Positions 1 to 64,000 of a stretch of 64,000 nucleotides of DNA are shown one piece after another (position 1 is the first letter of the stretch; each line of letters begins with the position of its first letter). A program made the position numbers and the translations under genes. Source of the stretch: Eledone cirrhosa (taxonomy: Eukaryota); the NCBI GenBank assembly GCA_964016885.1, contig OZ024743.1:189534001-189598000 (forward strand). The letters run 5' to 3'. The notes under the pieces were generated by a model. That model was given only the letters and a program-made list of their open reading frames with translations. It was not told where the DNA came from and made no database searches.

Positions 1-315
1 TAGATTCAGCTATGAGTGCGAGATCATCAGCATACAGGAGTTCCCATGGGCATACGGTCTTAAACTCCTCCGTTATTACCTGCAGGACTATGATGAACAG
101 GAGGGGGCTAAGAACAGAGCCCTGGTCGACCCCAACCTGTACGCTAAATTCCTCGCTATACTCATTGCTAATCCTAACTTTGCTGACTGCTCCCCTATAC
201 ATGGCTTGTACCACTTTCACAAGCCATTAATCTACTCCTAGTTTTCTAAGAGCCCACCAGATTACAGCACGTGGAACTCTGTCAAAGGCTTTCTCAAGGT
301 CGACAAATGCCAAGT

Positions 316-317
<2 letters not shown>
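1..317 (-). mobile_element. RTE LINE RT fragment, 5'-truncated at a (TA)n tract; continues off the window start
   Basis: Minus strand reads YLAFVDLEKAFDRVPR...QGSVLSPLLF...PWELLYADDL, paralogous to the RT at ~17480-17795; begins directly at the (TA)n at ~318-354. Confidence 0.9.
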
Positions 318-357
<40 letters not shown>

Positions 358-2930
358 GCTGGCATGGGTTAGATGGGGCATGTATATATATATATATATA
401 CTAAAAATTAATGTGTCCCTAATACTTAGACATCTCAATGAATGGGTAAAATATACAGCTAAAATTTCACTGAAAGAAGCAATTTAACATATATAAACTT
501 ATGCCAAAAAAGAGACTTATTTAGAGGTGACCATTACTTGCTTTGTTATAGCTACATCACTGGATTGTGAGAGTTTTCCTGGTATCTAATAGTGTTACTC
601 ATTGCACCACCCCCTCTAGTAGTTTACTGCTTTTGGTCTGGGGGTGTATATTTATCTGGCAAGATGGAGCCTGCTTATATTGCAACTAACCATCGTCTTC
701 TGGTGGGTGTATCACTATCTACTACCTATAACCCATTCTCTAGGTTCTCAAACGTTTTGAGCCACCCAACCCCACACGGCCACATATTACCCTCAGCACC
801 CCTATACCTATTTCCAGAGAGACCTACCTACATGCAAATTGTAAATAATATATAATAAATAAAATCGTTAATGCATATATTGTAAATAATATAATATATA
901 CTACGTATGAATAAATATTATGTTTCTTATTTTACTATATTTAAATATAATATTTAATATTTAATATACTATATCATCTCTACCACCCCCTTAGGCTCTA
1001 GCACTCTGTGGACCTTTTCAATGCCCCCGGAGAGCAGTAGCACCCATTCTAGCAGAACTGCTCTACCGAGAAATTGTGTTTATTATACATGAAAATATTG
1101 TGCATACTTTCTTGTGTAATCTATATTGACATATATATACTTACAAGTTTGGTCAGAACAGAATGATATTTCTTAATCACAGAATAATGTGATCAGAAAG
1201 CTAGTGTTAAATTGTCATCTGATATAATTATTTGAAATGTTTTGATAAATATACCATAAGCAAAACTCTAATAACTTGCTTTGTAGACTAGTATCAAAAC
1301 ACAGTGGAGGTTAAAATGACACAATTAATCTTCTTCAAAGGTAGAAAGAAAAATAAATGATAACTATTTATTCAATAAATATAGTCTGATTGGTTTCATC
1401 TGCTTGAAGAATAGAAGAGGAAATAATCTAATATCTAGTATAATGAGGTTCCGGACTTGGCTAAATTTGATTTTCATTTCAAATTGATGTGAAGGTTTAC
1501 TTTTTGTACGTTAAAGGTACATATTTAAATTACTTCAATCTAAATTGACAATGATCAACTTAATATGCTCTGGGGTGTGTGGACCCTAGGAGTACACATG
1601 AGCATGTTTTGACAAAAGTGACGATTTTCAAATGAATCTAATGTTTGTGTTAATAGTCCAATTTGAACATGGTTGGTTTCATTTACTTTCAAGGGAATAT
1701 CTTAAATCGTATTTACAAATATTTTATTTGTAAGACTATTTGTTTAATATATCATTTGACAGATAATTAAAAATACAATTAAGAACGGACTTTATTCAAT
1801 ATTATGTTCATGATTTATAAAGGCAATATCAACAATTTCTAAGAACAAAAACGTAAACAAGGCAAAAATTAATGCCTTAAAGGAACATAAAAGCAGTTGA
1901 TATCACTGAAAACCCAACTAACTTAGAACTCTTGATTTTGTCGGGTCCTAATATTTTACTGTCTTTTGAACTAATTCTCACAAATAATTCATGTGGTTGA
2001 TGAGGATGGAAGTGCATACCAACATAGTTTTCCACATTATGTTATGAACCTGCTGGATACCTTTTTGAACATAGGAGATCCTCTTGAGGAAGTCACTGCA
2101 GCCTGGTGACACTAAACAATAATGTAATACCAAAAGTAATTTGATATTCTGGATTGTCCAAGAACCCAACTAATATAAGTTATTATCTCAGAAGTTAAAT
2201 TTTTAGAAAACTTGAAACCTGTTCTTGACAGAATTAAGTGTTTTGTTGTGAAACATCAAAATATCTTTGTGGCATATTGAAACTGAAGATGAATAAATAC
2301 ATTAGTAGTAATCCAGAATATTTAAATGTTAGCCATTTCATTTCAACATATAACTGCGGCTTTTGCTTAACACCAAAATCGGTCCTTGGGTGGGTAGGCA
2401 TGCGATAAAAGACATTCCAGCCACAACAATTCCATCATTTTGTACACCAATGACAACAAATTAGCAATACATTAGTGGAATCATAAGAGCATCAGATAGA
2501 ATAATATTTGGTAATTGTTCTGTCTTTCTTCACTCTGAGTTCAAAACTCGGTGAGGTCAACTTCGGTCATCAGCTTTTTGAGGGCAATTAAATATGTATC
2601 AGTCAAGAACTGAGGTCAATTCTTCCTTTATATCCCTTTCTCACTTCTCAGGAACTAATCAGCTGTGCTCATACTTGGCAAGTGTATGGCCTCTGTCAGG
2701 TTTCAAATGTCCAATACATGCTATACAGTACTGCAGAACCCCTATAATTCAACGAATAGTTACATGTCCATACATACATATATATCAATGATTAAATTAT
2801 CAATGGTGTCCTATCTTTCTTTTTAAATGTTGGAGATTGATTGAGAAAATTTGGCTGTTAATTGTACCCGCTTATTTAGGGTTTTTCTATTTGGTTTGTT
2901 TCAACTAATAGTAGTAGAGTAATTGTTGCT

Positions 2931-3159
2931 TTAACAATTTAGCATTTACATTATTCTACATTTACTATTATATTTTCACAGTAAAGGCTTTATCTTACAT
3001 AATTATCTCACATAATATCGAATCTATGATATTTTGATGATATTTATTTTGAGAACAATACCTTAACATCGGTATGAGTGGCCAGTTACAGCCAGTTTGA
3101 ACAGAAAGAGGTGAGAGCATTCTGGCCGGATACAGCCAGTTTAATTGCTAATGGGTTAA
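2931..3159. mobile_element. piggyBac-like MITE (TTAA-flanked, consensus ends ccctttagcatt...aatgctaaaggg)
   Basis: ttaacaatttagcatt...aattgctaatgggttaa; homologous copies at ~36236-36658 and ~49080-49428. Confidence 0.55.
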
Positions 3160-4472
3160 TATACAGAAGTATGCAAGAAATGTTAGTATTAGTATGTACA
3201 TTATTTTAGGTAGGTGTAAAATAAGTTGCTGAGTAAAATTTTAATTAGAATCTTGTAGAAAGTTTTCAGCTGTTCAGTTCTTTGATATCTTATCAATGTT
3301 GCCATTTCTGGTCTGTTCATTTTTGTTTTTGTTTTGATTTTTCTTCAAGAAGAGGGCAATTACTTTCTTAACTACTTAGACTGATCACATTAGATTATAT
3401 CAAATTATATGATTTGTCTTCTGATAATGTGACAAGAAATTGGCACTTGAAATCTCTATGCTGCTATACACACATACAAATTGATTTTTGTTATTACTTT
3501 GTATGTTTGATAGTAATGTTACTGTGGATTGTGTTGTTAGTGTGATGGTTTCTGTCTTCAGCAGGTTTTAATGTTTTATATAATAGGGAGTTCTAAATTT
3601 GCTTGACCTTCTGGGTGAACTAAACATTAATGTGATTAGGTATGATGCATCTGACAATACCATGTTAAATCTAATAAAATTGTTTAATGAATTGTATACT
3701 TTAACTACAGTAGTTTAAAGGAAGTAAATGATATGCATAACAGATAGACACCTTTGATTTATGTTTACATACTGACAACATAAGAACATATTTTCAAAAC
3801 TATGCATGAATTTCATAGTAACTTCTATTCTCCTTGGCAACATGTTTATATGTGTGACAGAAATTTATCAGGGGGGCGGGGGGGAGCTGTCCACCAGGGA
3901 ATATTTTTCAGCCCTCTTCTCTGCTTATTATAGTACTTTTGACTACACACAAACACACACACACACACATACAAACGCACAATGACACACAAACATACAT
4001 ACATACACATAGTCACACACACAAACACAAATACACAATCACACACATACACAAACACACAATCACACACACACAAAGAAACACATATATATATACATAC
4101 ACATGCTCAGACAGACATAGTAAACCAATTGCCAGAGAAAGAAGAGAAAACTGTTGTGTTAGAATATATAATAAATCAAATGCAATGAAATGAGAGGAAA
4201 ATGGGACAATGTTTCTTGTGTTGTTTCATCTCTTCTGAATGCCACCTTCCTAATCTGGAAGTATCATCATAGTAGGACTCTAAGGAATTGTTTCCTGAAT
4301 GTTTACCTACCCAAAAAACGTTGGTTTTAGAGGAGTTAGCTGATGATCATAATTTCTCTTTGGTATTGCTAAATTTAGCATATTCCCCAGCCTTTTCACT
4401 GATTTCTTCTATATTACCCATTTTGTCCTATTTTACTCATTTCATTATACATGATTTGTATCTATATATAAG

Positions 4473-4750
4473 AGGTAAAGACCCCCTTCCGTCATGAATG
4501 ACCATGGGATTTGCACCTAAAAAGCTCTCCTCTGAGGCAAGGTTGTTTGTGGAAGACCAGCAATCGCCCATGCATACCAGCTACCCCTCTCCATGCCACA
4601 GATGTTGTCATCAGTGACATAACAGTTCATTTCTAGAGCTGAGTAAACTGGAGCAATGTGTCTTGCTCAAGGACACAACACATAACCTGGTCTGAGAATT
4701 GAACTCACAACCTAATGATTGCAACACTCTAACCACTAAGCCATATGCCT
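4473..4750 (-). mobile_element. tRNA-derived SINE (gtgtccttgagcaagacac core) with a different 3' tail
   Basis: Reverse complement has A box tggcttagtgg, B box gagttcaattc and the core shared with 31845-32185. Confidence 0.65.
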
Positions 4751-5009
4751 TCCTTGTATATAAATATGGTTGTAAACAACATTTCAATTGATTACAGGAG
4801 GACAATATTAGAAACTCTGGTAAAAAGTTTCTATGTCTATAAAATACTGGCATAAAAACATTAACCTTAATAAAGTGAAGTCTACTGGGTTGGACAGGTA
4901 GTATTTTGGTAGAGTTTTCTGTAAATGTTGAAGATTGTACATGCACACATAAACAAAAATCGACATTATGTGCATTTCTTATTTTCTGTTACACTATCAA
5001 AGGGAAAGC

Positions 5010-5983
5010 AATATGGATCTATCCTAATTATTTATTTGCGACTATTTACTTTATGAATTCAAATCTGGCCTAATTACAGCAGCATCGAGTTGTTGCATTA
5101 ATAATGTATTTGGGTCAAACACTATGTCTGCATTCTTCCATTCCAGTAATTATAAACTTCAAGATCAACCTCACACAGGACATCCATCTGACTTCAATGA
5201 TGAGCAACTGCATGAACTGGTGGAAGCCGACCCATGCTAGACATCACGTCAAATTTCTGAAGTGCTTGGGATATCAAAATCAATTGCATACACCAACTGT
5301 AATCATGATATTCATGCAACAGCTGCAACTTTTCTGCTCTCCTACTATCACACAGAAAGTGGTGTATCTATATTAATGTCAAGCACAAGCAATCGAGTTG
5401 ATAAATAGATTGCACACAACGGCTAGCAAAAGCTGGCCTCCACACTTGAAAGGTCATACTGAGTGTCTGATGGGACTAGAAAGGTGACATCCACTATCAG
5501 CTGCTCCTACCAAGCATCAGCATAACCTCTGAAGTCTATTGTCAACAACTTGACAGATTAGCAGCAAACGTTTCACAGGTGTACCTACACCATGGTCTTA
5601 TTTGATTCCTTCATGAAAATGCTTGGCCACATACACTAAGGATGGCCCATAAGAAACTGCTAGAGCTAGCTTGGGAGGTTCTGCTCCATCTGCCATATTC
5701 ACCTGATCTCACACCTATAAACTATCACATTCTTCTCTCAATCAGCAATGCAGTGAAATACCTTTGCTAATGAAGACCAGTTAAATTAGTGGTTGATTAA
5801 AATGTTTGCACTAAAGCCAGAAGAATTCTACAGGGATGGAATCATGTGCCTTCCTAAATGATGGCAGATGGTAATTGCAAATGATGGTGATTATTTTCAC
5901 TTGTAAAATTTTCCCAATGTTAAAAAACGTCATAGACAATATAAAATTGAAAATCAGCAAGAACTTTCTGTCCAACTTAATAT
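5010..5983 (+). mobile_element. Decayed mariner (Tc1/mariner) transposon
   Basis: LLELAWEVLLHLPYSPDLTP (YSPDLAP motif) at ~5655-5720; N-terminal LLYEFKSG-like segment; right TIR-like gaactttctgtccaacttaata. Confidence 0.75.
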
Positions 5984-6565
5984 ATTCTATATACGATGTG
6001 ACCTGACAGACTCAGAAAAAAAAGCAAGCACTATTGACCTTCCAGTCATTATGAAAAGGAAGGACGTGTAAGAAATAAACTTTAAAAATATATATATTAT
6101 GCTTATATCTAGTTTATATGGAACCTATTTATTACAGCTGAATTAGTTGCTTCATATGATTGAAATAGAAATAGAACTACAGCTCTAGATTTTATCGGAA
6201 ATTAGCCTCAGAACTTGTATTTTTGTTATTGTATGCTAAGAAAGGAAATGTACCCCTTCCCACACAATCACAGCAGGATATTTATTAATTGTAAAACCAA
6301 TGAGATATAACTATATTAACTGATCTACTACTCTTTCAATGGATATTGGTAATAAAATATCAGAAATTATTTTGGAGTGGTTTTTCTGCTGGGAGGGGTA
6401 GGTGATGGCTTTCCTTTGGCTAATGTAGTCAGTCATAACACTTGATTCTTAATATATCTATATATATATCTATATATTTATATCTATGTGTATATATATA
6501 TGTACACATATATATAGATTTATATCTATGTGTACACACACACACACACACACACACGCATATAA

Positions 6566-6603
<38 letters not shown>

Positions 6604-7322
6604 AAATATATATATATAGTATAAAATATGAAGAGAGATTTATTTGATTAAATAATCTAACACGTGTTCCGTAACCAATTACATAATCCTCTACATGAGC
6701 TGCATACAAATATTTTTTTCCATTCACTCACTCATATTATTTTTGAATTCTACAATTTTTCAGGGATTAATTACCAAACATAATGGGAGTGAGTAAATAG
6801 AAAAAGAATCCTATGAAGTTCTCATAGATGATTATGTATTAGGTAATTAAGCACTTGTTTACATCTACCTCTCCAATTCCATATACATCTCCTCCACCCA
6901 AGTCCACAATCCACACGATAAAGGGTTCATCCTGGAGACTAAGCACCCAGTCCACATTAAAGGTGGCCATGTAGGCATCACAACAAAAATCTCCTAACCA
7001 TGTTGAGGACTTGACAAAATGGGGCAAGCCCACACTGTAAAGTGGTCAGGTAGGTGTCATGACAAAAAGCGGCCAGTCCACACTGTAAAGCGGCCATGTG
7101 GGTGTCAAGAGAAATACATCCAGTCCACACTGTAAATGTGGTTGGCATTAGGAAGGGCATCCAACCATAGAAACCAAGCTAAAATCAGTTCTGTGTGAGC
7201 AAAACACAGTTCTCCAACTTGGATGTCTCACAACAGGACAGCAAGTTCTACCCATGCTAGCATGGAAAATGGACGCTAAACGATGCTGCTGATATATATA
7301 TATGCTGCTGATATATATATAA

Positions 7323-7418
<96 letters not shown>

Positions 7419-8249
7419 TTATGTATATATTGCAAGGTCTGAAGTAAGAGCTTTAAACAGTAACATATTGTGAAAATGTAAGAGGGAAGCCAAATAAATT
7501 ACATAGATTGCTGTGCTAAATTTACTAGAAATATATGTTTTGAAAACACCAGCTGACAATAAGCAAAACTCATCTTGAAGTTTTGCTTTTCATTCAACTT
7601 GGTACTGCTAGCCAACCTTTTATTCATTATCTCTAGCTATGCACACTTTGGTGAGTTTCTTTGTAGAACATTGTAACATAATGTGAACCAGAAATTTGAG
7701 TTGCCTCTGTCTATTTGGTTTGACGTTGGTCTCACTGTTCCCCAGTATTCAGGTTATCAATGTAACTGGGATGACATCAAATGCGGTTCAACCTGCATGA
7801 TGATTGAGTCTTCTCCAGATCAGCACTCACTTGTCTACTTGTGGTCTGCCTCACAGCCAAACTGCAGTGTTTGGCTCAATTTGGTGATGTCTTCATCAAC
7901 CATTACACTTCTTCTTGATGATAGCACTTGCTTTGGAGTGGCTCTGTGTGCTTTGACCACCCTATGTGTAATCAACACAAAAGCTATTATGGAGCTATAG
8001 TTGATGAGTTTGTATGACACCCATTTTAGTTTACTTGTTTGATAAAGTTGAATCTCATAATCTTTTTATTATTTGTTTTTCTTTTACTACATGGCCTTGG
8101 ATGATCTTTATTTAACTTATTTTATTTAACTAAACCTCCAGTGTTTTTAACTCCATGTAGTGTGTTGGTGGCTACTGGCATCTAGGTAACCAAACCAAAT
8201 TGTGATATCATAAACATCTCTCAGACTTGGAAGATCCCATGGAATTTCA

Positions 8250-9600
8250 TCTTTCTCATGTTACAAATCAAAACCTCTGTAATTGTAAGTTTCATATCTA
8301 ATGACACTATTTTACTGAGATATTAAATCACAAAACTTGTCAATAACTATGTATTATGATCAGTCTTGCAATGGAGCAAGCACAATGTCAGTTAAACTAT
8401 CTGGTTTCTAAATAAAAATTTAAGAAGTTACTCCAAATGCATGTTTTACACACTGCTATGCAAATTATTAAAATATGGTTCTAATTCATGCAGTAAATTC
8501 TGTTAGTTAAACTATTTTTTCTTGTAACTCTAGAAAGTTTCTATACATATTCTTTTGTGGCAGCTTACCTCATCTTTCAGAATTAAAAGAAGAACAAAGC
8601 AATAAAATCAAATTTTTCACAATGACTCTAAAGAAAATCTTTCTACTTGAAGAGCACCCAGAAAGTCAGCAGTAGAGAAAAACTTGCAGAAAGTGTCAAC
8701 AAATAACTGCTCTATAGAAAGATTATGGATGATGTGATGAAAACTGTATCACTAAGGGAAAAGGATACACTGGAAACACTCAGTACTTAGGAATTCTTAA
8801 CTGTTCGTATATTTTGGAGTAAAGTGTTAGACACATATTCACAAAAACAGTAGTACAGATCAAGTAAAAGCTTCTCATTTGATTTAGCTTTTTGAAAAAG
8901 CTATGAAAAATATGCTAAATAATTATGAATTAAAGAAGATTGACAATTAAGAAACTGAGTTGACTTGAAAATGTGATATCAATCTGGAACACAAGCAACA
9001 GAAAGAATGTAAAAGAAAAAGATTACATGATGAAGGAATATTTTATGCTCAAAACAGATTCATGGTTGATTCCTATTTTGTGTCTTTAGATTATATTATA
9101 ATTGACACAGGTAAAATGTAACTCCCAAATTCAAGATTCAAAGCATTTTGACAAGGCAGATAATGTGAAAAAATTACAATTTTTAGCAAATATAGGCGGC
9201 ATTGACAGTTAAATTGATAACAAGAGTTTCTTTCATTCAAAAGTTTAAACAAAGAAATAATGAACAAGGCAAATCCAAGTGTCAAGAAACTGAACATCAA
9301 CAATGTACTTAAATTCATGATTGCTGATGACATCTGTTCCACTTATCCTAACCTATCCAAATTGCAACACATTTTTCTGACCTCACCAATAACTAGTGCA
9401 GTTGCAGAATGATGCTTTAATCAGCTGAAAGACAATGGAAAAGGATAGATTGTCAGGGTTAGTTTTGCTTTCTATTAGAAGACAGTTGGCTACAGAGGTG
9501 GTTTCTAATAAAATAATAGATAACTTTGCCAGAATGAAGCTTAGACAAAAGATACTGTAGTTTTTTTTTATATATCCATTGTGCACATTGCTTTGTTTCG
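8250..9600 (+). mobile_element. Decayed hAT-family transposase relic
   Basis: YPNLSKLQHIFLTSPITSAVAE*CFNQLK...KDRLSGLVLLSI at ~9345-9480 resembles the hAT C-terminal dimerisation domain; upstream boundary approximate. Confidence 0.6.
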
Positions 9601-9859
9601 TTTTTATTTTGCATTTAAAATCAAATTAATTAAATAACACATTTTAATTATGTTTTGAGATTTATGAGCTTATTGTGAAATTTTTTTATTGTTCGGATTT
9701 TAAATACAAAGTAACAATTATGTACTTCCATTAAAACTATAATGACAGTGGTGAATTGGGGTGTGAAGAGGATGACAGTGATCTGTGAGTTGGTGGTGAA
9801 AGGAAGCCATATTCCTGTGAATTGGGAATTGAATATTCTCCCTGCTTTGTAAAATGGGA

Positions 9860-11010
9860 AAAGCAATCCTCTAGACTGTGACTCATATAGAGCAATTAAG
9901 CTTTTGGAACATGAATTGAATGTATCAGAAAAATAGATAGATAAGGGAAAAGTGAAGATCGATGAAACACAGTTTGGATTTGTACCAAAGAAGGAACAAC
10001 TTATGTAATTTTGATTGTGAAATAATTAAACGAGTCATGCAGTGACAAAAGGAAGAATGGTTCCACATGAAATAGTCATGTGAGTATTGAGATAATTAGG
10101 AGTGGAGGAATGGTTGGTTCAAATTATGATGGCAATGTAGGAGAAAGCCTGTTTAGTATTAAGGAATGGTGATGAATTTGAAGTGAAGGTTGGTGCATTA
10201 GGGATTAATATTAAGCCCACTAATGTGTGTAGTTATGATGGAGGTATTGGCCTAAATTGCAAAGGAGAGTTTACCATGAAAGTTTCTCTACACAGTTAGC
10301 CTGGTGTTAATAGCAGAGAGTATGGCTGAATAGAAGGAGAAAAGGAGTAGCTGGAAGGAACGCCATTAAATGTATAATATGCACTAAGTGAATACATAAG
10401 AAATGTAGTGGTGTAAAGGGATTATTAAATAATGTGGCAGCTACATTTAAGAGTAAAGGACGAATGGGAGGAGCTTGAAATGGAGAGGATATTGAGGTGG
10501 ATCTTGGAAATGGTGTGAGATTGGAGACATGTTGAATTAAGAGGGTGGTTCAGAATCTGCAGTAGTGTCTAAAGTGCATGATAGAAGTCCTGCAAACTAA
10601 TTGTGTGCTAATAAAGTGTGTGTCACTGAATTGAAGGGAAATGTGTGTACTGTATGTGTGAGAAGTTCCTTGATTTATAAAAGTGAATATGGATGTGGAG
10701 CTGCAAGGAAGGCTGGACAGAACAGAAATGAGAATGGTCTGGTAGATGAATAGAAGACAAACAATGAAATGTAGAGGATGATTGGAATAGAACCAATGAT
10801 TAATATTGTGAAGAGAAATGTGGGTCATGTATTGAGAAAGGAAGAAAATAATAGGATGAGAGGAGTGAATAAAATGAATGTCAAAGTAGGGGAAAGGGAA
10901 GATAAACGTTATGGATAAAGTGTTAGAGTATGAAATAGAAGACAAGGAGATGGGGAGGGGTGCATATGGGAAGGTAAACATGAGGAAGCTTGTTATGGGG
11001 CCAACAAGCA
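9860..11010 (+). pseudogene. Highly decayed RTE LINE RT/3' region
   Basis: gatgaaacacagtttggatttgtacca (DETQFGFVP) and LGVEEWLV-like segments; many stops and frameshifts. Confidence 0.65.
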
Positions 11011-11989
11011 TAACCGCTGCTTTAGCAAGGCAGGAGACATTAACATTCATTTTATTGATGTTGTGTTTTTAAAACTTTATTTCTTTTATGTTTTGATTTT
11101 AAGCACAAAATAAAATTGCATAATGTGCATACTCCCACTATCTTTAGAACCTAGCTATGCTCTTACCTTTGAATATAAGTCTTTTTTTATCAGAACTGAT
11201 CTGGAGCTAAATAACAACAATGATTGATCTCTTGAATGAAAACCGGTTATTCAAGAGACAAATAGTAATCACTCACTTTGCAGGAAAAATCTGAATACTC
11301 CTGTAAACTTTGGGCATTCTCCTGTCACCCAGAGTGTGGAATTCATCTTAATGGGAAGGCAACTGCAAATATAGTGATGAGATAAACCTCCAAGTGAACA
11401 TTTCGATTGACCAAAGTGGCAGTGCCAATATTTGACACTGATGGTGAGAGAGATTATGTAGAAATAGATATGTATAAACATGCGTACTGAAATTGTGTAA
11501 TCACAGGCTTAGAATATTTTAAAAGATGGTAATTGATGGCCACAGACACCTTAGCATAATAGTTAATGCTTTCAAGAGATGTGAGGTTTGATTCCACTTT
11601 TTTCATATGAGATGGTGTTTGAATATGAAAATATGCAAGGATAGATGCAAGAATATGCAAGTGTATGAATATATCTATGTGTTTGTGAATGTTCATTTTA
11701 TTTTGTTTCATTTTAAAGGGAATATTATTCACAAATATTCTTGTCGAAGAGTGTGAGAAGGATTGCGAGCATGGTTGTAAATGAACATATCCAAACTGCT
11801 ACTTTCCTACTTAGAAAATAAATTTCTATACTCTACCCATCAATATTAAATGCTCATTCAGTCATTGTTTTAATGTTTTAAATACTGCAGTATTTTAAAC
11901 ATATATTCTGGTACATGAATATTTTCATATGTATGAACACTCTTATACATCAGGTATATAATTATGTATGTACATGTGTACTGCATGCT

Positions 11990-12560
11990 ATATGCGAGTG
12001 AATATAAAGGTGTATAGGAGTGAGCCAGAACACATCAGGCAAGTAAGCCATTTGTGTGCTATACTAACAACACCTCATATCAATGCCATTAGCTTGCATG
12101 CATAAACTCTTTGTTGCCAGCAGAGAAAGTAAAATCCTTAACCCTTTCCACTCTATTTTGGCTTTGGCAACTATGCTTTCAGAACACCTATTTCCACTGT
12201 TAATAAGGTAAACCAGGTAACAAAAGCTTTCAGTTAATTTAAGGGATTCTTCCAAGTACTTGAATATATTTATTTTATTTGTTCTACTCCAGTACATCTG
12301 TCACATATAAAGTCTATGTTCCCTTTAAGCATATATGTAACCTAACTATTGTGCATTCATAGTTTACATTTGGTACACTATATTGAATTCCTATCTACCC
12401 CATTTTTCTCCATACAAAAACTTAGCACTTACCTTTTGTTTACCATGATTCCTTTCAAATCTATATTTTGCTTTCAGATTTGGATTTTCTTCTCTAAACT
12501 ATTGACAGATTCAGTTAAAAAAAACATGCCTTCAGCATACATGACTTATAATAAACAGAA
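11990..12560 (-). pseudogene. Decayed RTE LINE fragment (post-RT region)
   Basis: ORF 12064-12297: ESFCYL..LINSGNRCSESIVAKAKIEWK..LLATK matches DSFRYLGDKISSGGGCSESTVARVRTGWK of the intact copy. Confidence 0.7.
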
Positions 12561-13578
12561 GTGAGCTGAGATCTGATTCCTGATAGACAACAACATGCAT
12601 GCTAAATTATTCAATGAAGCCACTGCTAATTTTCAACTTGCTGATAGCTGTATATGGGTTGCACAACTTTCACAAGCCAACTATCCAACTATCTTATGAA
12701 TCACTAAACTACATACAGTAAAAATATTGTCAACCCATCTCTAAAGGAAAAAATGGTGGATAGGGCAGCTTATCCATACAAGTACTCCTCTTGTAGCTGT
12801 CTCACTAAGAAGAAACGGTAGCACTCTATTCTGGCATAAAATCAAATGTCCCCTCATGTAAGTGAAAAACAATATTGTTTCTGATCTAGTCGAAGCAAGA
12901 GTGTATTTGTTATACATGTAACAATGAGAAACTGATCTCTAGTATAGCCGTTAAAACAGTTAAATGCTGTCAAAGACACCAATGGGCAAATATACCTCAG
13001 AGGGTAGAAACCAGTGACCAGAGGTCAACAGAGAGACAATCCACAAGTTGGGTGAGAGGCAGATGAAATATAGAAAAGATTGAAAGAAGAGGAGGACAAG
13101 AGGTGCATTGGTGCACAGAATTGACTAGAAGGAAATAAAGAAAGGTGATATACAAAACAAGTGGACAAGTTTACACACATCTACACCCTTATCAGCTCTC
13201 AAATCAGCAAAATGGTTTTGCACGGTTTAATTGAGTGTAGCATTTTAAAATGCTGGATCGTACAACAGAAAAATAAATCTTTCTGCTGGTATGTGTGTGT
13301 AATAAAACAAAAAGCACAAATAGAAATATATAAATTTTGATTCTATATCACCATCGTCATCATCACCATCATCATCTTTTTAGAATCTGCTTTCCCTGCT
13401 AGCAAGGGTTGGATGGGTCAACATAGACCACATTAGTGCTGAAGTGGAGGCTACTGATCTCCCAGAAAAGTCGGGAATTTGTTGTTTCTCTTATGTATGG
13501 TATATATAGCAAAGGTAAAAATAGAACGCTTTTTGCATGTAGAGAGCTATGTATGAGAGAATATGATTGCCAAGTATG

Positions 13579-13613
<35 letters not shown>

Positions 13614-14197
13614 GTATATATATATATAAATATAATAGGATATGTGTTCCTACACACACAAAGCGTTAAGGGACACATGTATTGTCCAACCATATGCCAA
13701 TGTGGCTCAATGGCAGGTTAATAAATTAACGAGCCAGAACATATATAATCAGGTTTAGCAAATAATGAAAAAGTTTCAAAATAAATTTTAAAAAATTGAC
13801 TTTACTTACCCTAGTTACCTTTACCGAATCGGTTTCGAATCTCAAAAATAAACGGAGACCATATGGCCTTCGTTGCAAAGAAAGATTCTCGTCAGAAAGT
13901 TCTTTACATTCGAAGAATATAAAATTCTTGAATTTAAATTACGAACTAGCGCTATCCAAAACTGTTCTCGAGATGAGAGTAAATGAAGTGGAATCAATTT
14001 TTTCAAGGACCGAAAGTAAAGATAGAGGCAGAGGGAGGTAGGTCAAACGGCCACCACTTGATTATATATATATATATATGTATATATAGTAATAATAATA
14101 AAATTGAAGACTAAAATCCAAAGAGGGCTCGATAAGGAAAATATATATCAAATATATAAGAACCGTGGAGCAAATATTTATTAAAATAACAGATTAA

Positions 14198-14248
14198 AGT
14201 TTAAGCAAAGAATCGCTGCTTTCACCCTTAACGGGATCTTCTGAAACT
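14198..14248 (-). ncRNA. Type I hammerhead-like motif, CAGAAGA (U4A) core variant
   Basis: Reverse complement is identical to 14593-14643. Confidence 0.5.
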
Positions 14249-14592
14249 AACTAGTTAGAATTTTAGTCTACAACTTCTGCTATACCATTTACGTGGTTTT
14301 GTTCTCCACGCTCCACATATGACTTATTATCTTCGTTTTTTCGTTCATTGCCAGAGAACGTCTCTATGCACCACCTAAGAGAACATTAGTCTGCGACCTC
14401 TTTTATACCATAAACGTGGTTTTGTCTTTGCGCGTAATTGTTTTTCACCGCTCCTATTAATGACGTATTATTCGTTTTTTCCCGTTCTTTGCCAGCGAAC
14501 GTTACCACGAACCAAAGTATCGTCTTCCTGTCTTCCTCCGGTTGCAACGTTTTTTGAAATATTCAGTTCTGCGTTTACAGATTGACTTTGTT

Positions 14593-14643
14593 AGTTTCAG
14601 AAGATCCCGTTAAGGGTGAAAGCAGCGATTCTTTGCTTAAACT
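14593..14643 (+). ncRNA. Type I hammerhead-like motif, CAGAAGA (U4A) core variant
   Basis: AGUUU-CAGAAGA-U CCC guuaa GGG U-GAAA-GCA gcgauucuu UGC-UU-AAACU; stem I extends via cagattga/ttaatctg. Confidence 0.55.
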
Positions 14644-14682
14644 TTAATCTGTTATTTTAATAAATATATGTATATATATATA

Positions 14683-15599
14683 GTTATACTTGGGGAGGGT
14701 CATATTTGTGTAATATTGCCAGAATTAATAACAGAACACACTCACTGTTTGGTTGGTTTTCGCTTCTCGCTGTCTTTTATATCTGCGATCTAACTTAATC
14801 GGTCCTCAATGTTGCCATTGACTGACCGACGGTCAAAAATAATACAGATACAATATAGTCACAAACACATATATATAGTTTACATAATTTACATAAATCT
14901 TTCGTTGCACATCTGCAACATCGTCAGTGGTGTTATATTTTTTCCTCCTGTTGTGTTGTATGTCTACGCCATTTTTTATTCAGTCTGTCTATATATTTAT
15001 TTATTTATTTGCTTGTTTGTTTATTTTATTTTGTCTTCTTTGCGCATGCGTTTGCGTGTGTGTATAGTGTTATGTTTGCTGTGTGACTTGTGTGTATAGT
15101 GTTGTGTCTGCTGGGTGACTAGTGTGTGTTTATGTGCTTGTTGTTATTGTGCTTGTGTATGTATTTATTTTATTTTATTTTATTTTATTTTATTTTATTT
15201 TATTTTATTTTATTTACTTATTTATACTTCTCTTAGGTCAGTGTTGTTTGTTTGGGTGTTGTTGTTCCACTCATTCTTTCTGTTTAGCTTTGGTCTTCTA
15301 ATTTCTATTTCACTGGCCTCTCTGATTTGCCTATCTGCTGGGTCATTCCTATGTTTAGATATTATTCTAATTTCTATGTTGTCTATGTTACCGTCATGTT
15401 GTTGTCTAGCATGTTCGTATAGTACTGACCCGTTTGTTTTTTCGTCCTTTTAGTTCCCCCCAGTGTTGGTTTATCCTTTCACCTATGCTACGAGCTGTTT
15501 CGCCTATGTATGTTGTTGTCATGTTTCTGCAAATACCCTCTGTACATCTTATGCTATAGACTACGTTTCTAGTTTTACAGTTTATCCGGGGGTTCACCT

Positions 15600-15602
<3 letters not shown>
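14683..15602 (-). mobile_element. 5'-truncated Penelope-like element: C-terminal GIY-YIG endonuclease plus 3' UTR
   Basis: NCKTRNVVYSIRC..C...YIGETARSIGERINQH, then after a frameshift SVLYEHARQQH...IREASEIEIRRPKLN; both ends abut TA runs. Confidence 0.85.
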
Positions 15603-15657
<55 letters not shown>

Positions 15658-15669
15658 CATATATATATA

Positions 15670-15909
15670 TATTTATTAAAATTAAAGTTTAAGCAAAGAA
15701 TCGCTGCTTTCACCCTTAACGGGATCTTCTGAAACTAACAAAGTCAATCTGTAAACGCAGAAGTGGATATTTCAAAAAACGCACCGATTCTTTGCTAAAA
15801 CTTTAATCTGTTATTTTAATAAATATTTGCTCTACGGTTCTTATATATTTGATATATATTTATCCTTATCGAGCCCTCTTTGGATTTTAGTCTTCAAATT
15901 TATTATTAT

Positions 15910-15915
<6 letters not shown>
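15670..15915. mobile_element. Second foldback family-A insert in (TA)n
   Basis: 15670-15781 is the reverse complement of ~14548-14665; 15785-15915 is the reverse complement of ~14085-14216. Confidence 0.7.
15686..15736 (-). ncRNA. Type I hammerhead-like motif, CAGAAGA core (third copy)
   Basis: Identical to the reverse complement of 14593-14643. Confidence 0.5.
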
Positions 15916-15978
<63 letters not shown>

Positions 15979-15980
<2 letters not shown>

Positions 15981-16140
15981 GAAGTTTTTCCATAGAAAAG
16001 GTAAACGAAAAGAGTGTGCTTTATGTATGCTACAGAGCTTTTTAGTTATGTAATAAACAACATAAGATAATTAATTCATTTACCAATGGTTTCTTGATGA
16101 CAGATACTTATGTCTGTCTTCATTCATCAGATAATGTTTT
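15979..16140 (-). mobile_element. Family-B HHR-bearing insert (homologue of 29626-29908)
   Basis: Shares ttccatag...tatgtatgctacagagct...taataaacaacataaga with 29635-29715; TA-flanked. Confidence 0.7.
16075..16136 (-). ncRNA. Type I hammerhead motif (family B); core intact, stem I imperfect
   Basis: Reverse complement: cauuau-CUGAUGA-aUGAaGACAGA...UCUGUCaUCAa-GAAA-CC auu GG-UA-aaug. Confidence 0.6.
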
Positions 16141-16557
16141 TATTATATATATATATATATCATCATCATCATCATCATCAACGTTTAACGTCCGTGTTCC
16201 ATGCTTGCATGGGTTTGGACGGGGGTAGTCCCACTTGAGGCAAGAGTGATTGTCTTGCTCGCATAGGACTGTCTGGCAGGTTTTCTACAGTTGGATGCCC
16301 TTCCTAACACCAACCACATTTACAGTGTGTGTCTGGGAGGTTTTTACCGTGTTGCCTACACGGCCACATTACAGCGTGGACTGTGTGTTTTTTTGTCGTG
16401 ACACCTACACGATCTCATTTGTTTCGGCCTCGATGGCGCGGCACCAACATAACTTTACATAGAACGGGGTGGTGTGGATCGGGTGGGGGTGGTGGTGGTG
16501 GGACGGGGTGTATTTTGTTAGAGATGCCTACTGGCTGGAGTAGGTTTTACTATATAT

Positions 16558-19500
16558 TTAGGTAAGGCGGGTCTTCTCTGTTACTGAGTACCGCCAAAGG
16601 TCTCGGTCCAGTGACATTGTCTTGGAGAGGTGTAAGTGTGTGATGTCGGAGTTTATCAGCTCGTCCCAGGTTTTTCTAGGTCTGCCTATTCCGTGACTAC
16701 CGTCTATCTTTATTGCCCTGCACTTTGTTATACAGCTATCGACTTTCATGCGCATCACGTGTCCATACCAACGTGTCCTTCTCTCGAGTAAACAACATCT
16801 GATCCCTCTTATCTCTAATTTTTTCCTTAGTTCGTTTATGCTTTGTGTTCACGTATATTACTGTTACACATCCAGCGGAGCATGCAAGCTTCGTTCCTCT
16901 CTAGTCTGCGTATATCCTCTGCACACAATGCCCAGGTCTCACTGCCATGCAGCATTGCTGTTCGTATGCAGGCATCGTACAACCTGCCTTTCATTTTTAG
17001 TGAGAACCCTTTAGCAGCTAATAGTGGTATAAGCTCTCTGAACTTTTTCCAACCAGTTCTGACTCTAGCTACAGTACTTTCAGAGCACCCTCCCCCACTG
17101 CTGATTTTATCGCCCAGGTAACGGAAGCTGTCCACTATTTCTATAGAACCCTCTGCGCAATTGAAAGAGCTAGTAGTTTGTGGGCACTTGCTGCTACTTA
17201 TTGCACCAGAGCACCGGCCACATGTAAAATCTATGTTCTTAGTTAGCTTACCTGTGATCCCACTACATCTTTTATGCACCCATACTTTGCATTTAGGACA
17301 TAAAATGGAGTTTCTACCTACGCCTTTCCTACACACCGAGCACGACCATTTCCCAGAAGGGACCCCCGCCTTGTTTTCTTTCCTACAAACTAGTACTTTG
17401 GTCTTAGCCAGGTTAATTTTAAGTTCTTTTGACTCTAGGCCGTGCTTCCATGTTTGGAATTTCTTCTCTAGCTCGGCCATTGATTCCGCTATGAGTGTCA
17501 GGTCGTCTGCGTATAGGAGTTCCCATGGGCAGCCTGTCTTGAACTCCTCTGTTATAGCCTGAAGGGCAATAATAAATAGTAGTGGACTGAGAACAGAGCC
17601 CTGATGGACGCCAACTTTTACGCTAAACTCTTCACTATATTCGTTGTTAATTCTAACCTTGCTGACTGTTTCTTTATACATGGCTTGTATAGCCCTCACA
17701 AGCCATTCGTCAACGCCTAGTTTTCTAAGAGCCCACCAGATAATGGAGCGGGGGACTCTGTCGAAGGCTTTCTCCAAGTCGACAAAAGCTAAGTAGAGGG
17801 GTTTACCTTTAGCTAGGTACTTCTCCTGTAGTTGTCGTACTATGAAAAGAGCGTCTGTGGTACTTTTGCCTGACACAAACCCGAACTGCATTTCATCTAG
17901 GTCAATTCTCTCTCTGATTAGTTGCGCTATTACTTTTTCCGTGACCTTCATGACCTGGTTGATTAATTTAATGCCTCTATAGTTACTCCTATCTAGGGCG
18001 TCTCCTTTACCCTTATAACAGTTAACGATGATGCTGCTATGCCAGTCCTTCGGAACAACCCCATTCTGTACGACTTGGTTAACTATGCGGGTGACCATGG
18101 TGTGTCCCACCGTGCCAGATGCCTTCAGCATCTCAGCAACTATTTCCGAAGGCCCAGCCGCCTTACCAGTCTTCATATCCTTGATTGCCTTACTTATTAT
18201 ACTCCCCTCGACTAACACTGCTGGTCCCTCTATTGGGTCGATATGGGGGAGACTGCCTTTCTCCCAATTATTCTCCTCATTTAGTAGCCTTTCATAGTGA
18301 CACTTCCAAGCTACCTTCTTATCAGCGTCGGTGATGGCAAGTGTGCCATCGTCGTTTAGTACACACTTCTCCCCGACAATATCACGGTTTTCCTTGACGC
18401 ATTGCCTAGCAATCCTGAACACCTCACGTTTTTGGTCATCGCGTTGTAGAACATGCTTGAACTTTCTTTCCTCAGCTTCCCTTCTTGCTAAGTACACTTG
18501 TCTCCTAGCTTCCCTCCTGGCCACTTGATAGTCCTCTCTACTTCCCCCATCCCGACATACTTTCCAAGCCTGCTTTTTGGCCTTAATTGACCCCTCCACC
18601 TTACTGTTCCACCACCATGTTACTCTCCTCCTGCCTACAGGCCTGCTCCAGCCACAGACCTCGTCTGTCGCCAACAGCAGGTTTGCTTTCAGAAATTCCC
18701 ACTCTCCCTCTATATTGTCCGACTCTAAATGTTCTTCCTTACTGTCGAAAGCATCAAGTAATATGCTTTGAAATTTATTCCTGGCTGTGGGGTCCTTTAG
18801 CTTCCATATTTTCCTCCTGAGGATAGTCCTCTTCTGTTGTCGAGTACGTCTCGTCCTGACTATGAGGTCGCTAATTATCAGTCTATGTTGGGAGGTGCAT
18901 TCTTCATGGGGGAGGGATTTAGTGTTAACAACAGACACTCTGTCACGTCTTCTGGTAAGGATATAATCTACCTGGCTTGTGTGTTCCCCGGATCTATAGG
19001 TGATCAGGTGATTGTCACGTTTTTTGAAGTTAGTGTTACAGATAGTTAGGTTATTTGCATCACAGAATTCCAGGATTCTGGCGCCTTCCTCATTTCTAGT
19101 ACCAAACCCATAGCCTCCATGGATTTCGTCGTAGCCGTCACAATGTTGTCCAACGTGACCATTTAGGTCGCCTGCGATAATTATATAGTCACTGTCGGAT
19201 ATTTGGGAGGTAGTTAGCATCAGTGTCTCATAGAATCTGTCTTTTATAGTGCCGGGCAGTCCGGATTGGGGTGCGTACGCAGATATTACTGTCACCGTAG
19301 TTCTATTGAGGACAAGTCGTATTTTAATTATTCTGTCGTTCACTCTATTTACGTCTATTATCTTATCTGCCCACTTTTCTGCTACCATGATTCCTACTCC
19401 ACCCAGCCCATCGTCGTTTCCCACCCAGAAAAGCTTATAACATCGTTTTTTACCCTCAATGAACCTAGCAGACCCATCCCTCCACCTGGTCTCTTGAATA

Positions 19501-19997
19501 CAACAAACATCGACCTCCTTACGTTCAAGCATCTCTACAACCTCGTTAGCGCGACCCTTTAGGGTGCCTACATTTATGGTACCAACTCTGAAGTTTTGGA
19601 TTGCGTTTGGGGGTTGGGGGCGGTGAGGGGCGGGGGGCGATGGGGTTATGTTAGCCGTCCGCGGTCGAAACAATGAGGAGTGCTCGCATTCTCGTCCAAG
19701 AGGTGAATTTGTCTTTATCTTTGGCATTGTCGCTGAGCGTCCAGATTTTTCTCTCTCACCTCCACTCTCCAGGATTCCGCAGTCCATCCATCCATCATAT
19801 ATCGTATATCGAAAGGCAACCAGGCAAGCGATAGTATAGGCCTCTGGTTTCTGATTGGTCCGCGTAATAATACTGGTGATGCGTGGGGGCTCTGTTTTAT
19901 GATTGGTCCACGTAATAGCAATGGTGGGGGTGGGAGGGAGGGGTGTTGGGTAGCTAGCAAGAAGGTAATGATTGAGTGGGGTCCATGCATTTAACAA
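16558..19997 (-). CDS. RTE ORF: AP endonuclease, reverse transcriptase, PHD-like finger; single frameshift at ~16842
   Basis: GTINVGTL, IQETRW, AGDLNGHVG, QVDYIL, SQHRL (APE); NYRGIKL, FVDLEKAFD, GVHQGSVLSP, LYADDL (RT); 1053-aa ORF ends at 16836 and another frame continues RWYGHVMRM...GRPRKTW to a stop at 16558; true start codon uncertain (possibly MPKIKT). Confidence 0.9.
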
Positions 19998-20169
19998 GCG
20001 ATTAACAAAAATACAAAATTTGTTCTGTTAAATACGTCCAAAAACCTACGTATTTAGCAATTAATAGAAACAGAAAATGTAGTTTGTTTTAGCGATAGAT
20101 TGGCTATTTGGACTTGATACGAAATATGGATTGTTTTGAAAATACGCTAGAATTAAGATTTGTGGAGGG

Positions 20170-20204
<35 letters not shown>

Positions 20205-21388
20205 AGTCTGTACATTACGTTTACATGAATATCGTGTGGTCAGCAAGCAATGAAATGAAATTTGGCGAAGTGAATTCCTATCATATATTTATAGGGAGAG
20301 AGAGAGAGTGAGAGAGAGCGAGGGGAGGGGGCCACATGATGGCTGTGAGTGTTAGGCGTTTGACCGCCCCGTGCCTTCGAAGAAGGAAGAAGGAAAGGAT
20401 TTTGTTTTTTTTGTTTTGAAGATACGCTAGAATTAGGGATTGGGGTTTGAAAATACGTTAGGAATTAAGGTTTGAAAATAGCTAGCAAGAAGGTAATGAT
20501 TGAGTGGGGTCCATGCATTTAACAAGCGATTAACAAAAATACAAAATTTGTTCTGTTAAATACGTCCAAAAACCTACGTATTTAGCAATTAATAGAAACA
20601 GAAAATGTAGTTTGTTTTAGCGATAGATTGGCTATTTGGACTTGATACGAAATATGGATTGTTTTGAAAATACGCTAGAATTAAGATTTGTGGAGGGAGA
20701 GGAGAGAGAGAGAGAGAGAGAGATGAAGTCTGTACATTACGTTTACATGAATATCGTGTGGTCAGCAAGCAATGAAATGAAATTTGGCGAAGTGAATTCC
20801 TATCATATATTTATAGGGAGAGAGAGAGAGTGAGAGAGAGCGAGGGGAGGGGGCCACATGATGGCTGTGAGTGTTAGGCGTTTGACCGCCCCGTGCCTTC
20901 GAAGAAGGAAGAAGGAAAGGATTTTGTTTTTTTTGTTTTGAAGATACGCTAGAATTAGGGATTGGGGTTTGAAAATACGTTAGGAATTAAGGTTTGAAAA
21001 TAGCTAGCAAGAAGGTAATGGTTGAGTGGGGTCCATGCATTTAACAAGCGATTAACAAAAATACAAAATTTGTTCTGTTAAATACGTCCAAAAACCTACG
21101 TATTTAGCAATTAATAGAAACAGAAAATGTAGTTTGTTTTAGCGATAGATTGGCTATTTGGACTTGATACGAAATATGGATTGTTTTGAAAATACGCTAG
21201 AATTAAGATTTGTGGAGGGAGAGGAGAGAGAGAGAGAGAGAGAGAGATGAAGTCTGTACATTACGTTTACATGAATATCGTGTGGACAGCAAGCAATGAA
21301 ATGAAATTTGGCGAAGTGAATTCCTATCATATATTTATAGGGAGAGAGTGAGAGAGAGCGAGGGGAGGGGGCCACATGATGGCTGTGA
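19951..21388 (-). repeat. ~2.7 tandem copies of a 522-528-bp monomer at the LINE 5' end
   Basis: Units start at 19951, 20479 and 21001 (tagctagcaagaagg) and are near-identical apart from (GA)n length. Confidence 0.95.
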
Positions 21389-24300
21389 AGTTCATATGAA
21401 TTGTTGGATCTCTGTTAGTTGTGAAAAGTGTTTCAGTTGTTTAAACTATGGAACAACCTGTTTGTGAAATTATAGTGCAATTGACTGAGCATTCCCCAGA
21501 CTGTTCTTTGAATTTCAAGTATAACTCATGTTTGCCATTTGACACAATCAGCTATTGAGAATGATAATTTCAAGCTTACATTGTGAGTCTAATACCCTTA
21601 ACACTATGCCATGCACATTCATATATATGAATGTATATACATGATCATTTACATACAACTAACTATGTATGTGTGCATTATTGCATATAGATATTATGTG
21701 AGTGTGTGTGTGTGTAACTGTCAGTGTGAGTGAGTAAGAAAACTTTGATTTGCCATAATGTTGGATGAGTTTCAGCAGGAAGTGATAAACTTCCCATAAC
21801 AAAGTTTTAATGGTCTTCTGGACAATGGTAAGTATTTGTTGCTGAAATAAAGACAGAGATTCAGTTATAAGACACTTCCTTTTTATTTATTTATTCATAG
21901 ATTTTTATTTATATATTTATTATTTTTTTGTTTGTTTTTTCTTATAGTGTAGTTTTATGTTTATTTTCAGTTTGGTTGATGCTAACAACTCAACAATAAT
22001 AACTTTTGCTTTAAGTTCTGCTTCTACTTTATGTTCACCCATCTCACCAACCCACTAGTAACCCATCTAGTCAGCTAATAATCCATCTATATGTATGTGC
22101 ATATGTATATATTTATGTTTGTATCTATGTACATTCACATGTATATTTGTATACATGTGTGTTTATGTGTATATATATTTATGTATGAATGTATGTATGT
22201 GTACATGTGTGTTTATGTGTGTATGACTGGAAATAATTTATGATATGGGTTCATGATATTTTACAAACACTTTTACTCTAGTGATTTAAATTCCATCATA
22301 GTAGTTTTAATAACATTTTACTAATGTACATTTTACAGTCAAATATTTTCCTGTGAAACTGTAATGAAGCAAAGTTTGTGACGGCGAATAATGGTTGTTT
22401 AATAACCTTTTTTTAGAATTCTTAATTTACAAAAGTCTTTCAAAATTATTTTAGAATTTAGTTATAACTCAGTAGTTTATTAATTTAACCCTCATTGTTA
22501 TATGTAAACCAAATTTTAGAATTTGAGTGTGTAGTACTTTATCATTTTTATGTAAGTATGATTGTTACTTTAAATTATACATATTTTTAGTGTATGCAAA
22601 TATTCTAATAATTCAAATTACACTTCAAAGGAAATGCTATTTGCTTATAGAAAGAAAGGAAACATTGACAAATATAGTTTTTTTATATACTAAAAGATGG
22701 TTTGAAAAGCTTGGATCAGTTGCTTGCTCAATCAGTGTTCAACTGAGACTAAATAATTGTTTCTAACAAGAGGAAAGTTAATTATATTGACCCCATTATT
22801 TGAATGGTACTTTATTTCATCTATCCAGAAAGGATGAAAGGCAAAGTTAACCTCAGTGTGATTTAAACTCAAAATGTATAGATAAAGTCAGAACAAATAA
22901 CATAATGGTGTTTTATCCAATGCTCTTATCAAATCTGCCAATCCATCACCTTACCAGGGGCTAAATAATTATTTTTTGTATTGCATCAAGGCCAGTTATT
23001 TGGGGGAAGGGGAATGTCGATTATATTTATTGTATCAACTGCTGAAGGTTGAAACGCAAAGTTAACTTTGTCAGGAATTGAACTGTGAACATAAGCTGGG
23101 GTTAAATAATAACAACTAATCTGAACTATGTGAATATGTAAGCCATAACTGGCTGAGTTAATTAATTATAACACTTCACTGTAAAAAATAACAACTTGTA
23201 TCTGTGATTAATCAAAAGAAATCGTAATATTAAAAATACCATTCAGTGATTAAGTAAATACAAGTAATTAAGTGTCAAAACAAAGAAAGTTTCATCATTA
23301 TCTTCATCATAATCATCATTACTTTTATCATCATCATCACCTTTTCCACATCAAAATGATAATGGTCATATCATCAACACCACCACTATGATAACAATAA
23401 CTCTGACCACCACCATTACTTTTATTATCATCACCTGCTCCTCCTACCTTCTTTGTTCTTGTGATTCTTATTGACTTTCTTTCAACACCTTTTATTGTTT
23501 TACTACTTTCAGTCAATGAACGGCATCTCCATTCAAATTATTTATGTTACTTATATTTATCATTTATAGCTAGTTCTTGATTTATCATGATCGATATATT
23601 ATATGGCTAGTGTTATCCCTTTTGATACCACCTTGGTTCTATGATGAAAAATTGTTTATTTTAAAGGTGTTCATGTTTCAATTTAACCCTTCAATTATAA
23701 TCTTTTGTACGAACCTTTTCTGAGATTATGTTTCAAATACCAACTAAAGAATAATTTCTAATTTACACACAAGGCCACCAAATATGGAGGAAAAAGAAAG
23801 TTGATTAACACTTGATGGGTACCTTATGTTATTGATTCCCCACTTCTGAGGGATGAAAGGCAAAGTTGACCATGGCAGAATCTGAACTCAGGACAACCAC
23901 CAAATAAATAAAGAGATATTAATCATATTAAATGCTTCTGAACTTTGATTAATTTAAAAATTAATTAAGAAATCATAGTTAGTGAATTTCATTGAAACTT
24001 TAGTAACAAAAGTGTTAAAGGGAAGAAAGGGAAGTTCATCTATACTAGCATAGAATAAACAGAATCCTGCAATAAATTCATTGCTGCTTCATAATATTTT
24101 TTTCTTAAATAATATGCGTCATCTTGCCTGTAAGATATAACATGATATCTGATTTGCAACACTCCTTTGCACTTTACATCGCCACATTCTAGGTTTCTAA
24201 AAGCTAGAAACTAAGTCATTACAAATTTGGAGTTGATATTTACATTTTGTTATAGGTGCACAGAGAGTGAATAAATAAATTATTAGCTTCCAGGTTGGTA

Positions 24301-25705
24301 TCTGCTTAAGTAGCAATAATTTATTTTAAGCTGAAGATTGAAGATCAGTGTAGGAAGAAATTACCTTATATATAACATAAATAATACATTGTCTACATTT
24401 GATATAACACCATTTCTCTTCATTTAAATTTAACAATATGTTTTCTGCATTGCAACACTTTTATGTATAGTTGCAGTTCTTGTAGTAGATATGATTTATA
24501 GTTTACAAGTAGGCAGTAATTTCTAGAGAATTTATATGATTGTGAAAACATACATATGCTGAAATATTCAAATGCATAGGCTTTCATTCCTTTCTCCTAT
24601 ATATAATATAAGCACAAAGCCAATGATGCTTAAGGAGAGAGGTGCCAATTCATACAACACCTGTACTTTAAATGCATGCATGTGTACATGTGTGTATATA
24701 TGTACATATATGTATATATTGTCTCTCTCTCCCTCCCTCACACACTCTCTCTCACTCTGACTCTCTATGTGTGTATATATATATATAAGCTTAAAAATGG
24801 AATGAGAGTTAGAAGAAAGCAAGAACAGGGGAGGGGAGGGGGGGGGGGTCATCTTCAGTTGTCTCCTGGAGGTCTCGGATATTTCAATAATATATCTACC
24901 CCCAGGGCGTTCAATAACCGGGTAAATTATTGGGAAAAAGGAGGAGGGAGAGAAGGAAAATAAAAGGGAAAAGGGGAAAAGAGAAAACAGTGAAAAAAAC
25001 ATATATATATATGTGTATATAAATTAAAATTGTCACTTTATCATTCTATTTTAGTAGTCCAGAGGTTTTACACTTCTTCACTACTGTCTCAGCTTCTATC
25101 ACAATGAAATTGTAACCTAAGCAAACATGGAAGAACAGCCGAACTCCCACTGTCATCGCTGCCATTTCTCTGGCCCTCCCCATCTCTCTGTATGGTGAGC
25201 AAATGGGGTCCCACATGCTGGCCTCCCCACAGCCCTGGTGGCCAGAATGGAGAAGGTGTTTCCCCAGAGGATGGTAAGGGAGATGCGCTGGAAGAGCCAT
25301 TCCAACTCACAAGGCTCACACCTGTGGCTGGCCAGCTCAGCGCCTATGGGAGATAGCCCTAGAGCCAAGGACACCAGAAGTCTCCATTGCCAAGGGTGGA
25401 GAGCGACCGGTACTTAGAGAAATGTATATATATATATGTATATATATATATCATCATCATCATCATCATCATTTAAACATCTGCTTTCTTTGATAGCAGA
25501 GGCTGGATGGCCTTCACAGTACAAGACAGCAATGAAGTGGGCCACTAATCTCCCAGACAGCCTAGGGGTGCACATCTTGCATACCCACATTTACATATTC
25601 TACTGAGTGCATTTTATTGTGGCAACAGCACAAGAGAAGTTGTCATGTCTTTGACACAACTGAAATTCCTCCCAACCCTTCATTTGGTAAGATTTCTAGA
25701 AATAT

Positions 25706-26143
25706 ATCATCATCATCATCATCGTCATCACCATTTTACGTTCCTTCTTCCATACTAGCATTGGTTAGATGGGTTGTCCTGTTGTGGGAAGTGTCCAGTC
25801 GACTGACCTTGTCTTGCTCATAGGGGAGCTGATCTTGGCTTTATTTCTACAACTGGATGCCCTTCCTAACACCAACCTAATTTACAGTGAGTGCTGGGTG
25901 CTTTTTTTTCCGTGGCGCCTACATGTCCACTTTACAGTGTGGGCTGGATGCTTTTTTGCCATGGCACCTCCACAACTACTTTGCAGTGGAATGATAGGGA
26001 ACCCAGTCCTATCATCTCATTTCTACAGTTGAGTAAACTGGAGCAATGTGAAATAAAGTGTCTTGCTCATCACCCAGTCCGAGAATTGAACTCACAACCT
26101 TTCGATTGCAAGCCCAATGTTCTAACCACTAAGCCATCCACCT
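25706..26143 (-). mobile_element. tRNA-derived SINE with RTE-derived 3' end
   Basis: A/B boxes, core gagcaagacactttatttcacattgctccagtttactca, gttaggaagggcatccag segment, (GAT)n tail. Confidence 0.8.
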
Positions 26144-26652
26144 TCACATATATATTAATTAATAAATAAAACAAGTGTGTATATGAAAGCATATACTATA
26201 TGTTTATATACAATAAACATGGTAGCTTTGCTATCAAAGAAAAAATATTTTGATGCGGTGAAAAATTATTTTTCTCTGTTTTTCTCAGTGATCCCATCAC
26301 AGACTATCAATAGCAGTCGAGAATTCCAGACAGAACTGTTTCAAAATTCATTAATGTTTCATATACACCCCTATTATACTTAAACACTATCTTGCTGCTA
26401 CTGCTAATAAATTCATATACATAAATACATATGCATAACTAAAGACCTGGTCCAAAATTCTCATTGAAGGTTACCAGTTTATCAGCTAATGAGCATATTT
26501 TCACTGACCATTCCACATATTACAATGAAGCTCCAGCTTTGAGTGGATTTCTAGATAAGGTAAAATATATTAAGTACAAGCACAAAACTATAAAATATGA
26601 TCGTTATGCAATATGTGGTAAAACCCACCATATAATATGGAAGTGGCTACAC

Positions 26653-27045
26653 CAATAGCTACAACTTTCCTTATATCAATAAGGAAGCATTTCCCCTTAT
26701 CACATAGATATCAAGATTTTTAATTGAAATGCAGTTAAAATATCTCATTCCACAACTTCCAACCTCACACACAACATCAATGTATCTAATATAGCTAAAT
26801 TACCTAGCCATAGTAATATAAACAATCCTGAACTTGGTTCTAGCTTCAATTGTATGAATAGGAACTATTGCCCTCTTGCTGAGAAATGCCTATCAAGCAA
26901 TATAGTTTATAAATATAAGGTAGATACACTCACTACTAGTAAGGCTTAGATAGGGTTAATAGCCAATATATTTAAGCAGTGTTTATACATGTAGTATCAT
27001 TCATTTTAAACCCCTTTAAAGAGGAATTTGACTTCACTTTCAGCC
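26653..27045 (+). pseudogene. Decayed Penelope-like element linker plus GIY-YIG
   Basis: IRKHFPLSHRY..FN*NAVKISHS...FNCMNRNYCPLAEKCLSSNIVYKYKV...A*IGLIANIFKQCLY (CNC-CPL-C, IVY, YIG-like motifs). Confidence 0.75.
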
Positions 27046-27064
27046 TCTCTCTGTTCCTATCATG

Positions 27065-27380
27065 TGCCTGTGCATGCAATGGAACAGAGAGAAAAGGCAT
27101 GCGCAGTACTGAAAATCAGCTGCCCCGCAGATGTTAATATGTTGTTAAGAGTTACCAAAAAGGAGAATATTTATGTTAAACTAATGAAGAACCTGCAGAT
27201 ATTCCCCCCTGACTATACCTTTAGGTTTGTACCTGTGATCATTGAGGCACTTGCATATTTTATTAACTGCCTCAGCCTAAATTGTGAGAAGCTGAGCTTC
27301 ACAAAACATGAAAGAGCATAGCTAATTAGGAAATTGCAATACAATCCATTAATGGAAACGTACAAATATGTAAAACATTC
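27065..27380 (+). pseudogene. RLE-type LINE C-terminal endonuclease fragment
   Basis: CAVLKISCPADVN...KENIYVKL...FVPVIIEALA resembles the R4/Dong restriction-like endonuclease end. Confidence 0.6.
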
Positions 27381-27749
27381 CAGAAATTAGTATATAATAA
27401 TTGCATGTACAAATATATGGAAATAGAAACATATGCATATTTAACTTCAAACATACACTTCCACACAGGCAATGACATTGATACTGGCGCACATACACAT
27501 ATATACATACAAACATACATATTGATACACGCATATCCATACACACACATACATATATATGAGGAAAATGATTAACAAAAAGGGTTTGAAAAGCGCACTT
27601 GGTAGATATATAAAATATCTGTACAAAAATTGATGTTGATTTATCCAAACATATGTTATTTTGTTAAACTTTTTTTCTTCGTTAAAACTCCTACATGCTG
27701 ATTCTCAACCCAAGCGGTTGAGAATCAGCATGCAGGAGTTTTATTGAAA

Positions 27750-28890
27750 ATTGAGAAACCCTGAAATAGAAATAACGTTTTTAGATGAATTTTATAACAC
27801 AGCTTTGATCGAGATTGAAGACAAACTGGTGGAAAGATGGACCTACTCGGCATTTATGTGGCCTTTCTTGCATTGATAACACTAATTTTTATGACCTAAG
27901 GAGTGAAATTCTGCAAGAAACTTCATGTTAACAAAAACAAGACAAAACTGCTAGATGATCAAAAAGCAGTATAATATATGATTATACTTGAGTCAATTAA
28001 ACTCAGAACGGTGGCCTTTTTTTTGTCAATGCTCCAGGTGGAACTGGTAAAACCTTCTTGATAATCCTATTGTTCTCTAAAATTCAACAAGACCAGAAAT
28101 AGCTTTAGCTGTTGCTTCATCTGAAATTGCTGCTTCAACTTTTACCTGAAGACAAAACAGCTCATTGTGCTTTCAAAGTAGACTGAGGCCTAAGTTTGAA
28201 TGAAATGTCTGTATGTCATATAAAGAAGGACTCAGGAACTGCCCAAATATTGCAAAGATGTGAAGCAATTTTGGGGGATGAATGCACAATGGCACACTGA
28301 CATGCATAGGAGACCTTGGACAGAACACTAAAAGATTTCTGGAACAGCACAACACTTATGGGAGGAACAATTATTATTTTATCTGGGATCTTCCCACAAA
28401 CTTTACCAATGATATCAAAGAACACTCATATTGATAAAGTTCAAGCTTGCCTGAAATCGACAACTTTATAGCTATGTATCACCAAACTCAATTTAAGAAC
28501 AAACATGTGGATAATTTCAGTGACAACATTTTTACAGAGGATGCTCGAAAGCTTCTAAAACTTGGTGAAGGTAAAATATTCCTTGATACTGAAGGATGTT
28601 TTGATCTTTCATTATTTTGTACTGTTGTAAAATAAAGAACCAGTAATGTCCTGGGTCATTGCTGGCCTTGTGCCAATAGTAGAAACAATTATTTTGTACT
28701 GTTGTTGAAAGCGCTGTGAGCCTAATTAATCAAGTGTTCCCCAATTTCAAAATCCATCATTCCAACAAGGAGTGGCTACGTCAAAGAGAAATCCTTGCCC
28801 CACAAATCATCACAGTGAATGCCATCAACAAAAATCTTTCACAAATGAGAAATTCTCGATGAGAACAAAGTTGTTTATTATCCCATTGAA
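27750..28890 (+). mobile_element. Decayed Helitron PIF1-type helicase fragment
   Basis: FVNAPGGTGKTFLI (Walker A, ~28022-28066), DECTMAH, GGTIIILSGIFPQTLP, ILAP-like motif near 28790. Confidence 0.85.
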
Positions 28891-29720
28891 ATTCTAAAAA
28901 AAAAAAATGTAAAAACATTGTATATACTGAAGTTCTGCAAGGTTTAGATGGGTTTACACAGACTAAGTCATTACTGAAGTGGAGCTACTTATCTCCCAGA
29001 CTAGCCAGGGATCTGTGTCTCGCATATGTATGGTCTAACATTCTACCGAGTGCACAGGAGAGTTTGACACAACTGATGATCTTCCCTACCCATTGTTTGG
29101 TAAGCTTTCAATGGATGGATACCCATCCTATCACCAACCCTTTCACAGCATGTACTGGATGCATTTATTGTGTAGATCATCAAGGGAGGCTGTCATATCC
29201 TTGACATAACTGAGGGGTCCTCCCTACCCTTTGTTTGGCAGGCTTTCTATGGCTGGATGTGGTTCCAATCACCAACCACTTCATAGCATGTAATGGCTGC
29301 ATTTACATACATACATGTGTGTGTGTGTGTGTGTCTGTACATGTGTTTCCAGCATATTTCTGTCAATATTTTAACAGTGTCTCCAGATGCTATTGTTTGT
29401 TTGTGTATATGAGAAATGTTAGAGGTGGTTGACCTATGAAGGATAAAAGAGATGTTAAAAAACGATTGTATATTGTTTGAATAACTAAGCATATCAAAAC
29501 AATTCCCAAGTCACAACAGTGCAATACATTATTTTCTAATTATTCTTTGCATAACACAAACTTACAAATCGATCAATTAGAACATAATACTAAATGAAAG
29601 GCTTTCTCTTAATATAGATATATATATGAAGTATTTCCATAGGAAATGTAAAGGAATGGAGAGTGCTCTATGTATGCTACAGAGCTATTTAATTATTTAA
29701 TAAACAACATAAGACAATTA

Positions 29721-29793
29721 TTCCATTTACCAAAGGTTTCATGAAGACAGACGAGCCCAACAGTGACGTCTGAAATTGCTCATCAGAATGAAA
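29721..29793 (-). ncRNA. Type I hammerhead ribozyme motif
   Basis: Reverse complement: UUUCAUU-CUGAUGA-gcaauuuCAGACG...CGUCUGucuucau-GAAA-CC uuu GG-UA-AAUGGAA; base of stem II weakened. Confidence 0.65.
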
Positions 29794-29809
29794 ATTTAAT
29801 ATCTTGAAT

Positions 29810-29882
29810 TTTCATTCTGATGAGCGATTGCAGACGTCTCTGTTGGGCTCGTCTGTCTTCGTGAAACCTTTGGTAAATGGAA
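29810..29882 (+). ncRNA. Type I hammerhead ribozyme, canonical core, predicted GUA cleavage after 29875
   Basis: Stem I UUUCAUU/AAUGGAA; CUGAUGA at 29817-23; stem II GCGA/UCGU plus GCAGACG/CGUCUGU; GAAA at 29863-66; stem III CC uuu GG. Confidence 0.85.
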
Positions 29883-30039
29883 TAATTGTCTTGTGTTGTT
29901 TATTACATAAATATATATATATAAATATATATGCCCATGAAAAGTTTCACAATACAAATTACACAAGCATTACACACACACACAGACACATATATTATAC
30001 AAAGTGTGAGCTGGTAGGTAGTGATATAGCACAGTGGAT

Positions 30040-31400
30040 AGAGCTGTTATGTCCAAAAGACATGTATGGAAAACTGGAAAAATAGGGTCAGCAAATATCA
30101 ACAGCAAAGTGTTGAAAATTGTCTTCGAAATGACACTAGTGCCTATGTTCAAAAGAATGAGGCATGGGAATGCTACTATGAGAAGCTGATGAATGTGAAG
30201 ATTGAGTGGGCAGAAGAGAGACAACCCAAAGCAGACCCATCAGAGGGAGATAGTTATGGGGTCAAAGAAGCAATGAAGGAGATGAAAAATTATAAATCTG
30301 TTTGACTATTGCAGATAGTCTCTGTGACACTAAAACCATCTGTAGCTGTAGAAGCCAAATTAGTTACCCACATAGTCAATCAGATAATACAGGATGCTAT
30401 CAATGACTGGCAAGCTCTATACTTATCAATTGCTACAAAGGAGAAAGGGGTGCTTTGGAAAGGAGCTAGTATATAGACATAAAATGAATGAATCAAATTA
30501 TGAAAGTGACAGAAAGGGTTGTAGTACAATTAATTAGAGAAAGACTTAAATAGAATATGAAGTTTGGTTTTGTAACAGAGAGGAGTACGACACATGCCCT
30601 CTTCTTAGTAAGATGTCTACAAGAAATTCCTGGCTAAGTGGAAGCCACTTCATCTAGTTTTCAGGGATGGAGAAGGCCTTTGGCAGAGTACCACTATCTG
30701 ATCTGGTGGTCCTTAAGAAAATAAAGTGTAGAAGAATAGATTGTAAGAGCAGTGCAAACCATGCACAGAGGAGCTGGCAGTAAAGTGGGAGTAGGAAGTG
30801 AATTTAGTGAGGAATTTAATGTACAGATAGGAGTTCAGCAAGGCTCATTCCTCTGTCCACTTATATTATAGTTCTTCAGGTCATAACAGAGGATTTTAAG
30901 ACTGACTGTTGATGGGAATTTCTGTATGCTGATTGTCTGAATCTTATATCTGAATCTGTGAAAGAGCTAGAGAAGAAATGTTTACCATAGAAACTGTAAA
31001 TGATATACACAATGTAAATCCTGGTTACATCTGAGGTTTAGTGTAATAGCAGAAAAGGTAGACTTTGTATGTAGCAAATGTACAATGACAGTAAGAGCAT
31101 CAGTGAAATAAATATTTTCCAATCCCAGGAAAGCTCCAGAGAAGTGTTTGACAGTGTCTGCAACTTAGTTTATCTAATTAACAGTGGAGGAGCAAAGTTG
31201 CTAGAATAAAAATAGAATGGAAAACGTTTACGGAGCTACTACATCTGTTGACAACAAAAGGTTTCTCTGAATTAATGAAAGGTTGGTTCTCTGATAATTA
31301 CTTGAGATGTGCACTACTGTATGGCAGTGAGACATGGCAGTGAATACAGGGGAAATGCAGAAGCTGAAGAGAAATAAAGCTCTATCAATTCCACTATGCA
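30040..31400 (+). pseudogene. Decayed RTE LINE copy
   Basis: KNEAWECYYEKLMN, INCYKGERGALERS, ctgtatgctgat (LYAD), LLYGSETW; colinear with the intact ORF. Confidence 0.85.
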
Positions 31401-31767
31401 ACTAAATGTACCAGCTGGCCTCAATGTGCCCAGTCTTCACAACCACTCGCTTATTGATACTTTTATTCATTATCAATATACTCCGCCCTCTATCAGCTAG
31501 CCCTATCAGCCTATCTCCACTGTCATCTCCCAGAACTAACCATAGCTCTTTTACTTTTGTTATAGAACTTTCTGTCAGTGGACACCATCAATAATTTCTC
31601 TCATTCTCTCACTCATATAGCTCAGTCACCTTTGGGTCCCTTAACCTGTATAAGAGGAAAGAACCTTTAATTAAATAGTAACTTGGCCTGCAACGACCTG
31701 ACCAGCGTGGAAAAGTGGATTAAAATGATGATTAGGATGAGGACATTATATATATATATATATATAT

Positions 31768-31844
<77 letters not shown>

Positions 31845-31846
<2 letters not shown>

Positions 31847-32184
31847 CACATGGCTTAGTGGTTAGAGCATTGGCCTTGCAATTGAAAGGTTGTAAGTGAA
31901 ATTCTCAGACTGAGTGATGTGTTGTTTCCTTGAGCAAGACACTTTATTTCACATTGCTCCAGTTTACTCAGCTGTAGAAATGAGATGATAGGGATTGGGG
32001 GTCCCTATCATTCCACTGCAAAGTGGTCGTGGAGGTGCCATGGCAAAATACCACCCAACACTCACTGTAAATGAGGTTGATGTTAGGAAGGCCATCCAGC
32101 TGTAGAAATCAAGCCAGAATCAGTTCCTGTCCCAAGCAGGGAAAAGCGGACGTAAAATGATGATGATGATGATGATGATGATGA
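31845..32184 (+). mobile_element. Full tRNA-derived SINE with RTE-derived tail
   Basis: ggcacatggcttagtggttagagc head, core, gttaggaaggccatccagctgtag, cggacgtaaaa(tga)n. Confidence 0.85.
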
Positions 32185-32202
32185 TATATATATATATATT
32201 TA

Positions 32203-32251
<49 letters not shown>

Positions 32252-32378
32252 AAGGTAATTTGAGTTTTTCAAATATTAATAATAACATTCGAATTGTTTG
32301 CAATTGTGCAAACAAGCCTCAATTATATAGCCATGTCAGTAGAATGAACACTTCATTCTTGCTCTTGTATTGGCATGT

Positions 32379-32440
32379 GAACAGAACTGCAGAGACTAAT
32401 GTTTCTGTGTATCACCCTTTATTAGTACAGCTCTCTGTTC
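32379..32440 (-). ncRNA. Inactivated hammerhead copy (core CUAAUAA)
   Basis: Paralogue of 32800-32861 with G5 and G8 changed to A; stem I still pairs. Confidence 0.6.
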
Positions 32441-32799
32441 ACCTGCCAAACTGTCAGAGCTAGTGAAAATATATGCTATTTTCAAAAATACACAGTGATT
32501 TGCATATTAGCAGACTGGCTGATCAGTCAGATCTGCATATTATCAGATCCACTGATCAGCCAGATTTGCATATCAGCAGACTGGCCAGTCAGTTTCCTGT
32601 ATATGAGCGATAAATGGCTGGCTTTGCCAATTCAAATTAAAAAGAAAATTTCACTCTACATGGTTGAATACAATAAATGTTATTTGAGTTTTTCGAATAT
32701 CAATAACAGTCGATTCGTTTGCAACTATGCAAACAAGCCTCAATTTTATAGCCATGTCAGTAGAATGAACACTTCATTCTTGTTCTTATGTTGACATTC

Positions 32800-32861
32800 G
32801 AACAGAACAGCAGACACTAATGTTTCTGGGTATCACCCTTCATCAGTACAGCTCACTGTTC
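32800..32861 (-). ncRNA. Type I hammerhead ribozyme, predicted GUC cleavage between 32813 and 32812
   Basis: Reverse complement: GAACAGugAGCuGUA-CUGAUGA-A GGG ugaua CCC A-GAAA-CA uuag UG-UC-UGCuGUUCUGUUC. Confidence 0.8.
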
Positions 32862-33664
32862 ACCTGCCTAACTGTCAGAGCTAGTGAAAATATATACTAT
32901 TTTCCAAAAATACACAGTGACTGATCGGCCTGATTTGCATATTAACAGACTGGCTGATCAGTGAGATCTGCATATTAGCAGATCCACTGATCAGCCAGAT
33001 TTGCATATCAGCAGATTGGCCAGTCAGCTTCCTGTATCCGAGTGATAAATGGCCGGCTTTGCTAAATTCAAATTAAAAAAAATTTAAACAGAGTTAAAGA
33101 CTCTCATTAATCCCCCATGATTTAATGAGCTAAAGGAATAGATTCCGGACTCTTTATAAATCAGTATATATGGCTATAAAATTGAGGCTTGTTTGCATAA
33201 TTGCAAACGAATCAAATGTTATTATTAATATTCGAAAAACTCAGATTACATATATTTTATTCAACCATGTAGAGCGAAATGTTCTTTATATATATATATA
33301 TATAACTTGTCCAGCCTTCTGTCATTTTACTCTATAATATAATATATATGTATATATATATATATAAAAATCAGTATATAGAGAGAAATACACAAAGAGA
33401 AATGTTCATCACTCAGGTGGGTTTTTTCATCTCCTATGAGTAAACATATTTCTCATTGTGCACTTCTCTCTATATACTGATTTATAAAGAGCCCGGATAG
33501 ATCATTAAATCATGGGGGATTAATGAGAGTCTTTAACTCTGTTTTAAATTTTATATATATATATATATATATATAGGCTTAAAAATGGAATGAGAGTAAG
33601 ACGAAAGCAAGAATTGAGGGGGGGGTCCTCATCAGTTGTGTCCTGGGGGGTCTCGGATAAATAT

Positions 33665-34035
33665 ATATGTTGTTTCCTTGCGCAAGACACTTTAATTCAC
33701 GTTGCTCCAGTTTACTCAGCTGTAGAAATGAGATGATAGGAGGACTGGGGTCCCTATCATTCCACTGCAAAGTGGTCGTGGAGGTGCCATGCCAAAAAAA
33801 GCACCCACCACACACTGTAAAGTAACTGTGTAGGCACCACGGAAAAAAAGCACCTACCACTCACTGTAAATGAGGTTGGTGTTAGGAAGGGCATCCAGCT
33901 GTAAAAATCAAGCCAGAATCAGTTCCCGTATGAGCAATACAAGGTCAGCCGACCAGATACTGCCTGCAACAGGACAACCCGTCTAATCCATGCTAGCGTG
34001 GAAGAACGGAGGTAAAACGGTGATGATGAAGATGA
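33665..34035 (+). mobile_element. 5'-truncated SINE with RTE-derived tail
   Basis: Homologous to 25706-26143 and 31845-32184. Confidence 0.8.
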
Positions 34036-34881
34036 TATATATATATATATATACTATACATATATGTATATAAATATATATATGTGTGTGTGTGTATGTA
34101 TGTGTGTATGTGTATGTGTATTTGATGAAGGTGTAAATGAAGGCATATATATCTGTTAGATACGCAGTGACTAACAACAGAATGTTTTAAGTCTGCGTGT
34201 CTGACATAATGCGTAGCTTGTGAATAAAAAAATCAAGGGATTTCGCTGGCCATGGTGATCCCTGCCAAACATCTTTTGTAATGTATCGTTTTATTGGCTA
34301 ATCAACCAATGAGAGTAACTGTTGCTCAAAAGCATCCGCCACTGTGTTTGCACGTTTATTTATCGTTTCGCTTTCGAATCTTCCTCCTGTATTTCGTCGT
34401 TTATCATCAAAATATTTTTCTCGTTTTGTTAAGTTATATTGTTAATTTATATATGATTTTTAAAATTTATATTAACTATTTTTTTTTCAGTTCGTTATAA
34501 TATTGCTTATAATATTGGTTGTATCATATTTACTTGTATATTTGTCCATATTATTGTTCGTTTTATATTAGATTATTTTATTATTATTATGTTAGATTAT
34601 TTTTTTTATCATTACGTTAGACTATTTGTATGTAATATTTAATTTTTATTAATTCAACTATAACAATTATTATGTAAAATATATTTATTTAATATTGATT
34701 GTTTTTTGTAGTTGTTTATATTAAAAGTCTGAAGATATTTTTATACATCTTACAATAATATTTATAAGATCATTTATAAAATAACAATTATATAATCTAA
34801 TTACATTACAACGATAATTTATTATTAATATATATCATGTTTAACTAGAGTTATTACAAGCATTGCCTTAAAAAAATATTA

Positions 34882-35329
34882 AACTAGACCTGAAAAATGC
34901 GCAAGCTCAAAAGAGCCACAGAATGTTATAATAACCCTTCAAAACTGTTGGACTAGAATTGTTGCTCAAAAATATTGTAATCATTATCTATCGTACACTC
35001 TATGGCATCCTTTTATAAAAAAGAGACTCATAACGAACTCAAGACGACACTATAATTATTTAAGTGAATTTATAATATAGAATTCGGTTTAAGTGCATTT
35101 CGTATTAATCATTACTAAACATCTAATATGAGATATTGAACATTAGCTTAAATAATTATCGTGTCGTCTTGAGTTCGTTATGAGTCTCTTTTTTATAAAA
35201 GGATGCCACAGAGTGTACGATAGATAATGATTACAATATTTTTGAGCAACAACTCTAGTCCCACACTTTTGAAGGTTTATTATAACATTCTGTGACTCCT
35301 TTGAGCTTGCGCATTTTTCAGGTCTAGTG
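34882..35329. mobile_element. MITE with ~180-bp TIRs and TA target duplication (Tc1/mariner-type)
   Basis: TA|aactagacctgaaaaatgcgcaagctc...gagcttgcgcatttttcaggtctagtg|TA; arms ~34883-35063 and ~35147-35328. Confidence 0.85.
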
Positions 35330-35733
35330 TATAATGAACATACAAACGTTTTACTATGAATATTTTAAGCTATGATCAAGTCGCATCCATTTCAACTGAT
35401 GTTTAATTGTAGTATATGCAAATGAGCAATTCTAGCTATTGCTTCATATGCAAAAAACGTATAATCTGTTCTTAAGAGAATTAATAGATATAACTGATGA
35501 AAGATAACATTTCAGAAACATGTGTTTAACATTCTCATATGCTTACTGTGTTATTTATGACATATATACATTCTCTTTTACTCATTTACTGATTCCAGTC
35601 ATAAGACGGTTGACATACTGGATCATATTGTCACCAGTACTTATATTTCTAATTCTTGTACTTATGTTATTGATGTCTATTCATTAAATAAATACAAAAC
35701 ACTGGATTTTAAATAATATCCATGGAAACACAG

Positions 35734-35812
<79 letters not shown>

Positions 35813-36270
35813 ACAGGCTTCTACATAATATTCATCTATCAAATTTTAACCAAAAGGCATTGGTCAACCTGAGTCTATATTAGAAGATATTTACCCAAGG
35901 TACTACACGGTGGAAGTCGACTGCCAAATTATGTGAACTTATTAACACAGGCATATATAGTGTTAAGTACTTTTATACTGTCAAATATTGTTTCTCATTC
36001 GTGATTCTTATATAATTAATCATTGAACTAATGTATCCAGTACAATCTATAAGGTAGTTAGTGTTAGGAAGTGCATCTAATGATTGAAACCATACTAAAA
36101 GTTGGGCACCAAAGGAAAACACGGTTCACTAACACAGCTAGTATCAGACTGTGAAAACGCCTCCAACCCATGCCAGCATGGATAATGGACATAAACTGAA
36201 GATGATAATGATTAATTATTTAAGTTACAATAAGTTTAATGCTTTAGCATTCACATTACTCTATATTTAC

Positions 36271-36460
36271 CAATGTAGAAAAATTGCAGTATCGGTAGAG
36301 TGCCAGACACCATGTTTTACAGCATAGAGTTATGGCCTTTTGCGTTCTGAGTTCAAATCCCCCTGAGGTTAACTTTACCTTTCATCCTTACGGGATCGAT
36401 AAAATAAAGCACCAGTTATGCATTGGAGTAATTGCTGGCCTTGTGCCAAAAGTAGAAACA
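36271..36460 (+). mobile_element. Nin/Deu-domain-type SINE nested in a piggyBac-like MITE
   Basis: ctttcatccttacgggatcgataaaataaag core; 16-bp TSD attactctatatttac at 36255-70 and 36461-76. Confidence 0.75.
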
Positions 36461-37513
36461 ATTACTCTATATTTACTATTATATTTTCACAGAAAACGTT
36501 TTATCTCACATAATATAAAATCTATGGGAATTTGGTATTATGTATTTTGAGAACAATACCTTAATATAAGTATGAGCAGCTGGTCATGGCCAGTTTGAAC
36601 AGAAGAGGTGAGAAAATTCTGGCCAGATATGGCTGGTGTTTAAATGCTAAAGTTTTAAGAAGATGACTTCGTCCAATAATTGAAATGCCTCGCCATCATG
36701 AAGAAAGATGCTATTCCAGGTTGATTTTAATACTGAACCAGATTAGGAAAAGAACACTATGTATATACATCTACTGTGTATATATATATAAGTATATATA
36801 TCTCACTATATATAAGATACATATTTTTTATATTTATATTATCCAATACATTCTATGCTAACTTACAAAATATAATGGCCAAATATTATCAAATTCTTTT
36901 CTTATAACTGAATAAATACACTATCTTAACTTTATAAAGAAAAGCTTCAACAATTCAACTATATTAACCAATTCACAGCATTCTAACAATTGTTTTAGCA
37001 AAAGACACAAGTAACCTTATAACGTAGCATGTTTTTTTATAAAACCTTCTTCTCCATAACATGCACTTGAATCTCATTGCCTGCTTAAACATATGCATTT
37101 GGAATTTTTCGGTATCTTAAAATTGTCTTATTGTTGGTATCTATTATTTTACTATTTTTTTTTATTCTGAATAATATTTCCTGAAGAGATATGGTTGGGA
37201 TAAAGCATCCATGATGGGGATAATTATTAACTAATAATTACTACCTGAACTGCCATTAACAACAGGATATTTTAACTACAATATCGTAATCCTTCAGTTT
37301 ATACTCCCAAGAGTAATGTGGATTGAGTTATTATAATCTTACCAAAGCAAATAGTGAAGTACTACACTATGATCACATATATTATTTATTTTATATATAT
37401 ATATATATATTTCAGAGTACCAATTCTAATTTTCAATTTTTGCTCGTCCGGCAACTGCTCTGTATAATCAGTTCCTGATTATTACTGGAATTCTATAAGA
37501 ATCCAACATTCAT

Positions 37514-37610
37514 AATTTTCAGCAAACAGGAGGAGTAGTGAGCTTTGATAAGTACCAACAAGTACGAAACAGAGCTCTGTCAGCTTATCTCCCCTTGTTT
37601 GCTGAAAATT
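37514..37610 (+). ncRNA. Type I hammerhead ribozyme with U3-A8 core, predicted GUC cleavage after 37581
   Basis: AGCU-UUGAUAA-GUAC caacaa GUAC-GAAA-CAGAGCUCUG-UC-AGCU; distal stem I aattttcagcaaaca/tgtttgctgaaaatt (15 bp). Confidence 0.85.
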
Positions 37611-37726
37611 GAAGTAAGTGACACTGTCACTACTTTAAAACAATAGCGTAAGGTCTTCAAAATGCTTTTAATTAAGCATACAGTGTACTGCAACCTATAC
37701 TATATATACATTCATATATATATATA

Positions 37727-38925
37727 ACAAAGGAATTGTGGTAAGGAACCAGATGGACCATAACGCACCAGAGTACTCAATACTTAGGGTAGTAGAGTGG
37801 GAAATAGGAAAAAGTATGACCCCGACGGCAGAGCTCAAGCCGTTTCGACGGCTATTTCTGGACTTAATTAGAATTTTTAGCCTGGTGAATAAATAGCCGA
37901 ACTTGTCAAGGGGGTACTTCCTTATATGGGAAGATTGTATTTTTCAAGAGGATTGGTTAAAATTTGTTGTAAACACAAATAAGTCTATCATGGCATTTGG
38001 TAGGAGGTAGGGGTGGCTGAACTTGCCTGTAGAACAATAGGGGAGTGAGTGGAGCGGTCAAGCGTTGAGAGTGATATGTATACAGCAGATTCTAAGGATA
38101 GTGTATGAATTGGAGGAGGAAGGTTATAGATTAGGTAAATCGAATGAGAGTAGGAGACAATAAAAGATAATAGAAAGAAATAAACAAAAATATAAAATTA
38201 GATAGTGAGAGATGAATAAAAAAAAACACAATGCTATCTTACAATTACAGGTTAATAAGCTGAGAATAGAAAAAAAACTAAGAAGTTGAGTAGTAACAAA
38301 ACTGATACAAATTAAAGGGGTTTAACACGTTTGCTATAAGTAGTTAGTAAAACGTATTCGACCAGTTCTCTCTTAAAATTACAGGGGTGGGGGAACTGAC
38401 GCTAGAGAGGCCCGATGAGCTGCATCGGGGTAGGCGAAAGGGGACAAGTAGACGAGGAAGAAAATAGGGGATGGAAGGAAGTGATAGGATGAGACAGGGG
38501 GGAGAAGAAGACAAAGAGGAAAAGAAAAGAGATACATCTACATATGTAAGTTGGCGTTTCCCCTAACTTATTCTTCAAGTGGGAGGGGAGGGTATCAGCC
38601 CTTGTCTACCCACCCGGGTCGTTATGGGGTTTGAGGGCAAGGTAAGTCCTACGGAATCTGTGTTTGCATGCGGTTACAAGTTCGTCTTTCTTGTTTAGAA
38701 GTTGGACCTTCGAAAACAGCATTTGTAATGTTTCCTCCGAGCATAAGTTACACGGACGGCGTCCTCCCGTGTAAGAGTTAGCTCTGGACAGTAGGCTCCA
38801 AGTGAGATTGTAGGTTATATTATTATCTTGGAGGTCCCATATGTGGCCCGAAAGTGTAGTGGCATGTCGCCGGACCGGGTTTCGGAAGGTATGTCGGTGT
38901 TGGTAGAGCCGGGTCTTGAATATAC

Positions 38926-38926
<1 letters not shown>
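37727..38926 (-). mobile_element. 5'-truncated Penelope-like element: GIY-YIG C-terminus, 3' UTR and HHR
   Basis: [12 protein letters not shown]...TTLSGHIW...[10 protein letters not shown]...CNLCSEE...LLNKKDEL..CKH (stop at 38606); bounded by TA runs. Confidence 0.85.
37812..37919 (-). ncRNA. Type I hammerhead ribozyme with U3-A8 core, predicted GUC cleavage between 37824 and 37823
   Basis: Reverse complement: AAGUAcCCCC-UUGACAA-GuuCGGCUAUUU...AAAUAGCCGuC-GAAA-CGGC uugagcucu GCCG-UC-GGGGucaUACUU. Confidence 0.85.
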
Positions 38927-38996
<70 letters not shown>

Positions 38997-39014
38997 CGTA
39001 TATATACATATATT

Positions 39015-39051
<37 letters not shown>

Positions 39052-39278
39052 ATACGTATATATACATATATTTATATATATACATACGTATATATACATA
39101 TATATATATATATACATACGTATATATACATATATATATATATATATACATACGTATATATACATATATATATATATACATACGTATATATACATATATA
39201 TATATATATATACATACGTATATATACATATATATATACATACGTATATATACATATATATATATATATATACATACG

Positions 39279-39310
<32 letters not shown>

Positions 39311-39462
39311 CATACGTATATATACATATATATATATATACATACGTATATATACATATATATATATATATACGTATATATACATACATATATATACATA
39401 CGTATATATACATACATATATATATATATACATACGTATATATACATATATATATACATACG

Positions 39463-39497
<35 letters not shown>

Positions 39498-39568
39498 ATA
39501 CGTATATATACATATATATATATATATATATACATACATACGTATATATACATATATATATACATACG

Positions 39569-39626
<58 letters not shown>

Positions 39627-39628
39627 CG

Positions 39629-39670
<42 letters not shown>

Positions 39671-39748
39671 CATACGTATATATACATATATATATATATA
39701 TACATACATACGTATATATACATATATATATATATATACATACATACG

Positions 39749-39783
<35 letters not shown>

Positions 39784-39788
39784 ATACG

Positions 39789-39830
<42 letters not shown>

Positions 39831-39862
39831 CGTATATATACATACATATATATATACATACG

Positions 39863-39942
<80 letters not shown>

Positions 39943-39967
39943 CATATATATACATATATATATATAC

Positions 39968-40003
<36 letters not shown>

Positions 40004-40121
40004 GTACGTATATATACATATATATATATATATATACATATGTATATATATACATATATATATATATATATACATATGTATATATACATATATATGTATA
40101 TATGTATATATATATATATAT

Positions 40122-40210
<89 letters not shown>
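38921..40210. repeat. ~1.3-kb compound (TA)n satellite with recurring catacgtatatatacat unit
   Basis: Direct inspection; explains the spurious YI-repeat ORFs. Confidence 0.95.
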
Positions 40211-40213
<3 letters not shown>

Positions 40214-41192
40214 GTTTACATATACATAAAGTTATATATATATATATGTTGCAACCGGTCACTTTTAAGCTCTATGAAGAATTAATAAATTAAATAATCA
40301 GAGCAATATATCATAAATCATGTCCTTAGAATTATTAGATAAAATATATACTATTTCCTCTTCTAATTAGCATAATTAACCATATAAAAAATCAATTAGA
40401 CCAAGCTATTAGAAGAAAGGCTCTTATGAAGAAATCTCCGACAAATAACTGAAAGTGGCCTCTTCGCGGCGGCCGCAATAGATTATTTATCCAACATTTC
40501 AACGGCATGTAGAAACTGACTAAATATATCATCAACCATACACAATTAGTTGTAAAATTAAACTTAGAAGAAATGTGTACATACCGTAATTATATCTCTA
40601 CCATGGTTTCATCCGTATTTTTAGAGATCCAAATAATCGGAATGTCTTGAGTTAGGATTGATCAGGAGACAAACTCAAAATCAGACATCTAGTTTTCTAA
40701 CCCGATTGCGCCAAAATTAGATTAAAAAATGGTTAAGAATCGCTATGTGGATGTGGTCAAGCTAGAAAGAATGTGATTGGTTGCTTACGGCGGGTAGGCT
40801 TGCTGCTAGAAAGCGCAGCCAAATATCGCCAAATTGAATCTCAAGCTAACGGGAGATTATTAAATATAAAGGTTTACATATACATAAAGTTATAGATATA
40901 TATATGTTGCAACCGGTCACTTTTAAGCTCTATGAAGAATTAATAAATTAAATAATCAGAGCAATAAATCATAAATCATGTCCTTAGAATTATTAGATAA
41001 AATATATACTATTTCCTCTTCTAATTAGCATAATTAACCATATAAAAAACCATATAAAAAATCAATTAGACCAAGCTATAAGAAGAAAGGCTCTTATGAA
41101 GAAATCTCCGACAAATAACTGAAAGTGGCCTCTTCGCGGTGGAAATAGTATATATTTTATCTAATAATTCTAAGGACATGATTCATGATATA

Positions 41193-41194
<2 letters not shown>
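40205..41194. mobile_element. Family-D non-coding element: partial tandem (period 658 bp) plus inverted fragment, PLE pLTR-like
   Basis: 40205-40468 is similar to 40863-41139; 41141-41192 is the reverse complement of 40306-40358; TA-flanked. Confidence 0.7.
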
Positions 41195-41230
<36 letters not shown>

Positions 41231-41231
<1 letters not shown>

Positions 41232-41730
41232 GAGCTGATAAATTCCGACCTCACACGCTTACACCTCTCCAAGACAATGTCACTGGACCGAGACCTTTGG
41301 CGGTACTCAGTAATAGAGAAGACCCGCCTTACCTAAATACAAAGTAAAAACCTACTACAGTCAGTAGGCACCTCTATCAAAACACACCCCCGTCCCACCA
41401 CCTCCACCCCACCCACACCGCCCCTTTCAATGTAAAGTTATGTTGGTCCCACAACATCCAGGCCGAAACAAATGAGATCGTGTAGGTGTCACGACAAAAA
41501 ACACACAGTCCACGCTGTAAATGTGGCCGTGTAGGCAACACGGTAAAAACCTCCCAGCCCCACACTGTAAATGTGGTTGGTGTTAGGAAGGGCATCCAGC
41601 TGTAGAAAACCCGCCAGACAGTCCTATGCGAGCAAGACAACCACTCTTGCCTCAAGTGGGAAAACCCCCGTCCAAACCCATGCAAGCGTGGAACACGGAC
41701 GCTAAACCTGATGATGATGATGATGATGAT
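41231..41730 (+). mobile_element. 5'-truncated young RTE copy (3' end) inserted in (TA)n
   Basis: ELINSDLTRLHLSKTMSLDRDLWRYSVIEKTRLT* plus 3' UTR and (GAT)n; highly similar to the reverse complement of 16162-16663. Confidence 0.95.
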
Positions 41731-43597
41731 ATATATTATTTTAAGTGTAATATATATGCTGCTAATGTCCATGTTCCAGTACGTATTGTTTATGGGGATA
41801 TAACCCATGCATACATGGTTTGGAGTGGGATATATTTTGAGGCAGATTTATGTGTAATATATATATATACATGTGTGTATGTGTGCGTGTGTATTTGTAG
41901 AAACCTTGCAAGAAATATATTTGTTCTCATTCTAATAAATTGATTAGAAAAGTGACATATTTCTTCTCCTGTAATTAATTTTTAATATTTAATTTACTTT
42001 CAACATCATCTTTGAATCCCTCAAGCAGGATGTTTCATCACTTCATGTCACCTTTAGTGCAATATGTTTCAGTAAATGTATTAGCTATATTAATTATACT
42101 ATCTTCATCATCAATTTTACATATGCTTTTGCCATGCATACATGGTTTGGAGTGGGATATATTTTGAGGCAGATTTACTATATATCTCCTTCTTGACGAC
42201 AACTCATATTTTATTTTAAGTGTAATATATATGCTGCTAATGTCCATGTTCCAGTACGTATTGTTTATGGGGACATAACCCATGACACAGCAGGCTGTTT
42301 ATAAATGATGTTGATATTTTGCAATGACTGGCACACATATGCACACATGTGGGTGGGTGTTAATGAATCTTTAAATCAACATTATCCTCATTACCACCGC
42401 CATCCATAAAGATGTTACTCTATTTTTTTACTTCTGCTAAGTGTTCTCTTCTACTTCTGTTCCCCTATCATCTTCCTCCTCTTTCACCTCTGATACTGCT
42501 ATTGGCATCTCTATTTCCTCTTTCTCCTACTCCTCCCCCCTCTCTATCTCTCTCTTCCTTTCTTCTTCAGTATCATTCTCCTTCATTGTTATCATCTTAT
42601 ATCTATCACAATAATAATCATCACCATTGTCTTCATCAATCAAAAGAAAGATGTTAAGGTATCAGCTGGAAAGTGTTAAACGACAAATCTGATTAATTAA
42701 GCAACAGCAAGCATTAAAATTCATTTCAATTTTAGCATTTGTAGTTGAGTATTGCCCACCTTCCCTCTCCTCATAAATCCTGATTAGCAAATCTATGGTT
42801 TAACAGATGCCAACCATAAAACACCCATTTCTTAAGAGTATCTATGACTATATTATCTTGTGTATTTTTTCTTTTCTAAAATGGTAGGATCTCATTTTTG
42901 ACATGACTAATAACCATATATAAACTACATCATTGGCTAGAATTGTTTTTTATGCTAAAATGGTTTATTGAATTTGAAATTCAGCCACAGTCCAAGAATT
43001 CTGATCTATAAAATATTTCTTCTGTTGACAAGCTGTATTGAATTTTGATCAAATATTTCCTTCTGGCAAAACCAACTAGTAGGAATCCCATGGGTATACC
43101 TCGAGCAAGATGATTGGATAACATCCATGAGATTGGCTGGTCTCACCTGGGGATACAGCCAGATCAACTAGAGATGGGTGCTTCTGATACGACACACTGG
43201 AAGGAGTACTTGAGGACTCTACCCACATGATGCTCCCAGGAATAATGGGAGAAGGAAGAAGAGGGGGAGGAGGAGGAGGAGAAGAAGAAGAAGTTATTTT
43301 TTTAGTATTATTCATATCACCTCTACTTTAAATTATCACTACATTGTGTAAATATGTAAATATTTTCATTCAGTGTTTAAATTTCATGTCAACCTTTTCT
43401 TCCCTGCTTTTGAGCCCTCGGCTCGTTTTGGTGTCATCATAACATACAGCAAATCTTTGCCATTTTTAACCTGGCAAAGACCATCCATCTGCAAGTCTGA
43501 CCATTCAGCCAATTTCTTTTCGCATGAGGGGGGCAGGTCAGCAACATCAGTCTATAAATAGATTGATGCTTACTTTTTGAAGTCATTATTGTTAGTG

Positions 43598-43774
43598 GGT
43601 TGGCAGTATCGGTAGAGGGTCGGACACCATGCTTTCCAGCATAGTTACGTCCCTTTACGATCTGAGTTCAAATCCCGCCGAGGTTGACTTTGCCTTTCAT
43701 CCTTACGGGGTCGATAAAATAAAGTACCAGTAATGCACTGGGTAATTGCTGGCCTTGTGCCTAAAGTATAAACA
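43598..43774 (+). mobile_element. Nin/Deu-domain-type tRNA SINE
   Basis: A box tggcagtatcgg, B box gagttcaaatcc, core gcctttcatccttacggggtcgataaaataaagtacc; TSD attattgttagtg. Confidence 0.85.
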
Positions 43775-44803
43775 ATTATTGTTAGTGTTATTGTTGTTGT
43801 TGCTGTTTTTCTATTTTGTTTAGGATAAGTTAAACTTTGTAGACATACAGGATGAGGCTGAGGTGTTATGTTATTAAAATGATTATTATTATAATCATGA
43901 TCATGATCATGATAATCAATATCATCATCATCATCATCATCTTTATTATTATTATGCCTCCTACTATTTGTATTCAATTAATGTTGATTTCTTACTTGAG
44001 TTCTTGATTCTGAATTTCAGCTTAAGGTATTTTGTTGTTTATCAAGATATATTTCTTTCTAGTTCTTCCATCTTTCCTTCCTTTATTATATTCTTTTTAT
44101 AAAATCTATTAAGTTATTTGTCAACAAAATCAAACGAATTTAAGTCATGTTTCAATTTTAAAAAAATAGAAGAGATATATGAAAGAACATCAACAATAAA
44201 TTAATGCTATAAACAGTCATGATATTCTGATATCAAAAGCCTGCACCTATCTCATCATTAAAATATCATCTTTACCATTACAACTACCATCTTTACAATC
44301 ATCATCACCATTGTTATCATTGTTGTTGCTGTCATCATGGCGATCAACATGTAAGTTTTCAACATTAGTTAGTATATATCTACTATAAAGAAAGAAGCGT
44401 GAATGTTTTAAACAATTCAGTTATTTTTAAGAAATAAACAACAATTATTACTGCTATTATCATCGTTATAGTTTGGCTTGAAAGTGTCCTCACTTTTAAT
44501 AAATGGCAGTTACTACACCTTTTGTGGTTGGTTTTTTTTTTTTACAAAGAGGATTCGTATACTCAATTAACACCTGATGAAACTGGGATAAAGTCCACTT
44601 TGATGAACCTGAAGAGACCCTTGACTTATGGGTATCTTTGTGTGTTTCCTGCCAATATGCATTTTAATCTGCTTTTTTTCTTTTGTCTGATTTTATATTT
44701 TCCTTCATTTATCGTATTTGTACACAACATGTTACGTTGTTTTTTTTCTCTATAAAATTCAGGGTAAATGATATCATACAAACACCTGAAGACATAGATA
44801 ATA

Positions 44804-44986
44804 ATTGTTTCTACATTTGGCACAAGGCCACCAATTATCCAGTACATTACTGGTACTTTATTTTATCGACCCTGTAAGGATGAAAGGCAAAGTTAACCTT
44901 GGCGGGATTTGAACTCAGATCGTAAAGGGACGTAACTATGCTAGAAAGCATGGCGTCCGACTCTCTATCTATACTGCCAATCCACC
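44804..44986 (-). mobile_element. Nin/Deu-domain-type tRNA SINE
   Basis: Close inverted paralogue of 43598-43774. Confidence 0.85.
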
Positions 44987-45579
44987 GAAGACAAAAATAA
45001 TAATGATTTCTAACTTAGACATGAGGTTAGCAAATTTGGCGAAAGGACAAAGTTAATTAAACTAGACTGGTGTTATATTTAATGACCACAGAAGAATGAA
45101 AGGCAAAATTGACCTTGGTGAGATTTGAACTCAGAAAGTAAAGAGTCAAAACAAATAATGTCTGACAATCTATTGACTGTGCCAATTCTCTACTTTCAAG
45201 ACAGATATAATAATAGCCACAATCTCATGTGCAAAAATAATAATTTCCATAACATGAATAACAAGCTTGTGCAAGGTCATTTGACCTGCTAACATAACTC
45301 TAATCTCTTTGAAATCATACCCTATCATCTTACAATCGAACACATGAGATGATATACATTGTTCCTAGATATACTAATTATGAAAGAAAGATGGGGTGGT
45401 GATAGCCAGGACAACTTTGATCTTTAAGTTTTACTCAATCAGAAAGAAACTGGAGCAGTTTCTTCTCCTTATCTTCCTCACCAACACCAATCATTATCAT
45501 CATCAGCATCATCAAAAATATCAACAACAACAACAAAAGTAGCAACATTATTAACTCTGTCTCTTCTTCTTCGCCCACA

Positions 45580-45980
45580 TATTCCATAACTCATTCTGAC
45601 AACTGGGGGCTTGTGAGTACCCCCACTCCCCTTGTGCAGACTTTTCTGGCATCACACCAGAATAGGGGAGTTTCTTGCTTCAATCCAAAGCTACAGTACC
45701 AGAGCCACAGAACTTTGTTGAGGAAACCCCCTACTATCTAGTTGATAGCATCTAGTCTCCTCTACTAGTTTTTGCTTCTTGCCTGTAAGGGTTGTAACAT
45801 TCCAGTTACTAATTGTCAAGGTTTCCCCCCTTCCAGATCCTCCCTGCCAGTTCTTGCAGCATTGGATGGTGACTGCAATATATTTCCTACATAAGGCCTG
45901 AATGCATCCCATATTATCCTGCACAAAGACAATGTGGTTGGATGCCTTTACTGTTTCTAGCCACATTGCAATATATTAGT
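45580..45980 (-). pseudogene. APE N-terminal fragment of another LINE
   Basis: TLTISNWNVTTLTGKKQKLVEETRCYQLD. Confidence 0.55.
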
Positions 45981-46535
45981 GGTCTCATTCATGCCAGACA
46001 CCAATTTGGAACTTTCTCAGACCCACAAACTTGGTTTTACTAGCTTCCTCATGGATACATCATTGGGCTGAGAGCTAACAGTGTCCCCCATTTCTCCACT
46101 CCCCTAATAATTTACCAGGGCTGCTTATAAACCAGGCAGCAGCCTACTTATATCTCAACTAACTATAATATCTGGTGTCCAAATTGTTATCTGACACATG
46201 CGACCCATTCTCTAGCAGAACAGTTCTGCCAAGAACACCTTGGAATTTACCTCTGTCTCAGAATGAAATATTAATTCCTAAATCTGTAGGAAATAGATGC
46301 AGCCCATCAAATTAGCACTCAGAATATGACTAGTACCTACTTTATTTACACCCTTCAAGTATAAAAAGATTTGAGCTCAGAATGTACAGATTATGAAACT
46401 AAATAATACTTATTTTTGGCAATTCACATTTCAATGAGAAATGTTTATTGCTTTTGTTGTTTTTCAGCCCCAAGTTCTCTTAAACTGACCTTGATTTAAA
46501 TAAAGATTGTATCATGATAGTAGATTCAAATTTCT

Positions 46536-48650
46536 CAGAATAAGATCTTGAATGGAGAAGAGAGATTGCCAAAATGGCTCACTTTTTGGAGAATGATCTT
46601 GTGTTTGATGGACTCTGCAATGGAAATGCAGTTGGCAACTTCACACCTATATCTTGTTTCCTTCTTATGTGGGAACTTATGACAGGTGTCACAGCTGAGA
46701 TACAGAGGAGATACTACTTGCAGAGCAGAAGGGATGTAGGAGAAGAAGCAAGGGGACAAAGAATCAATTGTTGATTTATAAGGTGATCCTTAAAGATTGT
46801 AAAGGGAGACACAAGTCTTGCCATGGTCTGGATCGATTACCACAAGGCTTATGACATGGTGCCACATAGTTGGATAGTAGAATGTTTGAAAATCTTTGAT
46901 ACTGCAGCTAACGTTAGGCAGTTTCTGGTGAGCTGTATGGATGGTTGGGAGACTGAAGTGACATCATCTCGACAAACATTGGGAGTTGTGAAGATCAAGA
47001 AAGGAATATTTCAGGGAGACAGTCTTTCACACTTGCTGTTTTTACTGTGTATGGTTCCACTTTCATTTGTGTTGAGTAGGTCAAATGCTAGTTATCAGTG
47101 GGGAGGATGCAAGTTTAAAATAAACCACTTGCTGTTCATAGATGATGTAAAATTTTATGGAAAATCCTAGGAACATATTTATTCCTTTGTACAGACAGTT
47201 CATACATTCTGTATGGATATAGGAATGGAATTTAGCATTAAAAAATGTGGGCTTCTACTGCTGAAGCGAAGTAAAATTAATAAGATGGAAGGAATTGAAT
47301 TATCAGATGGACAAGTTATGAAAGAAATTGATGACAACAGGTATAGGTACTTAGGCATAATGAAAACAAACCAAATGAAAGAACTATTATCAAAGAAATA
47401 TAAACAGAGACTGAAGTTGGTGTTAAAGATGAAGTTAAGTGGTAGAAATAAGATACTGGCTATCAACACACAGGCTGTTGCAGTGCTAAGGTATAGCACT
47501 GGTGGGATAGAGTGGAGATGTGATGAACTTAAGGAGCTTGATAAAAATACCAAGAAAATGATAAAACTACAAGGGACTCTACACCCCAAAAGTGACGTGA
47601 ACATGTATCTCCCACAACAGGGAAGAAGAAAGGGTCTCATAGGCTCTGAAATGTGTGTGAAGACCAAGGAAAATAATCTGGCATGACATGTTATGAGTTC
47701 AAAGGAGAAATTGATGGCATGAATAAGAAAGATAAAGGTCCTAAGCAGTGATGAAACAGAAGAAAGGCAGACAAAATGACACCTTGCCTAGATGAAAAAA
47801 ATAAATGAATGGTCAATTCTTGCTTGAAATGCCTGAGGCAGTTGAAAAAGATAAGAACTGGAAATGAACTTGAAAATGTGACTTGAAAGTTAAAACTGAA
47901 GCCCTTTTTTTTTTGCAGCACAGGATCAGTAACTGAGAACAAACTATATCAAGTTCAATATTGATATATGACTGAATTCCTCAATTTGTAGGTGATGTGG
48001 TGAGAAAGCTGAAACAATAAACCACATTATTAACAAATGTAAGATGCTTGCACAGAAAGAGTAGAAGCGAAGATATGACAATTTGCCAGATTCATTCATT
48101 GGATTCTCTGTCATAAGTATGACATGAACAGGAGTGAGAAATGTTATGTGCACCAGCCGGGAAGAGTTGCTGAAAATGAACAGTATAAAATCTTGTGGCA
48201 AATAACCATCCAGTGTGACCATCTTATGATGGCTAGAAAACCTGAAATTGTTGTTGTAGAAAAGAAGAATAACAAGGAAATGATCGTGGATATTGCTTCA
48301 CCATGGCATCATAGGATGAATGAGAAAGATAAGAAATACCAGGAGCTGAAGAAGGAAAAACAGGAAACTGTGGAGAATCAGACACGTAGAAGTGGTACCA
48401 ATTGTAGTTGGTGGACTGGGAGCCATTAGTAAAAGGTTAGATGAATGTCTTGAGAAACTAGGAATTACCATCAGGCTGGGATTATTGCAGAAAATAGTCT
48501 TGATAGGAACTGCAAGGAGTACAACGAGGGTGTTCGAAAGTGGAAGGTAAAGAACACACCTAAATGATCTTTGCCTATTGGCTATGGCTTGCTCAGATAT
48601 TATGGTTTTGGTATAACTTCTACCAGAGAAAAAGCATTACAAATGGCAAT
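46536..48650 (+). pseudogene. Decayed R4/Dong-type LINE (RT, CCHC knuckle, restriction-like endonuclease)
   Basis: [65 protein letters not shown]...IVDIASP. Confidence 0.9.
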
Positions 48651-49203
48651 AATTGTTTCTAATTTCACAAGTACAGTAATTTAGGGGAGGGTGAAAAATG
48701 ATTATATCAATCCATTGCATTACTGGTACGTTATTTTATTGTCCCCATAAGGAGGAAAGGCAAAGCTAACCTCAACAGGATCTGAAATCTATGCAGCAAA
48801 ACAAGATGGCTGGCGTTCTATCAATACTATCAATCCACTGCATTTACAAATGACAATAATCATAATAATATATTGAGGAGAAGGATGGTGATAAGCTATC
48901 AGAGTTTGTTTTATTCAACGAAATTTGTTTGGCATAAGTAAAACAGTCTTATGAATGCTGTCTTCCATTTCTCTCAAGACTTGGAAAATCTTCACAAATA
49001 CGAAAATACAGACAAACATATTTAAGTAGTGCTTTCTGTTTAAATAATTAGTCACATTCAAAATTACAATTTTGTCATCTAAACCCTTTAGAATTTACAT
49101 TACTCTATATTTACTATTGTATTTTCATGGTAAAGACTTTATCTCACATAATTATCTCACAAAATATCGAAGCTACAAAATTTTGATATTATTTATTTTG
49201 AGA

Positions 49204-49318
49204 TCTGAGTTCAAATCCCGCCGAGGTTAACTTTGCCTTTCATCCTTATGGGGTCGATAAAATAAAGTACCAGTAATACACTGGGTAATTTTCTGGCCTT
49301 GTGCCAAAAGTAGAAACA
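49204..49318 (+). mobile_element. 5'-truncated Nin-type SINE nested in a piggyBac-like MITE (~49080-49428)
   Basis: TSD attatttattttgaga at 49188-203 and 49319-334. Confidence 0.8.
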
Positions 49319-52300
49319 ATTATTTATTTTGAGAACACTACCTTAACATTGGTATGAGCAGCCAATTATGCCTAGTTTGAACAGAAAGGGGTGAGAGGAT
49401 TCTGGCCTATTTAAATGTTAAAGGGTCAATGTTCTTTTTCTCTTTATTAAAGACTCCTATATGGTGTTCTATGTACTAGAGATCATTGATAGGACAGCTA
49501 GAGGTTAAAATATGCAAGAAGTAAACAAATTCAAAGCTAATATCTGCTCTACTTCAAACCCAATCATCACAAAATTATCTGGTTCATGCACTTTCTACAT
49601 TCTAAATGTTAATACTAATATAGGTATGGCTTCATACTGTCCATAAATATAAATATCTGTTTAACAGGCATAATCTTAAAGTTAACTTTAGGTGTACTGC
49701 AAACAAGCATGCGTAGCTGTTGAATGGATCCTGCAATACAGAGGCTTTCACATATGAAGTAGAGGTTACATCAACAATACAAAGTTCTTTATTTCATGGT
49801 TATACCTGTGTTTATTTGACTATTCAATTAAGTTTGAATTGTTTTACAGATTGCAATTATACACCTGAAATGTCATGAATGTGTTTATACATTTTTGAAT
49901 TTGGAGGTTTTTATTTTATTTTTTGTTAATCTCCAGATGCGATCTCTGATGTAAGTTAAAACTAGCTACCAACACTGCTTTTAAAAATGTGTTAGATCTT
50001 TATTGATTCAATAGACAAATAAGATTATATCAGTATACTTTCATTACAGCAGTTCTTTCATCTTTTTTCAATTTAGTCTGATAGAGAAGAATTTTGTGGT
50101 TCTATGTGTCCCACAAGCTGCCTGCTTGTGTTCTAAATATGATTGCAAACATCTTTGCACGTAATAAACTTGTTTAATGCAGAGGCAAAGATTCTTTTGT
50201 TGTATACACCTGGGTCCATTATTCACAATTTTTCGATGAATGAAGATAAATTTTTTTGAACAATGAACAAACAATAGTTGAAATATTATAAATATTATTA
50301 AATACAAGATAGATTATCTACTATTTTTCCATTGTTTAAATTTTATTTTATTTTATTTCATTTTTTTGTTTTAGATTTTTTGTGAAGAACATAAGTAGTT
50401 TGAAAAAATAACTTTATTCTTACAAAATAGAGATGAATACTGAACTTGGATATAACAAAATTATATTAGAAGACAAAATTAAACACCTTTCTCTTGAAAA
50501 TGTATCAAGTTTATTCAAATTCTTTGTTATTCAACATTCAACTTAGAATTACTTTTGTGCTTCAAGATCTGTTGACTGGCAAACTTGATAAAAGAAAAAA
50601 GGTTTTACCATTAGATGTTCTGAGTTCAAATCCTACTTAGATCAACTTTACTTTTCATCTCTTTAAGGCTAAGCTTTTAATTCTCTGTTCTGTTATTTAT
50701 TCTGTTCCAATGTTGGATACAAACAAGTAAGATGTTGCCCAATCGATGACTCAGTCTGACATTGGAGGTATAATTGTCTTCAACATATTTGACCAGAGAG
50801 GCTAATAACAAAATCAAAATTAGCCAGGTCCAAAGGCTCTGTTTCAAACCATGTGGATTCTGATAACTGGAAACAGAATTTAAACTCGGATGGTAAAGAA
50901 CTGGAGCAGATGCCACAAGGCATCCTGTCTAATGCTCCAACTACTTCAACAATTTACTGCTTTTTGCTGGTAATTTAAAGATCTTTGAAAAGACGAACAG
51001 CTTTGTTGATTTCAATGGGATGTGAGCTCAGTTTGCAGAGAACCAGATCAGGTATTTCAATGCCTTCTATCTGACACCCTATTGCCAATTTGTTTTGCAT
51101 TATGGCAGATAAACTATGCACAAATAATATGCAAGGAAAGAATCAATGAGCTATATATTTTCCTACAAAATTATATGCTATTTCTTGCAAAAGAAAAAAA
51201 AAACAGGGAACTTCTACAATGCTGCTTGACTAGATATCTTTTAAAAAAGGAATGCATTAAATAATTTATTCAGTTAAAAAAATAAATGTTCACAGTCTTA
51301 GATAATTGGTCGGCTCATTTAGGGTTATGCTGGGATTAAACAACAATGACAGTCAATATTTATGTGAATGAGAAGCTGAGATATTTTAGTTTTTATAACA
51401 AAAGCATTCACAAGGAAACACTAGATTTCATGAAATTTGGCAAATTGGCAGAATTATTAGAACATTAGACAAAATAATTTGCTGTATTTAGTCTGGATCA
51501 TTACATTCTGAGAATGAAAGAATAAGTGGTAAAATTGCTTGCAACTACCTGTCAAGATGGTGCATTTTTTAAATGTCCCATGAAAATTTTATGACAAGGA
51601 TATAGTGCTTGTCAACAAAGTCACAAGAGGTCGTTCCTTCATATTTGGTTTCTCATTGATGTATTTATCTTTCCATTCATTGGTTAACTATTAAATTGTT
51701 TTCCAAAGTTATTAGCTTCATGTTCACAACTAACATCCATTAAGAAGGTGTCTTGGATTATTTGCATAACCTTATCAAAACAGCTATCTAAATTCTTTCA
51801 AATTACACTCCATCATCTTAAAGAGAAAAGGATACACAAATAAAAGAGTTCCAGAGCCCTCCTAAAGATGGAGTCAGTCATAACTAAGATACATTGATTA
51901 TAAGTCTACTTCATCAGAAACACCCTGGGGCTAAATAGCAGCAGGGACTCATATCCATTGAAACTGTTGTTTGTACATCAAAGGTGCTTACCCACAACCT
52001 ATACAAAGACAATGTCAATGAGGCAGTGTCTGTATGGTCACTTGACTTACTTGTAATAGAAGCCAAATCTTCTTTGAATCACACCCAACTATTTCTTTTT
52101 TTTTAATGGAAGAAAACTTTTATAATCTATCATAAATACTCATTGTCTACTCTCCCCCAAAACGTCATAGTGGTCATGGGTGTCACATCTTTGATTACAC
52201 ATCTGTTCAGTCAAGGCTCACTTACTTTTAATAAACAATAACAACAATAAGCATTATTACATTAAGTGTATTTCTCTCTTTAATGTCCAAGCATTCAACA

Positions 52301-52783
52301 CAACAATGTAATTGCGATATTAATTAGCCTGATCTCTCAGAAGGATTATCTTCCCTCGTGTGTCATCAGTATACAATCATTAAAATTCTTACATGCAGTA
52401 ATTAGTATAACACATAATTAATGACTGAATCTATATTAGAATGAAAGATGACACTATATTAATTAAGAGTCTGGCATAATCATAACAAAATCACATTAAC
52501 ATGACCATCATATGGGTAGACAGAGCAGTTAACGTAATTCCCATACACTTCTGAAATTATAACACTGCTCTTACATAATTTTACTTTTTACTCAAACACT
52601 AGATGTCTGCTGCTGCATTTTCACTTTAATTCACATTATACACTATTATATTCTCACATGTGTGTCTATGTATGTATATATATGCATGTGCTCATATGTG
52701 TTTATAAATACATATACATGGGGTGTCAAGAGTTTCCATATATATATATATATGCCATGTCTTTGACACAGCTAAAGAGTACT

Positions 52784-52833
<50 letters not shown>

Positions 52834-53499
52834 AGTACTCTTCAGGTGTGTCAAAGACATGGAAGCATCTTAAAGTCACTAACTATTACATTATGATGGG
52901 AGGCACATTCCTCACTAGGGAGAGACTTTGAGGTTTTATAACTTTATCTCATCTTCTGGTGAGGATATAATCTGTTTGCCTGGTGTGCTCACCTGATTTA
53001 TAAATGACCAAGTGTTTGTTTTTTTTTATTTGTATTATAGATAATTCCTCATTTGTTGTGCTAAAGCCAAAACTTGATGGACCCCACAGAAGACTGTTTC
53101 CGAACAGGCCCATCAAATTCACCTACTATGCTTATTAGTTCCTCATCACTAGTTAGGGAAGTAGTCTGCATTATTTTGCATGCAGTATCAGTCATACTCT
53201 GTTCAGCGGAAATCAAAGGCTTATTTTAAGACCTGGATTTAGTCAGGTGACCCCTACCTAGAGTTCCTTCTTGACCAGTTCGTGCTTCAAGTGTAAAGAA
53301 GTATCCATCCAAATTTTTGTGATAAAGAATTCATTACAATGCATGAAAATTTAATTTTAAATATATCAAATTAGTTTTAGAATGTTATATAAAGAAGTAA
53401 ACTTGCCCTATTTATTTGAAATTACTATGTTTTCCGAGCTATATTCAATGATATTAGAAAATCCAGAGGATTGGAATGCTTCAGAATAAGCATAAGCAA

Positions 53500-53965
53500 A
53501 GGATTCGTTGCAATCCTAGAAGATTTTCATTTCTTGAGCCATAACCACAGCCACTGTGAACTCCACAGAATCTGTTCTGTTACTGCCCCACATGTCCATT
53601 GAAGTTGCCTGCCAGGATGAGGAGGTCTCTTTACTCAGTACCTGAAGTTTTCCTTATAGAACCCGTCCTTTTTGTCTTTACTTAATCCTTCCTGTGGAGC
53701 ATAGGTAGATGTAATTGTCACCATTCTATTTCCTACAGCTATTCTAAGTTTGATGATTCTGTCACTTACTCTAGCTACCTCTATCACCTTATCTATCACT
53801 TTCTCGGCTATTAAGATGCCTACACCTTCTACCTCATCATCATGAGAGTTCATATCTCTGTTGCTTGCCAGTGATTACTCTCCTGGGGGCATCCCTCCAT
53901 CTCGCTTCTTGTACACAACATGCATCTACCATTCTTCACTCTAATAGTTCCACAATTTCCCTGAA
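53500..53965 (-). pseudogene. RTE APE-domain fragment
   Basis: GVGILIAEK..DKVIEVARVSDRIIKLR...STYAPQEGL; LAGNFNGHVG. Confidence 0.85.
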
Positions 53966-53974
53966 TTTCATTTC

Positions 53975-54288
53975 ATGGTTAGAGCATTGGCCTTGCAATC
54001 GAGAGATTGTGAGTTCAATTCTCAGACCGGGTGATGTGTTGTTTCCTTGAGCACTTTATTTCACATTCCTCAAGTTTACTCAGCTGTAGAAATGAGATGA
54101 TAGGGACTGGGGTCCATATCATTCCACTGCAAAGTGGTCGTGGAGGTGCCATGGCAAAAAAGCACCCAGCACTCACTGTAAATGAGGTTGGTGTTAGGAA
54201 GGGCATCCAGTTGTAGAAATCAAGCCAGAATCAGTTCCCGTCCCACCCTTCTAAGCAGGGAAAAGCGGACGTAAAATGATGATGATGA
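53975..54288 (+). mobile_element. tRNA SINE with RTE tail
   Basis: Near-identical to 31858-32184. Confidence 0.85.
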
Positions 54289-54805
54289 TATATATATATA
54301 TAAGAGAGAGAGAGATGTGACAAAAAAAGCTGGTAAAATGGGGGCTGAATTATATTTAAGGTAAAAATTTTGCAAATTTTCACCAACTTCAAAAATTCCT
54401 ACGTAAATGGGGTGCTAAAATAGATTTTGCTTTGGAGAGGAATTAATTACAACGGTTCCATTCTGGAGGTGAATATTACAATGGTTTCACTTTCAACGTG
54501 AAATTTGTCTTTCGTGTGTTTTGAATGAATACGACCTTCAAAATAGTCAGAAATAGGTATAAAAATTATTTCATAATGGGGTTCTGAAACAAGAATTATA
54601 CTCTAAAAAATACTTAAAGTATTTTAAATGTTAAAACTTCATGAATATATTCTCCACTCATGAACATTTCAAAACTGTGCCACTTAAACATTATGTGATG
54701 ATTAGCTGACTCGAAATATACATAGGGTTTGAATTTTGCCCTTTTCTCTGACATAAATTAATAGAGTTGGCTAATATTTGGATGAGCTTATATTCAACTA
54801 TAATC

Positions 54806-54873
<68 letters not shown>

Positions 54874-54876
<3 letters not shown>

Positions 54877-55400
54877 AAACAGCAGTTGGAATCAAGAGGC
54901 CTGAGAGTGAACATAGCTAAGACAAAAGTGTTGATAAATAGAAGAGAGGACAATACTCTGATTCTATCAGGAAAATGGCCATGTTCGATATGTAGGAAAG
55001 GAACTGGCATACATTCCATAAAATGTATGCAATGCAGATCTTGGGTACACAAGAGATGTAGTGGGATAGCAGGCAAACTAACAGGTGGGGAAAACAACGT
55101 ATGCATTAGATGTACAGGGAAAGTTGGCAGGAGAGAAAGCTGAGATTGTATGGACATGTGATGCGCATGGAGGATGACACTGGGTAAAGAAGTGCCAAGA
55201 AATCCCAGTAGAAGGAAGATGCAGTAGAGGTAGACGACGTAAAACATGGGCGTAGGTGGTGAGAGCAGACCTCAGATCACTGAAACTCAACGAGGAAATG
55301 ACAAAGGACCGTAACAAGTGGAGAGATGCTGTGCTGAATAGTACCGATCCAACCCTTCAAGCAGGAAAAAGCGGACATAAAATGATGATGATGATGATGA
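54874..55400 (+). mobile_element. 5'-truncated, internally deleted RTE copy in (TA)n
   Basis: WKQQLESRGLRVNIAKTKVL...WPCSICRKG...CMQCRSWVHKRCSG; ends in a (TGA)n tail followed by TA. Confidence 0.9.
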
Positions 55401-56344
55401 TATATATATTTATATATATATAAAGAGAGAGAGCGAGCTAGAGAGATATTATATATATATATATGTGCTTATGTATTCATGTTTGTTGGTAGGCGAGATG
55501 TTTGTTTATTAGCGATTATATGAGTCCATATGGAGTTTGTGCAAATTGTAATGGACAGCAACAGAGTCATTTATTCAGTATGTCCACTGAAGCACAATAT
55601 TCTAAATTCAATGCCTTTTGCTCCTCATCTTCTCATTTAATCCAAGCATGAGTAATATGGGAAAATAAGTTCTACTAATAAATATGACAGATTCATTTAA
55701 TTTTAAAAATAAAAAAAATCACCTAGTTTTATATCAAAGAAATAGTTTATATGCATGAATGAAATATAGTGTGTATATCTATCAATTTCTCGGCGAGTTT
55801 GCCCAAATTATAGCAAAGAGATTTTCCTATAAAAAACAATTAATACATTTTTGTATATATTATTTTAAATGTTTGATTATTTTTCTGCTGATTTCAATAA
55901 TTTGTAATTTATTTCTATTATATAGAACATGCATTCACTCCTTGTTGATCTATGTTGAATGAATGCTTTAGTATAATGTAGCTGGATAATCTATGTTGAA
56001 ATAAAACATCACTCTCATGTTAACTAGTCATATTTCAGCTCTTATTAAAGAAAAAACATTATGAAATAAGCTAAATATAACAAAGTGTTATTTCATTATA
56101 TTTAGAGGTTTTTTTGTGAGTCAGAAAGATGTTGCATGAATGGTGGAATGTTATGATATGGTCCCATAATGCCCGATGGAGTTGTAGCGGTGCCGTATTT
56201 ATATTCAGCGTTTCTTGGGTATTTTAAACATGGTGGAACCTATCCCTCTCCGGGTCTGAATACAGCAGATTTTTTCCAGAAAAGAATAGAAAGTAAGAAA
56301 GAGGAAGTGAGATACATATAGCGAGGAAGAATCAATCCCCATAC

Positions 56345-56485
56345 TAGACTAGTCCTATTTTTATCGACCTCGAAAGGATGAAAAGCAAAGTTGACTTTGG
56401 GGAGATTTGAACTTAAAGAGCAGAGGACCAGAACATATACCCCAAAGCAATCCATCTGACGTTCTAACAGTTCTGCCAATTGGCC
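56345..56485 (-). mobile_element. Nin-type SINE
   Basis: tttatcgacctcgaaaggatgaaaagcaaagttgac...gatttgaactt; further decayed copies near 2500, 22800, 23830, 45060, 48700, 60950 and 62450. Confidence 0.7.
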
Positions 56486-57733
56486 ACGTTGTTGCATGAA
56501 TACCAATCACTTAATATAGTCATTTGATAGATGTAGAGGATTTAGCATCAAAGATATTTTGTGTTTAACTGAAATATTTATTGTGTAATGATGAACTTAC
56601 TTTCCACTAACCAATGTTTAAAATAATCAAGATAAAGTTAAATGTAATTAGAGATAACAGAAAAACTAAAGTGTCTTTCTTGCACACTGAAAATAGGACA
56701 AAAACATTGTAGGTAAAAATAAAGAGAAACTGAACATTATTTCAAATAAAAGAATCATTTGAAGTTCACAGTTTACTAGGTATGCATAATAAGAGAACTT
56801 AAAACTCACACATATGCAAGTGAAATTAAAGCATCATGCACATGTAAAGTATCAAATGAATTAATCTAATGACATTCATGTTAAAGGTGTATCCAGTTGC
56901 TGGAGTGTCACTCAAAGCATTTGGCTGCATGTTCAGTATGGCATTTCAGTAGGCTTTAGAAATGCTTGGCTGTGCCCATCTCCTTCCCAAATGTCAGTCA
57001 CTCACTAAATTTAACCTGTTTACATAAGGGTGTAACTGTAAAATGTGAGAGTCAAGTGAGAACCAATGTACCATTCCTACGGAAGCTACTGCCAGGCCTC
57101 GAGGTATTATTTCTAACTGAATACCCAAGAATTGAGAAAATGTTTCTTTACATCCTGGACAGTTGTATATCCAGTATTGAAATAAAATTTCTTGAAATGA
57201 CTTCACCTCTATTTTCAAACGAACATTAGAAATACTGTTTCTTTCAATTGTTTCACCCTAAAGTGCCAAAGGAAATCATCAGATAATTTGTATGGATACT
57301 ATATATTGCAATGTAAGTCAAATTATATGTTTTACTAAGTTGAATAGTTTTGAATACTACATTTTTTTAGTCATATATAACCCTTATATGGCCATCTCGA
57401 CCACCTTTGATATTTCCACAATGCTACTACGAGGCAAAAATGTTTAATGATATATGTAATGAGCACTAATACATGATGGGCTATTTAGTTATTAGGATAA
57501 TTGGGCAATACAAAATATCATAGATCGCTGAGCTGATATAGTGTTTCATTCCCAAACATATGTTATATCTGATCATAGACCTAAAGTGCACAATGACCAT
57601 ATTCTGATACTTAACTTTTGTTATGTTCACTTTACAAAAAATAGGTTTCATATGTAGGTTCCATTCAATTCTGGAAAACAGTTGGAAAATATTATAATAA
57701 TAGGTGTGCATGGTCGTAAAGATATTTTTATAT

Positions 57734-57862
57734 CACAGTAAACAAGTATAGATATTGTAGTACATGTATATTGATACTAGAGTAAACATATGTTGATGCC
57801 ACAGTAAACATATATTGATGATGTGGTAAACATATATTGATGGTGCAGTAAACATATATTGA
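57734..57862. repeat. Degenerate ~22-bp minisatellite (gtaaacatatattgatg)
   Basis: About 6 imperfect units visible. Confidence 0.6.
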
Positions 57863-60800
57863 TTTTCTAACAAAAGAAACAAAAGACTAATTATGTAGAT
57901 CTTAATAGAGTTTGAGAATGTTAACACCCATGGTTTCATTTTCGATGAGATAAATTGTACAGATTCTCAATGACAATCATATTTAGAAAACTGTTAAGTC
58001 AGTTCAAAGAAGTTGTCTATTTAAACTTGCTTAGTTTTTATCCTCACCTCATAACAGGAGACCTTGTTGAGCTGAATATAAAACTATGCCAACTAACCTG
58101 AATAATATTTCTTTATTTCTGTTTCTTTTTAATCTTTACAGCTTGTTTTAGTTCTATTTTCAAGATACAAAGTTTGTACTCTATGGATTAAATAGAACCT
58201 GAGGTACTGATAATATAGATTAAGCTGTAACGTTTCCTTTAGTACTAATTTTATATATATTTGTACATTGCTTTGCCATTTCTTTTTATTTTGGTAACTT
58301 CATTTAAAAAGAAAAATCTATTTAAACAGCCTAGGTTAAATGTGTTTCAAAGACTAGAATAATTTGTCATTCACAATAGTCTCAGAAACAAAGAACTTAC
58401 CCATAACTCTTCCATACGATAATGATTGGTAACAGACACAAAACAAAGCATAATGAGGGGATATGAGGTGACGATTGTATCTATGGTAGAGTAATCTACC
58501 ATAATTGTCATACTTGCAGAAAAACTTCATCATTTCATAATAAATAATCTAGATGTTTTTATTCATTTTCTAAAAAAAATTATTATTTTAAAAATCAATT
58601 TCATATTAAAAATGTAAATGGTTGTTATATGTTGTTTAATAAATTATTTATTACTTTAAAAAAATATTTATTTCATTATTTGCTCATAGGTGACTGCGCC
58701 TGGTCAGACCTTTTACAGATTGATTTCGCAATAGTGAAACCAGTAGTTGAAAATCAAATAATGCTAGTAACATGTATTTTATCAAAATACATTTTGAATT
58801 TTTTACTAAAAGATATATTTAGTAGGAAACAATAAACAAAAATAAAAAATAGGAACTCAAGAATTCCTGGCTCCCTGTTTCTGTGCATGCATTTGCTAAT
58901 ATGTCAAATGTGACCTGATAGGAATTAGTCTTGGAATGTATATTGCACTTGAATTATACATAGTCAGTAAAAGAGATGTTAAAACTGCTTGAAAAACAGA
59001 TAAGTAAAGTAATCAATATCCCAGAATAGCTAAATGTAAGTAAAATAACTGAAATACACATGAACCAACAATTGGTGAATTATTAAGCTCAAATAATCTT
59101 TCAACATAGAGATGGTGCTTAGGTATTTAGAATACTAGGTTAGCACTACAATATATGCCCCTTTCTTTCAGTTAAAATATTCAGGCTGACACTGTGGTAA
59201 GTAGACGAATCTAGTTTTTGATACATCTTGCACCCTAAGTATTTGCATAGTTGGCCTAAATGGTAGTAAATACATAGATAGGCAAAATAGATGATACTAA
59301 TCACAATTTTTTTAATACAAATATAAATGGATAACAAAATTAACTTAACCCAACAGCCTAATTAATCCTCTAAGTGAGTCATAAAATGATGTATTTTACT
59401 TTTTTAATGGTTTAGTCAGAATAGTGACAACAATAAAACACTCATGACTTTTTAATAGGAAGCGAGAAAGTTATCCACCGACCTGAATACTTGCAAAAGA
59501 GTATATTCTGCTAAAGATACACATGGGCGATGTAGTGTATTTAAATGTAAATTATAATAATTTAGCTTGGTAGAAATACTAATAAATCAGTTCTAGGCCA
59601 TAAAAATGGCTATAAGGATTGGGCACAAAATGTTTAGGAGAGGTATTCTGAACCAATCCAGTGTGGCATTTTAACAACATAATTGTTTAAAACCAAAATC
59701 AACAAACCTTCCTTAAAATTATTCACTTCATTTCACTTCTCTTTTACCTTGACTTATGGAGGCATGTGGCCAACTGGTAAGAGTGTTGGACTTACGATCA
59801 TAATGGCAAGGGTTCGATTCCTGTGCTGGGTTGTGTGTTGTGTTCTTGAGCAAAACACTTCAATTCATATGTATCTGGTTAGATATACCTCAATTAATCC
59901 CTAAATGTTGGACAATGTGACTAAAAGTGTTGACACCAAGAATGGCATCTTGCTGTAAAATAGTGCTTACAAAAAGACATTATGATGAGCATGAACCTGC
60001 AATACTAACTCAAGCTTAAGTAGGTAAAATGGCATTAAAATATTAATAGTATTACATAACTTAAACATTTTTTCTTAAATTATGCTCTACACTTTACTAT
60101 TATGTGTTTAAGTCATTTCTATTTTTATTTCCCAAAAAGCATTTTGTTTAAGACAACAGCTCAGTCTAAGAACATTACCGTTTTTTGTGTTTGATCATCT
60201 AGTGCTCTTCCAGCTTGTATTTACGCTTTTGTGTCATATCATAGTTGACAGTCAAATGAAAATGAAATATCTATATAGGTTTCTATGCTTCCATTTATAT
60301 ATTCACCAATACCCATACAAACAAATACGCCCACCTATATAACCACATATATGTTCAAGATAGTGTATTCATGAATACTAGAAGAATAACACTTCATTAA
60401 TGTGTCACTGGTTGAATTGGAATTGACTTCTTTAAAGTATATTGGCTTTTGACCAAATATATATATTAGTAGTGAATTCACAAATTGAAAAATATCTATG
60501 TAGCTGTTGAATATATTAGCCACCTCCTTGAGAGAATTTGCTTAAAAAGGGAATGTATATAATAAAAAGTAAAACAAGAATGCAGAAGAAAACAAATAAG
60601 TGTTCTGAAATAGCTGCCAGGAAATTAGGTCACATTTATTTTGAAGAAAGCTTAGAGATTTATAATGAAATAAGAACAAAGTAGCTAAATTAAAGCACTA
60701 CTTCAGAGTGTTGATTTGGCAGAGTTAATTCAAAATGTCAATTTTATCATTGTTGTTTAGCCTCAGGTTGAACAGACCTATGATCAAAAGCATTTCAGCT

Positions 60801-61729
60801 GTGATCATCCTTTCTTTTTGTATATCAAAAGGTATGTTCTTCCATATGTCTTTTCTTTTATAAAACATTAATAGGTGATTGGTTGCTTTTTTCTTACAGA
60901 TCCAGTAGCTTCCACATTGGCTTTAGGTGTACTGCTGCAGTGGGTTAGCAAAAGCAGTAGAGTGTTGCTGTAAAATCTCTACTCTATTTAACTGCAACTC
61001 ACCACATTCTTAGTTCAAATCCTACATAGGTCAATTTTGCCTTTCATCTCTTCAGGGTCAATACAATTTACTCCATTGTTTGACATCTTAATTAAACAAA
61101 GCATTAGTAATATATTGCATCAATACTTTCAAATAATCACTTCAATATAAGCCTTGTGATTGATCAAAACTAATCAATTTCCTAGGTGTATAATTCGCCT
61201 GTAATAAGCTAATTGCTTTTGAAGTTCAGAATTGTATTTAATTCTAGATGAAAACTCCAGAGATTAATCAGTGTTAAGTTGAACAGTCTTTTGTTGTTGA
61301 CTCTTAATATTTTCCTGTCTAGTTAGTCATTGATTAAGTGTATTGTTCTCAGAAATATGTAAGGATTGTCACATGTTATACATAAATGGTTGAGTATCAT
61401 AATTGCATAAACTTCTGAGAGTTTTATTGGCCAGAAAATTCTATATTTGCCATAGAAACTTAGAAAATGCATTGACATTGTTCAGTCTTCCATTGGAGTG
61501 TTAATTAAGGAATTATTGCTTTTATGAATGCATTTAAACATTTTGGATATAATTAATGAGGCTGTTTTGTCTTTTTTTTTTGTTTTTCTTCAAGAGGGTG
61601 CAGACATAGGTGTGGTGTTAAGAAGTTTGTTTGCAACTACATAGTTTCAGCTTCAATGTTATAGTGCAACCCCTTCAGCAAGTGTCTTTTACAATAGACT
61701 CAGGTCAACCAGTTGTGTTTTATTTTATA

Positions 61730-62180
61730 TTAGCCAGTGGAGTCGACTTTTCTGGTGAAAGGTGGCACAGAACGAGGACAAAAGCCATGGATGGATATTT
61801 GCCATAAGGATCAGTTTGATAAAGCAGCTCCCTTTTCTCCCAGTCAACATCAGTGAAAGACTCAGAGTACCTCATCCACAACCATGGTGCAGCTATCATC
61901 AATGCATATGCCCCCACCATAACCAACTCTGATAAAACCTTTGAAAATTCTATGTCAACCTTGTCTCTGCTCCTTGCTCAGTCCAAACCACTGCCAAGTT
62001 CATCTTACATGAAAAAAATCAACACCTGAGCTGGTGATGACCATGACGAGTGGAACAAAGTACTTGGCAGACACTGTGTTGGAAAAATGAACTGCAACAG
62101 ACTCCTCCTTCTCAAGAAGTGTGCAGAACAAGAATTTATCATTACAAACACAGTGTTCATATTCTATAGATTATGCCATT
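61730..62180 (+). pseudogene. APE fragment of a BovB-like RTE
   Basis: IINAYAPTITNSD, LGRHCVGKMNCNRLLLLKKCAEQEFIITNTVF. Confidence 0.65.
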
Positions 62181-63439
62181 TGGGAATATCAGACCACTCT
62201 CAACCAGAAACTGTTTGAAAACCAGACACTTTCAGGAAATCTCATTCAGAAAAATTGAACCACTTCAAAGAAACTATAACTGAAACCACCAAGAAACAGA
62301 CTCCTGTCCCCACCCAACACCTTGAATTTTTCCTTATTTACACTGTCTCTGTTATCAAAAACTTAGTCTTGTCCTGTGAGTGCATGTGAAATTCCAGATT
62401 AACAAGGCTCACCATTTAGCTATAATAAAAGAAGTGACTGCTAGTGAGCTGATACTTTATTTATTGATCTTGGAAAAATAAAAAGCAAAGTAACTTGTGT
62501 GGGATTTGAATTCAGAGCTTAGTGTGCATTGATGGCTTTCCCAATTCCTTGCCTTAATGTGTGAAATAGAGGCAAGTTAAATATTGTTGCAAAAACATAT
62601 TTGGCCAAGGTGTAAGGCTGCATATAGTGAAATGCTCAATGCCTAAAGTTGACTAAATATTTACTAAATTCACAGGAATTCAGTTAATTAACAAATATAC
62701 ACCAAGAAAATATAAAATTAGTTGAATTTAATATTAGTAAACAACTAATTAGTATAAAATAAAATATTGCAAAATAGAAAGGTAGGATGCCATGAGAAAA
62801 GAGATTAAAACCGATGCAATTAAAGAAAAATATAAAGAGTTGCATAAATATATACATAGAGTTTTTTTTATAGATGAGAAGAAGCGTCAAGTGAGAGATA
62901 TGTACATAAATAGAGAAAAAAGGGAACGCCGTGTATTTTCGATGTGACAGAAAGAAGTAGATAGACAGAAAGTTATGACTTCCCCCTCATCTACATAGAG
63001 AGAGGGGGAGCGCCAAGAAAGAGATATGTGCATAGTTAGAGAGAGAAAAGGGACGTCATTTGTTTAGAGAGAGAGAGTGTGTGTGTGTGGGGGGGGGGGT
63101 ATGTGTGTGTCACGGCGTCGCTCTCATCTTGTATATATTAAAGCAAAGGTTCTCAAAGTGGGTGCCATCACTCCTAGGGGCATTGAGAAGGCCCAGGGTG
63201 GCACTGGGGGTGACAGGGATGATATAATCATATATTAACTATCAAATAAATATACATATATATATATATATAAATATAGTAAAAGAAAAAAATATATATA
63301 ATATTTATTCATACATAATTTATATATAAGGAATAATAGAATACATACTAACGATTTTATTTATATACTAGCTTCTAAGTGCCATATTTTACTAAACTAC
63401 CCCCCCCCCCCCCTCCACTGCCATCCATTGAGCCACCCT

Positions 63440-64000
63440 AGCACCGCATTGCGGCACCCTAGTTTCAAATTTCCATATTTTCCACACTAACAAAGGGGTT
63501 CACCCTATCTCCATATTTCCATACAGTGTCAATGAAGCTCCCCAAGTCCATATTGTGCCACCGTAGCTCGACAGTGCCTTAGTGTGATACCCTAGTTCCG
63601 AAGTGCCATAGTGTGGCAACCTAGCTTCAAAGAGCCATATATTTCCACACTATCTCTCCATTGACGTAGGGGTCACATTAGCTCCATATTTCTGTACTGT
63701 ATCACTTAAGCTCCCCAGTTCCATAGTATGCCACTCTAGCTCTGCAGTGCCATAGTGCAGCAACCTAGCTTCGAAGTGCATATTTTTCCACCCTATCTTC
63801 CCATTTCCATACTGCGACACCCTAGTTCCATATTTCCATATTGTGTCACTCAAACTTCCTAGTGCCATAGTGTGTCAGGAAGGGTGGCATAACTACCGGT
63901 AGAGAGAGGCTAAAAAATGACATAACTACAGATGGTGAGAGGTTACAAAGAGTGACATAACTATGGAAGGTGAGATGGCTGTAAAGGGTGGCATAACAGC
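63440..64000. repeat. Degenerate tandem subrepeats within an unidentified repeat element
   Basis: Recurring ccctagttccatatttccata and gtgccatagtgt motifs; ~33-bp g(g/a)cataac units from 63885. Confidence 0.5.

What the first reader, a model, noticed from the sequence alone, without database searches (positions are those of the whole stretch)
37514..37919. Two unrelated hammerheads with the compensatory U3-A8 core and the same palindromic GAGCUC stem III loop
Seen: UUGAUAA (+, 37545-51) and UUGACAA (-, 37909-03) replace CUGANGA, so the tertiary C3-G8 pair becomes U3-A8 in both. Stems I-III and the GUC sites are intact, and both stem III loops contain GAGCUC although stems I and II are unrelated. 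The two face each other ~200 bp apart, and the minus one is in the 3' UTR of a PLE. Established: 3-8 is a Watson-Crick pair that tolerates compensatory swaps, and palindromic stem III sequences permit dimeric HHRs. Inference: a selected double change marking a lineage invisible to CTGATGA searches; the shared palindrome could allow homo- or heterodimeric cleavage.
Basis: partly seen in the sequence, partly recalled or inferred. Interest (0 to 1): 0.8.

Follow-up and report, generated by a model that had tools for sequence, protein, structure and literature searches.

The report
Two unrelated U3-A8 hammerhead retroelement ends
Two different jumping elements, each present in more than a thousand copies in this animal genome, end back to back at one TA repeat here, and each carries a hammerhead motif, likely a self-cutting RNA, with a rare but already published swapped core base pair; they are predicted to work as pairs of their own kind, not with each other.

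Summary
Both motifs are real type I hammerheads with U3-A8 cores. The plus one lies in a ~320-bp non-coding unit that forms tandem arrays (retrozyme-like family A; U3-A8 in 1081 of 1099 exact hits). The minus one lies in the terminal repeat of a 5'-truncated Penelope-like element (family B; 4200 of 4806). They are separate insertions at one TA tract, not one lineage: A's nearest sister subfamily has C3-G8, and a third U3-A8 family lacks GAGCUC. In A the swap is a true compensatory change. In B, an older subfamily with a mismatched C3·A8 core (588 hits) also amplified, so the pair was not always required. Homodimers are predicted (the A-A minimum-energy fold is the swapped active dimer). An active heterodimer is excluded because dimers swap stem I arms and these are not complementary. 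U3-A8 in PLE hammerheads, palindromic stem III and opposite-strand neighbours are all published (PMC4209133, PMC3088659), and this scan noted the same motif type in another genome. Cleavage and expression were not shown. Verdict: new members of a known kind, with a useful natural series of core variants.

The parts
37410..37715 (+). One unit of family A, a ~320-bp non-coding hammerhead element (non-LTR retrozyme-like), flanked by TA tracts
   Evidence: Homology to other copies spans about 37390-37726; tandem arrays of 17 and 14 near-full units, period 318-322 bp, in L127 and L138
37513..37611 (+). Hammerhead A, type I: core TTGATAA 37545-51 (U3, A8), stem II 37552-65, GAAA 37566-69, predicted cut after C17 37581, long stem I
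   Evidence: covariation
37569..37580 (+). Perfect 12-nt palindrome A15.1-U16.1 of A (GAGCTC at 37572-77); predicted 12-bp stem III of the homodimer
   Evidence: sequence; self-duplex -20.1 kcal/mol against hairpin -1.8
37715..37727 (.). Short TA tract at which the 3' ends of A and B meet
   Evidence: sequence; ends of homology
37727..38920 (-). 5'-truncated Penelope-like element of family B (endonuclease tail, 3' untranslated region, terminal repeat)
   Evidence: copies align over 37696-38920; full unit in L129
37808..37922 (-). Hammerhead B, type I: core TTGACAA 37909-03 (U3, A8), long stem II, GAAA 37846-43, 5-bp stem III with 9-nt loop holding GAGCTC (37831-36), predicted cut after C17 37824
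38606..38920 (-). Last ~104 codons of the PLE ORF (C-terminal part of the GIY-YIG-type endonuclease with His/Cys motif); cut off upstream by a long TA-rich tract
   Evidence: translation; 92% identical to the ORF end of L129; Pfam gives no hit

Best explanation
The locus holds two separate retroelement copies that end tail to tail at one TA tract, likely through independent insertions, and each carries its own family's U3-A8 hammerhead, which likely cuts precursor RNA of its own element and is predicted to pair only with copies of itself. Shown: family membership, copy numbers, core states, tandem arrays of A, PLE context of B, covariation. Predicted by folding: an A monomer misfolds (stem I arm pairs with the palindrome, active form costs 4.7 kcal/mol), while two tandem A units fold into the strand-swapped active dimer, which would release ~320-nt monomers as in known non-LTR retrozymes; B can form the active fold as a monomer (cost 2.3 kcal/mol) or as a homodimer. 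Inferred: U3-A8 arose separately in A and in B as a tolerated alternative Watson-Crick pair; GAGCUC is a convergent self-complementary dimerisation loop; A is moved in trans by a TA-targeting PLE; the closeness of the two reflects shared target preference.
For: A: 1081 U3-A8, 0 C3-G8, 18 single mismatches among 1099 exact hits. A-clade relatives with C3-G8: 95 of the first 100 listed of 817 hits and 90 of the first 100 of 1362. U3-A8 rows form one side of a branch, 100/98, in a 42-row tree. The nearest sister (5 copies) differs from A (13 copies) at 15 of 223 columns, 13 of them in the hammerhead hairpin, including three compensatory doubles: 3-8, 10.1-11.1 and 37522-37602. In a 27-row alignment the 3-8 pair is CG in 16 and UA in 11, never unpaired; 90% of cells paired against 35-51% for slid controls. 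Tandem dimer costs 1.0 against 13.7 kcal/mol for two active monomers; A-A cofold minimum is the swapped active dimer, gain 7.7; B-B gain 13.9; A-B gain 0.0. B: 4200 U3-A8, N7 taking all four letters. A B tail lies within 1.5 kb of 7 of 28 A loci and 5 of 22 C3-G8 sister loci that lack GAGCUC, against 7 of 180 random and 6 of 71 TA-centred windows. The B copy beside A in L026 belongs to another subfamily than the window's.
Against: No cleavage or expression data. B's fold alone is not significant (z -1.4). An amplified C3·A8 subfamily of B (588 hits) shows that an intact 3-8 pair was not needed for amplification, and in a lizard PLE hammerhead mutants did not affect insertion in vitro and no reads ended at the cut site (PMC11167929, passages). 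PLE minimal hammerheads cleave poorly in vitro (PMC4209133). Rfam finds no hammerhead in the window. Pfam and PDB searches did not recognise the PLE protein, so its identity rests on motifs read in the sequence and on insertion structure. 0 of 13 further A-clade loci had a B tail nearby, which weakens the clustering estimate. No autonomous partner of A was found. Folding energies ignore tertiary contacts.
Confidence: 0.8

Rival explanations
1. The hammerheads are largely dispensable passengers, above all in B: U3-A8 was reached by drift through a mismatch state, and the structure serves protein binding or reverse-transcription stops and not cleavage.
For: 588 C3·A8 hits with their own subfamilies and inverted or tandem insertions; hammerhead mutants do not affect insertion of a lizard PLE in vitro (PMC11167929); Naiad PLEs thrive without hammerheads (PMC8557442, passages); many B inserts are truncated inside stem II.
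Against: The youngest B subfamily (99% pairwise likeness, intact ORFs) has U3-A8 and is nested in the older C3·A8 grade (86%), and U3-A8 monophyly is rejected, AU p = 0.005, so the pair was re-formed at least once. In A no mismatch subfamily was seen (18 of 1099) and stems covary.
Confidence: 0.3
2. GAGCUC and U3-A8 are causally linked: the perfect palindrome can pair with a C3-G8 core and its stem I arm, so U3-A8 was selected to weaken that trap.
For: Swapping to C3-G8 in silico raises the cost of the active fold by 3.0 (A) and 4.8 (B) kcal/mol; in A the loop change GAGAUC to GAGCUC and the core swap map to the same short branch, costs 2.0 (C3-G8, GAGAUC), 7.6 (C3-G8, GAGCUC), 4.6 (U3-A8, GAGCUC); native C3-G8 hits show a median difference of -0.1 (n = 73) against 3.0 for native U3-A8 (n = 72); only 93 C3-G8-plus-GAGCTC hits genome-wide, many of them chance joins to truncated B copies.
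Against: The 72 U3-A8 hits are mostly copies of two families. An older C3-G8 A subfamily without GAGCUC shows the same penalty, 2.8 kcal/mol, and amplified to about 800 hits. U3-A8 occurs without GAGCUC (L109, L142) and an old C3-G8 family has GAGCTC. C-G to U-A weakens any misfold.
Confidence: 0.2
3. One reading: A and B belong to one U3-A8 lineage and cleave as a heterodimer through the shared palindrome.
For: Shared core and shared 8-mer in stem III; isolated strands can form a -14.8 kcal/mol duplex; A and B ends recur near each other.
Against: No alignable sequence; A's switch is internal to its clade; stem I arms cannot cross-pair and the GAGCUC register is out of step with A15.1-U16.1; no cofold gain; C3-G8 relatives without the palindrome cluster with B as well (5 of 22; 0 of 13); opposite strands.
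Confidence: 0.03

Closest known systems
U3-A8 minimal hammerheads of Cercyon Penelope-like elements in Schistosoma mansoni (Cervera and de la Pena 2014, PMC4209133; parts 1-2 of 4 read, supplements searched)
   Same: Type I, U3-A8 core, in PLE terminal repeats, more than a thousand hits per genome, palindromic stem III, pairs on opposite strands 100-700 bp apart, missed by the standard descriptor.
   Different: Here stem III is long (12-nt palindrome in A; 5-bp stem with 9-nt loop in B), not minimal; B has a very long stem II; one family is a non-coding tandem unit; a C3·A8 subfamily and close C3-G8 sisters are present. GAGCUC had 0 occurrences in the 2 searchable supplement files (one file not searched).
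Metazoan non-LTR retrozymes (Cervera and de la Pena 2020, PMC7229834, passages; Li, Clavereau and Pollet 2026, bioRxiv 10.64898/2026.07.22.740005, part 1 of 5 and passages)
   Same: 150-450-bp low-GC tandem units with one type I hammerhead each, no coding capacity, dimer-favoured cleavage, proposed PLE origin.
   Different: U3-A8 core; circular or linear RNA of A not shown; no sequence link to a PLE terminal repeat found.
Natural U3-A8 core variants (Perreault et al. 2011, PMC3088659, passages)
   Same: Covariation of C3-G8 to U3-A8 in nature; the paper says such ribozymes were already proven active in vitro.
   Different: Scattered examples there; here whole amplified families with traceable intermediates.
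Neptune/Nematis-type EN+ Penelope-like elements (Craig et al. 2021, PMC8557442, passages)
   Same: One ORF with RT motif, Cys-rich linker and C-terminal GIY-YIG-like motif; pLTR with hammerhead; 5' truncation, inverted copies, microsatellite targets.
   Different: Clade not tested by a tree against reference PLEs; Pfam does not recognise the domains.

Membership tests
Type I hammerhead ribozyme | Three helices round the core N3-U4-G5-A6-N7-N8-A9 / G12-A13-A14-A15.1 / U16.1-H17, open stem I | tested here: met
Type I hammerhead ribozyme | Watson-Crick pair between positions 3 and 8 | tested here: met
   U3-A8 in both window copies; CG 16 / UA 11 / unpaired 0 in A clade; not met in the C3·A8 subfamily of B
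Type I hammerhead ribozyme | Covariation in helices | tested here: met
   A clade: 9 of 27 pairs change on both sides (75 of 500 shuffles reach that count; 0 of 500 reach the covariation score; rows are related). Not run on an alignment for B.
Type I hammerhead ribozyme | Match to an Rfam hammerhead model | tested here: not met
   No hammerhead family among 124 matches at E <= 1; the window's C3-G8 hammerhead candidates were missed too, so the miss is not specific to U3-A8
Type I hammerhead ribozyme | Self-cleavage after H17 | not testable with these tools
   needs in vitro assay or raw RNA reads
Non-LTR retrozyme (family A) | Tandem units of 150-450 bp, each with a type I hammerhead, non-coding, low GC | tested here: met
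   arrays with 318-322-bp period in L127, L138, L139, L140; the window copy itself is a solo unit
Non-LTR retrozyme (family A) | Expressed as unit-length linear and circular RNA | not testable with these tools
   no RNA holder listed
Non-LTR retrozyme (family A) | Derived from a PLE terminal repeat | tested here: inconclusive
   no significant similarity to the 10 PLE downstream regions tried; insertion pattern is PLE-like
Penelope-like element (family B) | Single ORF with RT followed by GIY-YIG endonuclease | tested here: inconclusive
   motifs LYRDD, Cys linker and VIYQ...AYIG read in the L129 ORF; no Pfam or PDB hit
Penelope-like element (family B) | Partial tandem forming pLTRs with a hammerhead, inverted 5'-truncated copies | tested here: met
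   L129: hammerhead at 4787 and 7905 flanking the ORF, inverted copy upstream; similar in L130, L147
Penelope-like element (family B) | Neptune clade by RT phylogeny | not tested
   inferred from the Cys linker only
Dimeric hammerhead | Self-complementary stem III and stem I arms that can swap between partners | tested here: met
   A-A and B-B pairs all allowed over 4 bp of stem I; A-B not

The most novel reading that the evidence does not exclude
This genome records compensatory evolution of a ribozyme's core pair in action: family B amplified for a time with a broken C3·A8 core and later re-formed the pair as U3-A8 in its youngest, most active subfamily, while family A gained a perfect palindrome together with U3-A8 and so became a monomer-off, dimer-on switch. 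The series (C3-G8, C3·A8, U3-A8, plus a fixed U4A core in the neighbouring PLE family) would give natural constructs to test whether hammerhead cleavage matters for PLE and retrozyme mobility.
Probability: 0.3. Interest if true: 0.55.

Novelty: new member of a known kind. Interest (0 to 1): 0.32.

Why it matters
The motif type is known, so the locus itself is ordinary. Two things remain useful. First, more than 5000 exact U3-A8 hits in two families of one genome are missed by CUGANGA descriptors, so hammerhead and retrozyme counts are underestimates. Second, the role of hammerheads in Penelope-like elements is open; closely related subfamilies with paired, mismatched and re-paired 3-8 positions make that question directly testable with natural sequences. 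Six paper searches turned up no report of an amplified C3·A8 subfamily, but two key papers could not be read.

Tried and rejected
Rfam search of the window: no hammerhead. Sequencing runs: no RNA holder listed; laying contigs of 2 of the 4 listed runs showed no start or end pile-ups, which contigs cannot show; its one use was a loose end that pointed to A relatives with a 13-nt stem II, which the 14-nt pattern could not see (followed up). First B tree was confounded by flanking sequence of truncated copies and had not converged; replaced by a tree of the ORF end (49 of the 65 endonuclease hits kept: hits not reaching the ORF end, the window's duplicates and distant outgroups dropped). The 6 C3-G8 copies of B were first taken for an ancestral group; they scatter among C3·A8 copies (6 changes for 6 rows) and about 2 are expected from the A8G rate of 12 in 4212 applied to 588 older copies, so they are read as sporadic mutants. 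Shared ancestry of A and B: no alignment better than E 0.6. Palindrome-forces-U3-A8: control failed in part. Forced A-B active dimer: the script crashed; replaced by listing required pairs and free cofolding. A CCGATGA...GAAA stretch near 38403-38440 (+) has no stem I partner by eye and was not hit by the scan. Pfam and PDB did not classify the PLE protein. Lunse, Weinberg and Breaker 2017 and Przybilski and Hammann 2007 are not held: I saw only their titles in reference lists and a review's summary of the first (PMC6765202, passages); either may already describe such variants. Supplements of the bioRxiv preprint were not seen. No look-up of earlier notes on this genome found anything.

Full report
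Observation. A two-strand scan of the window gave five hammerhead-like hits with a Watson-Crick 3-8 pair, two of them U3-A8: 37545 (+, here A) and 37909 (-, here B). A lies in a 99-nt hairpin (z -9.1); B's fold alone is unremarkable (z -1.4). Predicted cuts follow C17 at 37581 and 37824. In A the whole A15.1-U16.1 strand is a 12-nt palindrome; in B GAGCUC sits in a 9-nt loop. Rfam reports no hammerhead in the window. The genome is a 3.0-Gb animal assembly; my impression that it is a cephalopod is recalled and comes from no call.

What A is. Copies share about 330 bp (37390-37726) and no more; they sit in TA tracts, often with an inverted truncated copy or a partial tandem. Elsewhere the unit forms arrays with a 318-322-bp period, 17 near-full units in L127 and 14 in L138. 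This fits non-LTR retrozymes (PMC7229834, passages). Exact patterns give 1081 U3-A8, 0 C3-G8 and 18 single mismatches (reversed controls 0). The clade also has large C3-G8 subfamilies with other stem III inserts: 817 hits with a 14-nt stem II (95 of the first 100 listed are C3-G8, 5 C3·A8) and 1362 with 13 nt (90 of the first 100 C3-G8, 5 U3-A8, 5 mismatched). In a 42-row tree (one copy per locus, young copies thinned, 37 hits without a parsable core left out) U3-A8 rows are one side of a branch with 100/98 support; the tree has no outgroup, but the C3-G8 side holds the longer end branches and most loop types, so C3-G8 to U3-A8 is the likelier direction. The nearest sister differs at 15 of 223 columns, 13 within the hairpin, with three compensatory doubles (3-8, 10.1-11.1, 37522-37602) and the loop change that perfects the palindrome. 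Pair counts on 27 aligned copies: 3-8 is CG in 16, UA in 11; 90% of cells pair against 35-51% in slid controls; the rows are related, so these are a few events, not 27.

What B is. The window holds the last 1.2 kb of a Penelope-like element: 104 codons of endonuclease tail (38606-38920), about 700 bp of untranslated sequence, the hammerhead and a short tail. L129 has a full unit with the hammerhead at both ends of an ORF showing an RT motif, a Cys linker and a GIY-YIG-like motif; Pfam and PDB do not recognise it, and the Neptune-type label is inferred from the linker as described in PMC8557442 (passages). Core states by exact pattern: U3-A8 4200, C3·A8 588, U3·G8 12, C3-G8 6. N7 varies freely. 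The C3·A8 copies are a set of older subfamilies (median pairwise likeness 0.86 against 0.96 for the window's subfamily and 0.99 for the youngest; 16 copies each). A tree of the ORF end places them between two U3-A8 groups; holding all U3-A8 rows together is rejected (AU p 0.005; groups defined by core letters, but the test was run after the tree was seen; root unresolved). So B went U to C to U, or C to U twice: the mismatch did not stop amplification, yet the pair was re-formed at least once. One transition could be chance.

Are A and B one lineage? No alignment links them. A's switch lies inside its own clade. A third family, upstream of another PLE ORF in L109, has U3-A8 with a different palindrome, and an old C3-G8 family has GAGCTC. 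In 60 evenly spaced 10-kb stretches the scan found 19 C3-G8 and 2 U3-A8 hits (reversed control 1 and 0; it missed one B copy there), so U3-A8 is a minority state.

Why they are adjacent. Both end in the same TA tract. A B tail lies within 1.5 kb of 7 of 28 A loci, 5 of 22 C3-G8 sister loci, 0 of 13 further A-clade loci, 7 of 180 random windows and 6 of 71 TA-centred windows (Fisher p 0.02 against TA-centred windows was computed without the 13). The excess, such as it is, does not depend on U3-A8 or GAGCUC. The neighbouring B copies come from different subfamilies, so the arrangement is not one duplicated unit. Shared target preference is the simplest cause (inference). Opposite-strand neighbours 100-700 bp apart were already noted in PMC4209133.

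How they likely work. In a dimeric type I hammerhead the strand that leaves GAAA becomes the substrate of the partner, so stem I arms are exchanged (established; described in PMC4209133). A-A and B-B satisfy this; A-B does not. The monomer of A is predicted to misfold (active form +4.7 kcal/mol), while a natural tandem pair reaches the swapped dimer at +1.0 against +13.7 for two active monomers, and the free A-A cofold minimum is the active dimer (gain 7.7). B-B gains 13.9, A-B 0.0. A is therefore predicted to be off as a monomer and on in tandem transcripts; the solo copy here could act only in trans. B is predicted to work alone or as a homodimer. None of this is measured; PLE hammerheads can be slow or need protein, and may be dispensable for insertion (PMC4209133; PMC11167929).

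A link between palindrome and core? In silico C3-G8 costs 3.0 (A) and 4.8 (B) kcal/mol, more than in most native C3-G8 families, and both changes share a branch in A. But an older C3-G8 subfamily without GAGCUC bears the same penalty. I keep this as a minor rival.

Comparison with what is known. Natural U3-A8 cores were reported in 2011 (PMC3088659, passages) and about 1300 in schistosome PLEs in 2014. Palindromic stem III and dimers are standard for PLE hammerheads (PMC6765202, passages). Two primary papers were not available, so the claim that an amplified C3·A8 subfamily is unreported rests on six searches only.

Verdict. Observation confirmed; interpretation partly supported; new members of a known kind; interest 0.32, owed mainly to the natural series of core variants.

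Noticed in passing
L147-L166 (G000, e.g. L147:6767, L148:4994): Older subfamilies of PLE family B with a fixed mismatched C3·A8 hammerhead core, 588 exact hits, lying between two U3-A8 groups in the tree.
   Followed up: partly
L070, L144:8171, L160:1300, L116:2232 and others: The PLE family next to B (about 50% endonuclease identity) carries a hammerhead-like motif with a fixed CAGAAGA core (U4A, C3-G8), 18 of 20 hits in the loci held.
   Followed up: partly
L142:5917-7130: A-clade subfamily with U3-A8, G at position 9 and a different near-palindromic stem III, 4 copies in inverted plus tandem arrangement beside a B tail.
   Followed up: no
L109:7075-7130 and 7318-9947: Third U3-A8 family, upstream of a distinct PLE ORF (38% endonuclease identity to B), short stem III without GAGCTC.
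   Followed up: partly
L005, L013, L022, L081, L087, L117, L127: Many B inserts are 5'-truncated inside stem II of the hammerhead with an inverted duplicate; in 600 kb sampled, short tails outnumber full cores. Possibly a reverse-transcription stop or template switch at the hairpin. One such subfamily's core was never seen.
   Followed up: no
window 29817 (+), 29786 (-), 13895 (-): Three further hammerhead candidates with the canonical C3-G8 core; the first two form an inverted pair.
   Followed up: no
window 16836-20027 (-): 1063-aa open frame of a LINE-type element: AP endonuclease, RT and a PHD finger match.
   Followed up: no
window 46787-47170 (+): RT fragment (PF00078).
   Followed up: no
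window 38921-40230 and 40210-41140: 1.3-kb TA-rich microsatellite at the truncation point of B, followed by a ~660-bp spaced direct repeat of another element.
   Followed up: no
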